Positions 1-64,000 of a DNA stretch of 64,000 nucleotides are shown one piece after another. The translations under genes and the position numbers were made by a program. The first letter of the stretch is position 1. Every line of letters starts with the position of its first letter. The stretch lies in the NCBI RefSeq assembly GCF_018977255.1, contig NW_024704743.1, positions 19,966,001 through 20,030,000 of the forward strand. The letters are read 5' to 3'. This DNA is from Callorhinchus milii. Lineage: Eukaryota. The notes below the pieces were generated by a model. It was not told the DNA's origin, did no database searches, and was given only the letters and a program-made list of their open reading frames with translations.

Positions 1-76
1 GTATAGGCGACCTCGGTGTGTTTACTGGATGTTTATTCACATTTTTTTATGGTGTCATCAGAATTCTTGCTAGCCA

Positions 77-425
77 TCAGCCTGACTCAGTTGGTAGCAC
101 TCTTGCCCCCGAGTCAGAAGGCACATTGTATGTTTAAGGCCCCTGGTGAAATTTTGAACTCACATAGTCTAGTCTCACACTGCAATACAGTGCTGGGGTG
201 GTATTGCATTATTGGAGGTGCTGTCCTTCAGAAGAGAAGTTAAACCAAAGTCCCAACTGCCTGCTTGGATAAACATTAAAAAATCATGGTGTTAAATTAA
301 AAAGAGAAGGGAGTTTCCCATGTAGTCCTGGTCTAAAGTTTCCACAGTAATGCATTTCAAGACTTTCTGTAGGACATTGCTGAGCACAAATTGGCTGCCA
401 TGTTTACCTACAAATACATTGTCAT
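77..425 (+). mobile_element. Old tRNA-headed SINE with Deu-like central domain
   Basis: Decayed A-box head (gactcagttggtagcactcttgcc), central block (ggaggtgctgtccttcagaagagaagttaaaccaaagtccc) and 3' block (ggacattgctgagcacaaattggctgcc) are shared with copies at 27.5, 45.2 and 58.0 kb. Confidence 0.7.
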
Positions 426-708
426 TCCGGCAAATCCTATGTAACAAAATGCAAGGATTAGATTTATTTTACCACTATTTTTAAAAATAATCTTTGCACA
501 GCAATGCAGTTGTATAACGTGTTCTAATTGGCCTTGTACTGAAGGTGTTTCATTCTGAACAGGTTGAAAATAAATCATCTTTGCACATGGCCAAAACAGT
601 TCATTAAAACGATTGCTTCCAGAGCAAGCATGCAGTTGGGGTAAATATGAACTGTAAACTTTCAGCTGGTATTTAGCCAATGTGTGAACAATTAATACAA
701 TAACAAGT

Positions 709-944
709 GGAGTACTGTAGCTCAGTGGTTAAAGCATTCGCCTCACAAGCGAGAGACCTGTGTTCGATTCCCGGCAGGGCAAAACCTTGGGCAAGTTTCT
801 TTACTCCACACGCCTGATAATAATCCCTCAAGAAAAAAAACAATAATAAATTGGTCACTTCAACCCATGAATGTTTGTGGGACACGGCTGTGCGCAATTG
901 GCTGCCGCGTTTTGCCCACAAACGTACAGTCAATTAACTTTACA
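709..944 (+). mobile_element. Young tRNA-derived SINE, 5' part (split by CR1 insertion)
   Basis: A box TAGCTCAGTGG and B box GTTCGATTCC are present. The body matches other copies up to ctttaca, where CR1 sequence begins. Confidence 0.93.
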
Positions 945-3482
945 ACAAGGGACAGAAAACCCTAGTGGGAGTAGTTTATAGACCCCCGAACAGCAGTCAC
1001 AGTATCTCTCAAAGTATAAATCAGGAAATTAGCAGAGCATGTAGTAAAGGAAAAACATTAATTGTGGGTGATTTTAATCTGCACATAGATTGGGACAACT
1101 AAATTGGGAAAAGTATGATAGAGGAAGAGTTTATAGAATGTATTAGAGATAATTATCTAGATCAGTATGCCGAGGAGCCAACCAGGGAACAGGCCATATT
1201 AGACCTTGTTTTGTGCAATGAAGCAGGACTGATCAGCAAACTGGAAATTAAGGCTCCTCTAGGGCAAAGTGATCATAATACGATGGAATTTAGCACTAAG
1301 TTAGAGAGAGAAGTAGTTAAGTCTGAAACAAAGGTTTTAAATTTAAGTAGAGCCAATTGTGCTGGTATGAGAGAGGATTTAGCCAAAATAAACTGGGAAA
1401 TTAGATTTAAGGATATGACAGTAGACCAGCAAAGGCAGACATTTAAGGAGATAGTGCAAAATTCCCAGCGAGCACGTATTCCTTTGAGGAATAAGAATGC
1501 CATGGGAAAGGTGGCCCAACCGTGGCTTACTAGAGCAGTTAGGGAAAGTATAAAGTTAAAGGAAGAAGCCTATAAAGCAGCTAAGATGAGTAGTAAACCC
1601 GAGGATTGGGAGAACTTTAGGGATCAACAAAGGAGAACCAAAAAAGTGATTAAGAGGGAGAAAATGGAATATGAGGGCAAACTAGCGAGGAACATAAAGA
1701 CAGACTGCAAGAGTTTTTATAAGTATATAAAGAGGAAGAGGCTGTCAAGGGTAAATGTGGGTCCGCTACAGTCAGAGACAGGGGGAATTATAGTCGGGGA
1801 CAAAGACATGGCAGAGTTATTAAACAAGTACTTTGCTACTGTCTTCACCTTAGAAGACACTGAAAACCTACCAAGCATAGAGGGGAACCAAGAAGAAAAT
1901 GTTAGCGAGTAACTTGGAGGAATTAATATTAGTAAAGAAATGGTTTTAGGTAAATTATCGTGTCTTAAAACTGATAAATCTCCTGGACCTGATGGCCTAC
2001 ATCCTGGGGTTTTAAAAGAGGTGGCTACTGAGATAGTGGATGGCTTGTCTTTGATCTTCCAAAATTCTCTGGATTCTGGAACGGTTCCCATTGATTGTAA
2101 GATTGCAAACGTGACAACACTATTTAAGAAGGGTGGGAGCGAAAAGATGGGAAACTATAGACCAGTTAGTCTGACATCAGTGGTGGGGAAAATTCTTGAG
2201 TCCTTAATTAAGGATGTCGTTATGGGATTCCTGGAAGACCATAACAAGATTAGGCAGAGTCAACATGGCTTTACAAAAGGGAAGTCATGCTTAACTAATC
2301 TTTTAGAGTTTTTTGAAGGTGTACCTAACAGGTTAGATAGGGGAGAACCAGTAGATGTAGTATATTTAGATTTTAAAAAGGATAAAAGAGTGGCTAACGG
2401 GTAGAAAACAGAGAGTAGGGATAAACGGGTCATTATCGAATTGGCAGGATGTGACTAGTGGAGTGCCACAATGATCAGTGCTTGGGCCTCAGCTATTTAC
2501 AATTTACATCAATGATCTAGACGAGGACATTGAATGTAACGTATCTAAATTCACGGATGACACTGAACTAGGTGGGAGAGTAAGCTCTGAGGATGATGCA
2601 AAAAGATTGCAACGGGATATATATAGGCTAGGGGAGTGGGCGAGTAGGTGGCAGATGGAATTTAATGTGAGGAAGTGTGAAGTTATTCACCTAGGTAGAA
2701 AAAATAGAAAAACAGATTATTTTCTAGAGGGGGAGAGATTAGATAGTGTTAGTGTGCAGAGGGATTTGGGTGTCCTTGTACACCAGTCTCAAAAAGTTAG
2801 TTTGCAGGTGCAGCAAGCAACTAAAAAGGCGAACGGCATGTTAGCGTTCATTGCAAAAGGTTTAGAGTACAAGAGTAGGGAAGTCTTGCTGCAACTGTAT
2901 AGGGCCTTGGTGAGACCGCACCTAGAGTATTGTGTGCAGTTTTGGTCTCCTTATTTAAAAAAGGACATACTTGCCCTAGAGGGGGTGCAGCGTAGATTCA
3001 CTCGGTTAGTTCCTGGGATGAGGGGACTGACCTATGAGGATTGGCTGAATAAACTAGGGCTATATTCTCTAGAGTACAGAAGAATTAGGGGGGATCTTAT
3101 TGAAACTTATAAGATTCTTAAAGGGCTGAATAAAGTAGACACAGAGGGTCTGTTTCCCCTGGTAGGAGAATCTATAACCAGGGGTCACAGTCTTAAAATT
3201 AAGGGTCAGCCTTTTAGAACAGAGTTGAGGAAACATTTCTTCACTCAGAGGGTAGTGAATTATGGAATTCACTACCCCAGAAGGCTGTAGATGCTCAGTC
3301 CTTGAACATCTTCAAGGCTGAGACTGACAGATTTTTAAAAAGCAGAGGGATTAGGGGATATGGGGATAGGGCAGGTAATTAGAGTTAGGTCTGAAGATCA
3401 GCCATGATCTTATCGAATGGCGGGGCAGGCTCGAGGGGCTGAATGGCCTACTCCTGCTCCTAATTGTTATGTTCTTATGTTC
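945..3482 (+). mobile_element. CR1-clade LINE, 5'-truncated, ORF2 disrupted
   Basis: APE C-terminus (GDFN, ILDLVL, SDHN), tether, RT motifs (KSPGPDG, NYRPVSLTS, QHGFTKGKSCLTNL, FTDD), LVRPHLEYCVQFWSP, 3' UTR hairpin and TTCTTATG-type tail. Confidence 0.97.
1115..3290 (+). pseudogene. CR1 ORF2 (endonuclease/reverse transcriptase) pseudogene
   Basis: Split over ORFs 1115-1912, 1940-2404 and 2478-3290 by in-frame stops (PQGS has become PQ*S) and by a deletion after YLDF near 2380. Confidence 0.93.
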
Positions 3483-3560
3483 TATTCTGTGAAGTGCTTT
3501 GAGACGTCTAGAAGACATGAAAAGCTCTATATCAAATGCAAGGATTATTATCATTATTAT
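3483..3560 (+). mobile_element. Young SINE, 3' part (continuation of 709-944)
   Basis: Resumes at tattctgtgaag and ends in caaatgcaagg-(att)n. Confidence 0.92.
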
Positions 3561-4429
3561 ATATAGAATAAACCCAGAGATAGGAAATAATTCTCATTCA
3601 ACATTGTATTTTTTACAAACCAACTGCTTCTGAATTTTATGAAGCAAGTCCTTTTTCCTTTCATCTGTTTGGAACACCAGCCAAACAGAAAAAGTGCATT
3701 CTACAGATCAGGAGATGGCTCTATCATACAAATAAAGAACAACAGTCTGCAGTGTTCATCCTATCCATGGTTTCAAAGTGGTAAAATGCAAGTTGGTGGA
3801 CTGTACATGACTGATCTTTACACATCCGGTTTCCAATCTGCAGTCAAAACGAGATACAGCTAAAAATATATTGTTTGATATTACATATTCACACATACGC
3901 AATGTCAATCAACGTTGATCCTCTTGGGCCCATCCTAATAACAGGTTTGAGCTGAATGGGTAGAATGTGTAATCGTGTTCAGTATAAAGAGAAAATCAAA
4001 ATACAAATAAAAAAATGGCCGTGCAATGTCACAAATATATCAGCTCAATAAAAGTCCATCAATGTCAGAGGGACATATAAATGAGCAGGACTGGAATTGT
4101 GACCAATATTATGGGCCAGCTGGTCAGTCTGAAAGTCCTACCCTCCACTTGTACGACTAAGTAGATTTCTTCGCCAAATAATGATTCAATTTGCTCTTGA
4201 ATTTTCTGATATAATCTATATCCATGCCCCCCCTCCCCCCCCCAGGTAGTCCATTTCACATAGTCACAATTCTCTTTGAAGTAAATCTAAACTGTACAGG
4301 AACACAGGTGTAAAATCTCCTGCTTTCTGAAATAACCATTATTACAAGACGAGTGTCTCCAATATTTATCAAGTTCCTGGAAAGAAATGTTTGCCTCAGC
4401 TGCCATCTCCTTGAGAGATGAAGAGGAAG

Positions 4430-4545
4430 AATATTAAAGGGCAGGGGAGCAAATAGAGCGTGATTAGATGAGCTCACACGGAATCAAACACTGTCAGACA
4501 CTCAATGGGCCAAACGGTCTGATTCTGTGCTGAATCATTCCATGA
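4430..4545 (+). mobile_element. Old CR1 3' end fragment
   Basis: atgggccaaacggtctgattctgtgctg resembles the CR1 3' UTR seen at 34.07 kb. Confidence 0.55.
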
Positions 4546-5144
4546 TATTTTATTGAAGCATTTCCAGAGTGAGCACACTCACAGATGACTCATCCCATTC
4601 CAACCTTTCTTCGCAAACCAACTTCAATTTTGACATTTTATATTACAGGAGTAAACTTTTTCAAACTGCCTCCTTCAAACAATAAAGGTCAAGAAGCCAT
4701 AGAGCTTGGTTGCCGTAGCAATTTCCTATTAATCTTACACAGAACCTGTTGGTAAGGACAAATGCAATACTTAGCCCCACTGGATACCTTGTTCTACTTA
4801 ATCTCATTTTGTGCATCACTTCCCTTAAAAGGCAAACTTCAAGATAATGTGCTACAATGGCTTTCTCGTTCCTTCCGGCGTTAAAAAACATTTTTAAAAA
4901 ACTGTGTTAGGATTTATAATATTTGGTTAATTTTTATTTACATCATTGAAAATAAACGAAAAGCAATTCCCATCTTGAGAATTTTCTAAAAACATTCTGG
5001 GAGCCCATTTCAAATACTATAATCACAGCTGTCAAATCCATCTTCTCTGGAAAACCATTCAATGGTTCCGTGCAAATTACTAAATGCTGATGAAGGTTAT
5101 TTATTCATTATGGGCATTATAATGGGCAACTTTATGGTCATCAT

Positions 5145-5263
5145 TTGGCCCACAAAATATACAGTCAATTCACTTTACAGTATATTCTTTGAGACGTTTC
5201 AAGACGTGATAAGGTGCTACATCAAATGCAAGATTATTATTGTTATTATTATCATCATCATAA
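5145..5263 (+). mobile_element. Young SINE 3' fragment
   Basis: cccacaaaatatacagtcaattcactttacag...aaatgcaag-(att)n. Confidence 0.85.
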
Positions 5264-6121
5264 TGTAACACTCGCACGCACAAAAAATAAATAATACTTT
5301 AATCAAGGCAAACAAAAGGGCAAATTTCTTCCAAAAATGTTTGTAGGATTAGTAACAGGAAGAAAATTGGAGTTTTAGCACCATGAAAATTTCTTCAATT
5401 AAATTAAAAATTCTAATTTTCTACCTAGAAATAGAAATACCATTTTCTTAACACATTCTTAAAATTTTCCACCAACCTTGATGCAACTGAACATAAGAGT
5501 ATTTAATCAGGATCTAAATGCGCACAGAATCTTTGGTAAAGTTGCAGATAATTTTGATTTCAAAAATGGTTTGTAACCATTATTGCAACATTAGATTAGG
5601 GAAGAAAGAGAGGTAAGGGCCAGAACAGAATACTATCCATGAAAAAACATATTCACAGGAGAAGTTCCTTGAACTCAGACTGCCCTTCCATCCCTCATGC
5701 TGACATTGATCTTACAGATTAATTGATGGGAATTTGATGTTAAGATTCTAAAGCCATAAAACCATAGCGGTAGCCGTTGTTAAACTACAAAATAAGTATA
5801 AAAATATTTGCTTGGGTTGACTTTAAATGTGCTTCACAAACCATTTAAATTAATCTGGCATGCAATTGTGAATGCTAGCAATATTGCCAACAACAAAAGC
5901 AAACAATTATTACTTTTAAATGTGGAGTGATCTACCAATCATAGTAGCAATGATTCAGTTATCTCTCTAATGTATTTTTAATAGATTTCCTGTCTGTGTT
6001 ATTTAATAAGACTCAACAAGTGTGAACAAAAAATATAAGCCGCAATTGTGTTTCATTTAAACTGGATTTGGAGAAGGGAATGCTGTGGCAGAGAAAATAA
6101 TATTAGGCCTACTATTCGTGT

Positions 6122-6199
6122 GTTAGTCTGGCTCAGGTGTAGCACTCTTGCCTCTGAGTCAGAGTGTTATGGGTTCAAGCCCCAGGTGGGACTTTGAAC
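6122..6199 (+). mobile_element. tRNA-derived head of old Deu-type SINE
   Basis: gtagcactcttgcctctgagtcagag...gggttcaagcccca matches heads at 85, 27470 and 57985. Confidence 0.7.
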
Positions 6200-6343
6200 T
6201 GATGGTCTCGGTAGTCCAGCTCCTTAGCCAGGCGGGTCTGCAGTACTCCAGGGCACTGCTGATGACATCGCAGTCAGCTTGGCTCATTGGCAGAAATTGG
6301 ATGGGTAGACCAGTCACTGGGGGCAGGGAATCATCCCACTGAG
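6200..6343 (+). repeat. Unclassified structured repeat (family X), internal fragment
   Basis: Aligns by eye with the reverse complement of 19290-19435 and with 45600-45735. Confidence 0.85.
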
Positions 6344-6941
6344 CTAGTGCTGAAGGGTTGATATCCGGTGACTCTCCATCCTAAAAGGTTATTAAATAAA
6401 TCTCTATCCTTCTGAGGCCCTAATTTTCAAGGTGAGAGCAATATTTTTTTCTTTCTGTGAGAGAACGTACAGGCATTTTTGTCTGGTTAGGCATCTTGCA
6501 TGATACTTCATTTGATTTGAAAACAGAAGATTGCATAAAGGTACAAATGGCAAGCATAAGGCTTCATACTAAGTATATACTAAAAGCATTTGTGCTGAAG
6601 GAAATCCAGTGCAAAACCTCCCCTAGCAACCAGAATGGCGACAATTCAGCAGCATTTAGGAGAGGATGCTCCATTAAATGAGTTAGCTGAAAAACTCTGC
6701 AACATTACAATGCTCATTTAATAATATTTTAAACTGGTGTTTCCTTACATAATAAGATGGTTTTGGTAGAGGGCTATCATTACAGTTGAAGTTATTGACA
6801 TGCGGGTCCCCATTCTCTTCTAATTATGCAGCTGAACCATTGCAGAAATCAGTTTATAATCTGATTATAGACATCCAGTCTTAATAGTCGAATCAAATGA
6901 CAATTCTGAGCAATTAAAGCAGACTTCACAACAGTATCATT

Positions 6942-7000
6942 GTACAGTTCAGCCCCGTTATAGCATGCTTCCTTACAGCATGAATTTGGTTATAACAGTT
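6942..7000 (+). mobile_element. Possible Tigger/pogo-like terminal fragment
   Basis: TA followed by cagttcagccccgttatagc and an internal gttataac repeat. Similar to 16141-16185. Confidence 0.35.
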
Positions 7001-7037
7001 TATCTGTGAACTCAATTCACTGCAAGCAGCCACTCAC

Positions 7038-7310
7038 TTGCCATTACGTTCTGCCTGTGCTAAGTCAGCTGTGCATGCGCAAAGCCAGAAGTGACGTGAT
7101 AGTGGATCTAATAACCCCAGAGAAGGTAGAGGAGACCCAGGAATGAGGGAGGCTTGAGTGTGACTGACGGTCACTTGAAAGATCAACAGACGTCCAATTT
7201 TAAAACTGTGTTCGGACTTATTTGGAGTACATAATCTCTCCTTGCTTGTTGTGTTGTGAATGAGTTGCAGGAGAAAATCCCCAGAGATATATTGTAGTGA
7301 ATATCCTGAC
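7038..7310 (-). other. Candidate 273-nt exon (unverified, product unknown)
   Basis: Minus-strand acceptor ctgtttttatttctag|G and donor CAA|GTGAGT; length divisible by 3; one open frame. No protein recognised. Confidence 0.25.
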
Positions 7311-7409
7311 CTAGAAATAAAAACAGTGACAAGGTCTGGAAATGGGAGAGGAAGAGACAACTTTGCACCATAAGTCTGTAAGACAGAAGTTTTGTGTAGC
7401 TGAACATAT

Positions 7410-7730
7410 AATAATAATAATAATAATCCTTGCATTTGATATAGCACTTTTCACATCGGGAGGACGTCCCAAAGCGCTTCACAGAACACACTGTAAAGTG
7501 AATTGACTGTATATTTGTGGGCGAACGCGGCAGCCAATTGCGCACAGCAATGTCCCACAAACAGTCAGTCGTGGGTTGAAGAGACCAATTTATTATTGTT
7601 TTGGTTTTGGAGGGATTATTATCAGGCGTGTGGAGTAAGGAAACTTGCCCAAGGTTTCGCCCTGCCTGGAATTGAACTCAGGCCTCTCGCTTGCAAAGCG
7701 AGTGCTCTAACCACTGAGCTATAGGACTCC
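7410..7730 (-). mobile_element. Young tRNA-derived SINE, full length (short variant)
   Basis: Complete head with A and B boxes, body and (aat)n tail. Confidence 0.95.
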
Positions 7731-7813
7731 AATGAATAAGACTGATAGAAATTCAAGCAAAGATTACCTGGTCTGTAATGGAGGCTTGTTTGGGAATTTT
7801 TAAAAAAAATTGT

Positions 7814-8400
7814 GGTCAGCCGGGTGGGTGTCTGGCACATGGAGAAACCCATCACCACGCTAAAGAGTATCCAAACTAAACTGAGAATTCCATGCATCCC
7901 ACCTACACATGGAAATTCCAGAGATAGATTTCTGAAATAGAATGTGCACTCTCTCCCTGGAGGGACACATCCTGCTTATCTAATTCCAGAAAGCATTAGG
8001 CACAGGTTGGCAGGAGCCAAGGCTTGGGGACCCAGAGTGTGCGTTGGGGTATACTCCTGGAGTCTAACTGGCTAAAACCACAAAGCTTGCCATTGATAGT
8101 ACCGTTTGTCAAGCTTTCCCACTGCTTGACCAGCTAGGACCACCCTACCCGTTAGGGTTTTAGCTTGAAGGGTTAACAGGAGCCGTATGGGAGGATTTCC
8201 TGCCCTCAGTGACTGATCTCCCCCTCCAAGTTCTGTCAATGAGCCAGGCTGGCTATCATCAACAGGGCCCTGGAGTACTGCAAACCCTCCTTGTTCAGGA
8301 ACCTGACTGCCGAGACTGCCACGAAGTGCTGGCTCGATTCTGATATTCTGTTGCCAGAAATGTCACCTTGGAGTCAGTTCAGCTCCAAGGAGGCCTGACT
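7814..8400 (-). repeat. Unclassified structured repeat (family X), apparently complete copy of about 590 bp
   Basis: Spans all six other fragments. One end is shared with the 19.5 and 45.5 kb copies, the other with the 25.4 and 57.35 kb copies. Strand is arbitrary (A-rich end taken as 3'). Confidence 0.85.
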
Positions 8401-8459
8401 CCCGCTGTCTGGGAAGAATCAGACAAAGAAAGGAGGAAGCAGCAGATTTTCCACATAAC

Positions 8460-10290
8460 CTAGTATGCACTTTGTGCTTTCAGGCATATCTGCTGAATAG
8501 CTAAAAGCAAGAAAATATTTGAGATGAATGTTCATGGCTCTTCAATGAATGCCCAGAATGTCATCAATTACAAGACAAATATCTTCCAGAAGTTTTCAGC
8601 TATTATCAAGCAGAAATTAAGATTTTATGGAGGATGAAAAATTCTCTTTGGAGGGCAACCAGCAATCAATATCTTTGCACACTATTACAGTGTGTAAAAA
8701 AAAAAGCAATCAATGCGTAATCTTTTTTAAATCATCTGTTCATTTTGTGCAATGTGAGTGTCATTTCTGCATGGATTCCGGATGTCTTGAGAGAGTAGCC
8801 TGGCATGGGAAAACTGTGTCAATCAATAGTGATTCTGCAGTACAATTTTAAGGCTCAGTAAAGATGCTGCAAAACGTGCACCAACACCTGCTGCACATCC
8901 CATCGTTACCCATCTTTTGCATGTAGCCATTGAACGGTTCAAGGAATAACCTATGAGCAATGACTAGAAAAACAAGGGCTTTCCAGTCTTGAGAGAAGAT
9001 GACTCATGGGGGACCTTGTAGAAGTGTACAACATTTTAAATGGAATTGAAAAAGTAAACCCAGACCAATACTTCAGGATGTAATGAGTCAGTGGAACAAG
9101 AGGACATAGGTTTAGATTTCTGAAGGACAAATTCAGGAGATATACCAGGAAGTTTTTCTTAACTCGGAGAGTAATCAATGACTGGAACAGGTTGCCAGGA
9201 AAGGTTACTAGGACACTGGACTGATTTAAAAAGCAACTTGATGCTGTGAGGGGGAATGTGGGGGGACGGGGGGATCGGCTGGGGGGGTGTTCTGGAAGGC
9301 AAGATCGGATGCACCAAAGGGCCTTCTTCATCCAAACCAATCTTGTGATTGTGCAATCAAAATTGACGAGTTTCATGACATCGATGAGTTTGTCTTTCAT
9401 TTTCCTATAATATTCAAGTTTGCAAAGAAGCAGAATTGAGCACTGTTCAGACTCTGTGCGTCCACCATTGGGAGCAAATTACATTCCATGTGGCTCCTGT
9501 TGTGACATTGCAGTGGGTTTCTTTCCTAACTTGAAGCAGGGTATATCCATGAGTATTGGGAACCCCATTAGACAATTTAATTAACGAAGAAGGCACAGCC
9601 ACCTCAAAGAAGGCAAAGAAACTACATCTGATGGCTAGTGGAAGATGCTTTGCAAGTTATTTTTTCTCAGTGCAATTCTGACAAACATCCATCAGATACA
9701 GCTACAGATGGAAACAAAAGCACTGCTGATATACCGCATTGAGACACTGGTTATCTATAGCCTCCAGGTTGCTGATGAATGCAAAAATGCCACGAAGAAA
9801 CTAGAACACCAAACAATGATCTGGCTCCAGGAAGCAATCCCTGAAATCTGCAATGCAGGCTTTTTGCAGCAGCGTTCCAAAATAAAATGAAGGCAATCAC
9901 ACCTCTCAAGGGACTCTATGGACCAAGTTCTTTCTTTGCCAATTGCAGAACACTTGATCCACGGCTCAGATTTCACACGATGCTAACGACTGTGAAAATA
10001 TTCTTCAAGTCTTCCTTTGCAATAAAAAAAATCAGGTGTGATTTTGCCATTGACGTAGCTCGTAATGTGATCAACGCTGAACGTATAACACTTCTTGAAT
10101 TGTGGAGGAATCAAACCCAGTCATTGCTTGTGGTGTTGGCACTACATGCTCTCACAAAACCAGTCACTTTCGCATCTGTTGAAATGGCATTCATCCAGCT
10201 TAGATATGTTCAAGACAAGTGAAGGGTGTGCTTCACCGAAATGCAACTTGAATTCACAACACAATAAGGACACATCAAATATTTGAGCTT
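8460..10290 (+). pseudogene. Decayed hAT-superfamily transposase (CGGBP1-related type), interrupted by CR1
   Basis: Collinear motifs across frameshifts: LQDKYLPEVF, SINSDSA, HLLHIP/THLLHVAIE, PVVT-QWVSF, FFANCRTLDPR and LALHALTKPVTFASVEMAF (PxxSAxxERxFS catalytic-Glu motif). Confidence 0.75.
8951..9353 (+). mobile_element. CR1 3' fragment inserted in the hAT fossil
   Basis: Encodes GDLVEVYNILNG and FLTRRVINDWNRLP, followed by a 3' UTR and a tcttgtga-type tail. Confidence 0.88.
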
Positions 10291-12869
10291 TGAAACTGCA
10301 GAACCATCTGCTGCCTCAACTATCTGCGGATAATTTCACTATTTGCAGAACAGGAAAGTGATGCCGAAAATTTACTTTGTATTAAAGTACCTTATGTGCT
10401 TACTACTTCAATGAATGGCTGCTTATTTGACCTCATAAGATAAATGATTGTTGTAAGCGTGACTTTTAGAGGCACTAAATTGTGATAAAATATTTTGCTG
10501 CAATTGTTTATTTGTTCACACACACACTGTGCAAGAAGTGACATGCAAATTCAAACTAGTACCGCAGTTTGAAGTCAAAAACCTCAATGAAAATCAAAAC
10601 AATTCGGAAAAAAAACCTCAGCAAAATATCAATTTATCCATCGAGATTAAACAAAAGATCGAAAACCAGAAGGTAAATTGACATGAGTTGCCTGGGCTAT
10701 TGGAATGCAGCTTCTGCTGCATGTGGGAGGGACTGTGGTCTGAATTGCAAAATTAGTTAAAAACTTTTTAAAATATCAAATTCTGCAGGTATTCGGATAC
10801 ATCTAAAGCCATTCCTCTGGAACTTAATAGACACCTATCAACAGTAATCTGATAGGTACATAGAATTTGTCCTTTAGCCATAAATTGGCTTCAGGGACGT
10901 CATACTGACATTGGCATCCAAGTAATTTTGACCTGATACACACAGGTTTTACCATTTACAAATCTCGCAAAATAGACCGCACTATCCCCACACTAACTTG
11001 TCTGTGATGTTTGCTGAACAAGATTCAACAGCTGAAGTATACAACAGTGCCATGATTCATTTTGAAAGCTGCTGATTGGAGATGGAACAGCTTTTTCCTC
11101 TTTTATTGATTACCCCGTAAAGATTTGTAATGGATCGCATAAAATAAACAGCACAAAACAAACAAGAGCACATTTTATATACTAATCTGATTAGTTGATT
11201 GCAATTCAATCTATCCCGTATTGGCAGAATTGAATTAGAGGCCATTCTGGCAAAAGATTTAGGTTTGAGACTTTAGGCAACACAGTCCAAGTATTTCTAC
11301 AAACTGGTGGGGGGGGAAGAGGCAGAAGCCTGAAGCTCAGTGACATGCAGCCGATATCATAAATCTAATAGCTTGTAATAGCTATAATATAACATTGCTA
11401 GCTGTATAAGTCCAAATTGTTGTGGTTGGAGTTAAGAATCAACCCATGAGAGAAGATGAATGACATGTCATGCTTGTTCAAAACAGAATTTAAGGCAAAA
11501 TCTCCGTCCTCACAAGTGTTAACTCAGAGCTTTTCTCATGAATAACCAGGACGTTGGTTTATCCAGGATGAATACTCCAAGGATAACAGAGAGCTTGTTT
11601 CTGAGGTTCTGCAGCAGGGAAATGCAATTCTGAATAGAATCAAATTTAAACTGTTAGTTTGAAGGATTTAGTTTGGTCGGTGGCAATAAATATGGGGTAC
11701 CTTTCATAAGGACAAAAAGAGAATGATTCCTCCCTTCCCCTGAGTGTCTTTAAAGCTAAAAGCAGACATCACAGCAATGCAGGCGATAAACAGTTTTATA
11801 TTCCAGTTACAAAGGCCCTTGAAAGGACTGCATTGTGTCAATGGAGCAACTGTAGTTGCAGTTACTGAATAGTTGTCAGTGTTAAGGAGTTTATTGGAAC
11901 AAGGATGAAATTGTATAATAGGCAAGAGAAATTAAGATCAGGCTAAAGGGCAATACACAATGTAAATGATGAAGACAAAGTGCCATCACCTACCCAGATA
12001 CAAGCACATATGTTAACACCAATGCCTGGACAAAGATATACAGTTTAACTTGATCCGAGATTGCAGTTTTAATTTAATAACAACAGGCATCTAGATAGTG
12101 CCCTTCATGCAGTGTAGTATCTTGGAGTGCTCTAACTCTTGTAACACTTGAAATTGGACTGTAATTTTAAGACGATGGTCTCAAGATTAAGACCACGAGA
12201 AATTCTGAGACACAAATCCTAAATGGGCAATAAACTTGCAGGCCTCTGCCAATGTCAAACTGAGGTGATTGCTAGGAGAAAGCATCCAGTCTAGTGAACA
12301 TTCATCTCAAATATTCTCTTCCTTCTTCTCACTTATTCAATTAAATTAGCCTAATCTACTGTGCCCTGATTGTCACATTCTTAGAGCAGTTCACACCATT
12401 GAGACGCAAGATAAATTGTGAAATTGCCTTGTTCGATCCAAAACATCCCTAATACATCCCCAGTTTTAACTATGCATTGTGGTTTGTGTTAAACAAATAA
12501 AATCCCATTACTATTGCCAGTCAATATGCACCGTGTCACTGTTTACAAGCTAGTGCTTTTCAGCCAAGGATGCCAGGTAAAGAATCATTTTTTTGTAAAT
12601 AAAAGAATATTTCATTTGGACCAGAAGATGGATTAGGAATATTTGGATTGAACACAATGAGGTCAATTCATAGTCCATCCTAGTAACGTTAAGATGACAT
12701 ATTCTAACTGGGAAACCTGCTGAAAACAATTAGTTCAGGGTATGTTGGGCTTCTTAAAGCAGTTTGCTTTCAACAATATTTTATCTTAATTTTTTTAAAT
12801 TATATATATTTATTTTGAATTAAATATTGACTGCCCTAAGAATGATCATTTTTAAACTGAGATCCATAA

Positions 12870-13370
12870 AAACAACAAATTGCATTTATATAGCGCCTTT
12901 CACATCAGGAGGACGTCCCAAAGCTGGGGGTTGGATTCAGGCTGGCTCATTGGGCCTAGCTGGGGGTTGGATTCATGAGGGAGCCAATGGGGGATATGGC
13001 GGTAAAATGACCGAAGGTGCGGTCAAAGAGGAAGGTCTTGAAATAGACCTTGAAGAAGGCAACGGAAGGGGCAAGGCAAAGGTACGGAGTTATCATGATA
13101 ATAATCCTTGCTTTGCCTTGGGAACGTCCTCCTGACGTGAAAGGCGCTCTATAAATGTAATCTTGTTGTTGTTGTTGATATAACGCCTTATCACGTCTTC
13201 GAGACGTCTCAAAGTGCTTCGCAGAATATACTGTAAAGTGAATTGCTGTATATTTTGTGGAAGTTCCCGAGAGTGGAGGCAGAAATACTAAAGGCCTAAC
13301 CGCCGATGGTGGGTTAGGCAGGGTGGGGGATGTCATGCAAGCCAGTGCCTGCCGACAGAGGGTGCGAGCG
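12870..13370 (-). mobile_element. L2 3' fragment containing a nested SINE fragment and a second L2 tail
   Basis: L2(-) 12870-13090, SINE tail(-) 13096-13117, L2 tail(+) 13118-13176, SINE(-) 13177-13260, L2(-) 13261-13370. Confidence 0.8.
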
Positions 13371-14202
13371 GAAACCATAATCGATGGTTCCCGTTGCCAT
13401 GCTAACAGCAATAGCTGTGCTGGCTGTTATGCCAACCAAGAAGCATTCTTGAAGTATCCCAGCTTTAAAATGACTGTGATCATGTTTGAAAATATTTTGT
13501 GATGATTGCGAGCAGCAAGGAATCACAAGGCAGACCCTGATGATCAGCAAGTTAATCATGCAAACTCTCAACCTCAAATCTTGCTGAGGTTGATGGGCAT
13601 GTGGGAGAAAGACCCAGAAATGGAATAAAGTGGAGACACTTCCTTAGCTTGAATGACGTCTTCAACAAAAATATCTCAATGTAATTAATAAGATGCACCT
13701 GATCCCTTTCAGATTTCACAGAGCTTGTTTGCTTGAAGATAATTTAGAATGTTTTAGTCATGGCACAAATCGTACCTGGGTGCCCAAACCAATAACTACT
13801 TACATAAAAAAAGTAGACAAATATCCCTTCTGGGGTCTCTGCAATGATTGAAGTACCCATTACCACTCGTGTTGCTATTGACACATGGCTGATACTGTGT
13901 TTGCATTTTTTCTGAGAATATAAATCTATACTTCAATGCTAAACCATAATTGGCTTTCAGGAGTATGTATGAAGTACTGCACATATACACGGTTCAGAAT
14001 GACATTACATGATAATAATGTGTTTTGAATATTTTTACATAATATAAATGATCGTTTGTTTTGAGCTACCCAAATTTTTCTTCTATTCAAATAAAATTTG
14101 AATTTAAAATTACACATTTATACTTGTAAATAAATATATTTATAAATATACTTATAAACATGTATAAATTACCGTGTGTAAACTGGTTCAAATGTTCTTC
14201 TG

Positions 14203-14314
14203 ACTCAGGTCCTGTTAGCCTAGCAAGCCAAAGCCCTAATTGGTAGGATGGTCTGATATGAACAAGCAGCAGAAAGCTTGCCAGTGTTTCTCATGGGTTA
14301 AACCCCAGCAGTAT
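14203..14314 (+). repeat. Family X fragment
   Basis: gcaagccaaagccctaattggtaggatggtc...caagcagcagaaagcttgccag matches the reverse complement of 19232-19290. Confidence 0.75.
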
Positions 14315-15384
14315 TGCAGGAAACGCAGGGACAGAAAAAGATCCAGGAATCATCTGTGCAAGATGAAAAGTAGCTCACACATTTACCTTGTTTTCCCTAA
14401 CCAGCTGTCACACCAAAAGAAAACACTGTTTACATTATTCCGTGAAAAAAAACTTTTCTAAACTCTAAAACTACTGGATAAAAAAGATTTGAAAGTTGAT
14501 CTGAAATCCATATATACAATGTAGAACAGTGGACACATTTTGAAAATAGAACAAGATATCAGTCTAGTCTGACTGGGATTACTACACTTATCAATTTTTT
14601 GTTGAAGTGCATTGACCTTGTTTGGTGATGTCACGTGTTACCAGGTGGTGCCATTATCATAACACAAGCCAAGGATCTGTCTGATTGTGAGAAAATATCG
14701 ATTAAATTATTTTTTTAAATGCTAAATGTATCACTGGGGAAGAGCCCATCTGTCTAACCTGAATAGCAACAATGGAGAGAACATGAATGACATGGGTTTA
14801 CAGGGTTATGCAATGGAAGCATTGTGTAGTGCACTGTTTGAGTGCTTCACATCAAGTTGAGTGTTAAGAGAGGTTGTTTGAAACGTAATGTATAGTACAC
14901 CAACAACCTTCATAAACGACTAACATGGAAATCATTAAATGGGGCAACAGGTCTAGACATGTGAACTTTGGTTATAAAGTATCTTCTAGAGCTTGCAAAG
15001 TTATTCATAGCCAAATAAGTTGATTCTGTCACATCGTGATTCATCATACACAAATAGTAGTTCTATACACAGCCTCTTTCTTATAGCCAAACAAACACTG
15101 AATAGCTATCAGATCTTGTACAACCGTCTCAGGCAGGGAACATGCATCCTTATTGCAACATAAACATTTTAAATATATTCCGCCTGTTTTGAAACATTCA
15201 ATTTTCAGTCTGTATTTTTTTGGCTCACTGCTTGACTCAACCAATTTTCCAATCATCATACGTCGTAAGCATCTAAGTTAATATTTCTTCTTTGAACACG
15301 ATGCTGATTCATTTGTTGAAAATATCCCATACTTTGATGGGTAAAGAACTGTGCACTTCAAAACGGGCTGCCATTTATGATCAA

Positions 15385-16113
15385 GCAGGAACCTAGGTGT
15401 CTTGTTCGACCCTCAACTGTCTTTTCTACCCCACATCCAAGCCATGACCCTCTCTACCTTCCCTCATCTCCGTAACATCACCCAACTCTGCCACTACCTC
15501 ACCCCTCAGGCCGCTGAAACTCTTGTTCATGCCTTCATCACCTCCAGGCTCAACTATGCAAACGCCCTGCTTGTTGGCCTTCCCTCCACAGGCTGCAGAG
15601 AATCCAGAACTCTGCAGCCCGTGTCCTCTCCCGCACCAAACTCCGTGACCCCATCTCCCCCATTCTCGCCCGACTCCATTGGCTCCCTATCCTTCAGAGG
15701 ATCCAGTTCAAAATCCTGGTCCTCACCTACAAAGCCCTCCATGGCCTCGCCCCACCCTACCTCTGCGACCTCCTAACCCCCTACCAATCCACCTGCTCCC
15801 TCCGCTCAGTCGGCTCCGGTCTGCTCCATGTCCCCCGACCCATCCGCCCCACCATTGGCGGGAGAGCATTCAGCCACTCTGCCCCAACCTCTGGAATTCC
15901 ATCCCCCAATCACTCCGCCTCGCCCCCTCTTTAGACTCCTTCAAGTCCCGCCTCAAGACCCTCCTCTTCGACCATGCCATCGGCCACCCCTCTTCCCCTC
16001 CCTTCCCTTTTCCCCCCGACCCCAGCTCGGGTCTGAAATGCTGTACTCTGTCCAGCGGCTTGGGACGTCCTCCCGACGTGAAAGGCGCGATGCAAATGTA
16101 ATCTTGTTGTTGT
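15385..16113 (+). mobile_element. L2-clade LINE 3' fragment
   Basis: NLGVLFDPQLSF...HLRNI...LVHAFITSRLNYANALL...LWNSIP...FKSRLKT, 3' stem-loop and (ttg)n tail. Confidence 0.93.
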
Positions 16114-16140
16114 TTTTCCAAAGTTATAATAATGGCTAGA

Positions 16141-16550
16141 TACAGTAGAACCTTGTCATTGTGTAGCATGCTTTGTTATAATGCAACAACAAGAACAACA
16201 AAAACTTGTATTTGTATAGTGCCCTTCAAGCCGGATGGCGACTCGGAGCACTTATTGCAAGTTAATTTTCTAAAGTGAAATGGATATTTACCCTAAAAAT
16301 CAGAGTCTAGCTCTCTCTATCGGCTCTTTAATATATCCCCCAGTTGTGTGCAGAGGAAGCCACGTCAGTGGTCACCTAATGACTCGTAAGCCAACTGTTT
16401 TGGTTTGGTTATGAACCATTGATTAAGCCGTCTGTCTTTCAGCATGCACACATAGGGAATGCAGAAGGGCTAACTAGCAATTGCATCCTGTTATAACACT
16501 GTTTGGGATTTTATGAACCCCACTTCTGTTTTATAATGGGACTTCATAAT
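16141..16550. mobile_element. Possible decayed Tigger-like MITE with L2 tail insertion at about 16186-16255
   Basis: Left end tacagtagaaccttg; right end ttataatgggacttc; recurring gttataa motif. Confidence 0.35.
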
Positions 16551-17099
16551 AGTTTCCTTTTTAAACTGTTCTCTTTGTGCTGTACTTAACGCTTCATCAC
16601 CTAATTATTTTTTCCCATGGATTTTTCAGAGCTCAGCACAATACTTGCCCATCTAGCACGATCCTAACTATTGGGGCTTGGCTTTCAGTGTTGAAGATAT
16701 GTCTACATCTCCCAAGTTTGTCCTTGATAAAGTTTTTTTCTTTTAGCACTACTCTTGCATTCTATTCAGAACACAAGAGTCTTAATGTCTAATCATTGTT
16801 TTTCCTCTTACCTCTGGTCTCCAGTCCTCTACTCTCTCTCCCATCCTCTCCTACTCTGTTGCAGTATTCCTTGTCTTTCTATTCTGTCGATACTGCTGTA
16901 GAAGCTGCTCCTCAGAGTGTTTTTCTCTCTCACATAAACTTAAAGCTAAAAAATAGTAATCTACTCTACAAGCATAGAACAGCATATTAAATAAAACAGC
17001 ACAATCACAGCTAAATATAAAACAACTTTAGAATACAATTTCAATACAACAGTTTCATTAATATCCTCCCATTCATTTTCAATTCCATCCCACCCAATC

Positions 17100-17308
17100 C
17101 AATTTGCTTAACCCCGACTCCACCACCCACTGCCTCTGCTCGGCTGGCTCTAGCTCCTGTCCGTCCCTCAAGCCTTCCGTTCCACCATCGGTGGCCGTGC
17201 CTCCAGCCACTATGCTCCGAAACTCTGGAACTCTCTCCCTCAATCCCTCCACCTTGCCCCCTCCCTCCCCACTTTCAAATCCTGACTAATGCAAGTTGTT
17301 GTTGTTGT
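17100..17308 (+). mobile_element. L2 3' fragment
   Basis: Similar to 15770-15950; ends in tgcaag-(ttg)n. Confidence 0.85.
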
Positions 17309-17488
17309 AATGTTGTAATGTTCATATCCTTTTCATAAAATCACCATAATCAGCAACACTAAGTAACTCTCACTTTCATTACTTATACCCTTGACTGTTT
17401 AAGACTCACCTAATCAATAGATAATGTAACAATTCAATTAAGGGTCATGTTCCCACTAGCGGAAAGATTTTGACATTGATTAATCATG

Positions 17489-17814
17489 GGAGTCCTGTAA
17501 CTTAGTGGTTAGAGCACTCGCCTAGCAAGCGAGAGGACCTGGGTTTGATTTCCGGGCAGGGCAAAATCTCAGGTAAGTTTCCATACTCTACACGCCTCCA
17601 TTTACCTAGCAGTAAGTAGGAACCCGATTGTTAGTCGATTGGTGGATCGCATTCCAGGGCTAATAAATCCCCTCAACAAATAATTAATTTTGTTTGGGGA
17701 CATTGCTGTGTGCAATTGGCTGCCACGTTTCACCCCAAAAATATACAATGGTTGATATATTTCCAATATATTCTGTGAAGCGCTTCGACGATGTGATAAG
17801 ACGCTATATCAAAT
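17489..17814 (+). mobile_element. tRNA-derived SINE, long variant
   Basis: Same head and tail as the short variant, plus an extra internal segment catttacctagcagtaagtaggaacc...ggatcgc. Confidence 0.9.
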
Positions 17815-18679
17815 AGTAGTCCCAGTAAAAGAGTCTCAATGAATCTTATTATAACCTCAATCAGTAATGCTTAAACTGACATTTGATTTCAAACCACTCC
17901 ATTCTCCTACCAAATGCAGTTTGAGAATGACTCACTGAAGGGGTAAAGTAGAATCGTTCTCAACGCAATGCACTAAATTGCTTTTCATAGCATTCTTGCA
18001 GCCTCTGAACATTGCCTGTAAAGTGAAATATCACAATAAAAATGTGTGCTGCTGCATAACTAGTTTCCACGGTTTTGTTACTAATCATTCAAATTCCTTC
18101 CTCCCCCACCCCACCCCCCGCCATGCATCCCCCACCCCCCCACCCCACCCATTTATTATTTAAAGCATTGTGATGTCCTGAAAGGCACTATATATATCAA
18201 GCTGACTCTATTTCAATGCTTTGAGAAATGCAATGTATTCACTCAAACACAGAAACCACAAGTGCCCTTTCAGAGCTCATCAATCTGCATATAAATATTT
18301 ATACTTCATCCAGGAACTCCTGATTAGGCAATGCAATATGTTCACCTGAAGACTTTTACTTTGCTTAAGAAGTATGGATTCCCAATAATGTTTTTCAAGT
18401 CCACAATCCAACCTTTGCAAAAAATTATACATGGAAGGAACAGTCTTCATTAATTGACCTACATTAACCGGTATCACAGAGAAGACGCAATAAAAATAAA
18501 GTTCTGGCTAAAAATCAATACTAATTTCTATCTATTTACAGAATAAATATGACATGTCATTACGTTAGCCCTTCCTTGTTGCAATCCATCCACACCACTG
18601 CAATTAATGCTGAATATCTTTATTTCCCTCACTGCTATACGTTTTGAACTAAAATAACCAGTCACTGCAAACTATGAAT

Positions 18680-19045
18680 GCAAGATAATAGTATCATTCG
18701 ATATAGCACCAAAACATCACAGAATGCTTCATAGAATTACAGTGAAGTGACAGGATTGTATTTCTAGATTCATGTGGTAATACTGTTCCATAAACAGCCA
18801 TAAAGTGAATGACAAATTTATCTGAAGGATTGTTGATGAGGACACCCAGAGAAACCCCCTTCTCTCTTTTGAGTAATGTCATCCGATCTTTAAAGTCCAT
18901 CTGAAATGGCAGACATTTTGATTTAACAACTCATTCAAAGGATGGCACTTCCAACAATGCAATACTCCTACATTGTGAACTCAAAGTTCCTATGTGGCTC
19001 ATGAACCCACAACCTTCTGACTCAAGAGTTGAGAATGCTACCAAT
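18680..19045 (-). mobile_element. Old Deu-type SINE
   Basis: Reverse complement of the head and central block seen at 77-425 and 57977-58365. Confidence 0.75.
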
Positions 19046-19231
19046 GCTAAAAATGCTGCTCAATCAAATAGTCATATCAATACCTGCGTGAAGGTCACCC
19101 TTTATTAAATAAGCACTTTGCAAACTGAAGAAATAAGTCAATTAAAATAGGGGTGGGGGGGAATGAGGAAAATAAGATGATAAAAAGGGAAGTATAGATT
19201 TCTCGGAGGATAATCAAAATGTATGCAAACG

Positions 19232-19512
19232 ACTGCTTGCCTAGCTAAGACCACCCTACCCGTTAGGGCTTTGGCTTGCAGGGTAGGACCTGAATGGGAT
19301 GACTCCCTGCCCCTAGTGACTGGTCTGTCTTTCCAGGTCCTGCCGATGAGCCAGGCTGACTGTGCTGTCATCAGTAGTGCCCTGAAATACTGTGGACCCG
19401 CCTGGCTCAGGAACCGGACTACTGAGACCACCAGAGAGGGCTGACTCGATTCTGACATTCCGCTGCCAAGCATGTCACCTTGGAGCTAGTTCAGCTCCAA
19501 GGAGACCTCACT
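19232..19512 (-). repeat. Family X, 5' half
   Basis: Collinear with 8120-8400. Perfect 10-bp hairpins at 19347-19409 and 19478-19502. Confidence 0.88.
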
Positions 19513-19970
19513 TAACTCCCCTGTGCAAACAGGTTAATAGAGCTACTATTTGAGAAATACAAAGAGGATCCTAGAGATCAGCACTGTTATGCCTCCCAAG
19601 CATCATAAACTAAAAGATTCTTTGAAGCATTGAAACGGTAAATGAGCAGTGGCTGGAAAATGAAGTCAAAAAAGTGAGAAAAAAAACTGTGGGAGTGAAC
19701 AGCTAAAACACCAAATGAATAAAATATATTCAAGAGAGGATGATACTAAATTCTCATCTGATGCTGGATCTAACACACCCGGTGTTCTGGAAGATTTTGA
19801 ATTCATTGTGACAGGAGGAAGCCCATTGAGGAGAAATAAGAGTATGTAGATCAGATCCATTGTTTATCTGATAATGAGCTGAAGTTGCTTAGCACTTAAT
19901 TTTAAAATTCCATTGGAGTGCACAGATGTTTTGCTATTGTATCGGTGGACCTGATATCTTTGAGATTCCA

Positions 19971-20095
19971 CAACAACAACTTGCATTTATATAGCGCCCT
20001 TCACATGGGTATAGGGTCTCAGAGCACTTAACAATGATGGAGCTTGACGCCAAGCTGGGGAGAAATTGGAGGTGATTATAGGCACGGTCGATTCC
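19971..20095 (-). mobile_element. L2 3' tail fragment
   Basis: (caa)n followed by cttgcatttatatagcgccc. Confidence 0.7.
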
Positions 20096-20169
20096 ATCAT
20101 GGTCGATTCTATAAGGTATTTTGTTTAAAAAAATTAAGAACTTATGAAATGGTAATTGACAAGAGTGAG

Positions 20170-20390
20170 AAGAATATAAGAACTTAAGAACTTGCTAGGC
20201 GAAAGAAGACCAATGTCCATTTAGTTCGCCTTCCACTATACTGGCAGTCGCTTGACATTTTGTGTCCCAAACTATATACTGTATCCCGAGATATTAGTTC
20301 CCAGCAGAAATCTATCTCATTTGTTCTTGAAACAAACAACATTTTCTGCTTCCACCATCTCCTGAGGGAGCCTGTTCCACAAGTTCGAAT
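20170..20390 (-). mobile_element. CR1 3' end fragment
   Basis: (taagaac)-type tail and 3' UTR on the minus strand. Confidence 0.75.
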
Positions 20391-21166
20391 TTTTCCCCAT
20401 GTACAGGAAACAATGCTAAACGTGGAGACACATTCACTGAGGGATGTCGACAGCATTATGATGGATTGTTTGTTTTATTAATTTCTCATGCTGCTGTTCA
20501 TAATCACATTTCTCGCACTGCACATGCTGACGTGCATCGCTATGAAGATCAAAGTCCATGTAGCACTTGATGGAATGGTACACTGAAGTAACAGCATCAA
20601 CATGTACATTTCTATATAATAGCAATTAACAGGCACGGTACAAAATTATACTGTGAAGACAAATGAATTGTTAATGCTACAACTGATAAATGTTCGAATG
20701 TTGTGTTGTAGCCTAAACATTATAACTTACATAATTATCTGCCATTGTATTGTAAACGCATTAATCCTGGAATAATTTAGCTCAGATTAATGTTAAAAAG
20801 ATTATTTTTCTTTTGGAAAAAAGGCTTTCATCAAAAATGCCCAATGGATTTCTTAAAAATGAAACTCAGGTAAAGCTCAATTTAACCTGAATTTCATTTT
20901 TAAGACCCGCATTGGCTGATTTTACTCAGTGCCTGTGATGATGTGTGTGCTGCCCGAAACTTGCCCGACTGTGCTCACTGCTGGTTGTGTGATCGCACAC
21001 AGAATGTGATGCACACACAGGTGAGCAGGTTCTGGGAATGCATACCCATCACATTGCACAGGCTGGTAATTGGCAACTGGCAATGCAGACGAGGTATGTT
21101 TCAGGATGGCGGCATTACATTTGATCACATGTCCATTCTTGGCTTGAAAAAAACCCTTAACTATTG

Positions 21167-21197
21167 CTAACATGATCGTTTTTTTTTGTAGGTAAGT
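21167..21197 (+). promoter_or_regulatory. Candidate recursive splice site (ratchet point)
   Basis: Branch point CTAAC at 21167-21171, T9 tract, TAG ending at 21191, immediately followed by the consensus donor GTAAGT at 21192-21197, in non-repetitive sequence. Confidence 0.5.
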
Positions 21198-21687
21198 TCT
21201 GGAGTCTTCACATTTTTTTCTCACATTGAGTGACCTTCAAACAACCAAATCACAATAAGGTTTATGTGCCAGAAACACGGTCTCCTCATTGTTTTTCAAA
21301 GAATGTTGTCACAACAGATTTTGCTGTTGCCTAAAACAGACTAAATTAAAATTGTTTTTTGGACAATATAAATGTAAGCACACTTTGAGCTTTCTCAGTT
21401 CAGATTTAAAACGCACTAGCATAAAGTTAACCAGTAACAAATAAGTTTATAAGAAAAAAGACTTGGTTTATAAGAAATATTTGTAAGCATAAAGCAGTAG
21501 ATTTGTGGAATGAACTTAAATGTTGTTTTTATGATACACGTCTGTCAGAGATGCCACTTTTGTCATTGAGGGACAACTTCAAGTGAAAGTGAGGCATCTT
21601 ATCTTAAGGCGCTGGTGACTGAACACATTCTGCTGCTGGAAGCCTTTTTCTGCTATCCGTTGCAGCAGCCACTTTTTCCTGTGGTTG

Positions 21688-21968
21688 AACAGAACAGAAA
21701 TAGCAGTAGGCTATTCAACTATTGAGTCTGCTCTGTCATTTTCTTAGAGCATGGCTGATCCTGTTGTACTGCAGCACCATTTGCATGCCTTTAATCCATA
21801 CCCTCTGATATCCTTATTAGCCAAGTACTTATCACAAGATCACAAGATCTGTCTGGATGAAGGAAGTCCTTTCGGCCCCATCTGATCTTATCCCTCCAGT
21901 ACACACACTCCAGCATACCCCAATCGCTACATCAAACTGCTTTTTTATATGAGTCTACCTCTACCACT
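21688..21968 (-). mobile_element. Two adjacent or nested CR1 3' ends
   Basis: 21688-21830 resembles the reverse complement of 3340-3480. 21831-21968 has a cacaagat tail and resembles the reverse complement of 9230-9350. Confidence 0.7.
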
Positions 21969-21970
21969 TT

Positions 21971-22329
21971 TAATAATAATAATCCTTGCATTTGATATAG
22001 CACCTTATCACATCCTTGTATTGAATATATTGTAAAGTGAATTGACCGTGTATTTTGTGGATGAAACACAGTAGCCAATTGCACACAGCAACGTCCCGCA
22101 AACATTCGTAGATTGAGTGATCATTTTTTTTCTTTTGTTTGGAGGGATTATTATCCCCAGAAAGCGATCTGCCAATCGCCTCACTACCAGGTTCCTACTT
22201 AGGAAGGCTTAAGAAAACAGAGGTGTGTGGAGCAAGGAAAATTGCATAAGGTTTCGCCCTGCCCTGTAATTGAACCCGGGTCCTCTCGCTTGCAAGGCAA
22301 TCTCGCTAACCACTACGCTACGGGCCTCC
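21971..22329 (-). mobile_element. tRNA-derived SINE, long variant
   Basis: Head, partial extra segment, body and (aat)n tail. Confidence 0.9.
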
Positions 22330-23364
22330 ACAAGACTATGGGACTCTCTCCTGACAAACAGTTCCGGTCCGTGATTCCTTAAAATTGTATCAAAAAAAGT
22401 GAGAGGCAGAAAAGGCAGGGAGCAAAGCCAACTCTTATTCAAGTCACTGCTACAGTTATTTATGTAGCATTTCATTGGGGGGAAAAAACACACATAACCT
22501 TCTATGCATGTATGGGATTTATGGTGTCAAATGATACAAATCCTGGAAAACACCAGAAATTTCAGATCTAAATCTAAAGCTAAAACAGTTGATGTTGTGT
22601 CAATCAATAGCTTTGGAAAAAAGCTGAATGAATACCTGTCTGGACCCAAAGTTAATAGGGCTGAATAAATAGAGTAGCTCTGTGCTAATGTGATTACTTG
22701 GGAGATGCTGGACCTTGGGCTGCCATGTCAAGGCAGGAAGGAAAGTGGAATATAAACTTGAATAAATATACAGGAGTTTTGTTCAATTTATTTCACCCAT
22801 GACATCAATGAAATCATAGTGTTACAGCATAGAAACTATTCATCTCACCAAATTTGTGCTGGTGAGTTTTTTCCCATTTGAGCCTTCTAGTTTAATGCCA
22901 CTCTTCCTACTCGAATTAAGTAATATTAATAATAATCCTTGCATTTGATACAGCACTTCACCATATCGTTGAAACATCTCAAACTTTTTACAGGATTTTT
23001 TTTAACTGTAAAGTGTAAGGAATGTGTATTCGTAAATGATAAAATGGTGATAGTCTTGTTCTTGAAGCATATATTTAATTTCCTTTTGAAAGAATTTATG
23101 GATTTCTGTTTCAACAATGTTTTGTGGTAGAGAATTTCACAGTCCAATCCCACTGATCTCATTTCCTTATTTATCCACAGAATCTTCACCTTCAAAACAG
23201 CCCCCTTTGTTTTTACTGGAATATATTTGATTTATACTTACATCTCCTGTTTAAAATTATTTCTCCCTGTTGATAAACATTTCTGCTTTCCATTTGTTAT
23301 CTCTAGTTAGTCTCTATATAAATGAAAGGGAGATAATTGATCCACTGACAAGTGGAAATAATCC

Positions 23365-23480
23365 ACAGTCAAACCTGCTGAAGTAACCACCTCTATTCAG
23401 CAAGCACCTGCTGTCAACAACCATCCTAGAACAGTCCTGAATGACTTTCCATAATAAACCCCTTCTGATCAGCATTCACC
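23365..23480 (+). mobile_element. pogo/Tigger-like terminal fragment
   Basis: cagtcaaacctg...taaccacctctattcagcaagcacctg with repeated cacct subterminal motifs. Confidence 0.45.
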
Positions 23481-23639
23481 TGTCCAACAGACATTGTCAG
23501 AGGCCTGGGAGCGGATTATCTACCCGTTGTCTCAGACAGTGGCATTCACAAGGAAAAGGTGAAAATTAAAAATTCTTCTCGTGCTCATTTTTCTATTTCT
23601 TTAAATCTATTTCTGTTTGTTTTTAAGCAAAAAGAATAG

Positions 23640-24040
23640 ATTGTATTTTGAAAGTCTAAAGCTTGTGAATGTACCCCTAATTGATCTTACCTTTTACAAC
23701 AAATATGAATATCTAAAGCCTTACAATTATCTTTCACGAATTGTTTTTGTACTCGCTTGTAGCCTTTCTAGTCTCCCTCTTTGCAGTTTTAAAATATTCT
23801 TCAATTTTCTCTTAATTTGATTAGTCTGCCTATAAACCCTGAATCCTCTTTTTCAAAAAATCATATTTGATCTAATTTCCTTATTCATCCACAGAATCCT
23901 GGCCTTCAATACGGCCCCTTTTTCTTACTGGAATATGCTTGATTTATACTGCTTCCATCTCCTGTTTAAAATTTTCCCCCAGCTGATATACATTTCTGCT
24001 TGCCAGTTTTCTTCCTCCAGTTAATCTGAACAAGGTCCCT
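23640..24040 (-). mobile_element. Old CR1 ORF2 tether fragment; about 160 bp of it recurs at 23154-23312
   Basis: The minus strand gives QINW...NFKQEM...HIPVRK-like text, comparable to KINW...TFKEIV...RIPLRNK of the CR1 at 1.4 kb. Confidence 0.65.
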
Positions 24041-25089
24041 TTTATCTCGCTAGAATTTGCTTTTTATTTCAATAGTCAAATACACATTTGCCTTTGGTAG
24101 ATTAATGGGGTTTGGTGGAGTCCACATAAGTGATGTAAACTTTTCTAACTGATTTGTTTGGGTGTACAATAATACCAGACAATTTGTAACTGGTAGATAA
24201 AACCACATCAGAACATTTTGGCTTATGATAAAAGTGGAAAACATTTACTTTGTTGGCTTTAGATCTTGAATTGCACATATTGTTTTATCCAAATTAATAC
24301 ATGCATGAAATTACTTGCAGACCAACAAAAGAGAAAATGCCAAATCCTTCGATCACAAATGTCCTCAATTAAATAGGTAGATTTTTTTTTTCTTTAAGAA
24401 TCAATCTGTTTATTTTGCTATGTTAGAAACACGTTCTTTCAATATTGTGAACAATATTCAGACTTATTTTATTCATTGTAATAATAATGAATTGATTAAA
24501 TGGAAGGATTGGACCATAAGAAAAGTTGGAGAGAAGAGTAGGCCATTGAGGTCACCAAAGCTCATCCCTCAAGTTTATTTTTCTCTCCCATTATATCATC
24601 TGATTGTACTTAATAATCCCATTTTTTTTTATTTTGCTACTTTGTCTGATATCTTATTTAAAATGTCTAGCAATCTTTCAGCACTGGATTATGATTGTTG
24701 TGAAGTCTTTTGATACTTTCTCTAGATATTCGTCAGACTGAATTGAAGTAGCCAAAATGATTTGTGTTGTATTCTGCAGGGAAGGGAGGCATTTTGGTGA
24801 AAAATAAGGAATTTATTATAAGCATCAACTGGACAGGAAGCAGGCAAACATACCATATACCATATCAAGAATGTTGCTTTTTCATTCATCTAATTGCACA
24901 ATACAGTACAATTTACATTTATATAGTACCTTTTATGTCAGAAGGATGTCTCAGTGCTTATTTCCATTCATAGAAAAAACAGCTCAGAAACAGGTCAATC
25001 AGCCCACCCAGTCTGGCTGGTAAACGAGTGCCTATCCTAGATCTTATCACAAGACCTATATCTCGACTTTTCCCCCATATTACTCCTAG

Positions 25090-25255
25090 TCATTCACTCT
25101 ATGGCTGTTTGTGTGTTCAGACTGGCTACCGCAATCATCCACAAAATACACAGTCAATCCATTTTACAGTATATCCTGTGAAGCGCCCTGAGACAACTCG
25201 AAGACGTGATATAGTGCTATACCAAATGCAAGGATTATTATGTTATTATTATAAT
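25090..25255 (+). mobile_element. SINE 3' fragment
   Basis: SINE body and caaatgcaagg-(att)n tail. Confidence 0.8.
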
Positions 25256-25285
25256 TATCTATCAACTTAAATCTCTGTTAACCAT

Positions 25286-25418
25286 GTATCCATTCCAATA
25301 AACATCTCTGGAATTTCCATGTGTAGGTTGAATACATGGAACTCCCAGTTTGGTTGGGATATTCTTAAGATTGATGATGGGTTTCTGTATGTGTCAGACA
25401 CCAGGCTGACCAAAAAAA
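25286..25418 (+). repeat. Family X 3' end fragment with A7 run
   Basis: Reverse complement of 7814-7945; ends ggctgaccaaaaaaa. Confidence 0.82.
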
Positions 25419-25698
25419 GCACATGAACAAATGCCACCTAGCAACTGGCAGGCAATCAGAACCAGGAACAGAGAGGTCCATGCCATTGGGGAGAAAATTA
25501 GAAAATAATTGGACACACTAAATGTTCCTTTAAAAAAAGAGAAAAATCAAAAGTAATCTTAAGTTATGAATAGTTGGAAGTTAAATGATGTCTTTTCTGT
25601 CCATAAAAAATGAGATAAAAGCCATTTGATCCTCTACAAGTTTTCTGTTAATTGTAACTCTGGTCTATATGGTCTATGTGGGCTTAATCGGATCTACA

Positions 25699-26074
25699 TA
25701 ATAATAATAATAATAATAATAATCCTTGCATTTGATATAGCGCTTTTCACGTCGGGAGGACGTCCCAAAGCGCTTCACAGAACACACTGTAAAGTGAATT
25801 GACTGTATATTTGTGGGCGAACGCGGCAGCCAATTGCGTACAGCAATGTCCCACAAACAGTCATGGATTGAAAATGACCAATTTATTATTGTTTTGTTTT
25901 TTTGGAGGGATTATTATTAGGCGTGTGGAGTAAGGAAACTTGCCCAAGGTTTCGCCCTGACCTGCCTGGAATTGAACTCAGGTCTCTCGCTTGCAAAGCA
26001 AGTGCTCTAACCACTGAGCTACAGGACTCCACTATTGCAAAGCGAGTGCTCTAACCACTGAGCTACAGGACTCC
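25699..26074 (-). mobile_element. Young SINE, full length, with tandemly duplicated head
   Basis: Near-identical to 7410-7730. 44-bp duplication at 25991-26034 and 26035-26078. Possible TSD ctacat. Confidence 0.95.
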
Positions 26075-26187
26075 ACTACATGTGGAACAGGTAAAGTTTA
26101 AGTTTATTCTTAAACTTATTATTATTGAAACTTTATTATTATTGAAGTTTAAGACATTCAGTGCTTAATAAATCTCATCTATATGTA

Positions 26188-26502
26188 GGAGTCCTGTAGG
26201 AGTCAGTGATTAGAGCACTCCCTCACAAGCGAGAGGCCTGGGTTCGATTCCCGGCAGGGCTAAACCTTGGGCAAGTTTTCTTACTCCACACAACTGATAA
26301 TAATCCCTCAAGAGAAAAAACAATAATAATTTGGTCACTCAATCCACAACTGTTTGTGGGACACTAGTGTACGCAATTGGCTGCCACGTTTTCACCCACA
26401 AAATATACAGTTAATTCACTTTACAGTATACTCTGTGAAGCGCTTTGAGACGTCTAGAAGACTTGAAAAGCGCTATATCAAATGCAAGGATTATTATTAT
26501 TA
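26188..26502 (+). mobile_element. Young SINE, full length
   Basis: Head with B box GGTTCGATTCC, body and tail. Confidence 0.95.
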
Positions 26503-27464
26503 ATCTATCCCCACAAATATTCTGTGTCTACCTGCAGGAGATGGATATGGGCTGATATTGAAATATTTTTGCTGTTGTGAATCCTACATTAATGTAATTG
26601 ACATGTAATTCCAAAATAAAGCCCTGTGATCTCTGACCGATTATTTGAAATGGGAATTTTTTTACATAGAAACTCCAATTCAAAAATTATAAAATTCGAA
26701 TTGTTAAATAGAAATTATTTAGACAAAATGATTTGCATAACATATTTTCTGATATGCAGGTAGTCTTTTAACCAGAAGAATAATAAATTTGCTGAGAAAA
26801 GATCACAGTAATTAATTTGAAAGAACAGTGAACGATTTAAAATGTATTTGGATCCCCTTTCAAGAAAACTTCTGTTCGGTTAAAAAGCCCATGTTTTGCC
26901 ATTTAAAACTCTTTTTGAATAGATTTGCTACATGTGCTATTAATAACTGTTATTATTGATTATTATTATATTATAAATACATTACCTGTATATTAATTGT
27001 GGTAATATTAATTATTATAATTAATAGAATATATTCACCACAGTTTTACAGTAGGAGACATGTATTATTAATGATGTTTATGGAAGTATGGGCCAATATT
27101 GAAGATTTCCAGTCTGGTTATTTCACAATAATTGCTGCAATTAATCATTAGCTTTAAGCATTTGTTCCACTTTTAAAAATGCCCTTCTAAAATAAATGTT
27201 CATTTGCTAGGTTAGCACTTCCATCATATTGAAATAATTATCATATCCTTACATTTTCTAAGTACAATATATGCTTGTTGCTAAAAATACATTAGAAATA
27301 GGTTTTAAAAGGAATCCAAAAATGAGCATGAGAATAATTTTTAATTTTCACCCTTCCTTGTAAATGCTACTGTGAAACAATGGGCAGGTAATCTACTCTT
27401 AGGCCTCGGTCAGTGTCAGTGACAGGCCATCAAGGGATACATAAGGGTAGAAGGGGATCAATTT

Positions 27465-27880
27465 GGGTGTTGGTAGCACTCTCGCTTTCGTGTCAGAAGA
27501 TTGTGGGTTCAAGCCCCACATCAGGACTTTCAACTCCAGGTTGATTCTAGACTTTCCAGTGCCATGCAGGGGTGTGCTGCACCCTTCCGATGAAATGATA
27601 ATCTGAGATCCCCCTAATCCTGCCTAGTCAGGTAAACACTGAAGATCCCATGACACTATCGAAAAAGAGGTGTTTTTCCTGTTGTCCTGGCCAACTATCC
27701 CCACAAATAAAATTGATCATTTACTTCACGGCTGTTTGTGAGGCATGGTTGTGAGCAAATTAGTTGTCACATTTGCCTGCAAACTACAATCATTGCACTT
27801 TACAGTAAAAATCCTGCGAAGCGCTTTGAGAGATCTCAAAGATGTCATAAGGAGTTGTATCAAATGTAAGGATTAATTAT
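27465..27880 (+). mobile_element. Old Deu-type SINE, near full length
   Basis: tRNA head, central block (gaagatcccatgacactatcgaaaaagagg...tcctggccaac) and L2-like tail. Confidence 0.8.
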
Positions 27881-29469
27881 TTAATCTTCTGATCATTTCA
27901 CCTTCCCTTCCTGTGGGCAGTGAAACAATAACAAGAACAAGGGGGAAAATGTACAATCTAGAAATGGGGGAAAAAGAACAAAACATATTGAAACATTTCA
28001 AAGCCTCGAATAATTTGAAAGGGAATCTCTTATTTAAAAATATTCTGACTACGTAAAGCTGTTTTAAAGCATAAAGCACTGTCAGTCCTACAGAAGAATG
28101 AAAAAGGCCCAAATGTAGTCTCTTACTTCTAAGTTACTTCTGAAGACTTCTCAGTTTATCATGCCCTTCAGTTCCCACGGTTCAGAAAACTGATGCACAT
28201 CCATCCACTGATTATTCCCTTTAGTCATTTTGATACTAGGATCATCTCCACTTGAGATTTTTCCAAGTGAAAATAGATTTAGCTCCCTTAGCCTCTCTTC
28301 ACTTGATTTACTATTCAAGCTATCCTTCTTCAAGATCTTTCCAAAAGACTGCCACCGGTTAAAAAAAAATTGCAACCGGTTAAAAAAAAATTGCACTATG
28401 GACTCTTATCAGTATTTCTTTCAGTTGAATAGTTCCAAAGATTTGGCTAGAATATTTAATTATTTAGTCACTTTCTGATGATTTTTTCTATCAATTAAAT
28501 GGCAAATTCTGAGAACATCAGCGAGAGAACAAGACTGGAGAGGATACTGACCCTGATACAGTGAGACTGTAGCATATTTAAAAATCGTATAAATTTAGCA
28601 ACCTTGTACGGTTGTGCTAAGCAACTCCTTCCAAGCTTTTACATCAAAAAACAACAGCAACACTTTCTGGTTTAAATGTAAGGGTTAATTATTTCATTAT
28701 TATTTAATCTTCTGACCATTTCACCTCCCTTCCTGTGGGCAATGAATCAATAACAAGAACAAGGGGGAAATGTAACGTTAATTGATTTATCAAAAAAACA
28801 AGAATGATACCAAATTAAAATAATAATTTGAATTTCCTTTTTTTGACAAGTAAACGGATGACTGGATATTAAACAGGATCTGTCGTTGACAGGTCAAATA
28901 TGAAACAAATGCAGCTTCTGGAAGATGTCCAGGACAGAACATTACTTTCAATAAACATGTAAGCACTCGTCATTTTAGACAATAGCTCTTGTCTTGTGTG
29001 TTTATTTTCTCTCTGTTGATTTACTTCACCTTTGGAGAAAATGCATTCTGAAAGGTAGTCGTTGCAGTAAGATGCACAAACAAAATAGATTGGCAGAATG
29101 CTTTGTATATCTTTATGCTAAAAATCTGATCTGAAGTTCACTGCAATTTGCAAGAGACACTTCCTGTTGGCGCCAAGTAGATGTGTCTGCTTATTTAACC
29201 TAATAAAAACAAATAAATCAAGTAACCCTTTTTATTAAAACCAAAATAAACAGCTGCATTTTTCACTGAAAGGAAGGGTGTTTCTCCATTTACAAAACAC
29301 AAGTTTAGGTCAATGATCAGAAGCAAAATAGAAGAGAAATCCATTATAAATAAATGAATACATTAGAAACTACATATACCAATTCAAGTATCATTGTGAG
29401 AGAGAAAATGATTGTAACCAATTGCACCATCCAAGTTGATTCAGGGGTCTGAAAACAGTTCAACAGGCA

Positions 29470-29818
29470 GTCAGGCTTTCAGCCGCTCTACCTCCACTCT
29501 CTGAAACTCCATTCTAAAGTTTCCTCCACTCGCTCCCTCCCTCAGAGTTTAATATTTGCCAAATGTACAATAATAATAAAGTGCTCAGAGACGCCACCTG
29601 TCATGGAGGGTGTTATATAAATGCAAGTTGGTGTTGTTGCTGTACATAATAATCCTTCCATTTGATAGAGCACCTTATGACATCGCTGAGATATCTCAAA
29701 GAGCTTCACAGGATATACTGTAAAGTGGATTCACGGTGTATTTTGTGGGCAAAACACAGCAGCCAGTTGCGGAAGGCAATGTCCCACAAACAGTCATGGA
29801 GTGAGTGACCAATGTTAT
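29470..29818. mobile_element. L2 3' fragment (+, 29470-29640) tail-to-tail with a SINE 3' fragment (-, 29646-29818)
   Basis: L2 tail aaatgcaagttggtgttgttg abuts the reverse SINE tail aataatccttccatttgata. Confidence 0.75.
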
Positions 29819-30139
29819 TTGGCTAGGGGATTGGCTAAGGCTTGTGGATTCGAATGTGCATTGGGCTTCACAAGATATCAACTCACCATATCGAGTCCAT
29901 GGAATTGCCATGCACTAAGTACAGGGCTGGTGCTAGGATACGGGTGGCCATGTGTTTGGGTAGCCCAGAACAGGGGGCGAGGAGCCGAGCATGGATCGAA
30001 GAGCACAGGAACTGGGGTCACTGATACTGAAACTGGCCAACTGGGTATAGAGATTGAGGGACTGGGGTATTGATAACAAGCAACCCGGGCAATAGGAGGG
30101 GAAGTAGGGACCCGGATAATGGAGCCACGGGTACTGGAT

Positions 30140-30217
30140 GCAGAAATGGTTCACGGGCTGGATGCAATCATCCACTGGGCCGGATGTGGCCCGTGGGCTG
30201 CCAGTTAAACCACCCTG
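30140..30217. mobile_element. Terminus of a non-autonomous hAT element
   Basis: gggccggatgtggcccgtgggctgccagttaaaccaccctg is a typical GGCCC-rich hAT subterminal plus TIR. The partner end and TSD were not found. Confidence 0.55.
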
Positions 30218-30467
30218 GGTATAAGGGATCAAAGAGCTGTCATTCAGTGGAACTGTACCCGATTATGAGGCTGCACCTTAACAAAAGGAAAGAGAGGGAA
30301 ATAGGCAAAACAAAAATACTATCATTTTATCTTGGAAACTAAGGTATTAATCTCCTTTTGTCTTTCTCCTTTGTTAATGTAAATAAATGCAAATAAATAT
30401 CCACTTAATTACCCACCTAATTACTTTTACTTACATTTTAATAGATCAACATGCTGATGGTTAGTAA

Positions 30468-30610
30468 GAATAATGCTTGCATTTGATATAGCGCCTTATC
30501 ACGTCTTCAAGACATCTCAAAGCACTTCAGAGAATATACTGTAAAATGAATTGACTACATGTTTTGTGGGCAACCAATTGTGCACAGCAATGTCCCACAA
30601 ACAGTTGTAG
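30468..30610 (-). mobile_element. SINE 3' fragment
   Basis: Reverse tail and body. Confidence 0.85.
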
Positions 30611-31574
30611 ATATTTGTCTCACAAATAGATCAGTGAAAATAGTATTGATGGTCATATTCTGAATAGAACAACAATATTTCTTTATTCAGGGCCCGAATT
30701 GTGAACTTAATAGGAAAGAGTTCAAGGTAATATTCACAGTATTATTGCATATGAATAAAAAATATTTCCCCAGCTTTTCTTTTTATAGTTATTTGCAAAA
30801 TAAATATTAAAACTTAATTGCAAAGTGGATCTTTCAAAATCTTTAGTGAAAGATGACCATGGGATTAGAAATTCCTTCTGGATCTAGATTTACATGGTCA
30901 CTATACTTTACAGCAAATACAAGAAATGCACGTATACAACACCCATCATGTAGGATTACATCATAGACTGCAGTGGAAAGGTTGGATGCCACTTGCTGTT
31001 GTTTACAGTAAATCCTGTGAAGCACTTTGAGACTTCCTTCCAACCAAGTAGAATTTCCTCCCAAAGTGAATTCACTGTATGTTTTGTGGACGAAACTGTT
31101 AGTATTAAAGCGTTGCATTTTATAAGCAGATGAAATACAGCACCAAGTAGTCATCAAACATGATATCTTTCTGAAAGCAAAATGCAGTCTTCAATAATAC
31201 CTGGAAACTTACACTGAACTGTGGCTCGATTGTGAAACTGACAAATGCTGACCAGCAGTCACTGTGTAAAAATAATTAAAACACAACTGCAAATTGAGCA
31301 AGGGTATCGACTGCGGCAAGCACAAATAATTTGCCTTGTGTACCGAAAATAAGTCACCAGTTTCAATAGATGCGCTTCTATAGTTATTGAATTCAAACCT
31401 CTAAATTTTATTCTCAATCATTTGCAATCGCAAAGTACTATTTACCTATTTTATTCACTGGCTCTATCATTTAACGTCACTCAGTGAATATTATTGACGT
31501 ACATTTCCCACAAGTTTTTAAACGAGATGTAACAAGAGAAAAAGGCCTCATACGTCACAGTACAACTTAACAAA

Positions 31575-31820
31575 TTATTTCCTGTATTTTGTAAGCAAAT
31601 GAAGCAGCCAATTTGCGTACAGCAATGTAGCACAAACAGGCCTGAAATGAATGACTAATTTTATCCAGGGGTTTGCTTGCCAGGACACCAGGAGGAACTC
31701 TTTTCAACTTGCTGTGGAATCTTGAAGTCAACCTGAACAGACAGGAGGGACCTTGGTTTACCGTCTCATTCAAAGGATAGCACCTCCAACAATGCAGCAT
31801 CCCACCACTCCAACACTGCA
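31575..31820 (-). mobile_element. Old Deu-type SINE fragment
   Basis: Reverse complement of the central block. Confidence 0.75.
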
Positions 31821-31869
31821 AGAGAAGGTAAGAGGCAGTATAGAGAGCACAAGCCATATCTAGCAACAA

Positions 31870-32463
31870 TAGAGCTCAGTAGGGCTGTAAAAAGATTTGG
31901 ATGCAATCAGTGTTGATGAATTTGCGCACTTTCTGAATTTCATATCACATTAAGAGTGAGAAAACTCAGTGAGAAATGCTAAAGTACATGAAACAGAATC
32001 ACTTCGGTTTAATCAACATTTCCAAATGTGGCAGTTGTTCTTGGTACGTTCCTAACACTACAGTATCAGTAACAGTCTGTGAAGGTGGAAGTTCGTTCTC
32101 AAAGATGAATCTCATCAAAAACTCACTCAGATCTACGATGATCCAGGAAAGATTCAATGCACTGCCATTGCTGTCTACTGAGCACGACTTGACAAGTACA
32201 CTAAGTTTTCATCATCAATGAATGTTCACAACTATGAAGTCACGCAACAGAGTACTTTAAAAAGGTATTGTTGCATATTTTGACTGCATAGTTCAACGGG
32301 CCCACACAATGTAATTTGTTTTCCCCCCCTGCCTCCCACCAGCTCGGCATCGTGCTTCACCACTGCTAAACCCTCCGGGACGCTACCCTGAGTGAAAGGT
32401 GCTGTATAAATGCAAGTTGTTGTTGTTGGTTTAGGGCCCCCCCGATCCCTTAACCTGGCCATG
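31870..32463 (+). pseudogene. hAT (Tip100/Zaphod-like) transposase C-terminus with 3' terminus; L2 tail inserted at about 32322-32428
   Basis: VSVTVCEGGSSFSKMNLIKNSLRSTMIQERFNALPLLSTEHD is a hAT dimerisation domain. The end reads tagggccccc...cttaacctggccatg. Confidence 0.82.
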
Positions 32464-32541
32464 AAGCTCACAATGCAACAATGGATTGCCAGTAAGAACT
32501 AATATTTTTCAGACAAACCATGAGACCACCATCCTATCATT

Positions 32542-32865
32542 GGAGTCCTGTGGCTCAGTGGTTAGAGCACTCGTCTTGCAAGCGAGACACCTGGGTTCAA
32601 TTCCAGGCAGGGCGAAACCTTGGGCAAGTTTCCTTACTCCACACGCCTAATAATAATCCCACCAAAAAATAAAAACAATAATAAATTGGTCATTTTCAAT
32701 CCATGACTGTTTGTGGGACACTGCTGTGCGCAATTGGCTGCCAAATTTCGCCCACAAATATACGATCAATTCACTTTACAGTATATTCTGTGAAGCGCTT
32801 TGAGACATCTAGAAGATGTGAAAAGTGCTATATCAAATGCAAGGATTATTATTATTATTATTATT
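32542..32865 (+). mobile_element. Young SINE, full length
   Basis: A and B boxes, body, (att)n tail; flanking tatca may be a TSD. Confidence 0.95.
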
Positions 32866-33718
32866 TATCAGCCCGGGATGTATAAAATCTCTTCGCTTCA
32901 TATTTCATATGAAATTAAAGCAACCAACGAGTTGTCAAAGGCATCTAAAAGCTCACAGATTTGACCCCTGATCAGAAAGTGAACTGATTCATGCCCTTCC
33001 CTCATCTCCTCTAAAATCTGCTTCAAGACCTTTCTCTTTGACTGCCCTTTCAGGATCTTTCCCCCACTCATTCCCCAATGTCCAGCTCCTTGCTACATCC
33101 CATTGAGACACAATATAAATGTAAATTCATATTGTATTATAACAATGAGCTAATCCATTTCAAGACACATCCAGAAGTCATCAGTGGTCATCATTCATTA
33201 CCTAATAGTAAATAAAATAGAAATGGGTACCAGCCACATCTGTCCCTGTTTAAGATGTGAGGTATCTCTCTCGATGAGGTATGTATGCTGACTGGGGAAG
33301 GAGAGAAGTTACTATTATACTAGGTGGATGTTAATATAGTATAATACCCAAGCACTGAAGCCGGTCAAAATCAAGTGAAACAGCAGAACTCCCATATATA
33401 TATTTAAACAAGTGTTTAAATTCATGAATCAAGTTGGAGGCCCAAAGCTTTTAGTGCAGGACCATGCCATGGTTGATCAAAAGTTTAAACAATTCATTGC
33501 TCTAACGAAGTACATGATGGAGTTAAAGACACAGTGATCCAACCAAATTACTATCTGTGTAAAATAGATGATTGTTGCCTCAGAGCGAGCAATGTAAATT
33601 AACTTGATGACTCTTTTTTGAATAGTATAAGCGGCACTCTATGGCACACCTTAAACAGACAGGTGTAACCACAATTTAATATAGAGACCTGAAAGTCCGC
33701 AGTTTCAACAGCCCTCCC

Positions 33719-33900
33719 TTAATAATAATAATAAAAATAATCCTTGCATTTGATATAGCGCCTTATCACATCTTGGCGACGTCTCAAAGCACTTCACAGA
33801 ATATACTGCATTTGGGGCAAAACATGGCAGCCAATTGTGCATAGAAGTGTCCCACAAACAGTCGTGGATTCAGTGATCAACTTATTATTGTTTTTTTTTG
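33719..33900 (-). mobile_element. SINE 3' fragment
   Basis: Reverse tail and body. Confidence 0.85.
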
Positions 33901-33939
33901 ATTAGATACACTGAAGATCACAGATTACGTCACAACTCG

Positions 33940-34124
33940 ATTCGATAACTACTTTTAAAAATGCAGTGGACAGGTATTTGAGGAGGACGTGTTTGCAGGG
34001 TTATGGGGAAAGGGCTGGGGAGTGGGACTGACATTAATTGCTCTATTCAAAGAGCCGGCACAAACTCGATGGGCCGAATGGCCTCTTATTGTGCTGTAAG
34101 ATTCTATGATTCTATAATTCTATG
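33940..34124 (+). mobile_element. CR1 3' end
   Basis: gatgggccgaatggcctc 3' UTR and (attctatg)n tail. Confidence 0.88.
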
Positions 34125-34249
34125 AACTTTCAGTTTGATGGAATACAGTACTTAGTTAACGGCAGTGTTCATAAACATGGAAAGCAAAGCTGCAGTACAG
34201 CAATGCAGTAGTTTGAAGAGTATGAGGAACACCTTTCAGCTTCCTTTGC

Positions 34250-34585
34250 ATCAATTTATTCCCCTCCTCCTTTCTGAAGGTACTTTGACTTATTTTTCCT
34301 CTGACAGTTCCATGGGTGCTATTATCCTCCAGTCCTAGCCAAAGATGTCATTGTTCATGACCGTGCCTCAGTGAATGTCATCAAGCTATTCAACCGTGGG
34401 TTCATCACAGTCAGGCTCAATTATTCCCTTGCCCAACATCGACATGTATAGAATTTTGAATAGGATAACTATCGGAAGTCAGAGCCCTAGATGATTCATT
34501 TCCTTCCCTAGCCCAAGAATATTAAAGATAACTGTAGCATCCGAATTGCTTCCCATCTGAAATCAGCAAACTCAACACAGACGTG
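34250..34585 (-). repeat. Ancient unclassified SINE-like repeat
   Basis: Diverged reverse complement of 35835-36250. Confidence 0.5.
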
Positions 34586-35221
34586 TAATCTAAAAACTGT
34601 GATCGTCAGCGTTGATATTTTGTTCAGTCACCTTTTCCCCTAAACCCCCACCCCACCCGTCTCCCCCCACACCCACCCACCCACCCTCCTCAGCTCTCTC
34701 CCCTAACCCCAGCTCAGGTATGCTGGGTGAAGTGCTTTGACATGTCTCACGATATAAGAGGTACTGTATAAATGTAAATTGTTGTGCACCAAGCTATCTG
34801 ATGACCTAAGAGTGACTGCCCAGGGGATGGAGGAATGAAAAGATAAGCAGATTAACTTTGGCGGTGAACTAATTGCGTGGTGACATGTTTGCCAATTGAA
34901 TAACGGAGTCAAGTTGTAGCAGTATTAGTTTTAAAGTTCCTGAGCAGGTTCACAGTTCTCCAAGACCCTGTTGATGACGCACTAGACACCTTGGCTAATT
35001 GGCAGCCTCACTTTGTGCGATCTAAACATTTTATAATTCTTCACAACTGGATTCTGCTGAATTCCCACACCCATAAGATGTAAAGCAGAATTGCTATTCC
35101 TTCGCACTTAGACCCAGCAGAGGCTTCATGGGGAGCTTAAATTGGCCATCACCTTCACAAGAAATTCCACATGGAGTGACTTTTGTTTTCTCTGCAGTGT
35201 TGAGTCCATGGTATCAAGTGT

Positions 35222-35830
35222 AACATCAAATCATTTTATATATACAGCGAAAGAGGTTGGTAAAGGAGGTGCTGGGTCCATTGAAACCAGATACAGGTGT
35301 GATAGTTGTAGAGGATCAGGACATCGCAGAATTGCTGAATAAACATTTTGTTTCAGAGTTCACAGTGGAAAAAGAGGTTGAGATACCAGAGGTTCAGGGA
35401 AGGCTAGAGTTTAGGAAAGAGGAGAACTTAAAAGCCTAATTATAAAGAGAAAACTAGAAATGGATAAATTAATGGGCTTGAAATCATACAAATCTCCAGG
35501 CCCAGGTGGTTTCCACCGCAGGATACGAATAGAAACAAAGGAAGAAACTGTTAAGGCCTTAATTATTACTTTCCAAAGTTCAACAATATTGGGAGTTGTA
35601 CCAGAGGGCTGGGAAACAGAAATGTAATGGCACCATTCAAGAAGGGAGAAAGCAAATAAAGGCCTTGTGCGGTTAACATCATGGGTGAGCATATTACTAA
35701 AATCTATCATCAGGGACAGAATAGTTGAGCATCCTGAAAAATATGCACAGATTAGGATGTGGATTTGTGAAGGGGTTCAAGAGAGATCTCGGGATTCAAG
35801 TCCATACACCATTAAAATTTAGTTCACAGC
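35222..35830 (+). mobile_element. Old CR1 ORF2 fragment
   Basis: GPLKPDTGVIVVEDQDIAELLNKHFVSEFT and KSPGPGG are homologous to the CR1 at 1760-2000. Confidence 0.88.
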
Positions 35831-35834
35831 TCCA

Positions 35835-36250
35835 ATGGAGCAGCAGACTGAGCTGCAGTTTACAAACTCGCTGGTTTGAATCCCGTTTTGCATTGAGTTT
35901 GCCTATCTCAGCAGGATTTTCACCAGACTAAATTGGCCCTAGCCTTCCATTGATTGGGGAAGATAAAACCAGCCCGGGTTCTGCTTGGGACGTCCTCTGA
36001 TGTGAAAGGCGCTATACAAATGTAATCTTGTTGTTGTTGCTTCTTATTATCTCTTCAGCATCCCCTAATGGTCTTGTGGGTGTGTGTATGGCAGCAAATG
36101 AGATGAGGTCAAACTCGGACTTGCCCCTATACAGTTGTGTGGCTTGCTGACACTTGCTACTATGGTTTACACATTAACATAGGTCCCTTTGGTGGAGGAG
36201 GACACCGGAGGGCAACCAGCTGGTGGAACAACTGTCCAACATAAGAAGAC
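35835..36250 (+). repeat. Ancient SINE-like repeat with a 55-bp L2 tail inserted at about 35985-36040
   Basis: B-box-like ggtttgaatcc; body similar to 34250-34585 in inverted orientation. Confidence 0.55.
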
Positions 36251-36297
36251 TGGCTTACGTTAATGGTTAGGAAATACAAAATAAATGGACATTTTAA

Positions 36298-36681
36298 AAA
36301 TAATAATCCTTGCATTTGATATAGTGCCTTATCACGTCTTCGAGACTTCTCAAAGAGCTTCTCAAAGCGTTTCACAGAATATACTGTGAAGTGAATTGAC
36401 TGCATATTTTGTGGGCAAAAAGCAGCAGCCAATTGCGCACAGCAGTGTAACACAAACAGTCATGGATTGAGTGACCAAATTATTTTTATTTATTTTGAAG
36501 GAATTATTATCTGAGGAAAAGCGATCCACCAATCGACTAACAACCAGATTCCTACTACCAGTTAGGTAATCAAAGGCCTGTGGAGTCAAGAAACTTGCCC
36601 AACGTTTTGCCCTGTCGGGGATCGAACCGAGGTCCTCTCTCTTGCGAGGCGAGTGCTCAAACCACTAAGCTACAGGACTCC
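36298..36681 (-). mobile_element. tRNA-derived SINE, long variant, full length
   Basis: Head, extra segment, body and tail. Confidence 0.92.
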
Positions 36682-36703
36682 ACTTGTAAAAATATTTAAA
36701 ATA

Positions 36704-37295
36704 CAGTGGAAGCCGCTTTAGCTGGATGCCGGTTAACGCCCGGCACAGATTAATTTGCATTATTACCAGTTTTAAATATGCGATTAATTCGGACAACAAT
36801 CTAGTTACTCCTAACACAAGCGGGTCACCACTGTGTCTACTCACTCTGTATCTTGAGTGCCTCCATCCAGCCACAAGCAGTTCCAGGATGGAGGGGTGGG
36901 GGCATAGTCAAATTGCGATTGACAGTGGACTCCAGCCATTCACAAGCAGTTTCAGGCTGTCAATCAGTGAAGGAGCCCAGGGATGGGGAAGAAACAAGGA
37001 AGGGAGTGGGAGGAGTTAAATTGCGATTGATTGACAGCTGAGACGATTGTGAATGGGTGGAGGCCATCCACTCACAAGCGGCTTCAGGCTGTCACTCACC
37101 TCAGAGCTGCCGCTAATTGGTCCCCTTCCCGTCCAATGGGAATGGCAATGGGAGGGAGGAGGCGGCGGCACTGCACTGCTGGGCAGGAAGAGGTAAGGGA
37201 ATATCTGTTAACCTTGGACGTCACTTAAGCCGGACAAACCCCCTTGCTCTCCCCCCCCCACCGCCCGATGTGTCCGGATTAAGTAGTTTCCACTG
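36704..37295. mobile_element. Tigger/pogo-like MITE with TIRs and TA target duplication
   Basis: TA|cagtggaagccgctttagctgga ... tccggattaagtagtttccactg|TA; imperfect TIR of about 23 bp; no transposase. Confidence 0.85.
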
Positions 37296-37374
37296 TATAA
37301 CAAAAATCTAGCTCTCGAGTGCAAGAAGCAGTTACAGTAAGTTTGATCCTGACATGTATTGATTTATTTATATA

Positions 37375-37731
37375 TAAATGTAAGGAAGTGTTTTTCCAAT
37401 AATATAGAATACTGGTCCGATTTCATTTGGAGTACTGGGTTCCAATTTGGACACCCAATCTTAGCAAGGATACACTATCCTTGTAGGGTGTCTATCCAGC
37501 AATGGACATAAATTAATAACTGGCATGAAAAGGTTTAGCTATGATGAGAAACTGGCTAGAATGGAATTATATTCCTTAGAGCAGAGGAAGTTAGAGTACA
37601 GTCATTTGATTGAGATATTTAAAATACTGAAAGCAAAGGTTAAACAGTGGGTGAATCGTTTATTCCAGGGATCCATTGCACGGGGCATAACCTTAAAATC
37701 AGAACCAAGATAGTTAGAATTGAGGTAAGGA
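37375..37731 (+). mobile_element. Old CR1 3' region, left part
   Basis: MKRFSYDEKLARMELYSLEQRKL...LIEIFKILK; continues at 38593-38792. Confidence 0.82.
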
Positions 37732-38591
37732 AACAACAACAACAAAATTACACTTGTAAAGTGCCTTTCACATCGGGAGGATGTCCCAAGGCACTGAACA
37801 GTTGGGGATCAGGACCCAAGTGTAGGGGGGAAGGTTTGGCATGAGGGAGGGCAGAGAGGTAGGAGGGCAGCTGAAGGCACGGTTGAAAAGGAGAGTCTTG
37901 AGTCATGCCTGAAGGGGCTCTGGGATGGAGTTCCAAAGAGTGGGGGCAGAGAGGCTGAAAGCCCGGCTGCCGATGGTAAGATGGGTCGGGCGGAAGACAT
38001 GGAGCAGACCGGACCCTGCTGAGCAGAGGGAGCAGATAGGTTAATAGGAAGTCAGCAGATCAGAGATGCAGGAGTGGGCAAGGCCATGGAGGGCCTTGAA
38101 AGTGAGGTCAAGGATTTTAAATTCTATCCTCTGAGGGATGGGAACCAGTGGAGCCGGGCGAGGGTGGGGGTGATGGAGTCACAGAGTCTGGTGTGGGAGA
38201 GGACACGAGAAGCAGAGTTCTGGATGATCTGCAGTTTGTGGAAGGAAGAGTTGGGGAGACTGACAAGGAGTGAGTTTCCGTAGTCGAGCCTTGAGGTGAC
38301 GAATGCGTGTATGAGGGTTTCGGTGGCCTGCGGCAGTGGCGAAGTCGGGCAATGTTGCGGAGGTGGGGGAAGGCAGTGCAGGTCGTGGCATGGATATGGA
38401 GGAGAGTTGAGGGTCTAACAAGACGCCCAGGTTCCTGACTGGCTTGGAGAGGTGGAGTGTGCGACCGTGGATACTGATGCTGCAAGTGCCGGAGGTGCGG
38501 AAGCGCTGGCACGAGACAATCAGGAGAGCTTCAGTCTTGCTGACATTCAGCTGTAGAAAGTTGGCTCTCATCCAGGACTTGATGTCTGACA
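37732..38591 (-). mobile_element. L2 3' fragment inserted into CR1
   Basis: MRANFLQLNVSKTEALL...VRNLGVLLDPQLS and (caa)n tail. Confidence 0.92.
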
Positions 38592-38592
38592 G

Positions 38593-38792
38593 ATATTATG
38601 AAGGTTGTGAAGGTGTGAAATGGTCTGCTCCAGAAAGCTGCAGAGGTGAAATCAAGACAAACAGATCACCTTCTTGGGTACTTAGGGTATCAAGAGGTTG
38701 GTGAAAGGGTGGGGTGTTGCAATAAATAAATCTATAAAGATCCATTGGTGGAACAGGTTCAATGGGCTAAATAGTTCCTCCCTTTCCTATTT
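38593..38792 (+). mobile_element. Old CR1 3' region, right part
   Basis: ccagaaagctgcagagg and a 3' UTR ggtggaacaggttcaatgggctaaatag. Confidence 0.7.
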
Positions 38793-38963
38793 CATAACTA
38801 ATCATTCCCCTTTACTGACTGTTTTAACGATCAAACCCAACTCCCAGCGGCTTCCTTCACTCACATTTGAAAATGTGTACCACAAGTATTGTTCCCTTCT
38901 TTAGCAGATCCATTGGAGTGAATTCACTAATGCAGTGAAGGTTGAGAAACACAGCCTAAGACA

Positions 38964-39130
38964 TAATCCTTCCATTTGATATAGTTCCTTATCACGTCAT
39001 TGAGGCGTCTGAAAGCCCTTCACAGAATATATTGTAAACTGGATTTTGTGGGCCAAAAGGGGCAGCCAATTGCACACAGCAATGTCCCACAAATAGTCGT
39101 GGATTGAAAATGATCAAGTTATTATTGTTG
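38964..39130 (-). mobile_element. SINE 3' fragment abutting CR1
   Basis: Reverse tail and body; ends exactly where CR1 starts. Confidence 0.85.
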
Positions 39131-39870
39131 GATTATTTTCTAGAGGGGGAGAGACGAGGTAGTGTTAGTTTTCAGAGGGATTTGGATGTTCTTGAACACC
39201 GGTCACAAGAAGGTACAGCAAGCATCTATGAAGGCTAATGCCATGTTGGCGTTCATTGCAAAAGGGTTAGAGTACAAGAGTAAGGAAGTCTTGCTACAGT
39301 TGTATAAGGCCTTGGTGAGACCACACCTAGAATACTGTGTGCAGTTTTGGTCTCCTTATTTAAGAAAGGACATACTCGCCTTAGAGGGGGTGTAGCGTAG
39401 ATTCACTAGGTTGGTTCCTGGGATGAGGTTGACCTATGAGGATAGGTTGAGTAAACTAGGCCTATATTCTCTAGAATATAGAAGAATTAGAGGTGATCTT
39501 ATAGAAACCTATGATTCTTATGGGTCTTGACAGGGTAGATGCTGTGAGGCTGTTTCCCCTAGTTGGAGAATCTAAAAATAGGGGTCATAGTCTCAAGAAT
39601 GAGGGTCAGCCTTTTTGAACTGAGTTGAGGAAACATTTCTTCACGCAGAAGGTAGTGATTTGGGGAATTCTCTACTTCAGAAGGCTGTGGATGCTCAGCC
39701 CTTGAACATATTCAAGACTGAGATTAATAGATTTCTAAAGGATAGCAGGATTAAGGGATACGGGGATAGGGCGGGTAAATGGAATTAGGTTAGAAGATCA
39801 GCCATGATCTTATTAAATGGTGGGCAGGCTCGAGGGGCCAAATGGCCTATTCCTGCTCCTACGCCTTATG
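39131..39870 (+). mobile_element. CR1 3' fragment, same family as 945-3482
   Basis: Highly similar to 2715-3475 (LVRPHLEYCVQFWSPYL and the same 3' UTR). Confidence 0.95.
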
Positions 39871-40154
39871 GTTTAGGATGGCATAAATAAAAGATTTGAA
39901 AAGTGACTAACTAATGGTATTTTTAATGAAGGAAGCCAGTACTGAAGGAACAGGTTCACATGAACTTTTTGCAATAAGCTTCAAGCAATCTTTGGTTAGC
40001 TAATTGCATAGACCAGATGAAGGATAAAATTCTCTACACGGCCTATTGTATTTTAATCCGAACTCAAAAGATCACACCTTAATGCATCAGTGTGATTTAT
40101 TTTCCACTTTGCACACTAACCACCCTCATCTCTCTAAGTGAAACCAATGATATG

Positions 40155-40490
40155 TCTTCCTGGCTTAGTTATATTACTCTCACCTCTGGGTTAGAAGGCT
40201 GTGTGCCAAACTCTCAATGTAGTCATAGTCTAATATTGCGGATAGGGAAGAGGGAGTGCAGCATTGTCAAAGATGCCATCTTTCCAATGAGAAATTAAAT
40301 CAAGGTCCCGTCCTCCAATCCCATAAAAAACTATTTAAAAAAAGAAAAACATTTCTCCTGGTGTTCTGGCCATCATCCCTGTTTATGGGGCCTTATTTTG
40401 TGAAAATGTCTGCTGTGTATGACTGCAAACAAAAAGTTGTTACATCTTACAGCAATTTCCTGTGATTTGAGAAGGTGTTATAAAAATGGA
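40155..40490 (+). mobile_element. Very old Deu-type SINE
   Basis: Decayed head and central block. Confidence 0.6.
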
Positions 40491-41151
40491 CAATTTTTAA
40501 ACTAGTTTGGTTAATGCTAAACAGTGCCAAATTATGGTCAGTTTCATGTGCTGAACTGAGACCCATCTAGGAATGTGTTTGAGATTGTCAAAACTTATTT
40601 CAAACAGGTAAAGTAAATTCAAACAGTAAATCGCATCAGCAGGGGGTGGATTTTAGCCCAGGAGAAAGAACAGTACCACCCACTCTAAACCCAGACCCCT
40701 TCAGGAAAGCTATTTGTAAAGAGCAATACATCCATGAATTATTTTTAATAAGCACATTTTAATAAGGCCATCAACAGGCTGTTCATCTTTTGAATGGTTT
40801 CACATGAGAATAAAATCTTCAAACAAAATATATGAACTGTTTTTCTGCCGCAAGACATTTGTTGTCATAGCAAGTTACTGTGACAGAGCTCAATCTGAGG
40901 AACGAAGAAACAAACACAGTACTTGTTTGATCAGAACTATCTCCAGTGTTGTGGGTGTTACATTTACATGTTTTAAAAGCTCAACACCCCTTTTATTACA
41001 GGTCTATGCACTCCAAACGGCTCAAAAGCAACTTCCTAAACAAATTAAATATGATTAAATAGGTGTTTTGGCACATTACAATAAAATTATTTTTAGTCTA
41101 ATTGTTTTTTAGACTGAAGAATACTATTTCAGTCATTAAGGAAACCTGTAG

Positions 41152-41410
41152 TAATAATAATAATCCTTACATTTGAGATAGTGCCTTATCAAGCTGTTGA
41201 GACGACTCAAAATGCTTCACAGAATATATTGTGCATTTTGTGGATGAAATGCAGCAGCCAATTGCGCCCAGCAGTGTCCCACAAACAGTCGTGGATTGAG
41301 TGACCAAATTTTTGTTTTTGGAGAGATTATTACCCCCAAAAGCAATCACTAATCGCTAATCGACAAAGAACCGGATTCCTACTTAGTGCAAGGTAAACAG
41401 AGGAGCATGG
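41152..41410 (-). mobile_element. SINE long variant, 5'-truncated
   Basis: Tail, body and extra segment (ttcctactta...aggtaaacagagg). Confidence 0.85.
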
Positions 41411-42384
41411 AACTAAAGTAACTATGGAGATTTATGTTAGGGGAAATAAGTACCATTCCTTATAATTTGCCTGTATAATGAATTACATGAAAGAAATGAA
41501 ATGTTCCCTAACCTGGCCTTTACCTAACTTTACAACTCAGCTCTGAAAGTGAGCGAGCATTTAAGCACAAACAAGTACCAACAGCATTATCCTGAACTAC
41601 TTGTTGCATTATTTGGGCACTAAATAGTGTGCCAGCTGTAATCGCTAGTTACATGATTGGGTGTCATTATACGCCTACACCATTAGAATTAGCTAATACC
41701 ATCTTGTTATGGCCGTGGAAAAATTCTATTGCCTTCAAATAGATCCTGACTACAACCTCTAATTTGCCTTGAAGGCACGGTCAATGCAATTCCTGCCAAG
41801 ATCAAAGTGTATTGGCATTAGCTTGAAAAGATCACAAATGGATTTTACTTCTTCAGCAATTGTAAGACTACAACCAACCACAGAAACAGTGACAGTAAAC
41901 ACTTTGCATTATTTCCCTCAGGTTAATGGTTGATTGGAAAAGTTTGTCTCCATACCTGAATAAGAAGGTTGCAGACGCTTTCCACAAAATAGAAATGGTT
42001 TGTGTGTTATATGACTATAATACAGATTGATGAATTCATGTGAGATAATAAACTTGCACAATCCAAGCAGAGCACATCACATGTGGTTTGCAGATGACAT
42101 CCATTGATTATATGAAAAATGCTCACAGGAAAAGGGCAGAAGTCACTGAAAAAGCAAAGCAGCTGATGCCAGCATTGAACCAATTGCATGAGTTTCAGAA
42201 CATAGGGTCCATAAATATATTTTAAAAAAGGCAAATTCAAAGCTAAGAAGAAAAATGCTCTCCCAAATCAAGCAATATCATGATATTTGAACATGTCCCT
42301 CACAAGTGCTACAAGTATCTAACTCATTAAAAGGGTCCAATTCTCCAAAATCCAGTTTATGTATCCAAATAAAATCTGTTTCTG

Positions 42385-42943
42385 CCAATATGTGTCGAAT
42401 TTGCAACTTCACATCCACATGTATGCAGATGATGCCCAACTCTATCTCTCTGCTTCCACCCTCCACTCCAGGACCACTGCTGTCCTGATGGATTGTCTGT
42501 CAGACATCAAGTCCTGGATGAGAGCTAACTTTCTCCAGTTGAATGTTGATGAGATGGGGGCCCTCATGCTTGGCTACCATTAACCTGCCCGCCTCGGCCA
42601 TGCTGCCTGCCTCGGTCACCCTGCCCGCCTCCGCCTCCCTGAACGCCTCCATCATCACTTCTCTCCCTTCAGGCTGCCGAGACCCTCATCCAAACCTTCA
42701 GCCTTTCTGCCCCCACCCTCTGGAACTCCATCCCAGAGCCCTTCAGCCTTATCCCCTCCCTCGACTCCTTCAAGGCAAGTCTCAAGACCTCCATCTTCAA
42801 ACGTGCCTTTGGTAACCCTCCCACCTCCACTCCCCTTGCCCTCCACCCTTTTTGGGGTAGAACCCCCAGGTGGGATGCAAACTTTTCACCTTAGGATGTC
42901 CTCTCGACGTGAAAGGGGCTGTATAAATACAATTTGTTGTTAT
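42385..42943 (+). mobile_element. L2 fragment with internal deletion
   Basis: HMYADDAQLY...CLSDIKSWMRANFLQLN joined to the L2 3' end. Confidence 0.88.
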
Positions 42944-45149
42944 AAGTACAATGCCTGAAAGTTGCAACAATTAAAACACAGAAAAACAATACAAATCCTC
43001 CATTTCCAAAACCATATGAACTATTTTTGTGCAAATTAGATGCAAGATTTATTTGTATGTCTAAGGTTTTTATTTACAGCGCTTTAACTGCACCCTGTAG
43101 TCAAATAGTTCAACACTGCTTCAAATCACTCCATTTACAGTATTTTTATTGGCATCAGTGAGCAACAAGATCAGTGGAAAGTTGCAATATTTCATGCTTC
43201 GAATGTTGCTGCTACTTATCATACAATCAAAGGAGACAAATAGGAAATTCACTACACTTGCCAAAAGAAGAGGCCCCAAATCTCCAAGTGTATCCACCCT
43301 TACCTTGTGTAATTAGTGATGGAATTTGGAGAGTAAAATAGTTCAACTCTCCTAAAATCCAAGAGAAATTTTGTTGCCTTCTTTGTAGTGTAAGAATAAT
43401 TCCATGTCATTAATGAAAAAAACATAATTAGCCCTCATTCATGGGTGAGGTACAGACCAACATTAGTTTTATTTTGTAACTTTAATCATTTCACTGCTTT
43501 AACACCAGTGATGACTTACGGTTGACACAAGTTAGTGGTAAACAAGCGACATCTACTGCAGTACAAAGGGACCAACATAGCAGATTCAACAGGTAGGATG
43601 TAATACGCATAAGTGAAACTTTATTTTCAGCTACTGCAACCTGTGGCCACAGTTATCTATCTCTCAGACAAAGTTAGTTCTGTGTGCAATAAAGTACAGC
43701 TCCTTACTTATCTGATCGTCATCTGCAGCTAGGCACACTTGTCTGGTAACGGTTCTATTACTAATTCCAGCTGGCACACCACACCTTATAATATGTCAGA
43801 CCAGTGCACCCAATGCTTGATGGATGAAAAACGTGAGGATTCTGTGGATTCCTATTCTCCTCAGAGAATTCACTTGGACTTTGCTGATTTTAGACACCCG
43901 CCCACCCCCCACCTCACTGTCTGCCAGACCCGCAGCAATTGGAACGGTTTTGTTTTTCCCAAGGAATTCCTGTGTCATCTCCTAGTGCTGCAAACAACAG
44001 CACTTTCCCCAACAACCAGGAGCAGGTGGCCACTTTCCACAATGGCATCCAAAATGGGCAGACTTCCACCGAGGAGACAGGGGAGCAGTAGGCAAGTTCT
44101 CCAGACAGCATGTGGGAAGTTTAGACTTGCTTCGCTGCCTTCTTGGCAGAGGTATGCAGAAACCAAGATACCCCACATTCTTAATTGCAAACTGCAGCCT
44201 GAACTGGCCAAGAATATAAACCGACTTGATATAAACCCACCTGCTCACGCCTATAGTGAGTCTGATTTGAGTTACAACCAAGATAACTGTTCAATGGCTT
44301 GAAAAATATTGGGACATTATTTTATGACCCCGCTCGAAAGGTTGTAGCACATGAAATACCGCCCCTCAGGATATTGTGAAGACAACTGTTTTGAGACATG
44401 GCTGCAGATAAAGAGATACATGATTGTGCAAAACTGATGAAGACATTGAAATGATTGGTATAAAGCTACCATTATTTCCATTATTTTAAATGTTTGAAAT
44501 CATTTTTGAGGGGGGGGGGGGCGGTGCGAGAAATATACATCTGTATATTTGTGCAAGATTCATAGACTTAGCTACATTTTGTTAGTGGTGTGTTAACATT
44601 GGGGACAATGCTCGTCATAGCATTATTCACTCAACTTGTATTCTGCCAGCAATTTACAATGTACCTTAAGCCCCATCTTGCAACTTCAATGCCCTATTAG
44701 AGGAAGAGATTGAAATATATACCATATCTGATATTGATTCACACAAGTACTATATATCTATGAATAAAAAGTGTCTGAACTTTTCACTAATGACATCTGC
44801 CAAGGTGGAGGTATCTTTAACAGATCATGAAGCACTGAGGTCCAATGCGTGATTAAATATTTTGACCCCTGACCTGTACTTTTAAGTTTTTCAAGCTGTC
44901 CTGTCTTGTTCAGCTCTACCGAGCAGGAGGGGGAATGACAAGCTGGTTATGTTCCCGTGATACAACACGCGAAAAAAAAAAAAGAAAATGTGGAAATGTA
45001 GCATGGCTCCTCTCCAATGTGTGGTTGCTAGGGTGACAGGAGCGTGTTAAACTCACTAAATAGGCTGCCAGAAGGTCCATCACATGGCAGGCGGTGATTG
45101 GCTGCATCGCTTCCCAATTGCCGAAATTTTCCAGACAAGATTTAGGGTG

Positions 45150-45495
45150 TCGACCTCACTCAGTTGGTAGCGCTCTCAGAAAGTCAGAAGGCTGTTTGTG
45201 GGTTCAAGTGCTGGTGGTGTACTCCATTGTTGGAGGTGCTGGCCTTCACATGAGAGATAATACGAAGTCCCATTTGTCTAATCAGGTGGATATTAAAGAT
45301 CCCATTGGCACTATTTTAAAAGAGAAGGGAGTTCCTCCCAGTGTCCTGGCCAACAAACCCCCAAGTAAAATTGGTTACTCATTTCACAGCTGTTAGTGGG
45401 ACATTGCTGTGTGCAAACTCATTGTGGCATTCGCCTACAAAATACAGTCATGACACCTTTGAAGTATATCCTGTGGAGCGCTTTGAGATATCCTT
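45150..45495 (+). mobile_element. Old Deu-type SINE
   Basis: Head, central block and truncated tail. Confidence 0.78.
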
Positions 45496-45518
45496 GCTCC
45501 CGGGGGGGGAAGAGAGAG

Positions 45519-45899
45519 GGTAAGGGTTTCCTTAGAGCTGAACTAGCTCCAAGGTGACTTGTCTGGCACGGAATGTCAGAATTGAGGCAATCCTCTATGG
45601 CAGTCTCGGTAGGCCAGTTCCTGAGCCAGGTGAGTCCATAGTACTCCAGGGCAATGCTGATGACAGCCTAGCCAGCCCGGCTCATTGACTTGGAAGAACT
45701 GACCAGTCATTCGGGTTAGGGACTCTTCCCACTCAACTCCCATGAACCCTGCACGCCAAAGCCTTAACACGTAGGGTTGTCCGAGCTGGAGAATCAGCAG
45801 TAAAGCTTGCCAGGCACTGCTCTCAATAGCAAGCTATGCAGTTTTGGCTGGTGAGACTCTAGCAGTATCACAGTGCACACTCTAGGGTCCCCAAGTCTT
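45519..45899 (+). repeat. Family X, 5' two-thirds
   Basis: Collinear with the reverse complement of 8020-8400; starts with the terminal hairpin at 45530-45554. Confidence 0.87.
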
Positions 45900-46314
45900 C
45901 TTCAAAGTGTGTTACTCCTCTACCATGTTGTAGCTGTTTCAATGATCTGGTACAGGCAGAATTTGCCAATGGTCTCCTTCTGTGCAGTAAAATTCTAAAA
46001 TGATATGTTCCCATCCTACAGATCTGGACTTTCTGCCTCGGGCTTTCATGTCTTCTCAGAATGTCTTTCATTCCTATCTCTCTTGTAGCTCTAACTGACT
46101 GGTGTGCTCAGTCCTGGGTTGCTGCTAGCTTCTATTGTGCTGCAGTTTTTATCAGCATTCACGAGTTGAATTTCAGTCACTCCATTTCAAAAATGCCACC
46201 TCCTCAGTGTCTGGAGTTCAATAATGCAACATATTTACACTTGTAGGAACCGGACACACAGGTGAGAGTGCTACAAAACGACGGACAATAATAAACTGCA
46301 TCCCTAATAACTCT

Positions 46315-46634
46315 GGAATCCTGTAGCTCAGTGGTTAGAGCACTCACTTTGCAAGCGAGAGACCTGAGTTCAATTCCAGGCAGAGGGCGAAACCTTGGGC
46401 AAGTTACCTTACTCCACACAGCCTAATAATAATCCCTCCAAAAAACAAAAACAATAATAAAAATTGGTCATTTTTCAATCCATGACTGTTTGTGGGTCAT
46501 TGTTGTGCGCAATTGGCTGCCGCGTTCGCCCACAAATATACAGTCAATTCACTTTACAGTATATTCTGTGAAGCGCTTTGGGACGTCCTCCCGACGTGAA
46601 AAGCGCTATATCAAATACAAGGATTATTATTATT
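46315..46634 (+). mobile_element. Young SINE, full length
   Basis: A and B boxes, body and tail. Confidence 0.95.
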
Positions 46635-47385
46635 TGCGTTCATTTGCGCAACTTCCCACATATTTTTCCTCCAGTAGAGCGAAGTTAAATTCTTATTCAG
46701 GGGTACTTACTTTTGTACAATAGGCAGAGTGACGGTGAAAGTGAGTGAGAGAGACAGAAAGACACACACACAGATGCAGATTAAGGAAAACAATGAGACA
46801 CACACATAGAAGGCAGAGCAAAATAAAATAGTTAGAAAAACAGAGCCCACAGTGGAGAAAAGGATATATTCAGCTACAAGAGGTGAGGGACTGTGAAAGA
46901 AATTTAGTCGAGTTTACTATTTCCTCACTGTTCTCCAGGCGTTCTAACTGGAAAATAACTAAAAATCAGATTTCAGCTACCAATATGTGAATTCCAAAAT
47001 AGTACTTTAGGGCCAGTTTTATAAGCATAACTTTTGAACAGCTTCTACAGCGCACTCTCAAATCTAATTTCATTTTGCAGAAAACGGTCAGAAAATATTT
47101 TTTTAAGTGTTGAAAGTAATATAAGCCAGGAAAGGACATAATATAATTTCATATCCAGAGTTTCACAGCCAGATTCTCAATAACAAAGTCGAGAAGGTTA
47201 AATGGCAGCAGACACTTTAACCTGCCACACTTGAGTATACATTTAGTAGTTACTACAACCCTTAGAAATTTAAAGGAGGTCCAAGCCTTGATTTAACTTT
47301 TTCACTCCTATAGATCTTCAAATTGTGGATTTCTTCACAAATTGTTCCAGTTTAGAATTCAAGTTTTAACCACAGGTGACTGTTC

Positions 47386-47535
47386 AAAATACAGTCAATT
47401 CACTTCACAGTATATTCTGTGAAGCACTTTGAGATGTCTCGCAGACATGATAAGTATTAAATGCAAGGATTATTATTCAAGCATTCTAAGACGCTACCCT
47501 GTGTGAAGGGCGCAATATAATTCAAGTTGTTGTTA
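47386..47535 (+). mobile_element. SINE 3' fragment followed by an L2 tail
   Basis: (att)n tail at about 47470, then gacgctaccctgtgtgaagggcgc...(ttg)n. Confidence 0.75.
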
Positions 47536-50169
47536 TTCAGAAAAGCATTAAATTTTTCCTGCTTCCTTAATGAAATTGATTCCTTTTCTACGCATTGCAT
47601 AGTTAAATTACTGCAGAGAAATACTTGTGTGTTTACAATGAAATTAAAATAGCAGTAGGCAGGAAAGAAAAATATTTGCTGTTTTACAAAATCTGACTTT
47701 AAAAAAAACTTATATATTTATTTAAAAACGTTTGAGAAATTTTCCATTATTTGCAATGTATTAGTCTCATTTGTACTAGATCCCAATGTACGCTGGTCTC
47801 ATTTTCCTCTTTGTTGATTTCATTCAATCTTCTGAAACATGGTTTTTAACCAGTACCTGAAACATGTCTGCTCACCAAAAACAAACAATGAAGGAGATGC
47901 ACTGAATCAATTATGTAGCAAATGATGCATACTGACATATCCAACTTTAAAGAGTACAGTGAGATCTGATGCAGGAGCATTAAATTAACTGGGCGAAAGG
48001 GCAAATGCAATCAGTTTCAGATGGATTAGGGTCACTAACCATTGAGGTTTTAAATGTGGGTGTCCAGGATATTTCCTCTATGTAAACTGAATATCAAAAT
48101 CCGACTTTTAAAACATAACACCATTTCCCCCTTCAATTATTTAATTTCAGCTTCTATAATCACTGGGTCAGCTCAGCATCACATTGTTGCCTAGGAGATA
48201 ACAAACCTCTTTCCTATCCTAAAAAAAATTATGTCATCCATGACTAGCTGCTGCAGATTTCAAGTTTACAGATTTCTATCATATTATACACCGTTCCCAG
48301 TATTAATGTCGAATCACAGCCATTGAAAGAAATAGAAGCTGCAACTAAGGATTCCATCAAACATCAATACAGGGCTTGGGAAAAAGGACAACCTTTGACT
48401 GAATTCATCAACTGTAGGCATTTAGCTGTCAGGTTAGCCTTCTAGAAGAGGACAGAGAGAGATTAATTTATTCTCAGGAGAGCTTTAAATAAGAGTAAAT
48501 CAACCATAAAAAGCTCCTTCAAATGAGACAATCGTTCATCTTTATCTCGTAAAAGGCTACTTCCAATTCAAATACGGAAACCCGATTTTGTGTCAATGAT
48601 GTGGAAGTACAGTTCGGCTCACATGATCATAAGTAATTGTGCATTAATTTAGCCGATTTTGTTTCACAACAGGAAAAAGTCATGAGGCACAAGCCCATTC
48701 CCTTTTAGTTCTCAAATGTTCAACTTCTTCCTGTCAGTGGCATATTTCTGTATACAATAAACTGGGTGTTGTGTTTTCTTGCACTTCCATTAAGTGATTT
48801 GGTTGTTTAAACAGGGAGGAACTGCATTATGGCCTCTCCTTCAATTTAAAAATATTTGAACTAGGTCTTATCTCTGCATCTCTTCTGCACAAATCAAGAA
48901 TAAATCCAAAATGAATAAACAAACTTCCTTTCAATAATTCAATGTGTAAAGTTGGTTCTGCATTTCAGCATTGCACACCTACAGAACACTGGAGCCCAGA
49001 AAGCCATGGGAACCTGACCATTAACACAGTTTTTACAGATAATCTGAGATCCAGGTCATTAATTAAATAATCTGTTTTATTTAAGTTCAAAGACTTTGGG
49101 GTAGTTGAATATACTGTAACTAATACTGGCTTTGACTTCCAAGACTTGAATGTGTTAAAAAAAATGAAATACTACTAAATTCTATAATCACATGCTTAGT
49201 TTGTTTTAAATAGTCACTAATTCTGCACACAGCTGAATTGCACGCTATAAATCTCTTTTGGCTAACTGCATTTCCTTCTAGTAGAATGACTGCCAGTCAT
49301 TGTTTCATCAGAAAAACATGTATAGGGTGTAACTTACTTCTCAAAATAGTATTGAGGAATATGTCTGCACTCTTGTGAGTGTCTGTATCAATGCGTACAC
49401 AAGGCAAATGATTAAGAATATGTTTGTTGGTCACAAACCAGGAACATGCATTTTTTAATAGACAGCTAATCTTTGAAGAAACCAGACGATTGGGTATCTC
49501 AATCTTACATAAAAGCAGATTCTCATTATTTTCCACTTATTCCATATTGTTAGAAACAGAATGTATTGTGTGCTACCACTGAGGAAACATAGAGCATTAA
49601 ATGAAATACATAGTTGTACCATTATTTTAATATTCTTAGAATGAGGCAATGAAGCTCTCTCTGCCACTGTAGCGTTTATAGAAACATGTTTTTAAAACTG
49701 GGAAGGGGTGGGAATATTAGTGGAATAAGTGGTACAAGAGCATTAGCAGAAAAAAACTTTTACGGATTGAGTCTGGAAACTTTTTAGGGATTGAGTCAGG
49801 AAACTCAACCTAATCTAAGACTATAAAATCATTCTGTCTTAAAATGTAAGATTCTTAAATTCACTCAAATTGAAAGTCAGTTTTGTGCCATTATTAAAAA
49901 GAATGACCTTCCAAAATTTTTGAGCAATTGAAAAATGTTCCACAATTCTGTGCAAACTTAAATTTTAGAACAAATTAAGGTTAAAGACTGAAACTGGAAT
50001 TAAAGAGCCCCAAATTTCAAATGCAGCTCAGACCAATGGGATGAAAATGTCTCCCTTCTTGTGACTTGTAAGGATTCTACTTGCTTGGAACATAGTTCCC
50101 ATTGAGTACAGAGGCACACGGAAAAGTGTCCCTAAATTAACAATCTCGCTCAGAACAACCGTAATGGTG

Positions 50170-50345
50170 ACTGGCATAGGAAACCAAAACAATGGTACAG
50201 AATGAGACTGTCTTCTGGAGTTGGGACAAAGCACATTGTCCAGGCAGAGTAGAGGGAGCTTTGCTCTGCTTCATAACTCATTCGAAAGTGCTTGAAGCTA
50301 ATACTGGGTGACTGAAACGAGAACATTTTCCCAGCATAAACTGCA
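50170..50345 (+). mobile_element. LF-SINE-like 3' fragment
   Basis: gcacattgtccaggcagagtagagggagctttgctctgc resembles the LF-SINE 3' block as I recall it; not database-verified. Confidence 0.45.
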
Positions 50346-51559
50346 CCATTTCATCCACAAAATATACAGTCAATTCACTTTACACTATATTATGTGAAGC
50401 GCTTCGAGACGTGATAAGGGGTTGTATCAATTGAAAGGTTTATTATATATTATTATAAATATGCTTTATCTTTGTGAACATAAAAATAATTAACTATTTG
50501 CAGAGTTCAGATCTCAGCAGGTTAAGAGCCAGTAGGATCTTAAGATGAGATTTTATTTGGGGACACAGAATGACAGGAAATGTTCTGTTTAATCTTTCAG
50601 CACCATGTGAGACTATTTTCTCCATGCTGCAATTATGAACTTCCAACACATCAATGAAGTTGAATTAGCTTCTGGCATATTAATTCAGTGGCACAGAAAC
50701 TTCTTGCCCAGCACCAAACATTATGATACTTCTCAGTTCAATGCACAGACTTGTGTAATGAATCACAATTTATAGCAAAGTACTAGTAAAATCAAGTCAT
50801 TGATTTGCAAACAATTCATTTTTCAGATGCACTAATCCAGTAATTTTATTAGCAACAATGCAAACAGAGTTTTGCTTTTAAAATTAATTCTTCAAGGTCT
50901 AAGGACAAGGTTACCATTTCAGCTACAAGCAAAATCAAATGGGCTTTTGATTCTATTCAAAGAAAATTGTTTTTAAAAACAAACAAAGCTTTATGTTTCC
51001 CCACATTCTTCTCCACCATAATGTACATTCAGGTCTCACAACAAATGATAGAAATAGGTCCACAGAGTTTGAAAGATTCCATAAGATATATTTTTAGAGA
51101 AGCTTTTCAGCAAAAATGGACAATATGAATTGCAATGCTTGAAGTTATTATTTCTCCATATGTCTGTGGTATAAAATGAGTTGCAACTGTTCTGTCTGCA
51201 GTAGAGAAAGCATTGTGCTATTAATCCTCGGAGTAAAAAAAAGTCTTTAAGCATTAAAATATATTTTGGACTACAATATGATATTTAGTGTAGTAACTTC
51301 ACTCAACTAGAAATTGTCAATTACACAATAGTAAGGGAATCATTTTTTAATTATTAAATATAAATTATTAAACAATCCTCAGTGCTCAAAATAAAACAGG
51401 AAATCCACTATATAAGGAAAGCAGTTCTTAAATTATACAGGGACACATACACATACATACTCACACACAAATCAGGGATTTAGTTAATCCTATCTGAATA
51501 GATACAAGTAATCCAATTTAAGAAAAATGGTCCACATTTACCTAGGTACAGAATGATGG

Positions 51560-51830
51560 TGTTTTTCACAAGATTAGTTCAGATGAAGTAGGCCCTTCTT
51601 CTGATCTCATCCTCACAGAATATCCACCTTACCATCCTCCTAGCACTTTATTTTAAAAATGAGTCTGGGATCTTGGTCTCAAGCACCCTTCTGAGCAACC
51701 CGCTACAGTCATCAATAACCCTCTGGGTAAAGAAAAACTGTCCTGAACTCCAAACCTATGTCCCATTGTTCTACTGTATTAGTGGTTCACAAAATACTAT
51801 TCTGGGTTTGCTTTTTCAATCCTGTTTCAG
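51560..51830 (-). mobile_element. Old CR1 3' fragment
   Basis: Reverse similarity to 9050-9350. Confidence 0.65.
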
Positions 51831-51889
51831 TAAATATTAACTGTGTATAACTGGTAATGAAATTCCAATATTGACCATTTAGCAAAATA

Positions 51890-52205
51890 ATCTTTGCACT
51901 TCATATAGCACCTGATAATGCTGAAATACCTCCAGGTGCTTCACATGTATAGCTGAATAGCTGCAGGGACAGTAACTGTAGGCAAATGCAGCAGCTTATT
52001 TGTGCACAGTGGGTCCCACAAATACAGTAGTATCATGGGATCTTCATGTCCACCTGTATAAGCAACAAGACGGAACTTGGGTTTAACGTCTCACCTGAAG
52101 GATGGCACTTCTGACAATGCAGCACTGTGCCAGCATGAGTGTCCTGAAATGGGTATTGAACCCACAGCCCACACAGAAGGCAAGCACGTAAGCAAAGCTG
52201 ACATC
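51890..52205 (-). mobile_element. Old Deu-type SINE
   Basis: Reverse central block catgggatcttcatgtccacctg...ggtttaacgtctca...gaaggatggcac. Confidence 0.75.
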
Positions 52206-54214
52206 TTACCCGATATAGTGCTTGAAGCTACTCAGAAACATTCTGTGATAAAAGATCAAATTTGTAGCAGGAAACTCAACACATTTGAAGTCTGCTTTAT
52301 ACCCTACAAACAGAACAAATGCTTGGTCAAAAATCCAGCACCTGACATTCAGCTATATATGAAACAGCTGTAAAGTTACACGACTATTAGAATTCATGGA
52401 AAGTCACAACAACAGAGACATCCCTGAGCTGCATGAAGGTGAAAGATGGCAGATGGCAGATTAGTGTAGTCAGCAGGATGGTGAGTTCAACAACCTGCTT
52501 GGCTAGCTGTGCACAGTCACCCTCATACCATGATACGAGAATGGAATATCCCCATGAAACAAGCCGAAGACCATTTCTGCAATATGAAACACATGTTGGT
52601 GTTTCAATACCTTCTGACCACACTCTACTTGCTGGTTATTAAATTCCCAGGGTCAGGCTGGAGGCTGTCCCTGTAGCCCCCGCAGTTTCTCTGTCTGTCT
52701 AACTTTTCAATCACATACAAGAACTTTGTTAAGCGATCCTTAACGCAACACTGCAAGTGAGATGTTGTCCTAAGGCTCTCTTTGTTGTTCTTGCTAATAT
52801 TTGTGCATGTTGGAAGGAGCTATCATAGTGAGCCAGTGATCTCTAACCACACTTCAGTTTCACCTTCATCCCATGCCTTCAGGAACAAAGGATGCAGTTT
52901 CTTCAGAGGCCTCGGATGGAGATGAATCATCTGTCTAGATACATAAGCATGATTCACGATCCTATATCTTTGAATCAGACTTTATTTCTTTTTTTAAAAA
53001 ACTGAGCTATATATGTGCTTACAGCTTTATGAAATGCAAATTACATTTGTACGTGCATACATCTGATACATTCTGTGATGCATTTTTAATATGCACCAAA
53101 TAGTTACAGAAATTATAGTTCTTCTGCAATTGTAGGACAATTGCAGCTTGTTCTTTCATCAACATTTTCATTTCTGCTGGCAAGAGTCATTTGGATCCTG
53201 CGTGTTAAGAGTTTTGAGATCTTTGTAAACTGTTCTTCTCACTTACCTGGCCTCATTCTGATACAAAACTCTGCTCTTTATTACTTGTTTGCCTTACATC
53301 TCGAGCGCTAAATACTTCCCTGATTGGAGTAGAGTAATTTGCTTCTGGATCTTGCACATTTCAATCTTGCTACCAGACTCCCCCCAAAAAGCATATTGCA
53401 CATAACAGACCACCAGTTTTCAGACTGATTGCTACATTTATATCATTTACAGTCAAAATGGCAATAAACAAATACAATACAAGTAAGAAACAGATATGTC
53501 AGAAGAGATTTACACTAAAAAGCAAGCTAGAATTTTTAATGAGTTACTATGTATCCCTTTTGTGAATTGGTCACTGCTTTTAAATTCTCATGCCAGTCAC
53601 AAAACTCTCCTTACAGATTTGGTGAATTAGTATTTTGTCTTTTTCTTAATTTGGGAATGAAGTTCCTTGTTTAACTTTAGATGAACAACTTCTCTTATAC
53701 AATCCAATCAGCTCAAAGACTTGCCTGTGGAATGTCCATGGTTTACGAAAGGAATAAGGCTCAAAGGGCTCAGTACTAAAATAATGTGCCTGGGTTGAAA
53801 GAAAAAACAGGTACTTTATATCTAAAAAGAATAACAAACAGCAAGATTTGTTACATTGTCATCAAGATAGGGCCACGGTCATTATTAATGTCTTGACTTC
53901 ACTGTACAACTTCTTAAAGGCAAATTCACATTCTCGTGCACCCCCACACATACAGACAAATCAGATAATGTTTTGCTCCACAATTTGCCTGCATTATGTA
54001 TATAATATACCTATACCAATATTATTAAACTCCTGCTGACATCCACTTCATCTGTCCTCTTTTAACGTCATCAGTCTCCACAAGACAGTTAACAGAAACC
54101 TGGATAACATCAATAATAGTTGGCTTGTTGTTTTACCATGTTAATAAACCTGTGCATTGATCCATGGGGTGGGGTTACATGAGTTTTAACAAAACAACTT
54201 ATCCATCGCGTCAT

Positions 54215-54400
54215 GACACAAGAATGAATGGAACGGGTTACCAGAAAGGGTGGTTGAAGCCAGTATGCTGACTTCATTCAAAAAACAGCTGTATGCTGTG
54301 ATGAGAAAATGGTCGTGTAGGGATTCTGGGAAGATGGGATCAAGTTGTCTGAAGGTTTCAAATTTATCTTGAACCATCAGATTGGGTTCAACAGAAGCAA
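54215..54400 (+). mobile_element. CR1 3' fragment
   Basis: WNGLPERVVEASMLTSFKKQL. Confidence 0.75.
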
Positions 54401-54417
54401 GTTTCATATAGAAACAC

Positions 54418-54700
54418 TACAACAACAACAAGATTACATTTGTATAGCGCCTTTCACGTCGGGAGGACTTCCCAAGCCGCTGGACAGAGTACAGTATTTC
54501 ATACCTGAGGTGGGGTCAGGGGGAGGGAGAAGGGAGGGGAGGGGAAGGGGGGTGGCCGATGGCATGGTCGAGGAAGGTCTTGAGGCGGGACTTGAAGGAG
54601 GCTAAGGAGGTAGGGCGAAGCGGAGTGACTGGGGAATGGAATTCCAGAGGTTGGGGGCAGAGTGGCTGAAGGCTCTCCCGCCAATTGTGGGGCAGGTGGG
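54418..54700 (-). mobile_element. L2 3' fragment
   Basis: Close reverse complement of 15840-16113. Confidence 0.92.
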
Positions 54701-54987
54701 TACATTACTATATTAGTGGAGCATAGCATGTTTTTGCTGTTTCACTTTAGCATCTGATGCCTCTGCAAGCCAAACCCACTCTTCACTACGAGGATCACTG
54801 CTCAGAGGTAGGTATTGAGATAAAAGTACAGATCTGTTCTAGCGCTGATTCAAACATCCGAGTATAAACTCAATTAACCATGTAGTCAATTATCTCCTTG
54901 AAAGAAACTACTGGAAAAATGAATAGTTACAATCAAGACTGAATGAATGTCCCAAGAATACGTCTCGGAATAGATATTACAGTACAA

Positions 54988-55195
54988 TATCCCTCCAAAA
55001 AACAAAACAATAATAAATTGGTCATTTTCAATCCACGACTGTTTGTGGAACACTGCTCTGCGCAATTGGCTGCCGCATTTTGCCCACAAATATACAGTCA
55101 GTTCACTTTACAGCATATTCTGTGAAGTGCTTTGAGAGGTCTAGAAGACGTGATAAGCGCTATATCAAATGCAAGGATTATTCTATTATTATTAA
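54988..55195 (+). mobile_element. Young SINE, 5'-truncated
   Basis: Body and tail without the tRNA head. Confidence 0.88.
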
Positions 55196-55254
55196 TATAC
55201 GTTTACGTCATGCCTTTCATGTCAAGAGGACGTTTCAAAGCACTTATATTCATA

Positions 55255-56189
55255 TATTCTTGGCGATGTCATTACACAGAGTAAACTTCTACATGTATGC
55301 AGATGACACACAAATCTACTTTGCCTCCTCCAGCTGCATCTCCAGGTCCGCCAATGTTCTATCAGCTTGTCTGGCAGACATCAGGCCCTGGGTGAGTGCA
55401 AACTTCCTGCAGCTGAACATGGACAAGACGGAAGCCATACTTCTTGGCTCCCATCAACATCTTCACTCCTGCGGATTTGAACTCCTAAATCTCCTCAGCC
55501 TCTTCCTTGGACTCACCGAAGCAGTGTGCAATCTAGACGTCCAGTTCAACCCCCAACTGGCCTTCCTCCCCCACATCCGGTTCCTGACCAGGACCGCCTT
55601 CCTCCACCTCCGCCACATTGCCCTCCTCTGACCGTATCCGACTCCAAACGCAGCCAAAGCCTTCGTGTATGAGTTTGTCACCTCCCACCTGGATTACTCA
55701 AACGCACTCCTCGCCGTTCTTCCCAGCTCCACTGTTCAAAAAAATCCAGCTCATACTGACCCAGACCAAACTCCGTACCCACATCTCACCAGTTCTGGCC
55801 AGACTCCACCGACTCCCCATGACCGAACAGATCAACTTCAAGATCTTCATACTCTTGTTCAAATCCCTTCACTCTCTGGCACCTCCCTACCTCGCCGACC
55901 TTCTCATTCCCCAATCCCCCACCTGTGGCCTCTACTTGATTGGCAATGGACTCCTGCTCATCCCTCACGAATTCAGCCACTATGCCCCAAAACTCTGGAA
56001 CACTCTCCCTCAATCTCTCCGCCTTACCACCTCTCTCCCTTTTTTCAAGTTCCGCCTGAAAACCTTCCTTTTCGACCGTGCTTATGGTCACTTCACGCCC
56101 AACCAGCTCGGAGTCAGGATCCACCACTGTTAAGCACTCTGAGACCTTACCCTGCATGGAGGGCTCTGTATGAGTGCAAGTTGCTGTTG
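55255..56189 (+). mobile_element. L2 3' region with RT YADD motif (different subfamily)
   Basis: FYMYADDTQIY...FLQLNMDKTEAILLG...LHRLPMTEQINFKI...LWNTLP...FKFRLKTFLF, frameshifted. Confidence 0.92.
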
Positions 56190-57140
56190 GAAAAGTCTGA
56201 GACTACAGGAATGTCATTTATGAAATGCAACTGGTAGAACTGAATACTGTACTGTATACTGACATTCTGAAATTGTGTTTGATTACCCAGGGAATCAGGA
56301 AAATTTCTTAAATATGTTCTTGCATGTTTCATCTCAGATTATTCAGAATTAAATACAGATTGTGAAAATATATAGAGTACAGGGGGACATTTGTCTTAGG
56401 CACCGGGAATCTTAAGATCTGCAACTTCCAAATCAATATTTCATTCAGCGTTGACACCAGACCAGTTTTGTACATTTCAAATTGATGCAAGGACACAATC
56501 CTCCACTGTGTACACTAAGTTCATTCTTACATTTGAATCCCCATAAAAAACACGAGGCTTTTTGCATGCAAGTATTTAATTCCTTGAATAAAATGGAATC
56601 TTATTATAACTCCCTCTTTCCTTGCTATTCTTGGATATCAAAGTTCAGTCAATTTGGATATAATTACATAAAGCCACAGAAATATACTGGCTCTTTCTGG
56701 GATGTCATATGAGCTCCTTTATTCTACCTCTCGTCTGAACACTGTAGCAACAGATGGGACAATTGCACTACTGTTTCTTCTCCATTTAATTTCTAAATAG
56801 ACTGCGCCTCGATGAGTTTACGTTCTCATTTTACAAAGTACTTACTGTGAAATTAAATGGAAGTTCTAGATTCAGCATCTCATTCTCACCCAAACCAGTA
56901 CCAAAACCCATGATTAACATTTCACACATCTTACTAAATAGTTAGTATAGATTTTTTAGATCAACAGGAAGCAAACTCTGCTAGCCAGACAGACAAGCCC
57001 AGCATAAGAATATTACATAACAATACATAATTATATAGTACACATCCAACCAGTTATTCAGATTCTTATCTGAAAAAAGAGAGACTTTAGTTCCTATTCA
57101 CACAAGACCTTTGGACCAATTTACCAAGATGCTTTTTACA

Positions 57141-57368
57141 CCCCAAACAGTATCCCAACACACAGTCTGGGATCTTGGCTCTTCACAATTTGCCTAATGC
57201 TCTCCCAAATTAGCAAGGTGCAACCCTCCAGGGAGAGTGCATTCCATTACAGACACAGAGACATGTCTACGTGGAGGTAGCAGATGTGGAATTCCTGTCT
57301 GTTTTCGATGCTCTTAAGCCCGGTGATAATTGTCCGCATGTGTCAGGCACCTGACTGATGAAAAAAAA
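57141..57368 (+). repeat. Family X 3' third, diverged, with A8 run
   Basis: Reverse similarity to 7814-8060. Confidence 0.72.
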
Positions 57369-57539
57369 TGTCAAAGCAGCATGAGGCAGAAATGAACAAG
57401 AAAAAACAGATGAGCAGAGATGTTGGCTATGTTGCCAAATCAGTTGGGGTCAGACCCCACAAATCATAATCAAAACGTGTAGTGGTCTGGGCAAGCCACA
57501 CCTGGCCACTGCGACATAAAAGAGCTGCACAGGCCCTTG

Positions 57540-57750
57540 GAGCAGTACACAGAACAATGAGGATGATCCCCAATGTTAGAGGAATGAGGTGTGAACAGTG
57601 ACTAGACACCTAGAGCTCTTCGGTCTTCAAAGGAGAAATCTCAGAAAGAATTTGATAGAAGCTTTAAATGGGATTGTAAAAGTAAACCCAGAGCAATATT
57701 TTCCGAATGTACCGGGACATCAAATCAAGAGGACATAAGGCCAATTCCAA
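57540..57750 (+). mobile_element. Old CR1 3' fragment
   Basis: Similar to 8951-9130. Confidence 0.65.
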
Positions 57751-57976
57751 TGAAGATACAATGATGCAGAGATGAGAGGGCAGTTGGGTGGGCCTTCCTG
57801 AAGGATAAAAGCAAAGGGCGATCTTAATCTGAACCTATTGTGAGATTAGCCCATTCAATACATTTTGTTTTAATTGAGATCTCATTGTTTTGTCAACAAG
57901 ATTATTGTTTCTTGACTTTTGTTTAAAAATAATATCGACTATTCGATTACTTGCAACTTAACGTATTTGACTAGAT

Positions 57977-58365
57977 GTCAGCATGACTCAGTTGGTAGTA
58001 CCTCTCAGTCTGAACAGTGTGATTTCAAGCCCCATGTTGGGACTTCAAATTGACATATTCCAGGCTCACACTCCATTAGAGAGCTGGGGCTGCTCTGGTT
58101 TGTTAAGACGTGACATCTTTTAGATAAGAGATTAAACCAAGGTCTCCTCTGCCTGTTCAGATGGACTTTAAAGATCCGATTGACAATTCTTGCAAACAGA
58201 AGTGAATTTCTCCCGGCATCCTGGCCAACAATCCCCCAGATAAAATTATTCGCTACCGCATTTGCCTACAAAATAAACAATCACTCCACTTTACGGTAAG
58301 ATTCTGTGAAGAGCTTTGAGAGCTCCTCCCAAAGTGAAAAGCACGATATCAAACGCAAAGGTTTT
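57977..58365 (+). mobile_element. Old Deu-type SINE, near full length
   Basis: Head, central block and tail. Confidence 0.8.
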
Positions 58366-59110
58366 TTTTTCTGTTCATTTTTACCACCTCTGATCATCGG
58401 CATCCCAATTTCTTCTGTGGACGTTTACCAAAAGTTTCAGAGGTAGTCAAGATACAGTCAGGTTCTGCTGCTGGCAGCTTTAGCCTTCATGCCACTTAAG
58501 TGGCCTCACAATGCAACAAACACAGCTACAGCAGAAGGAGCAACATATGGGAACCAAATGGAGTCCAGTTGCTAAGGAAACACTTCGAGGATAATGCCCG
58601 CCACATTCAGTACACTTTATATTACTTTGTGGTGTGATTTTACGATTCCCATTTTTCTTCAATTCCTTACATTTCTAATCATCTTTTTACTATCCACTCA
58701 TTATTATTATTAATTAATATTATTAGGATCATTATTGTTAATAACCAGAACGCAGACCATCCTCTCTGATTGCAGAATCCCCCTCATTACAGAACCGGGC
58801 TGAAAATCGTACTTTAAGCAGAAATTAGCAGTAAGAAACATGATGCTCATGACAGTCATGACACCGAGAGAAGTGAGAAAAAGAAGGCAGTACAACAGCA
58901 GTTTCCTTGGCAACAAGATGCCACTGATATTCCTTATGTTGGTTTTGCCACTGTTGTGATCAGTTTGCAGTTCTGTGAGTTTCATTTTTTTTCTAAACAA
59001 AACTTAATTGCGTAGCAGTGATGGTGAACTCAGAAGTAAATGCAGGAGAAAGGGAAAATGGAACCAGAAGACATGCGCGATGGTAAACAATTTCAAGCAG
59101 CTTCCAAAGA

Positions 59111-59428
59111 ATAATAATAATAATAATCCTTGCTTTTGATATAGTGCTTTTCACGTCTCCTAGACATCTCAAAGCACTTCACAGAATATACTGTAAAGTG
59201 AATTGACTGTATATTTGTGGGCGAAATGCGGCAGCCAGTTGCGCACAACAGTGTCCCACAAACAGTCGTGGATTGAAGCGACCAATTTATTATTGTTTTC
59301 TTTTCTTGAGGGATTATTGTCAGGCCTGTGGAGTAAGGAAACTTGCCCAAGGTTTCGCCCTGCCGGGAATCGAACCCAGGTCTCTTGCTTGCGAGGCAAG
59401 TGCTCTAACCACTGAGCTGCAGGACTCC
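59111..59428 (-). mobile_element. Young SINE, full length
   Basis: A and B boxes, body and tail. Confidence 0.95.
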
Positions 59429-60289
59429 AAAATATGTATACCACATAAAATAATATCAACAAAGAAATCCAAAAAAGATAATTAGAAATATAAGTAAATA
59501 CCATCTCTGCTTTCGTACTTCCCGCTTTGTCTCCCCAAAAGAAACAATAATTTTGCTTTTAACACACTACCAACTGCCACATAAAAAATAGCACAAGACT
59601 CTTTATTCTCAACATATATATTTTGTTTCGCCCACAAATATACAGTATATTCTGGGAAGATGTTTCGAAGACATGATAAGGCGCTATATCAAATGCAAGG
59701 ATTATTAATATTATTATATAATCACTACACAGTAAATCCATTTACTAAAATCACTTTTTGACATCCCCTCCATGTGAAAGGTACTATATCAAATGTGAGG
59801 ACTGTTGTCATTATTACCTTAGGACATTAAGTGTACAAAATATTCAAAGGATAGAGAACGGAAACCTAGAACAACACATTCAGATTTACATTGGAGAGAC
59901 AAATGATGACAGTGGGTCTGGAATGATCTAGAAAGATCAAATCAGTGCACTCAAGAATTGTTTTCATCTCTCTTATGACACAGTGAACATTCTGAGCTAC
60001 ATTTCTACATAAACATCTCTCTAAATAGTTTAGGGAGGGGACAAAAGAGTTGAGCAGGCAACAAGATATCATTGCAAAAAGATACAGAATTTGTTTTAAG
60101 TTGCCATACACAAATATATTTAAATGGTAATCAACCCCACCTTTTAGGATCGTGGAAAAGCATGGATAGTAAATTCAACAGGAGCTCGTGTGCAACAATT
60201 TGTTACTTGCAAGGTTATTATTATTTATCAAAATGATGGGCCACTAGCCTTCTTCTGTGCTGTAAATTTCTATGGTCCTATAGTTCTAA

Positions 60290-60590
60290 TACAGCACTGG
60301 GAGAGTACTGCAGATGTCCCATCAGACGTGCCATCCTTGATGAGACATTAAACCAAATACTGTTCAGGTGGACATTAAAGATCCCATGGCACTGCTCGAA
60401 AAGAAGAGGGTGTTCTCCTGGTGTTCTGCTCAAGACAGAACTGGTCATTCACGTCATGGCTGCTTGTGAGGCATTACTATGCACAAATTGTTTACTGAGT
60501 TTGCCTGCAGCAAGGAGTCACTACAGTACACCTGTGAAGCATTTGGAGACATTTTGACACCATATGCTATATCAAATACAAAGATTATCA
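60290..60590 (+). mobile_element. Old Deu-type SINE fragment, preceded by a CR1 3' tail at about 60235-60287
   Basis: Central block gttcaggtggacattaaagatcccatggcactgctcgaaaagaagaggg. Confidence 0.75.
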
Positions 60591-61234
60591 GTTCTATTGC
60601 TTGCACCATCCCTCAAGGAAACAAATGTAATCCCTTGCAGAAGTGGTGTGATGTAAAACAATACAGCCCATGCAATATAAAAACTTTTACATGAGCAAAG
60701 CGTTTGTGCTTTGACTTGGAAGAGTAATGAAAGCTATTTAAAGTGTCAACAACATGTCCTGACTGGTCCAAAAGGCCACATCATTGTGGAACATTTCAGA
60801 TTCTACGACAGTGCTGACTAAGAAAATAAATGCATAAATCAATGCCATCAATTTCTTAAGGCATAAATCAAGAAATATTAAATCAAGAAACATTTACTGT
60901 TCTACAGATAAGGTTCCAACGTTCCAGTATAGTTATCTCTGCGTTGTGTCCCATTCAAGCATAAAACATATAAACCAGACATTCAAAAAATGAACCTCCT
61001 TAAAGAGGTCTACAGCAATTATTACAGAGGCCCTTTCATCAATAAACAAGTTTGAAATTTCCCACAGGGCTGACTGTGCAGAATGCAGTAATTATCTTCT
61101 GGGAGACTAGAGATAGAAATAAACCAATTAAAATTTGAAGAAGAAATATTGATAGATTTGAGAGAATCAAACCTTATACATGGTAAGGTTTATGTCCTGG
61201 CACACTCTAGCTTCCTGAGCATTTGGAAAGCAGA

Positions 61235-61850
61235 AACATGAAAACATAAAAATTGACAGCGTAGAAGGAGACCATTTGGCCCATCAAGCCTGCACTGGCA
61301 GGGAGATTACTTCAATAACCCCATCCGCCTTATCCCCAAACCTCTTCAAGCTCCTCTCTCTCAAATGCCTGTCTACTTCCCTGATGAAATTTCCTGGGTA
61401 TAATCCACCCTCCCCGATCCCGACCCCCAACACTGATTGTCCAGCACCTTGAGATGGCCTCCTGATGTGAAAGGTGCTATACAAATGTAATTTTGTTGTT
61501 GTTGTTGAAAGCTACAATGGTCTCCGCTTCCACCACCTTACGCGGCAGGGAGTTCCACATCCCAACAACTCGCTGGGTGAAAAAAAATCCTCCTAAATTC
61601 TCCTTTCGCTATTCGTGTGGCTATCTTATGACTATATTCCCCAGTTAATGACTCCCCTCTCAATGGAATTAACTTCTCTCAATTTACCCTAAGAAAACCC
61701 TTCATGATTTTGTGCACCTCAATCAGAAGCTCAACCCTCTCTGCTCCAGTGAAAACACGTCCAGCCTCTGCTCATAATAACTCGAGCCCTTCATCCCTGG
61801 AATCATTTTTGTAAACCTCCACTACACCTCCTCCAAGGCTCTAACATCTA
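61235..61850 (-). mobile_element. CR1 3' fragment with an L2 tail (+) inserted at about 61400-61507
   Basis: Minus-strand CR1 C-terminus (FFTQRVVGMWNSLP) and 3' UTR, split by an L2 tail. Confidence 0.82.
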
Positions 61851-62756
61851 ACGTTTGTACAAATGAAACTAAATTATTGTCCAGATTATAATGAATACAA
61901 AATAAATGTTTTTTGTTGATTTTCTCTGGATTAAACTTTTGTTAATGTATCATTTACAGCACGTTTAGGGAATTGTTAAAAAAAGAGCTTTCTCAAAAAT
62001 TCCGTACACGTGATGTAAACCATACATTAACAAAAGTTCTGTATTTCAAGAGCCTTGAGGTACAACAGATGTGTGCAATAAAACAATACCAAAAAAGAAC
62101 TTGTACAAAAACCTGATATATTTGCAATTTGAAATACATACGTTATGTGTTACCCACTGAGGGTTTTTTTTGGGAGGGGGGTCGTGGGTTGGGCTAATAT
62201 TTAACCTACTCCCTTTTGAAATTTCTGTGCGAAGAATCAGTAAAAAAAATCTAATTCAGAAAAGGTTTGTGTCTGTAAAAATGTAATGAGGTGTCAAGGG
62301 AGTTGCCATATCCCAGATTCTACGCAGCTAGACTTGGAACAGTACATTGAATGAAGCTCACCGACAATCTTTTGCCCTTCCCCCACTGAGAACAAAATTG
62401 TCGTTATGAGGAATCATCAGCATACCTTTTTATACAACATCACTTCAAAACTAGAGTTGCATTTATCTAGGGACATTTGCAGAAAATAGTATCATTTAAC
62501 GAATCATTTTCTGTCAAAACCTTTCAAATGTGACACTACTATCAATCCCATATATATGATGGTGCAAGCTGAATAATCAGATATGTAGCAACCTTCACAG
62601 GACACTCAAAGGCATCATATCCAAACTTTGAATGTAATTTTCTTCATAAAGTCTGAAAATTCACTCAGTAACTAAATGCAACAATCAAAGTTTTGAATAA
62701 ACTATGCACATTATACAGCATAAATAACTAACTCATTATAATTTTTACATTTTTGT

Positions 62757-63070
62757 GGAGTCCTGTAGCTCAGTGGTTAGAGCACTCGCCTCGCAAGCAA
62801 GAGACCTGGGTTCAATACCCGGCAGGGCAAAACCTTGGGCAAGTTTCTTTATTCTACACGCCTGATAATAATCCCTCAAGAAAAAGAAAAATAATAATAA
62901 TAAATTGATCACTCAATCCACGACTGTTTGTGGGACACTGCTGTACGCAATTGGCTGCCGCATTTCGCCCACAAAGTATACAGTCAATTCACTTTACAGT
63001 ATATTCTGAGAAGCGCATTGAGATGTCTCGAAGACGTGAAATATATCAAATGCAAGGATTATTATTATTA
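62757..63070 (+). mobile_element. Young SINE, full length
   Basis: A and B boxes, body and (att)n tail. Confidence 0.95.
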
Positions 63071-64000
63071 CATCTTGTATCTTACAAGTGAAAGCTAATG
63101 TTCAATTTCTAATTCAAAGTAAATTATCCCCAAAGGGACAAACAAATGTCAAAAAAAAACATTTAAAAGAAAAAGAAATTATTATTGATCACCTTTAACA
63201 TTAATCCATATGTTTCTTGCCACAAATGTTGGCAGCCAGTATCTGGTAAAACCCATTGGGATTCAAAATGGTATTCCTTTCTTGACCCACTTTAAGATAG
63301 CATATTCTAAATTTCAGTCACAAGTCAACCTACCAGCAATCAACCATGAGTCTTTTGATTTCTGGAATAAAACCTTAACTTGTGATCTTCTGCATGAGGC
63401 AATATTCTAACATTAGCATTGTTCTGAATCATTAGTCTGCATGAATGAAAAATACCAGTTGGTATTGTTACAGTAATCATCTGGAATTGTCAGCAAAATA
63501 TTATCCTATTATCATGGAGGCCAGAAGCACCTAATATAATTGTGGCAATAAATCAACGAAAATTCCTGAACTAACTTATTGTATTGCTAATTCTGCAGAT
63601 AAACACCTGCTATAACTAGATTTGGAACATATTGTACAATATTGGTGACATGTAAACGCTAATCATGCATAAATATATACTCTTCTGAGCTGTTTTGTTC
63701 TTGATTTGTGTTAATGATGTAATATGGTTAACAAAAACAAATTGAAAAAAGTAACTTTACATCTGAAAAGTAAAAGCTGACCAATTATTTTAATACATAT
63801 TAAATCAAAATCTTTATTCAGCAAGCAGTGCCTGCCATACGTGCAAAAGATGCTTTCTGAAGTTATGTATATTTGGTGTTCAAGCGTGAACACTTGACAA
63901 GAGTTCAAAATGGTTGTGCATCGGATGTCAAGACAAAGACACATGGGAGATTCTCCATGCAGAGGTCCATTCTATTGTGGAATGAAGCATGCAAAATTTA

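Follow-up and report, generated by a model that had tools for sequence, protein, structure and literature searches.

An old, abundant and A-tailed non-coding repeat of about 600 nt with a common front boundary in the genome of Callorhinchus milii

Introduction

LINE insertions produced by target-primed reverse transcription (TPRT; L1/Tx1, Vingi, RTE and similar APE-type clades) are commonly truncated at the 5' end and carry an A tail at a fixed 3' end; they lack terminal repeats, reach high copy numbers and decay neutrally. The repeat family described here was found in a 64,000-nt stretch of the Callorhinchus milii genome (contig NW_024704743.1, positions 19,966,001 to 20,030,000; hereafter, the window) and has all these traits in common with such insertions. 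It differs from them in that its front ends cluster at a single motif, that ORF2 was not found beside the copies in the window and that no significant TSD was found.

Another abundant fish retroposon is the CoeG-SINE of the coelacanth, probably a G-rich element. CoeG-SINE insertions measure 1,018-1,362 nt (PMC4255032) versus about 600 nt for the present family. Bipartite LINEs and headless RTE SINEs (RTE-N1/N2_Lch, RTESINE1/2, Bov-A; PMC5786205) are likewise non-coding, have fixed ends and lack a small-RNA head, but the RTE-N elements are shorter (195-290 nt in the table of PMC5786205, versus 600 nt) and the tail of the present family is plain A.

In the same genome, the CmiSINEs (SINE2-1_CM and SINE2-1B_CM) and SacSINE1-CM are also retroposed and fall in a similar divergence range, the average divergence of C. 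milii SINEs being 12.6-22.4% (PMC5499810). These SINEs have a tRNA-Ala head, a CORE or Deu domain and an L2-2_CM tail, whereas the present family has none of these parts and aligns separately. Ten C. milii repeat consensi, three of them LINE-like and one of unknown identity, were deposited as DQ524329-DQ524339 (PMC1845163). No description of the family was found in the literature search; Repbase, Dfam and DQ524329-DQ524339 were outside the comparison, so the family may already be catalogued.

Results and Discussion

Copies of the family in the window

The window consists of vertebrate DNA of about 40% GC, with many CR1 and L2 pieces and tRNA-Ala-headed SINEs. Nine pieces of a repeat family of about 600 nt were detected in it (Table 1); they showed 74-83% identity to the reference copy (7814-8400) in local alignments and made up about 3.4% of the window. 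The seven pieces listed in an initial annotation of this DNA were homologous, as that annotation had stated (blastn of 7814-8400, E 1e-64 to 7e-9), and two more had been overlooked: 34844-35005 (nhmmer E 2e-36, the piece being itself part of the profile; blastn E 4e-13 at 34858-35005) and the weak piece 16642-16694, which was recovered by the profile search and lay outside the set from which the profile was built. The copies were 8-28% away from the window consensus, the copy at 19232-19525 being the nearest (8% divergent).

Table 1. Coordinates of the family pieces and of the main features of the reference copy (window positions).
Feature	Position	Strand	Evidence
Reference copy, about 600 nt, the sole two-ended copy in the window	7808..8416	- (sense)	Homology; run contig depth confined to 7802-8421
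5' boundary of the reference: CCCAG step (8413-8409) and decayed G-rich run ahead of the first hairpin	8391..8416	-	Loose-end consensus at 8392 in three of four runs
Hairpin H1 of the reference, perfectly paired over 8 bp (over 10 bp in the 19 kb copy)	8366..8390	-	
Stem AAAGCTTG/CAAGCTTT	8082..8117	-	Stem search
Stem around TTCCATG/CATGGAA	7885..7918	-	Stem search and sequence
5' half copy; perfect H1 at 19478-19502, 10-bp stem at 19347-19409	19232..19525	-	
5' two-thirds copy; opens with CCCGG and a G run, directly after a Deu-type SINE	45499..45899	+	
Old 5' piece, 28% divergent, overlooked earlier; same 5' boundary	34819..35005	+	
Internal piece	6199..6345	+	
Internal piece	14196..14314	+	
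Weak internal piece	16642..16694	-	E 3e-4
5'-truncated 3' piece; stem-loop GTCAG/CTGAC at 25393-25410, 7-A tail at 25412-25418	25286..25418	+	
5'-truncated 3' piece; 8-A tail at 57361-57368	57135..57368	+	

Orientation, ends and target site

The sense strand of the reference was taken to be the minus strand of 7814-8400, because the A run stands behind the 3' end on that strand. Three copies reached a fixed 3' end; an A run followed it directly in two of them (7 A and 8 A, Table 1), while in the third, the reference, the run was a mixture of A and T. In all four of the sequencing runs described below, the loose-end consensus showed a T run at the tail position. A 5-bp stem-loop (GTCAG/CTGAC) lay immediately ahead of the tail and was intact in the copy at 25286-25418. 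The three copies reported to stop at this end were found, but the terminal motif ggctgacc given for them was not general, since the copy at 57135-57368 ended in GACTGATG followed by its A run.

At the other end, all four window copies that reached H1 began at a common C[CA]C[AG]G step followed by a purine-/G-rich run, with 23, 23, 31 and 38 nt between the step and H1. The chance probability of this shared start motif was about 1e-4, for a motif picked after inspection. The common stop on the H1 side thus held, with different dimensions: four copies instead of three, extending 23-38 nt past H1 instead of about 10. When the 1-kb flanks upstream of eight pieces were compared, only four short matches (60-83 nt) were obtained, none of which adjoined the starts of two copies. 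On the sense strand, the 5' boundary is closely followed, within the element, by a splice-donor-like GGTAAG (45515-45525; loose-end consensus at 8392).

This front boundary, kept in four of four copies with unrelated upstream flanks, is what a stand-alone non-autonomous retroposon would show if its G-rich 5' boundary were a true transcription start. Such a unit would consist of a LINE 5' UTR joined to a short LINE tail (bipartite, RTE-N/Bov-A-like), or would derive from a master with a host promoter, and its mobilisation in trans would fall to an RTE-like LINE. Derivatives of RTE and Vingi elements with such a bipartite build are on record (PMC5786205), and the last 35 nt of the three tail-bearing copies aligned in register with the BovB 3' terminus given in the supplement of PMC5786205. 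The alignment score was matched by 0.15%, 1.6% and 1.6% of random 60-mers from the window for the three copies respectively, values that are optimistic because the motif was chosen post hoc, among several candidate tails. Moreover, the antisense strand of the reference scored just one point lower against the same terminus, the RTE tails in that passage of the supplement end in CAA/TAA-type repeats and not in a plain A run, and the words ggctgacc, ctgaact, ccctaac and aaagcttg had no match in that supplement. A stand-alone unit is regarded as unlikely, though as an explanation to be kept in mind.

Two copies (25286-25418 and 57135-57368) had lost their front, each from another internal point, but kept an intact tail. 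Within the window the 5' end was kept by four pieces and the 3' end by three, with no 3' excess.

The ends formed neither inverted nor direct repeats, in agreement with the earlier remark that no clear TIR was visible, and neither TG...CA ends nor a CTRR terminus were found. No significant TSD was found at the complete copy, a single old one: the best candidate scored 8, and 59 of 1,500 random pairs scored at least as high. This candidate was rejected; it was not significant, it was weaker in the X7 and X17 orthologues, and its 5' half was the element's own start. Insertion in both orientations and a 10-bp hairpin near one end would suit a hairpin-ended DNA element (MITE/Helitron-like) or a solo LTR, the former having been among the options initially proposed. 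The absence of inverted or direct end repeats, of TG...CA and of a CTRR terminus, together with an A tail at one end, speaks against both, and this origin has only a very slight chance of being correct.

Stems, folding and covariation

The stems named in the initial annotation were recovered where it had placed them: 10 bp at 19478-19502, 10 bp at 19347-19409, 8 bp at 8082-8117 and a core of 7 bp at 7888-7914. Its description of the element as a chain of stems was right for the individual stems, but the overall enrichment over chance was merely modest. Perfect stems of at least 8 bp numbered 4 in the window consensus (0.7 expected, p 0.005), 4 in the 19 kb copy (0.3 expected) and 3 in the reference (0.7 expected; p 0.045, marginal). 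Of the eight copies searched, five had no such stem, and 3 were present in a CR1 control of 600 nt.

Folding energies gave z scores, for sense and antisense respectively, of -1.05 and -1.77 in the reference, -2.0 and -3.2 in the window consensus, -1.7 and -2.7 in the 5' half of the consensus, and -1.2/-2.2 and +0.1/-0.7 in two further copies. Controls from the same window ranged from -3.3 to -4.4 for tRNA-SINEs and from -1.4 to +1.9 for L2 ends, and were -3.3 and -4.2 for the CR1 3' end. Single copies of the family (z +0.1 to -2.2) therefore fold more weakly than the tRNA-SINE and CR1 controls.

In six partial copies, 84% of the 157 cells of the five named helices were able to pair. None of the 38 pairs was changed on both sides in these copies, a sample of low power, and RNAalifold returned just 13 pairs (-3.4 kcal/mol). 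Covariation (0 of 38 pairs) and the sense fold of the reference (z -1.05) thus gave the outcome that had been named beforehand as refuting the initial interpretation, namely values no better than in shuffled controls. Dead copies of one master are not expected to covary, so this covariation result can neither settle the question nor test whether the fold of the master had a function. The master RNA carried several real hairpins, to a degree that is ordinary for retroposon tails of C. milii, and pairing is not under selection as the copies decay.

A cellular structured RNA outside Rfam, retroposed and provided with its A tail during LINE-mediated copying, might also have fixed ends and several long stems, and two of the stems need G-U pairs that form on the sense strand only (read from the alignment). 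Such an origin is nevertheless highly improbable: the sense fold is weak (z -1.05 in the reference, -1.2 and +0.1 in copies, -1.7 to -2.0 in the window consensi), the antisense strand folds better than the sense strand, covariation was lacking and pol III boxes were absent.

Known RNA families and ribozymes

No element sequence matched Rfam at the gathering score, and nothing credible appeared up to E 10 in three copies. The best sub-threshold matches on the three copies had E values of 0.027, 6.3 and 0.021, with scores that fell far short of the gathering level, and the 10 gathering-level matches in the window were all tRNA-SINE heads. This agrees with the earlier failure to match the element to a known RNA family and leaves the proposed retroposition of a known ncRNA without support in the three copies searched. 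A tRNA or 5S head was likewise missing, as had been noted: Rfam gave no small-RNA head, 7SL included, and the B box was absent in five of five copies checked. Of the possible likenesses to LF-SINE, the Hero 3' UTR, twister, pistol, telomerase RNA and DIRS ends, those covered by Rfam were searched and gave no match.

Ribozymes have been described in non-LTR elements. With this precedent, and with a sharp boundary that adjoins a G run and a hairpin of 10-14 bp, the front end could result from cleavage of a longer LINE RNA, by a ribozyme within it or at a nuclease site, which would free the 600-nt tail as a template. The search with permissive descriptors (eight copies and the consensus, both strands) did not, however, raise HDV-like or hammerhead cores above background, contrary to the ribozyme carrier that the initial annotation had offered as an option. 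The HDV-like descriptor gave 4 overlapping matches in the reference only and none in the seven other copies or the consensus, and shuffled sequences gave 0-7. The hammerhead word CTGATGA was present, but no GAAA-closed core was found in the consensus. Rfam ribozymes were not found up to E 10 in three copies, and the copies hold about 6 nt ahead of the G run. Degenerate or new ribozyme classes could have escaped both searches. Release of the tail by RNA cleavage is accordingly judged very unlikely.

Abundance and age in public sequencing runs

Four of 24 listed runs, carrying three organism labels, were matched to 7740-8640 at 80% likeness. For organism A, 30,693 of 6,922,088 contigs matched in X1 and 8,172 of 1,663,283 in X5, the latter being a run guessed to be RNA, whose count says nothing about expression. 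The corresponding figures were 21,034 of 7,114,053 in X7 (organism B) and 15,570 of 13,493,220 in X17 (organism D). Depth was 0-58 outside 7802-8421 and rose to between hundreds and hundreds of thousands inside these limits; depth does not equal copy number, and the claim is limited to thousands of distinct matching contigs.

Most matching contigs were less than 95% alike. The 20 in-element differences shown were majority letters in all four runs, and majority letters common to the runs fit a single old master. In X7 and in X17, one contig with about 9% divergence crossed from the reference into its own flank at the 5' junction, so that the reference insertion is older than the split of those organism labels.

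In X1, depth peaked at 377,000 near the tail and fell to 53,000 at H1 (about 7-fold), a drop of which divergence of the reference may explain anything from a small part to all (rough binomial check). Since the drop is confounded in this way and four window pieces keep the front end versus three the tail, direct evidence for 5'-truncation polarity comes only from the two tail-intact copies.

Search for a coding parent

Pfam gave no match in any of the six frames of the reference, in which no meaningful ORF had been noted at first sight. Pfam was also without matches in 27 frames upstream of six pieces (those at 25286, 57135 and 16642 being left out), a six-frame scan for the LINE-knuckle motif gave no convincing match, and exact-pattern scans gave none in viral or in metagenome contigs.

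Off-frame translations were searched against proteins to catch read-through into ORF2. These searches gave 1 match among 41 candidates, none among 143, none, and 4 matches respectively, and the RT domain was absent from all the proteins matched. One of the latter, P0003, was discarded as a repeat-protein artefact. Two C. milii UniRef models, a carboxylesterase (P0001, residues 207-259) and COPS5 (P0002, about 276-363), terminate in a copy of the repeat in the same frame; these ends are likely gene-model artefacts, or possibly the product of exonisation. P0004, 71 aa from a 902-nt contig, was a more divergent relative (50% identity in off-frame translation) and could come from an older subfamily or from another species.

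The loose-end consensus of X1 contained 9 extra letters beyond the G run, which read F-P-G. At the COPS5 locus, P0002 also reads F-P-G just ahead of the G run, where the reference aligns F-P-D-S-G, which places the boundary motif at an independent locus and lengthens the unit by just about 9 nt. The loose ends of X7 and X17 were A-rich and the F-P-G letters were not clear in them, and the P0002 residues upstream of F-P-G resemble the reading of a local SINE. With a gain of about 9 nt, SINE-like residues beyond it and no such letters in X7 and X17, a longer parent was not found in the present data.

Origin of the family

The family is a real, abundant and old retroposed repeat, and for the most part an ordinary one. 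It is a fresh or already catalogued addition to a known type of retroposon, with the fixed 5' boundary as its sole odd trait. We consider it probable that the family is an old, very abundant, A-tailed, non-coding unit of about 600 nt derived from a LINE, likely from its 3' UTR, which was copied by TPRT with, likely, a preferred cut point before the G-rich run. The existence of the family, its two fixed ends, its A tail, the two front-truncated copies with intact tails, its abundance and an age above the split of the organism labels are established. In favour of an origin from a LINE tail stand the A run behind the fixed 3' end, the front-truncated copies, the lack of terminal inverted repeats, of a B box and of an Rfam family, the many divergent contigs that fit one old master, the lack of covariation and, as a hint, the F-P-G letters beyond the G run. 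Of the options offered by the initial annotation, a non-coding retroposed element derived from a LINE UTR is thus the best reading, and the others found no support when tested.

If the family arose from a LINE tail, a LINE protein would bind the 3' stem-loop or the A tail of the RNA, a genomic nick would provide the priming site, and the RNA would be copied from the tail forward. Copying would mostly stop, or the template would mostly start, at the C[CA]C[AG]G step, and products would sometimes end earlier. The hairpins would then be relics of the fold of the master RNA, now decaying neutrally. Since both H1 and the G run are present in the copies, stalling at these features cannot explain the boundary; its cause must lie upstream, or the template starts at the step.

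Several points count against a plain LINE 3' UTR. The common start of four of four H1-reaching copies is not predicted by random truncation. No ORF2 remnant was found upstream, by Pfam for six pieces or by flank comparison for eight. The window shows no excess of 3' over 5' parts, and no significant TSD was found at the complete copy. A GC-balanced 3' UTR of 600 nt is long for most LINE clades. An origin from a 3' UTR is compatible with a stand-alone unit, as a subfamily could go back to a master that was itself truncated.

It is quite unlikely, in our estimate, that the family represents a headless SINE-like element composed only of the folded 3' UTR of a LINE, which would owe its precise front end to an undescribed RNA motif that cleaves itself or to an internal start, and which, although lacking a pol III promoter, would have multiplied to many thousands of copies in chimaeras.

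If the LINE-tail origin that we prefer is correct, the finding carries little weight and adds one more dead retroposon family to repeat libraries. Masking the family would clean annotations, given its share of the window (3.4%) and its presence at the ends of two UniRef gene models from C. milii. Mechanistically, only the fixed front end is of interest: if a LINE RNA had a strong site of stopping or cutting that could be mapped, this would show a route from a UTR to headless non-autonomous elements.

Other repeats and palindromes in the window

The copy at 45499 begins within the tail of a Deu-type SINE (45190-45500), and the last part of this SINE was absent behind the copy. Short imperfect palindromes were observed at 14116-14169, 20822-20934 and 61934-62038, the first being AT-rich and located just ahead of a family piece. 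Two repeats were present as pairs with no other match in the window: 23154-23313 and 23868-24027 (about 81%, direct), and 23479-23659 and 27249-27426 (78%, inverted). Two tRNA-Ala SINE copies in inverted arrangement formed an imperfect palindrome of 790 nt at 25711-26502. The remnant of a CR1-type ORF2, in which long stretches are still open, occupied positions about 1040-3471, and a 3' piece of the same CR1 family was located at 39131-39870.
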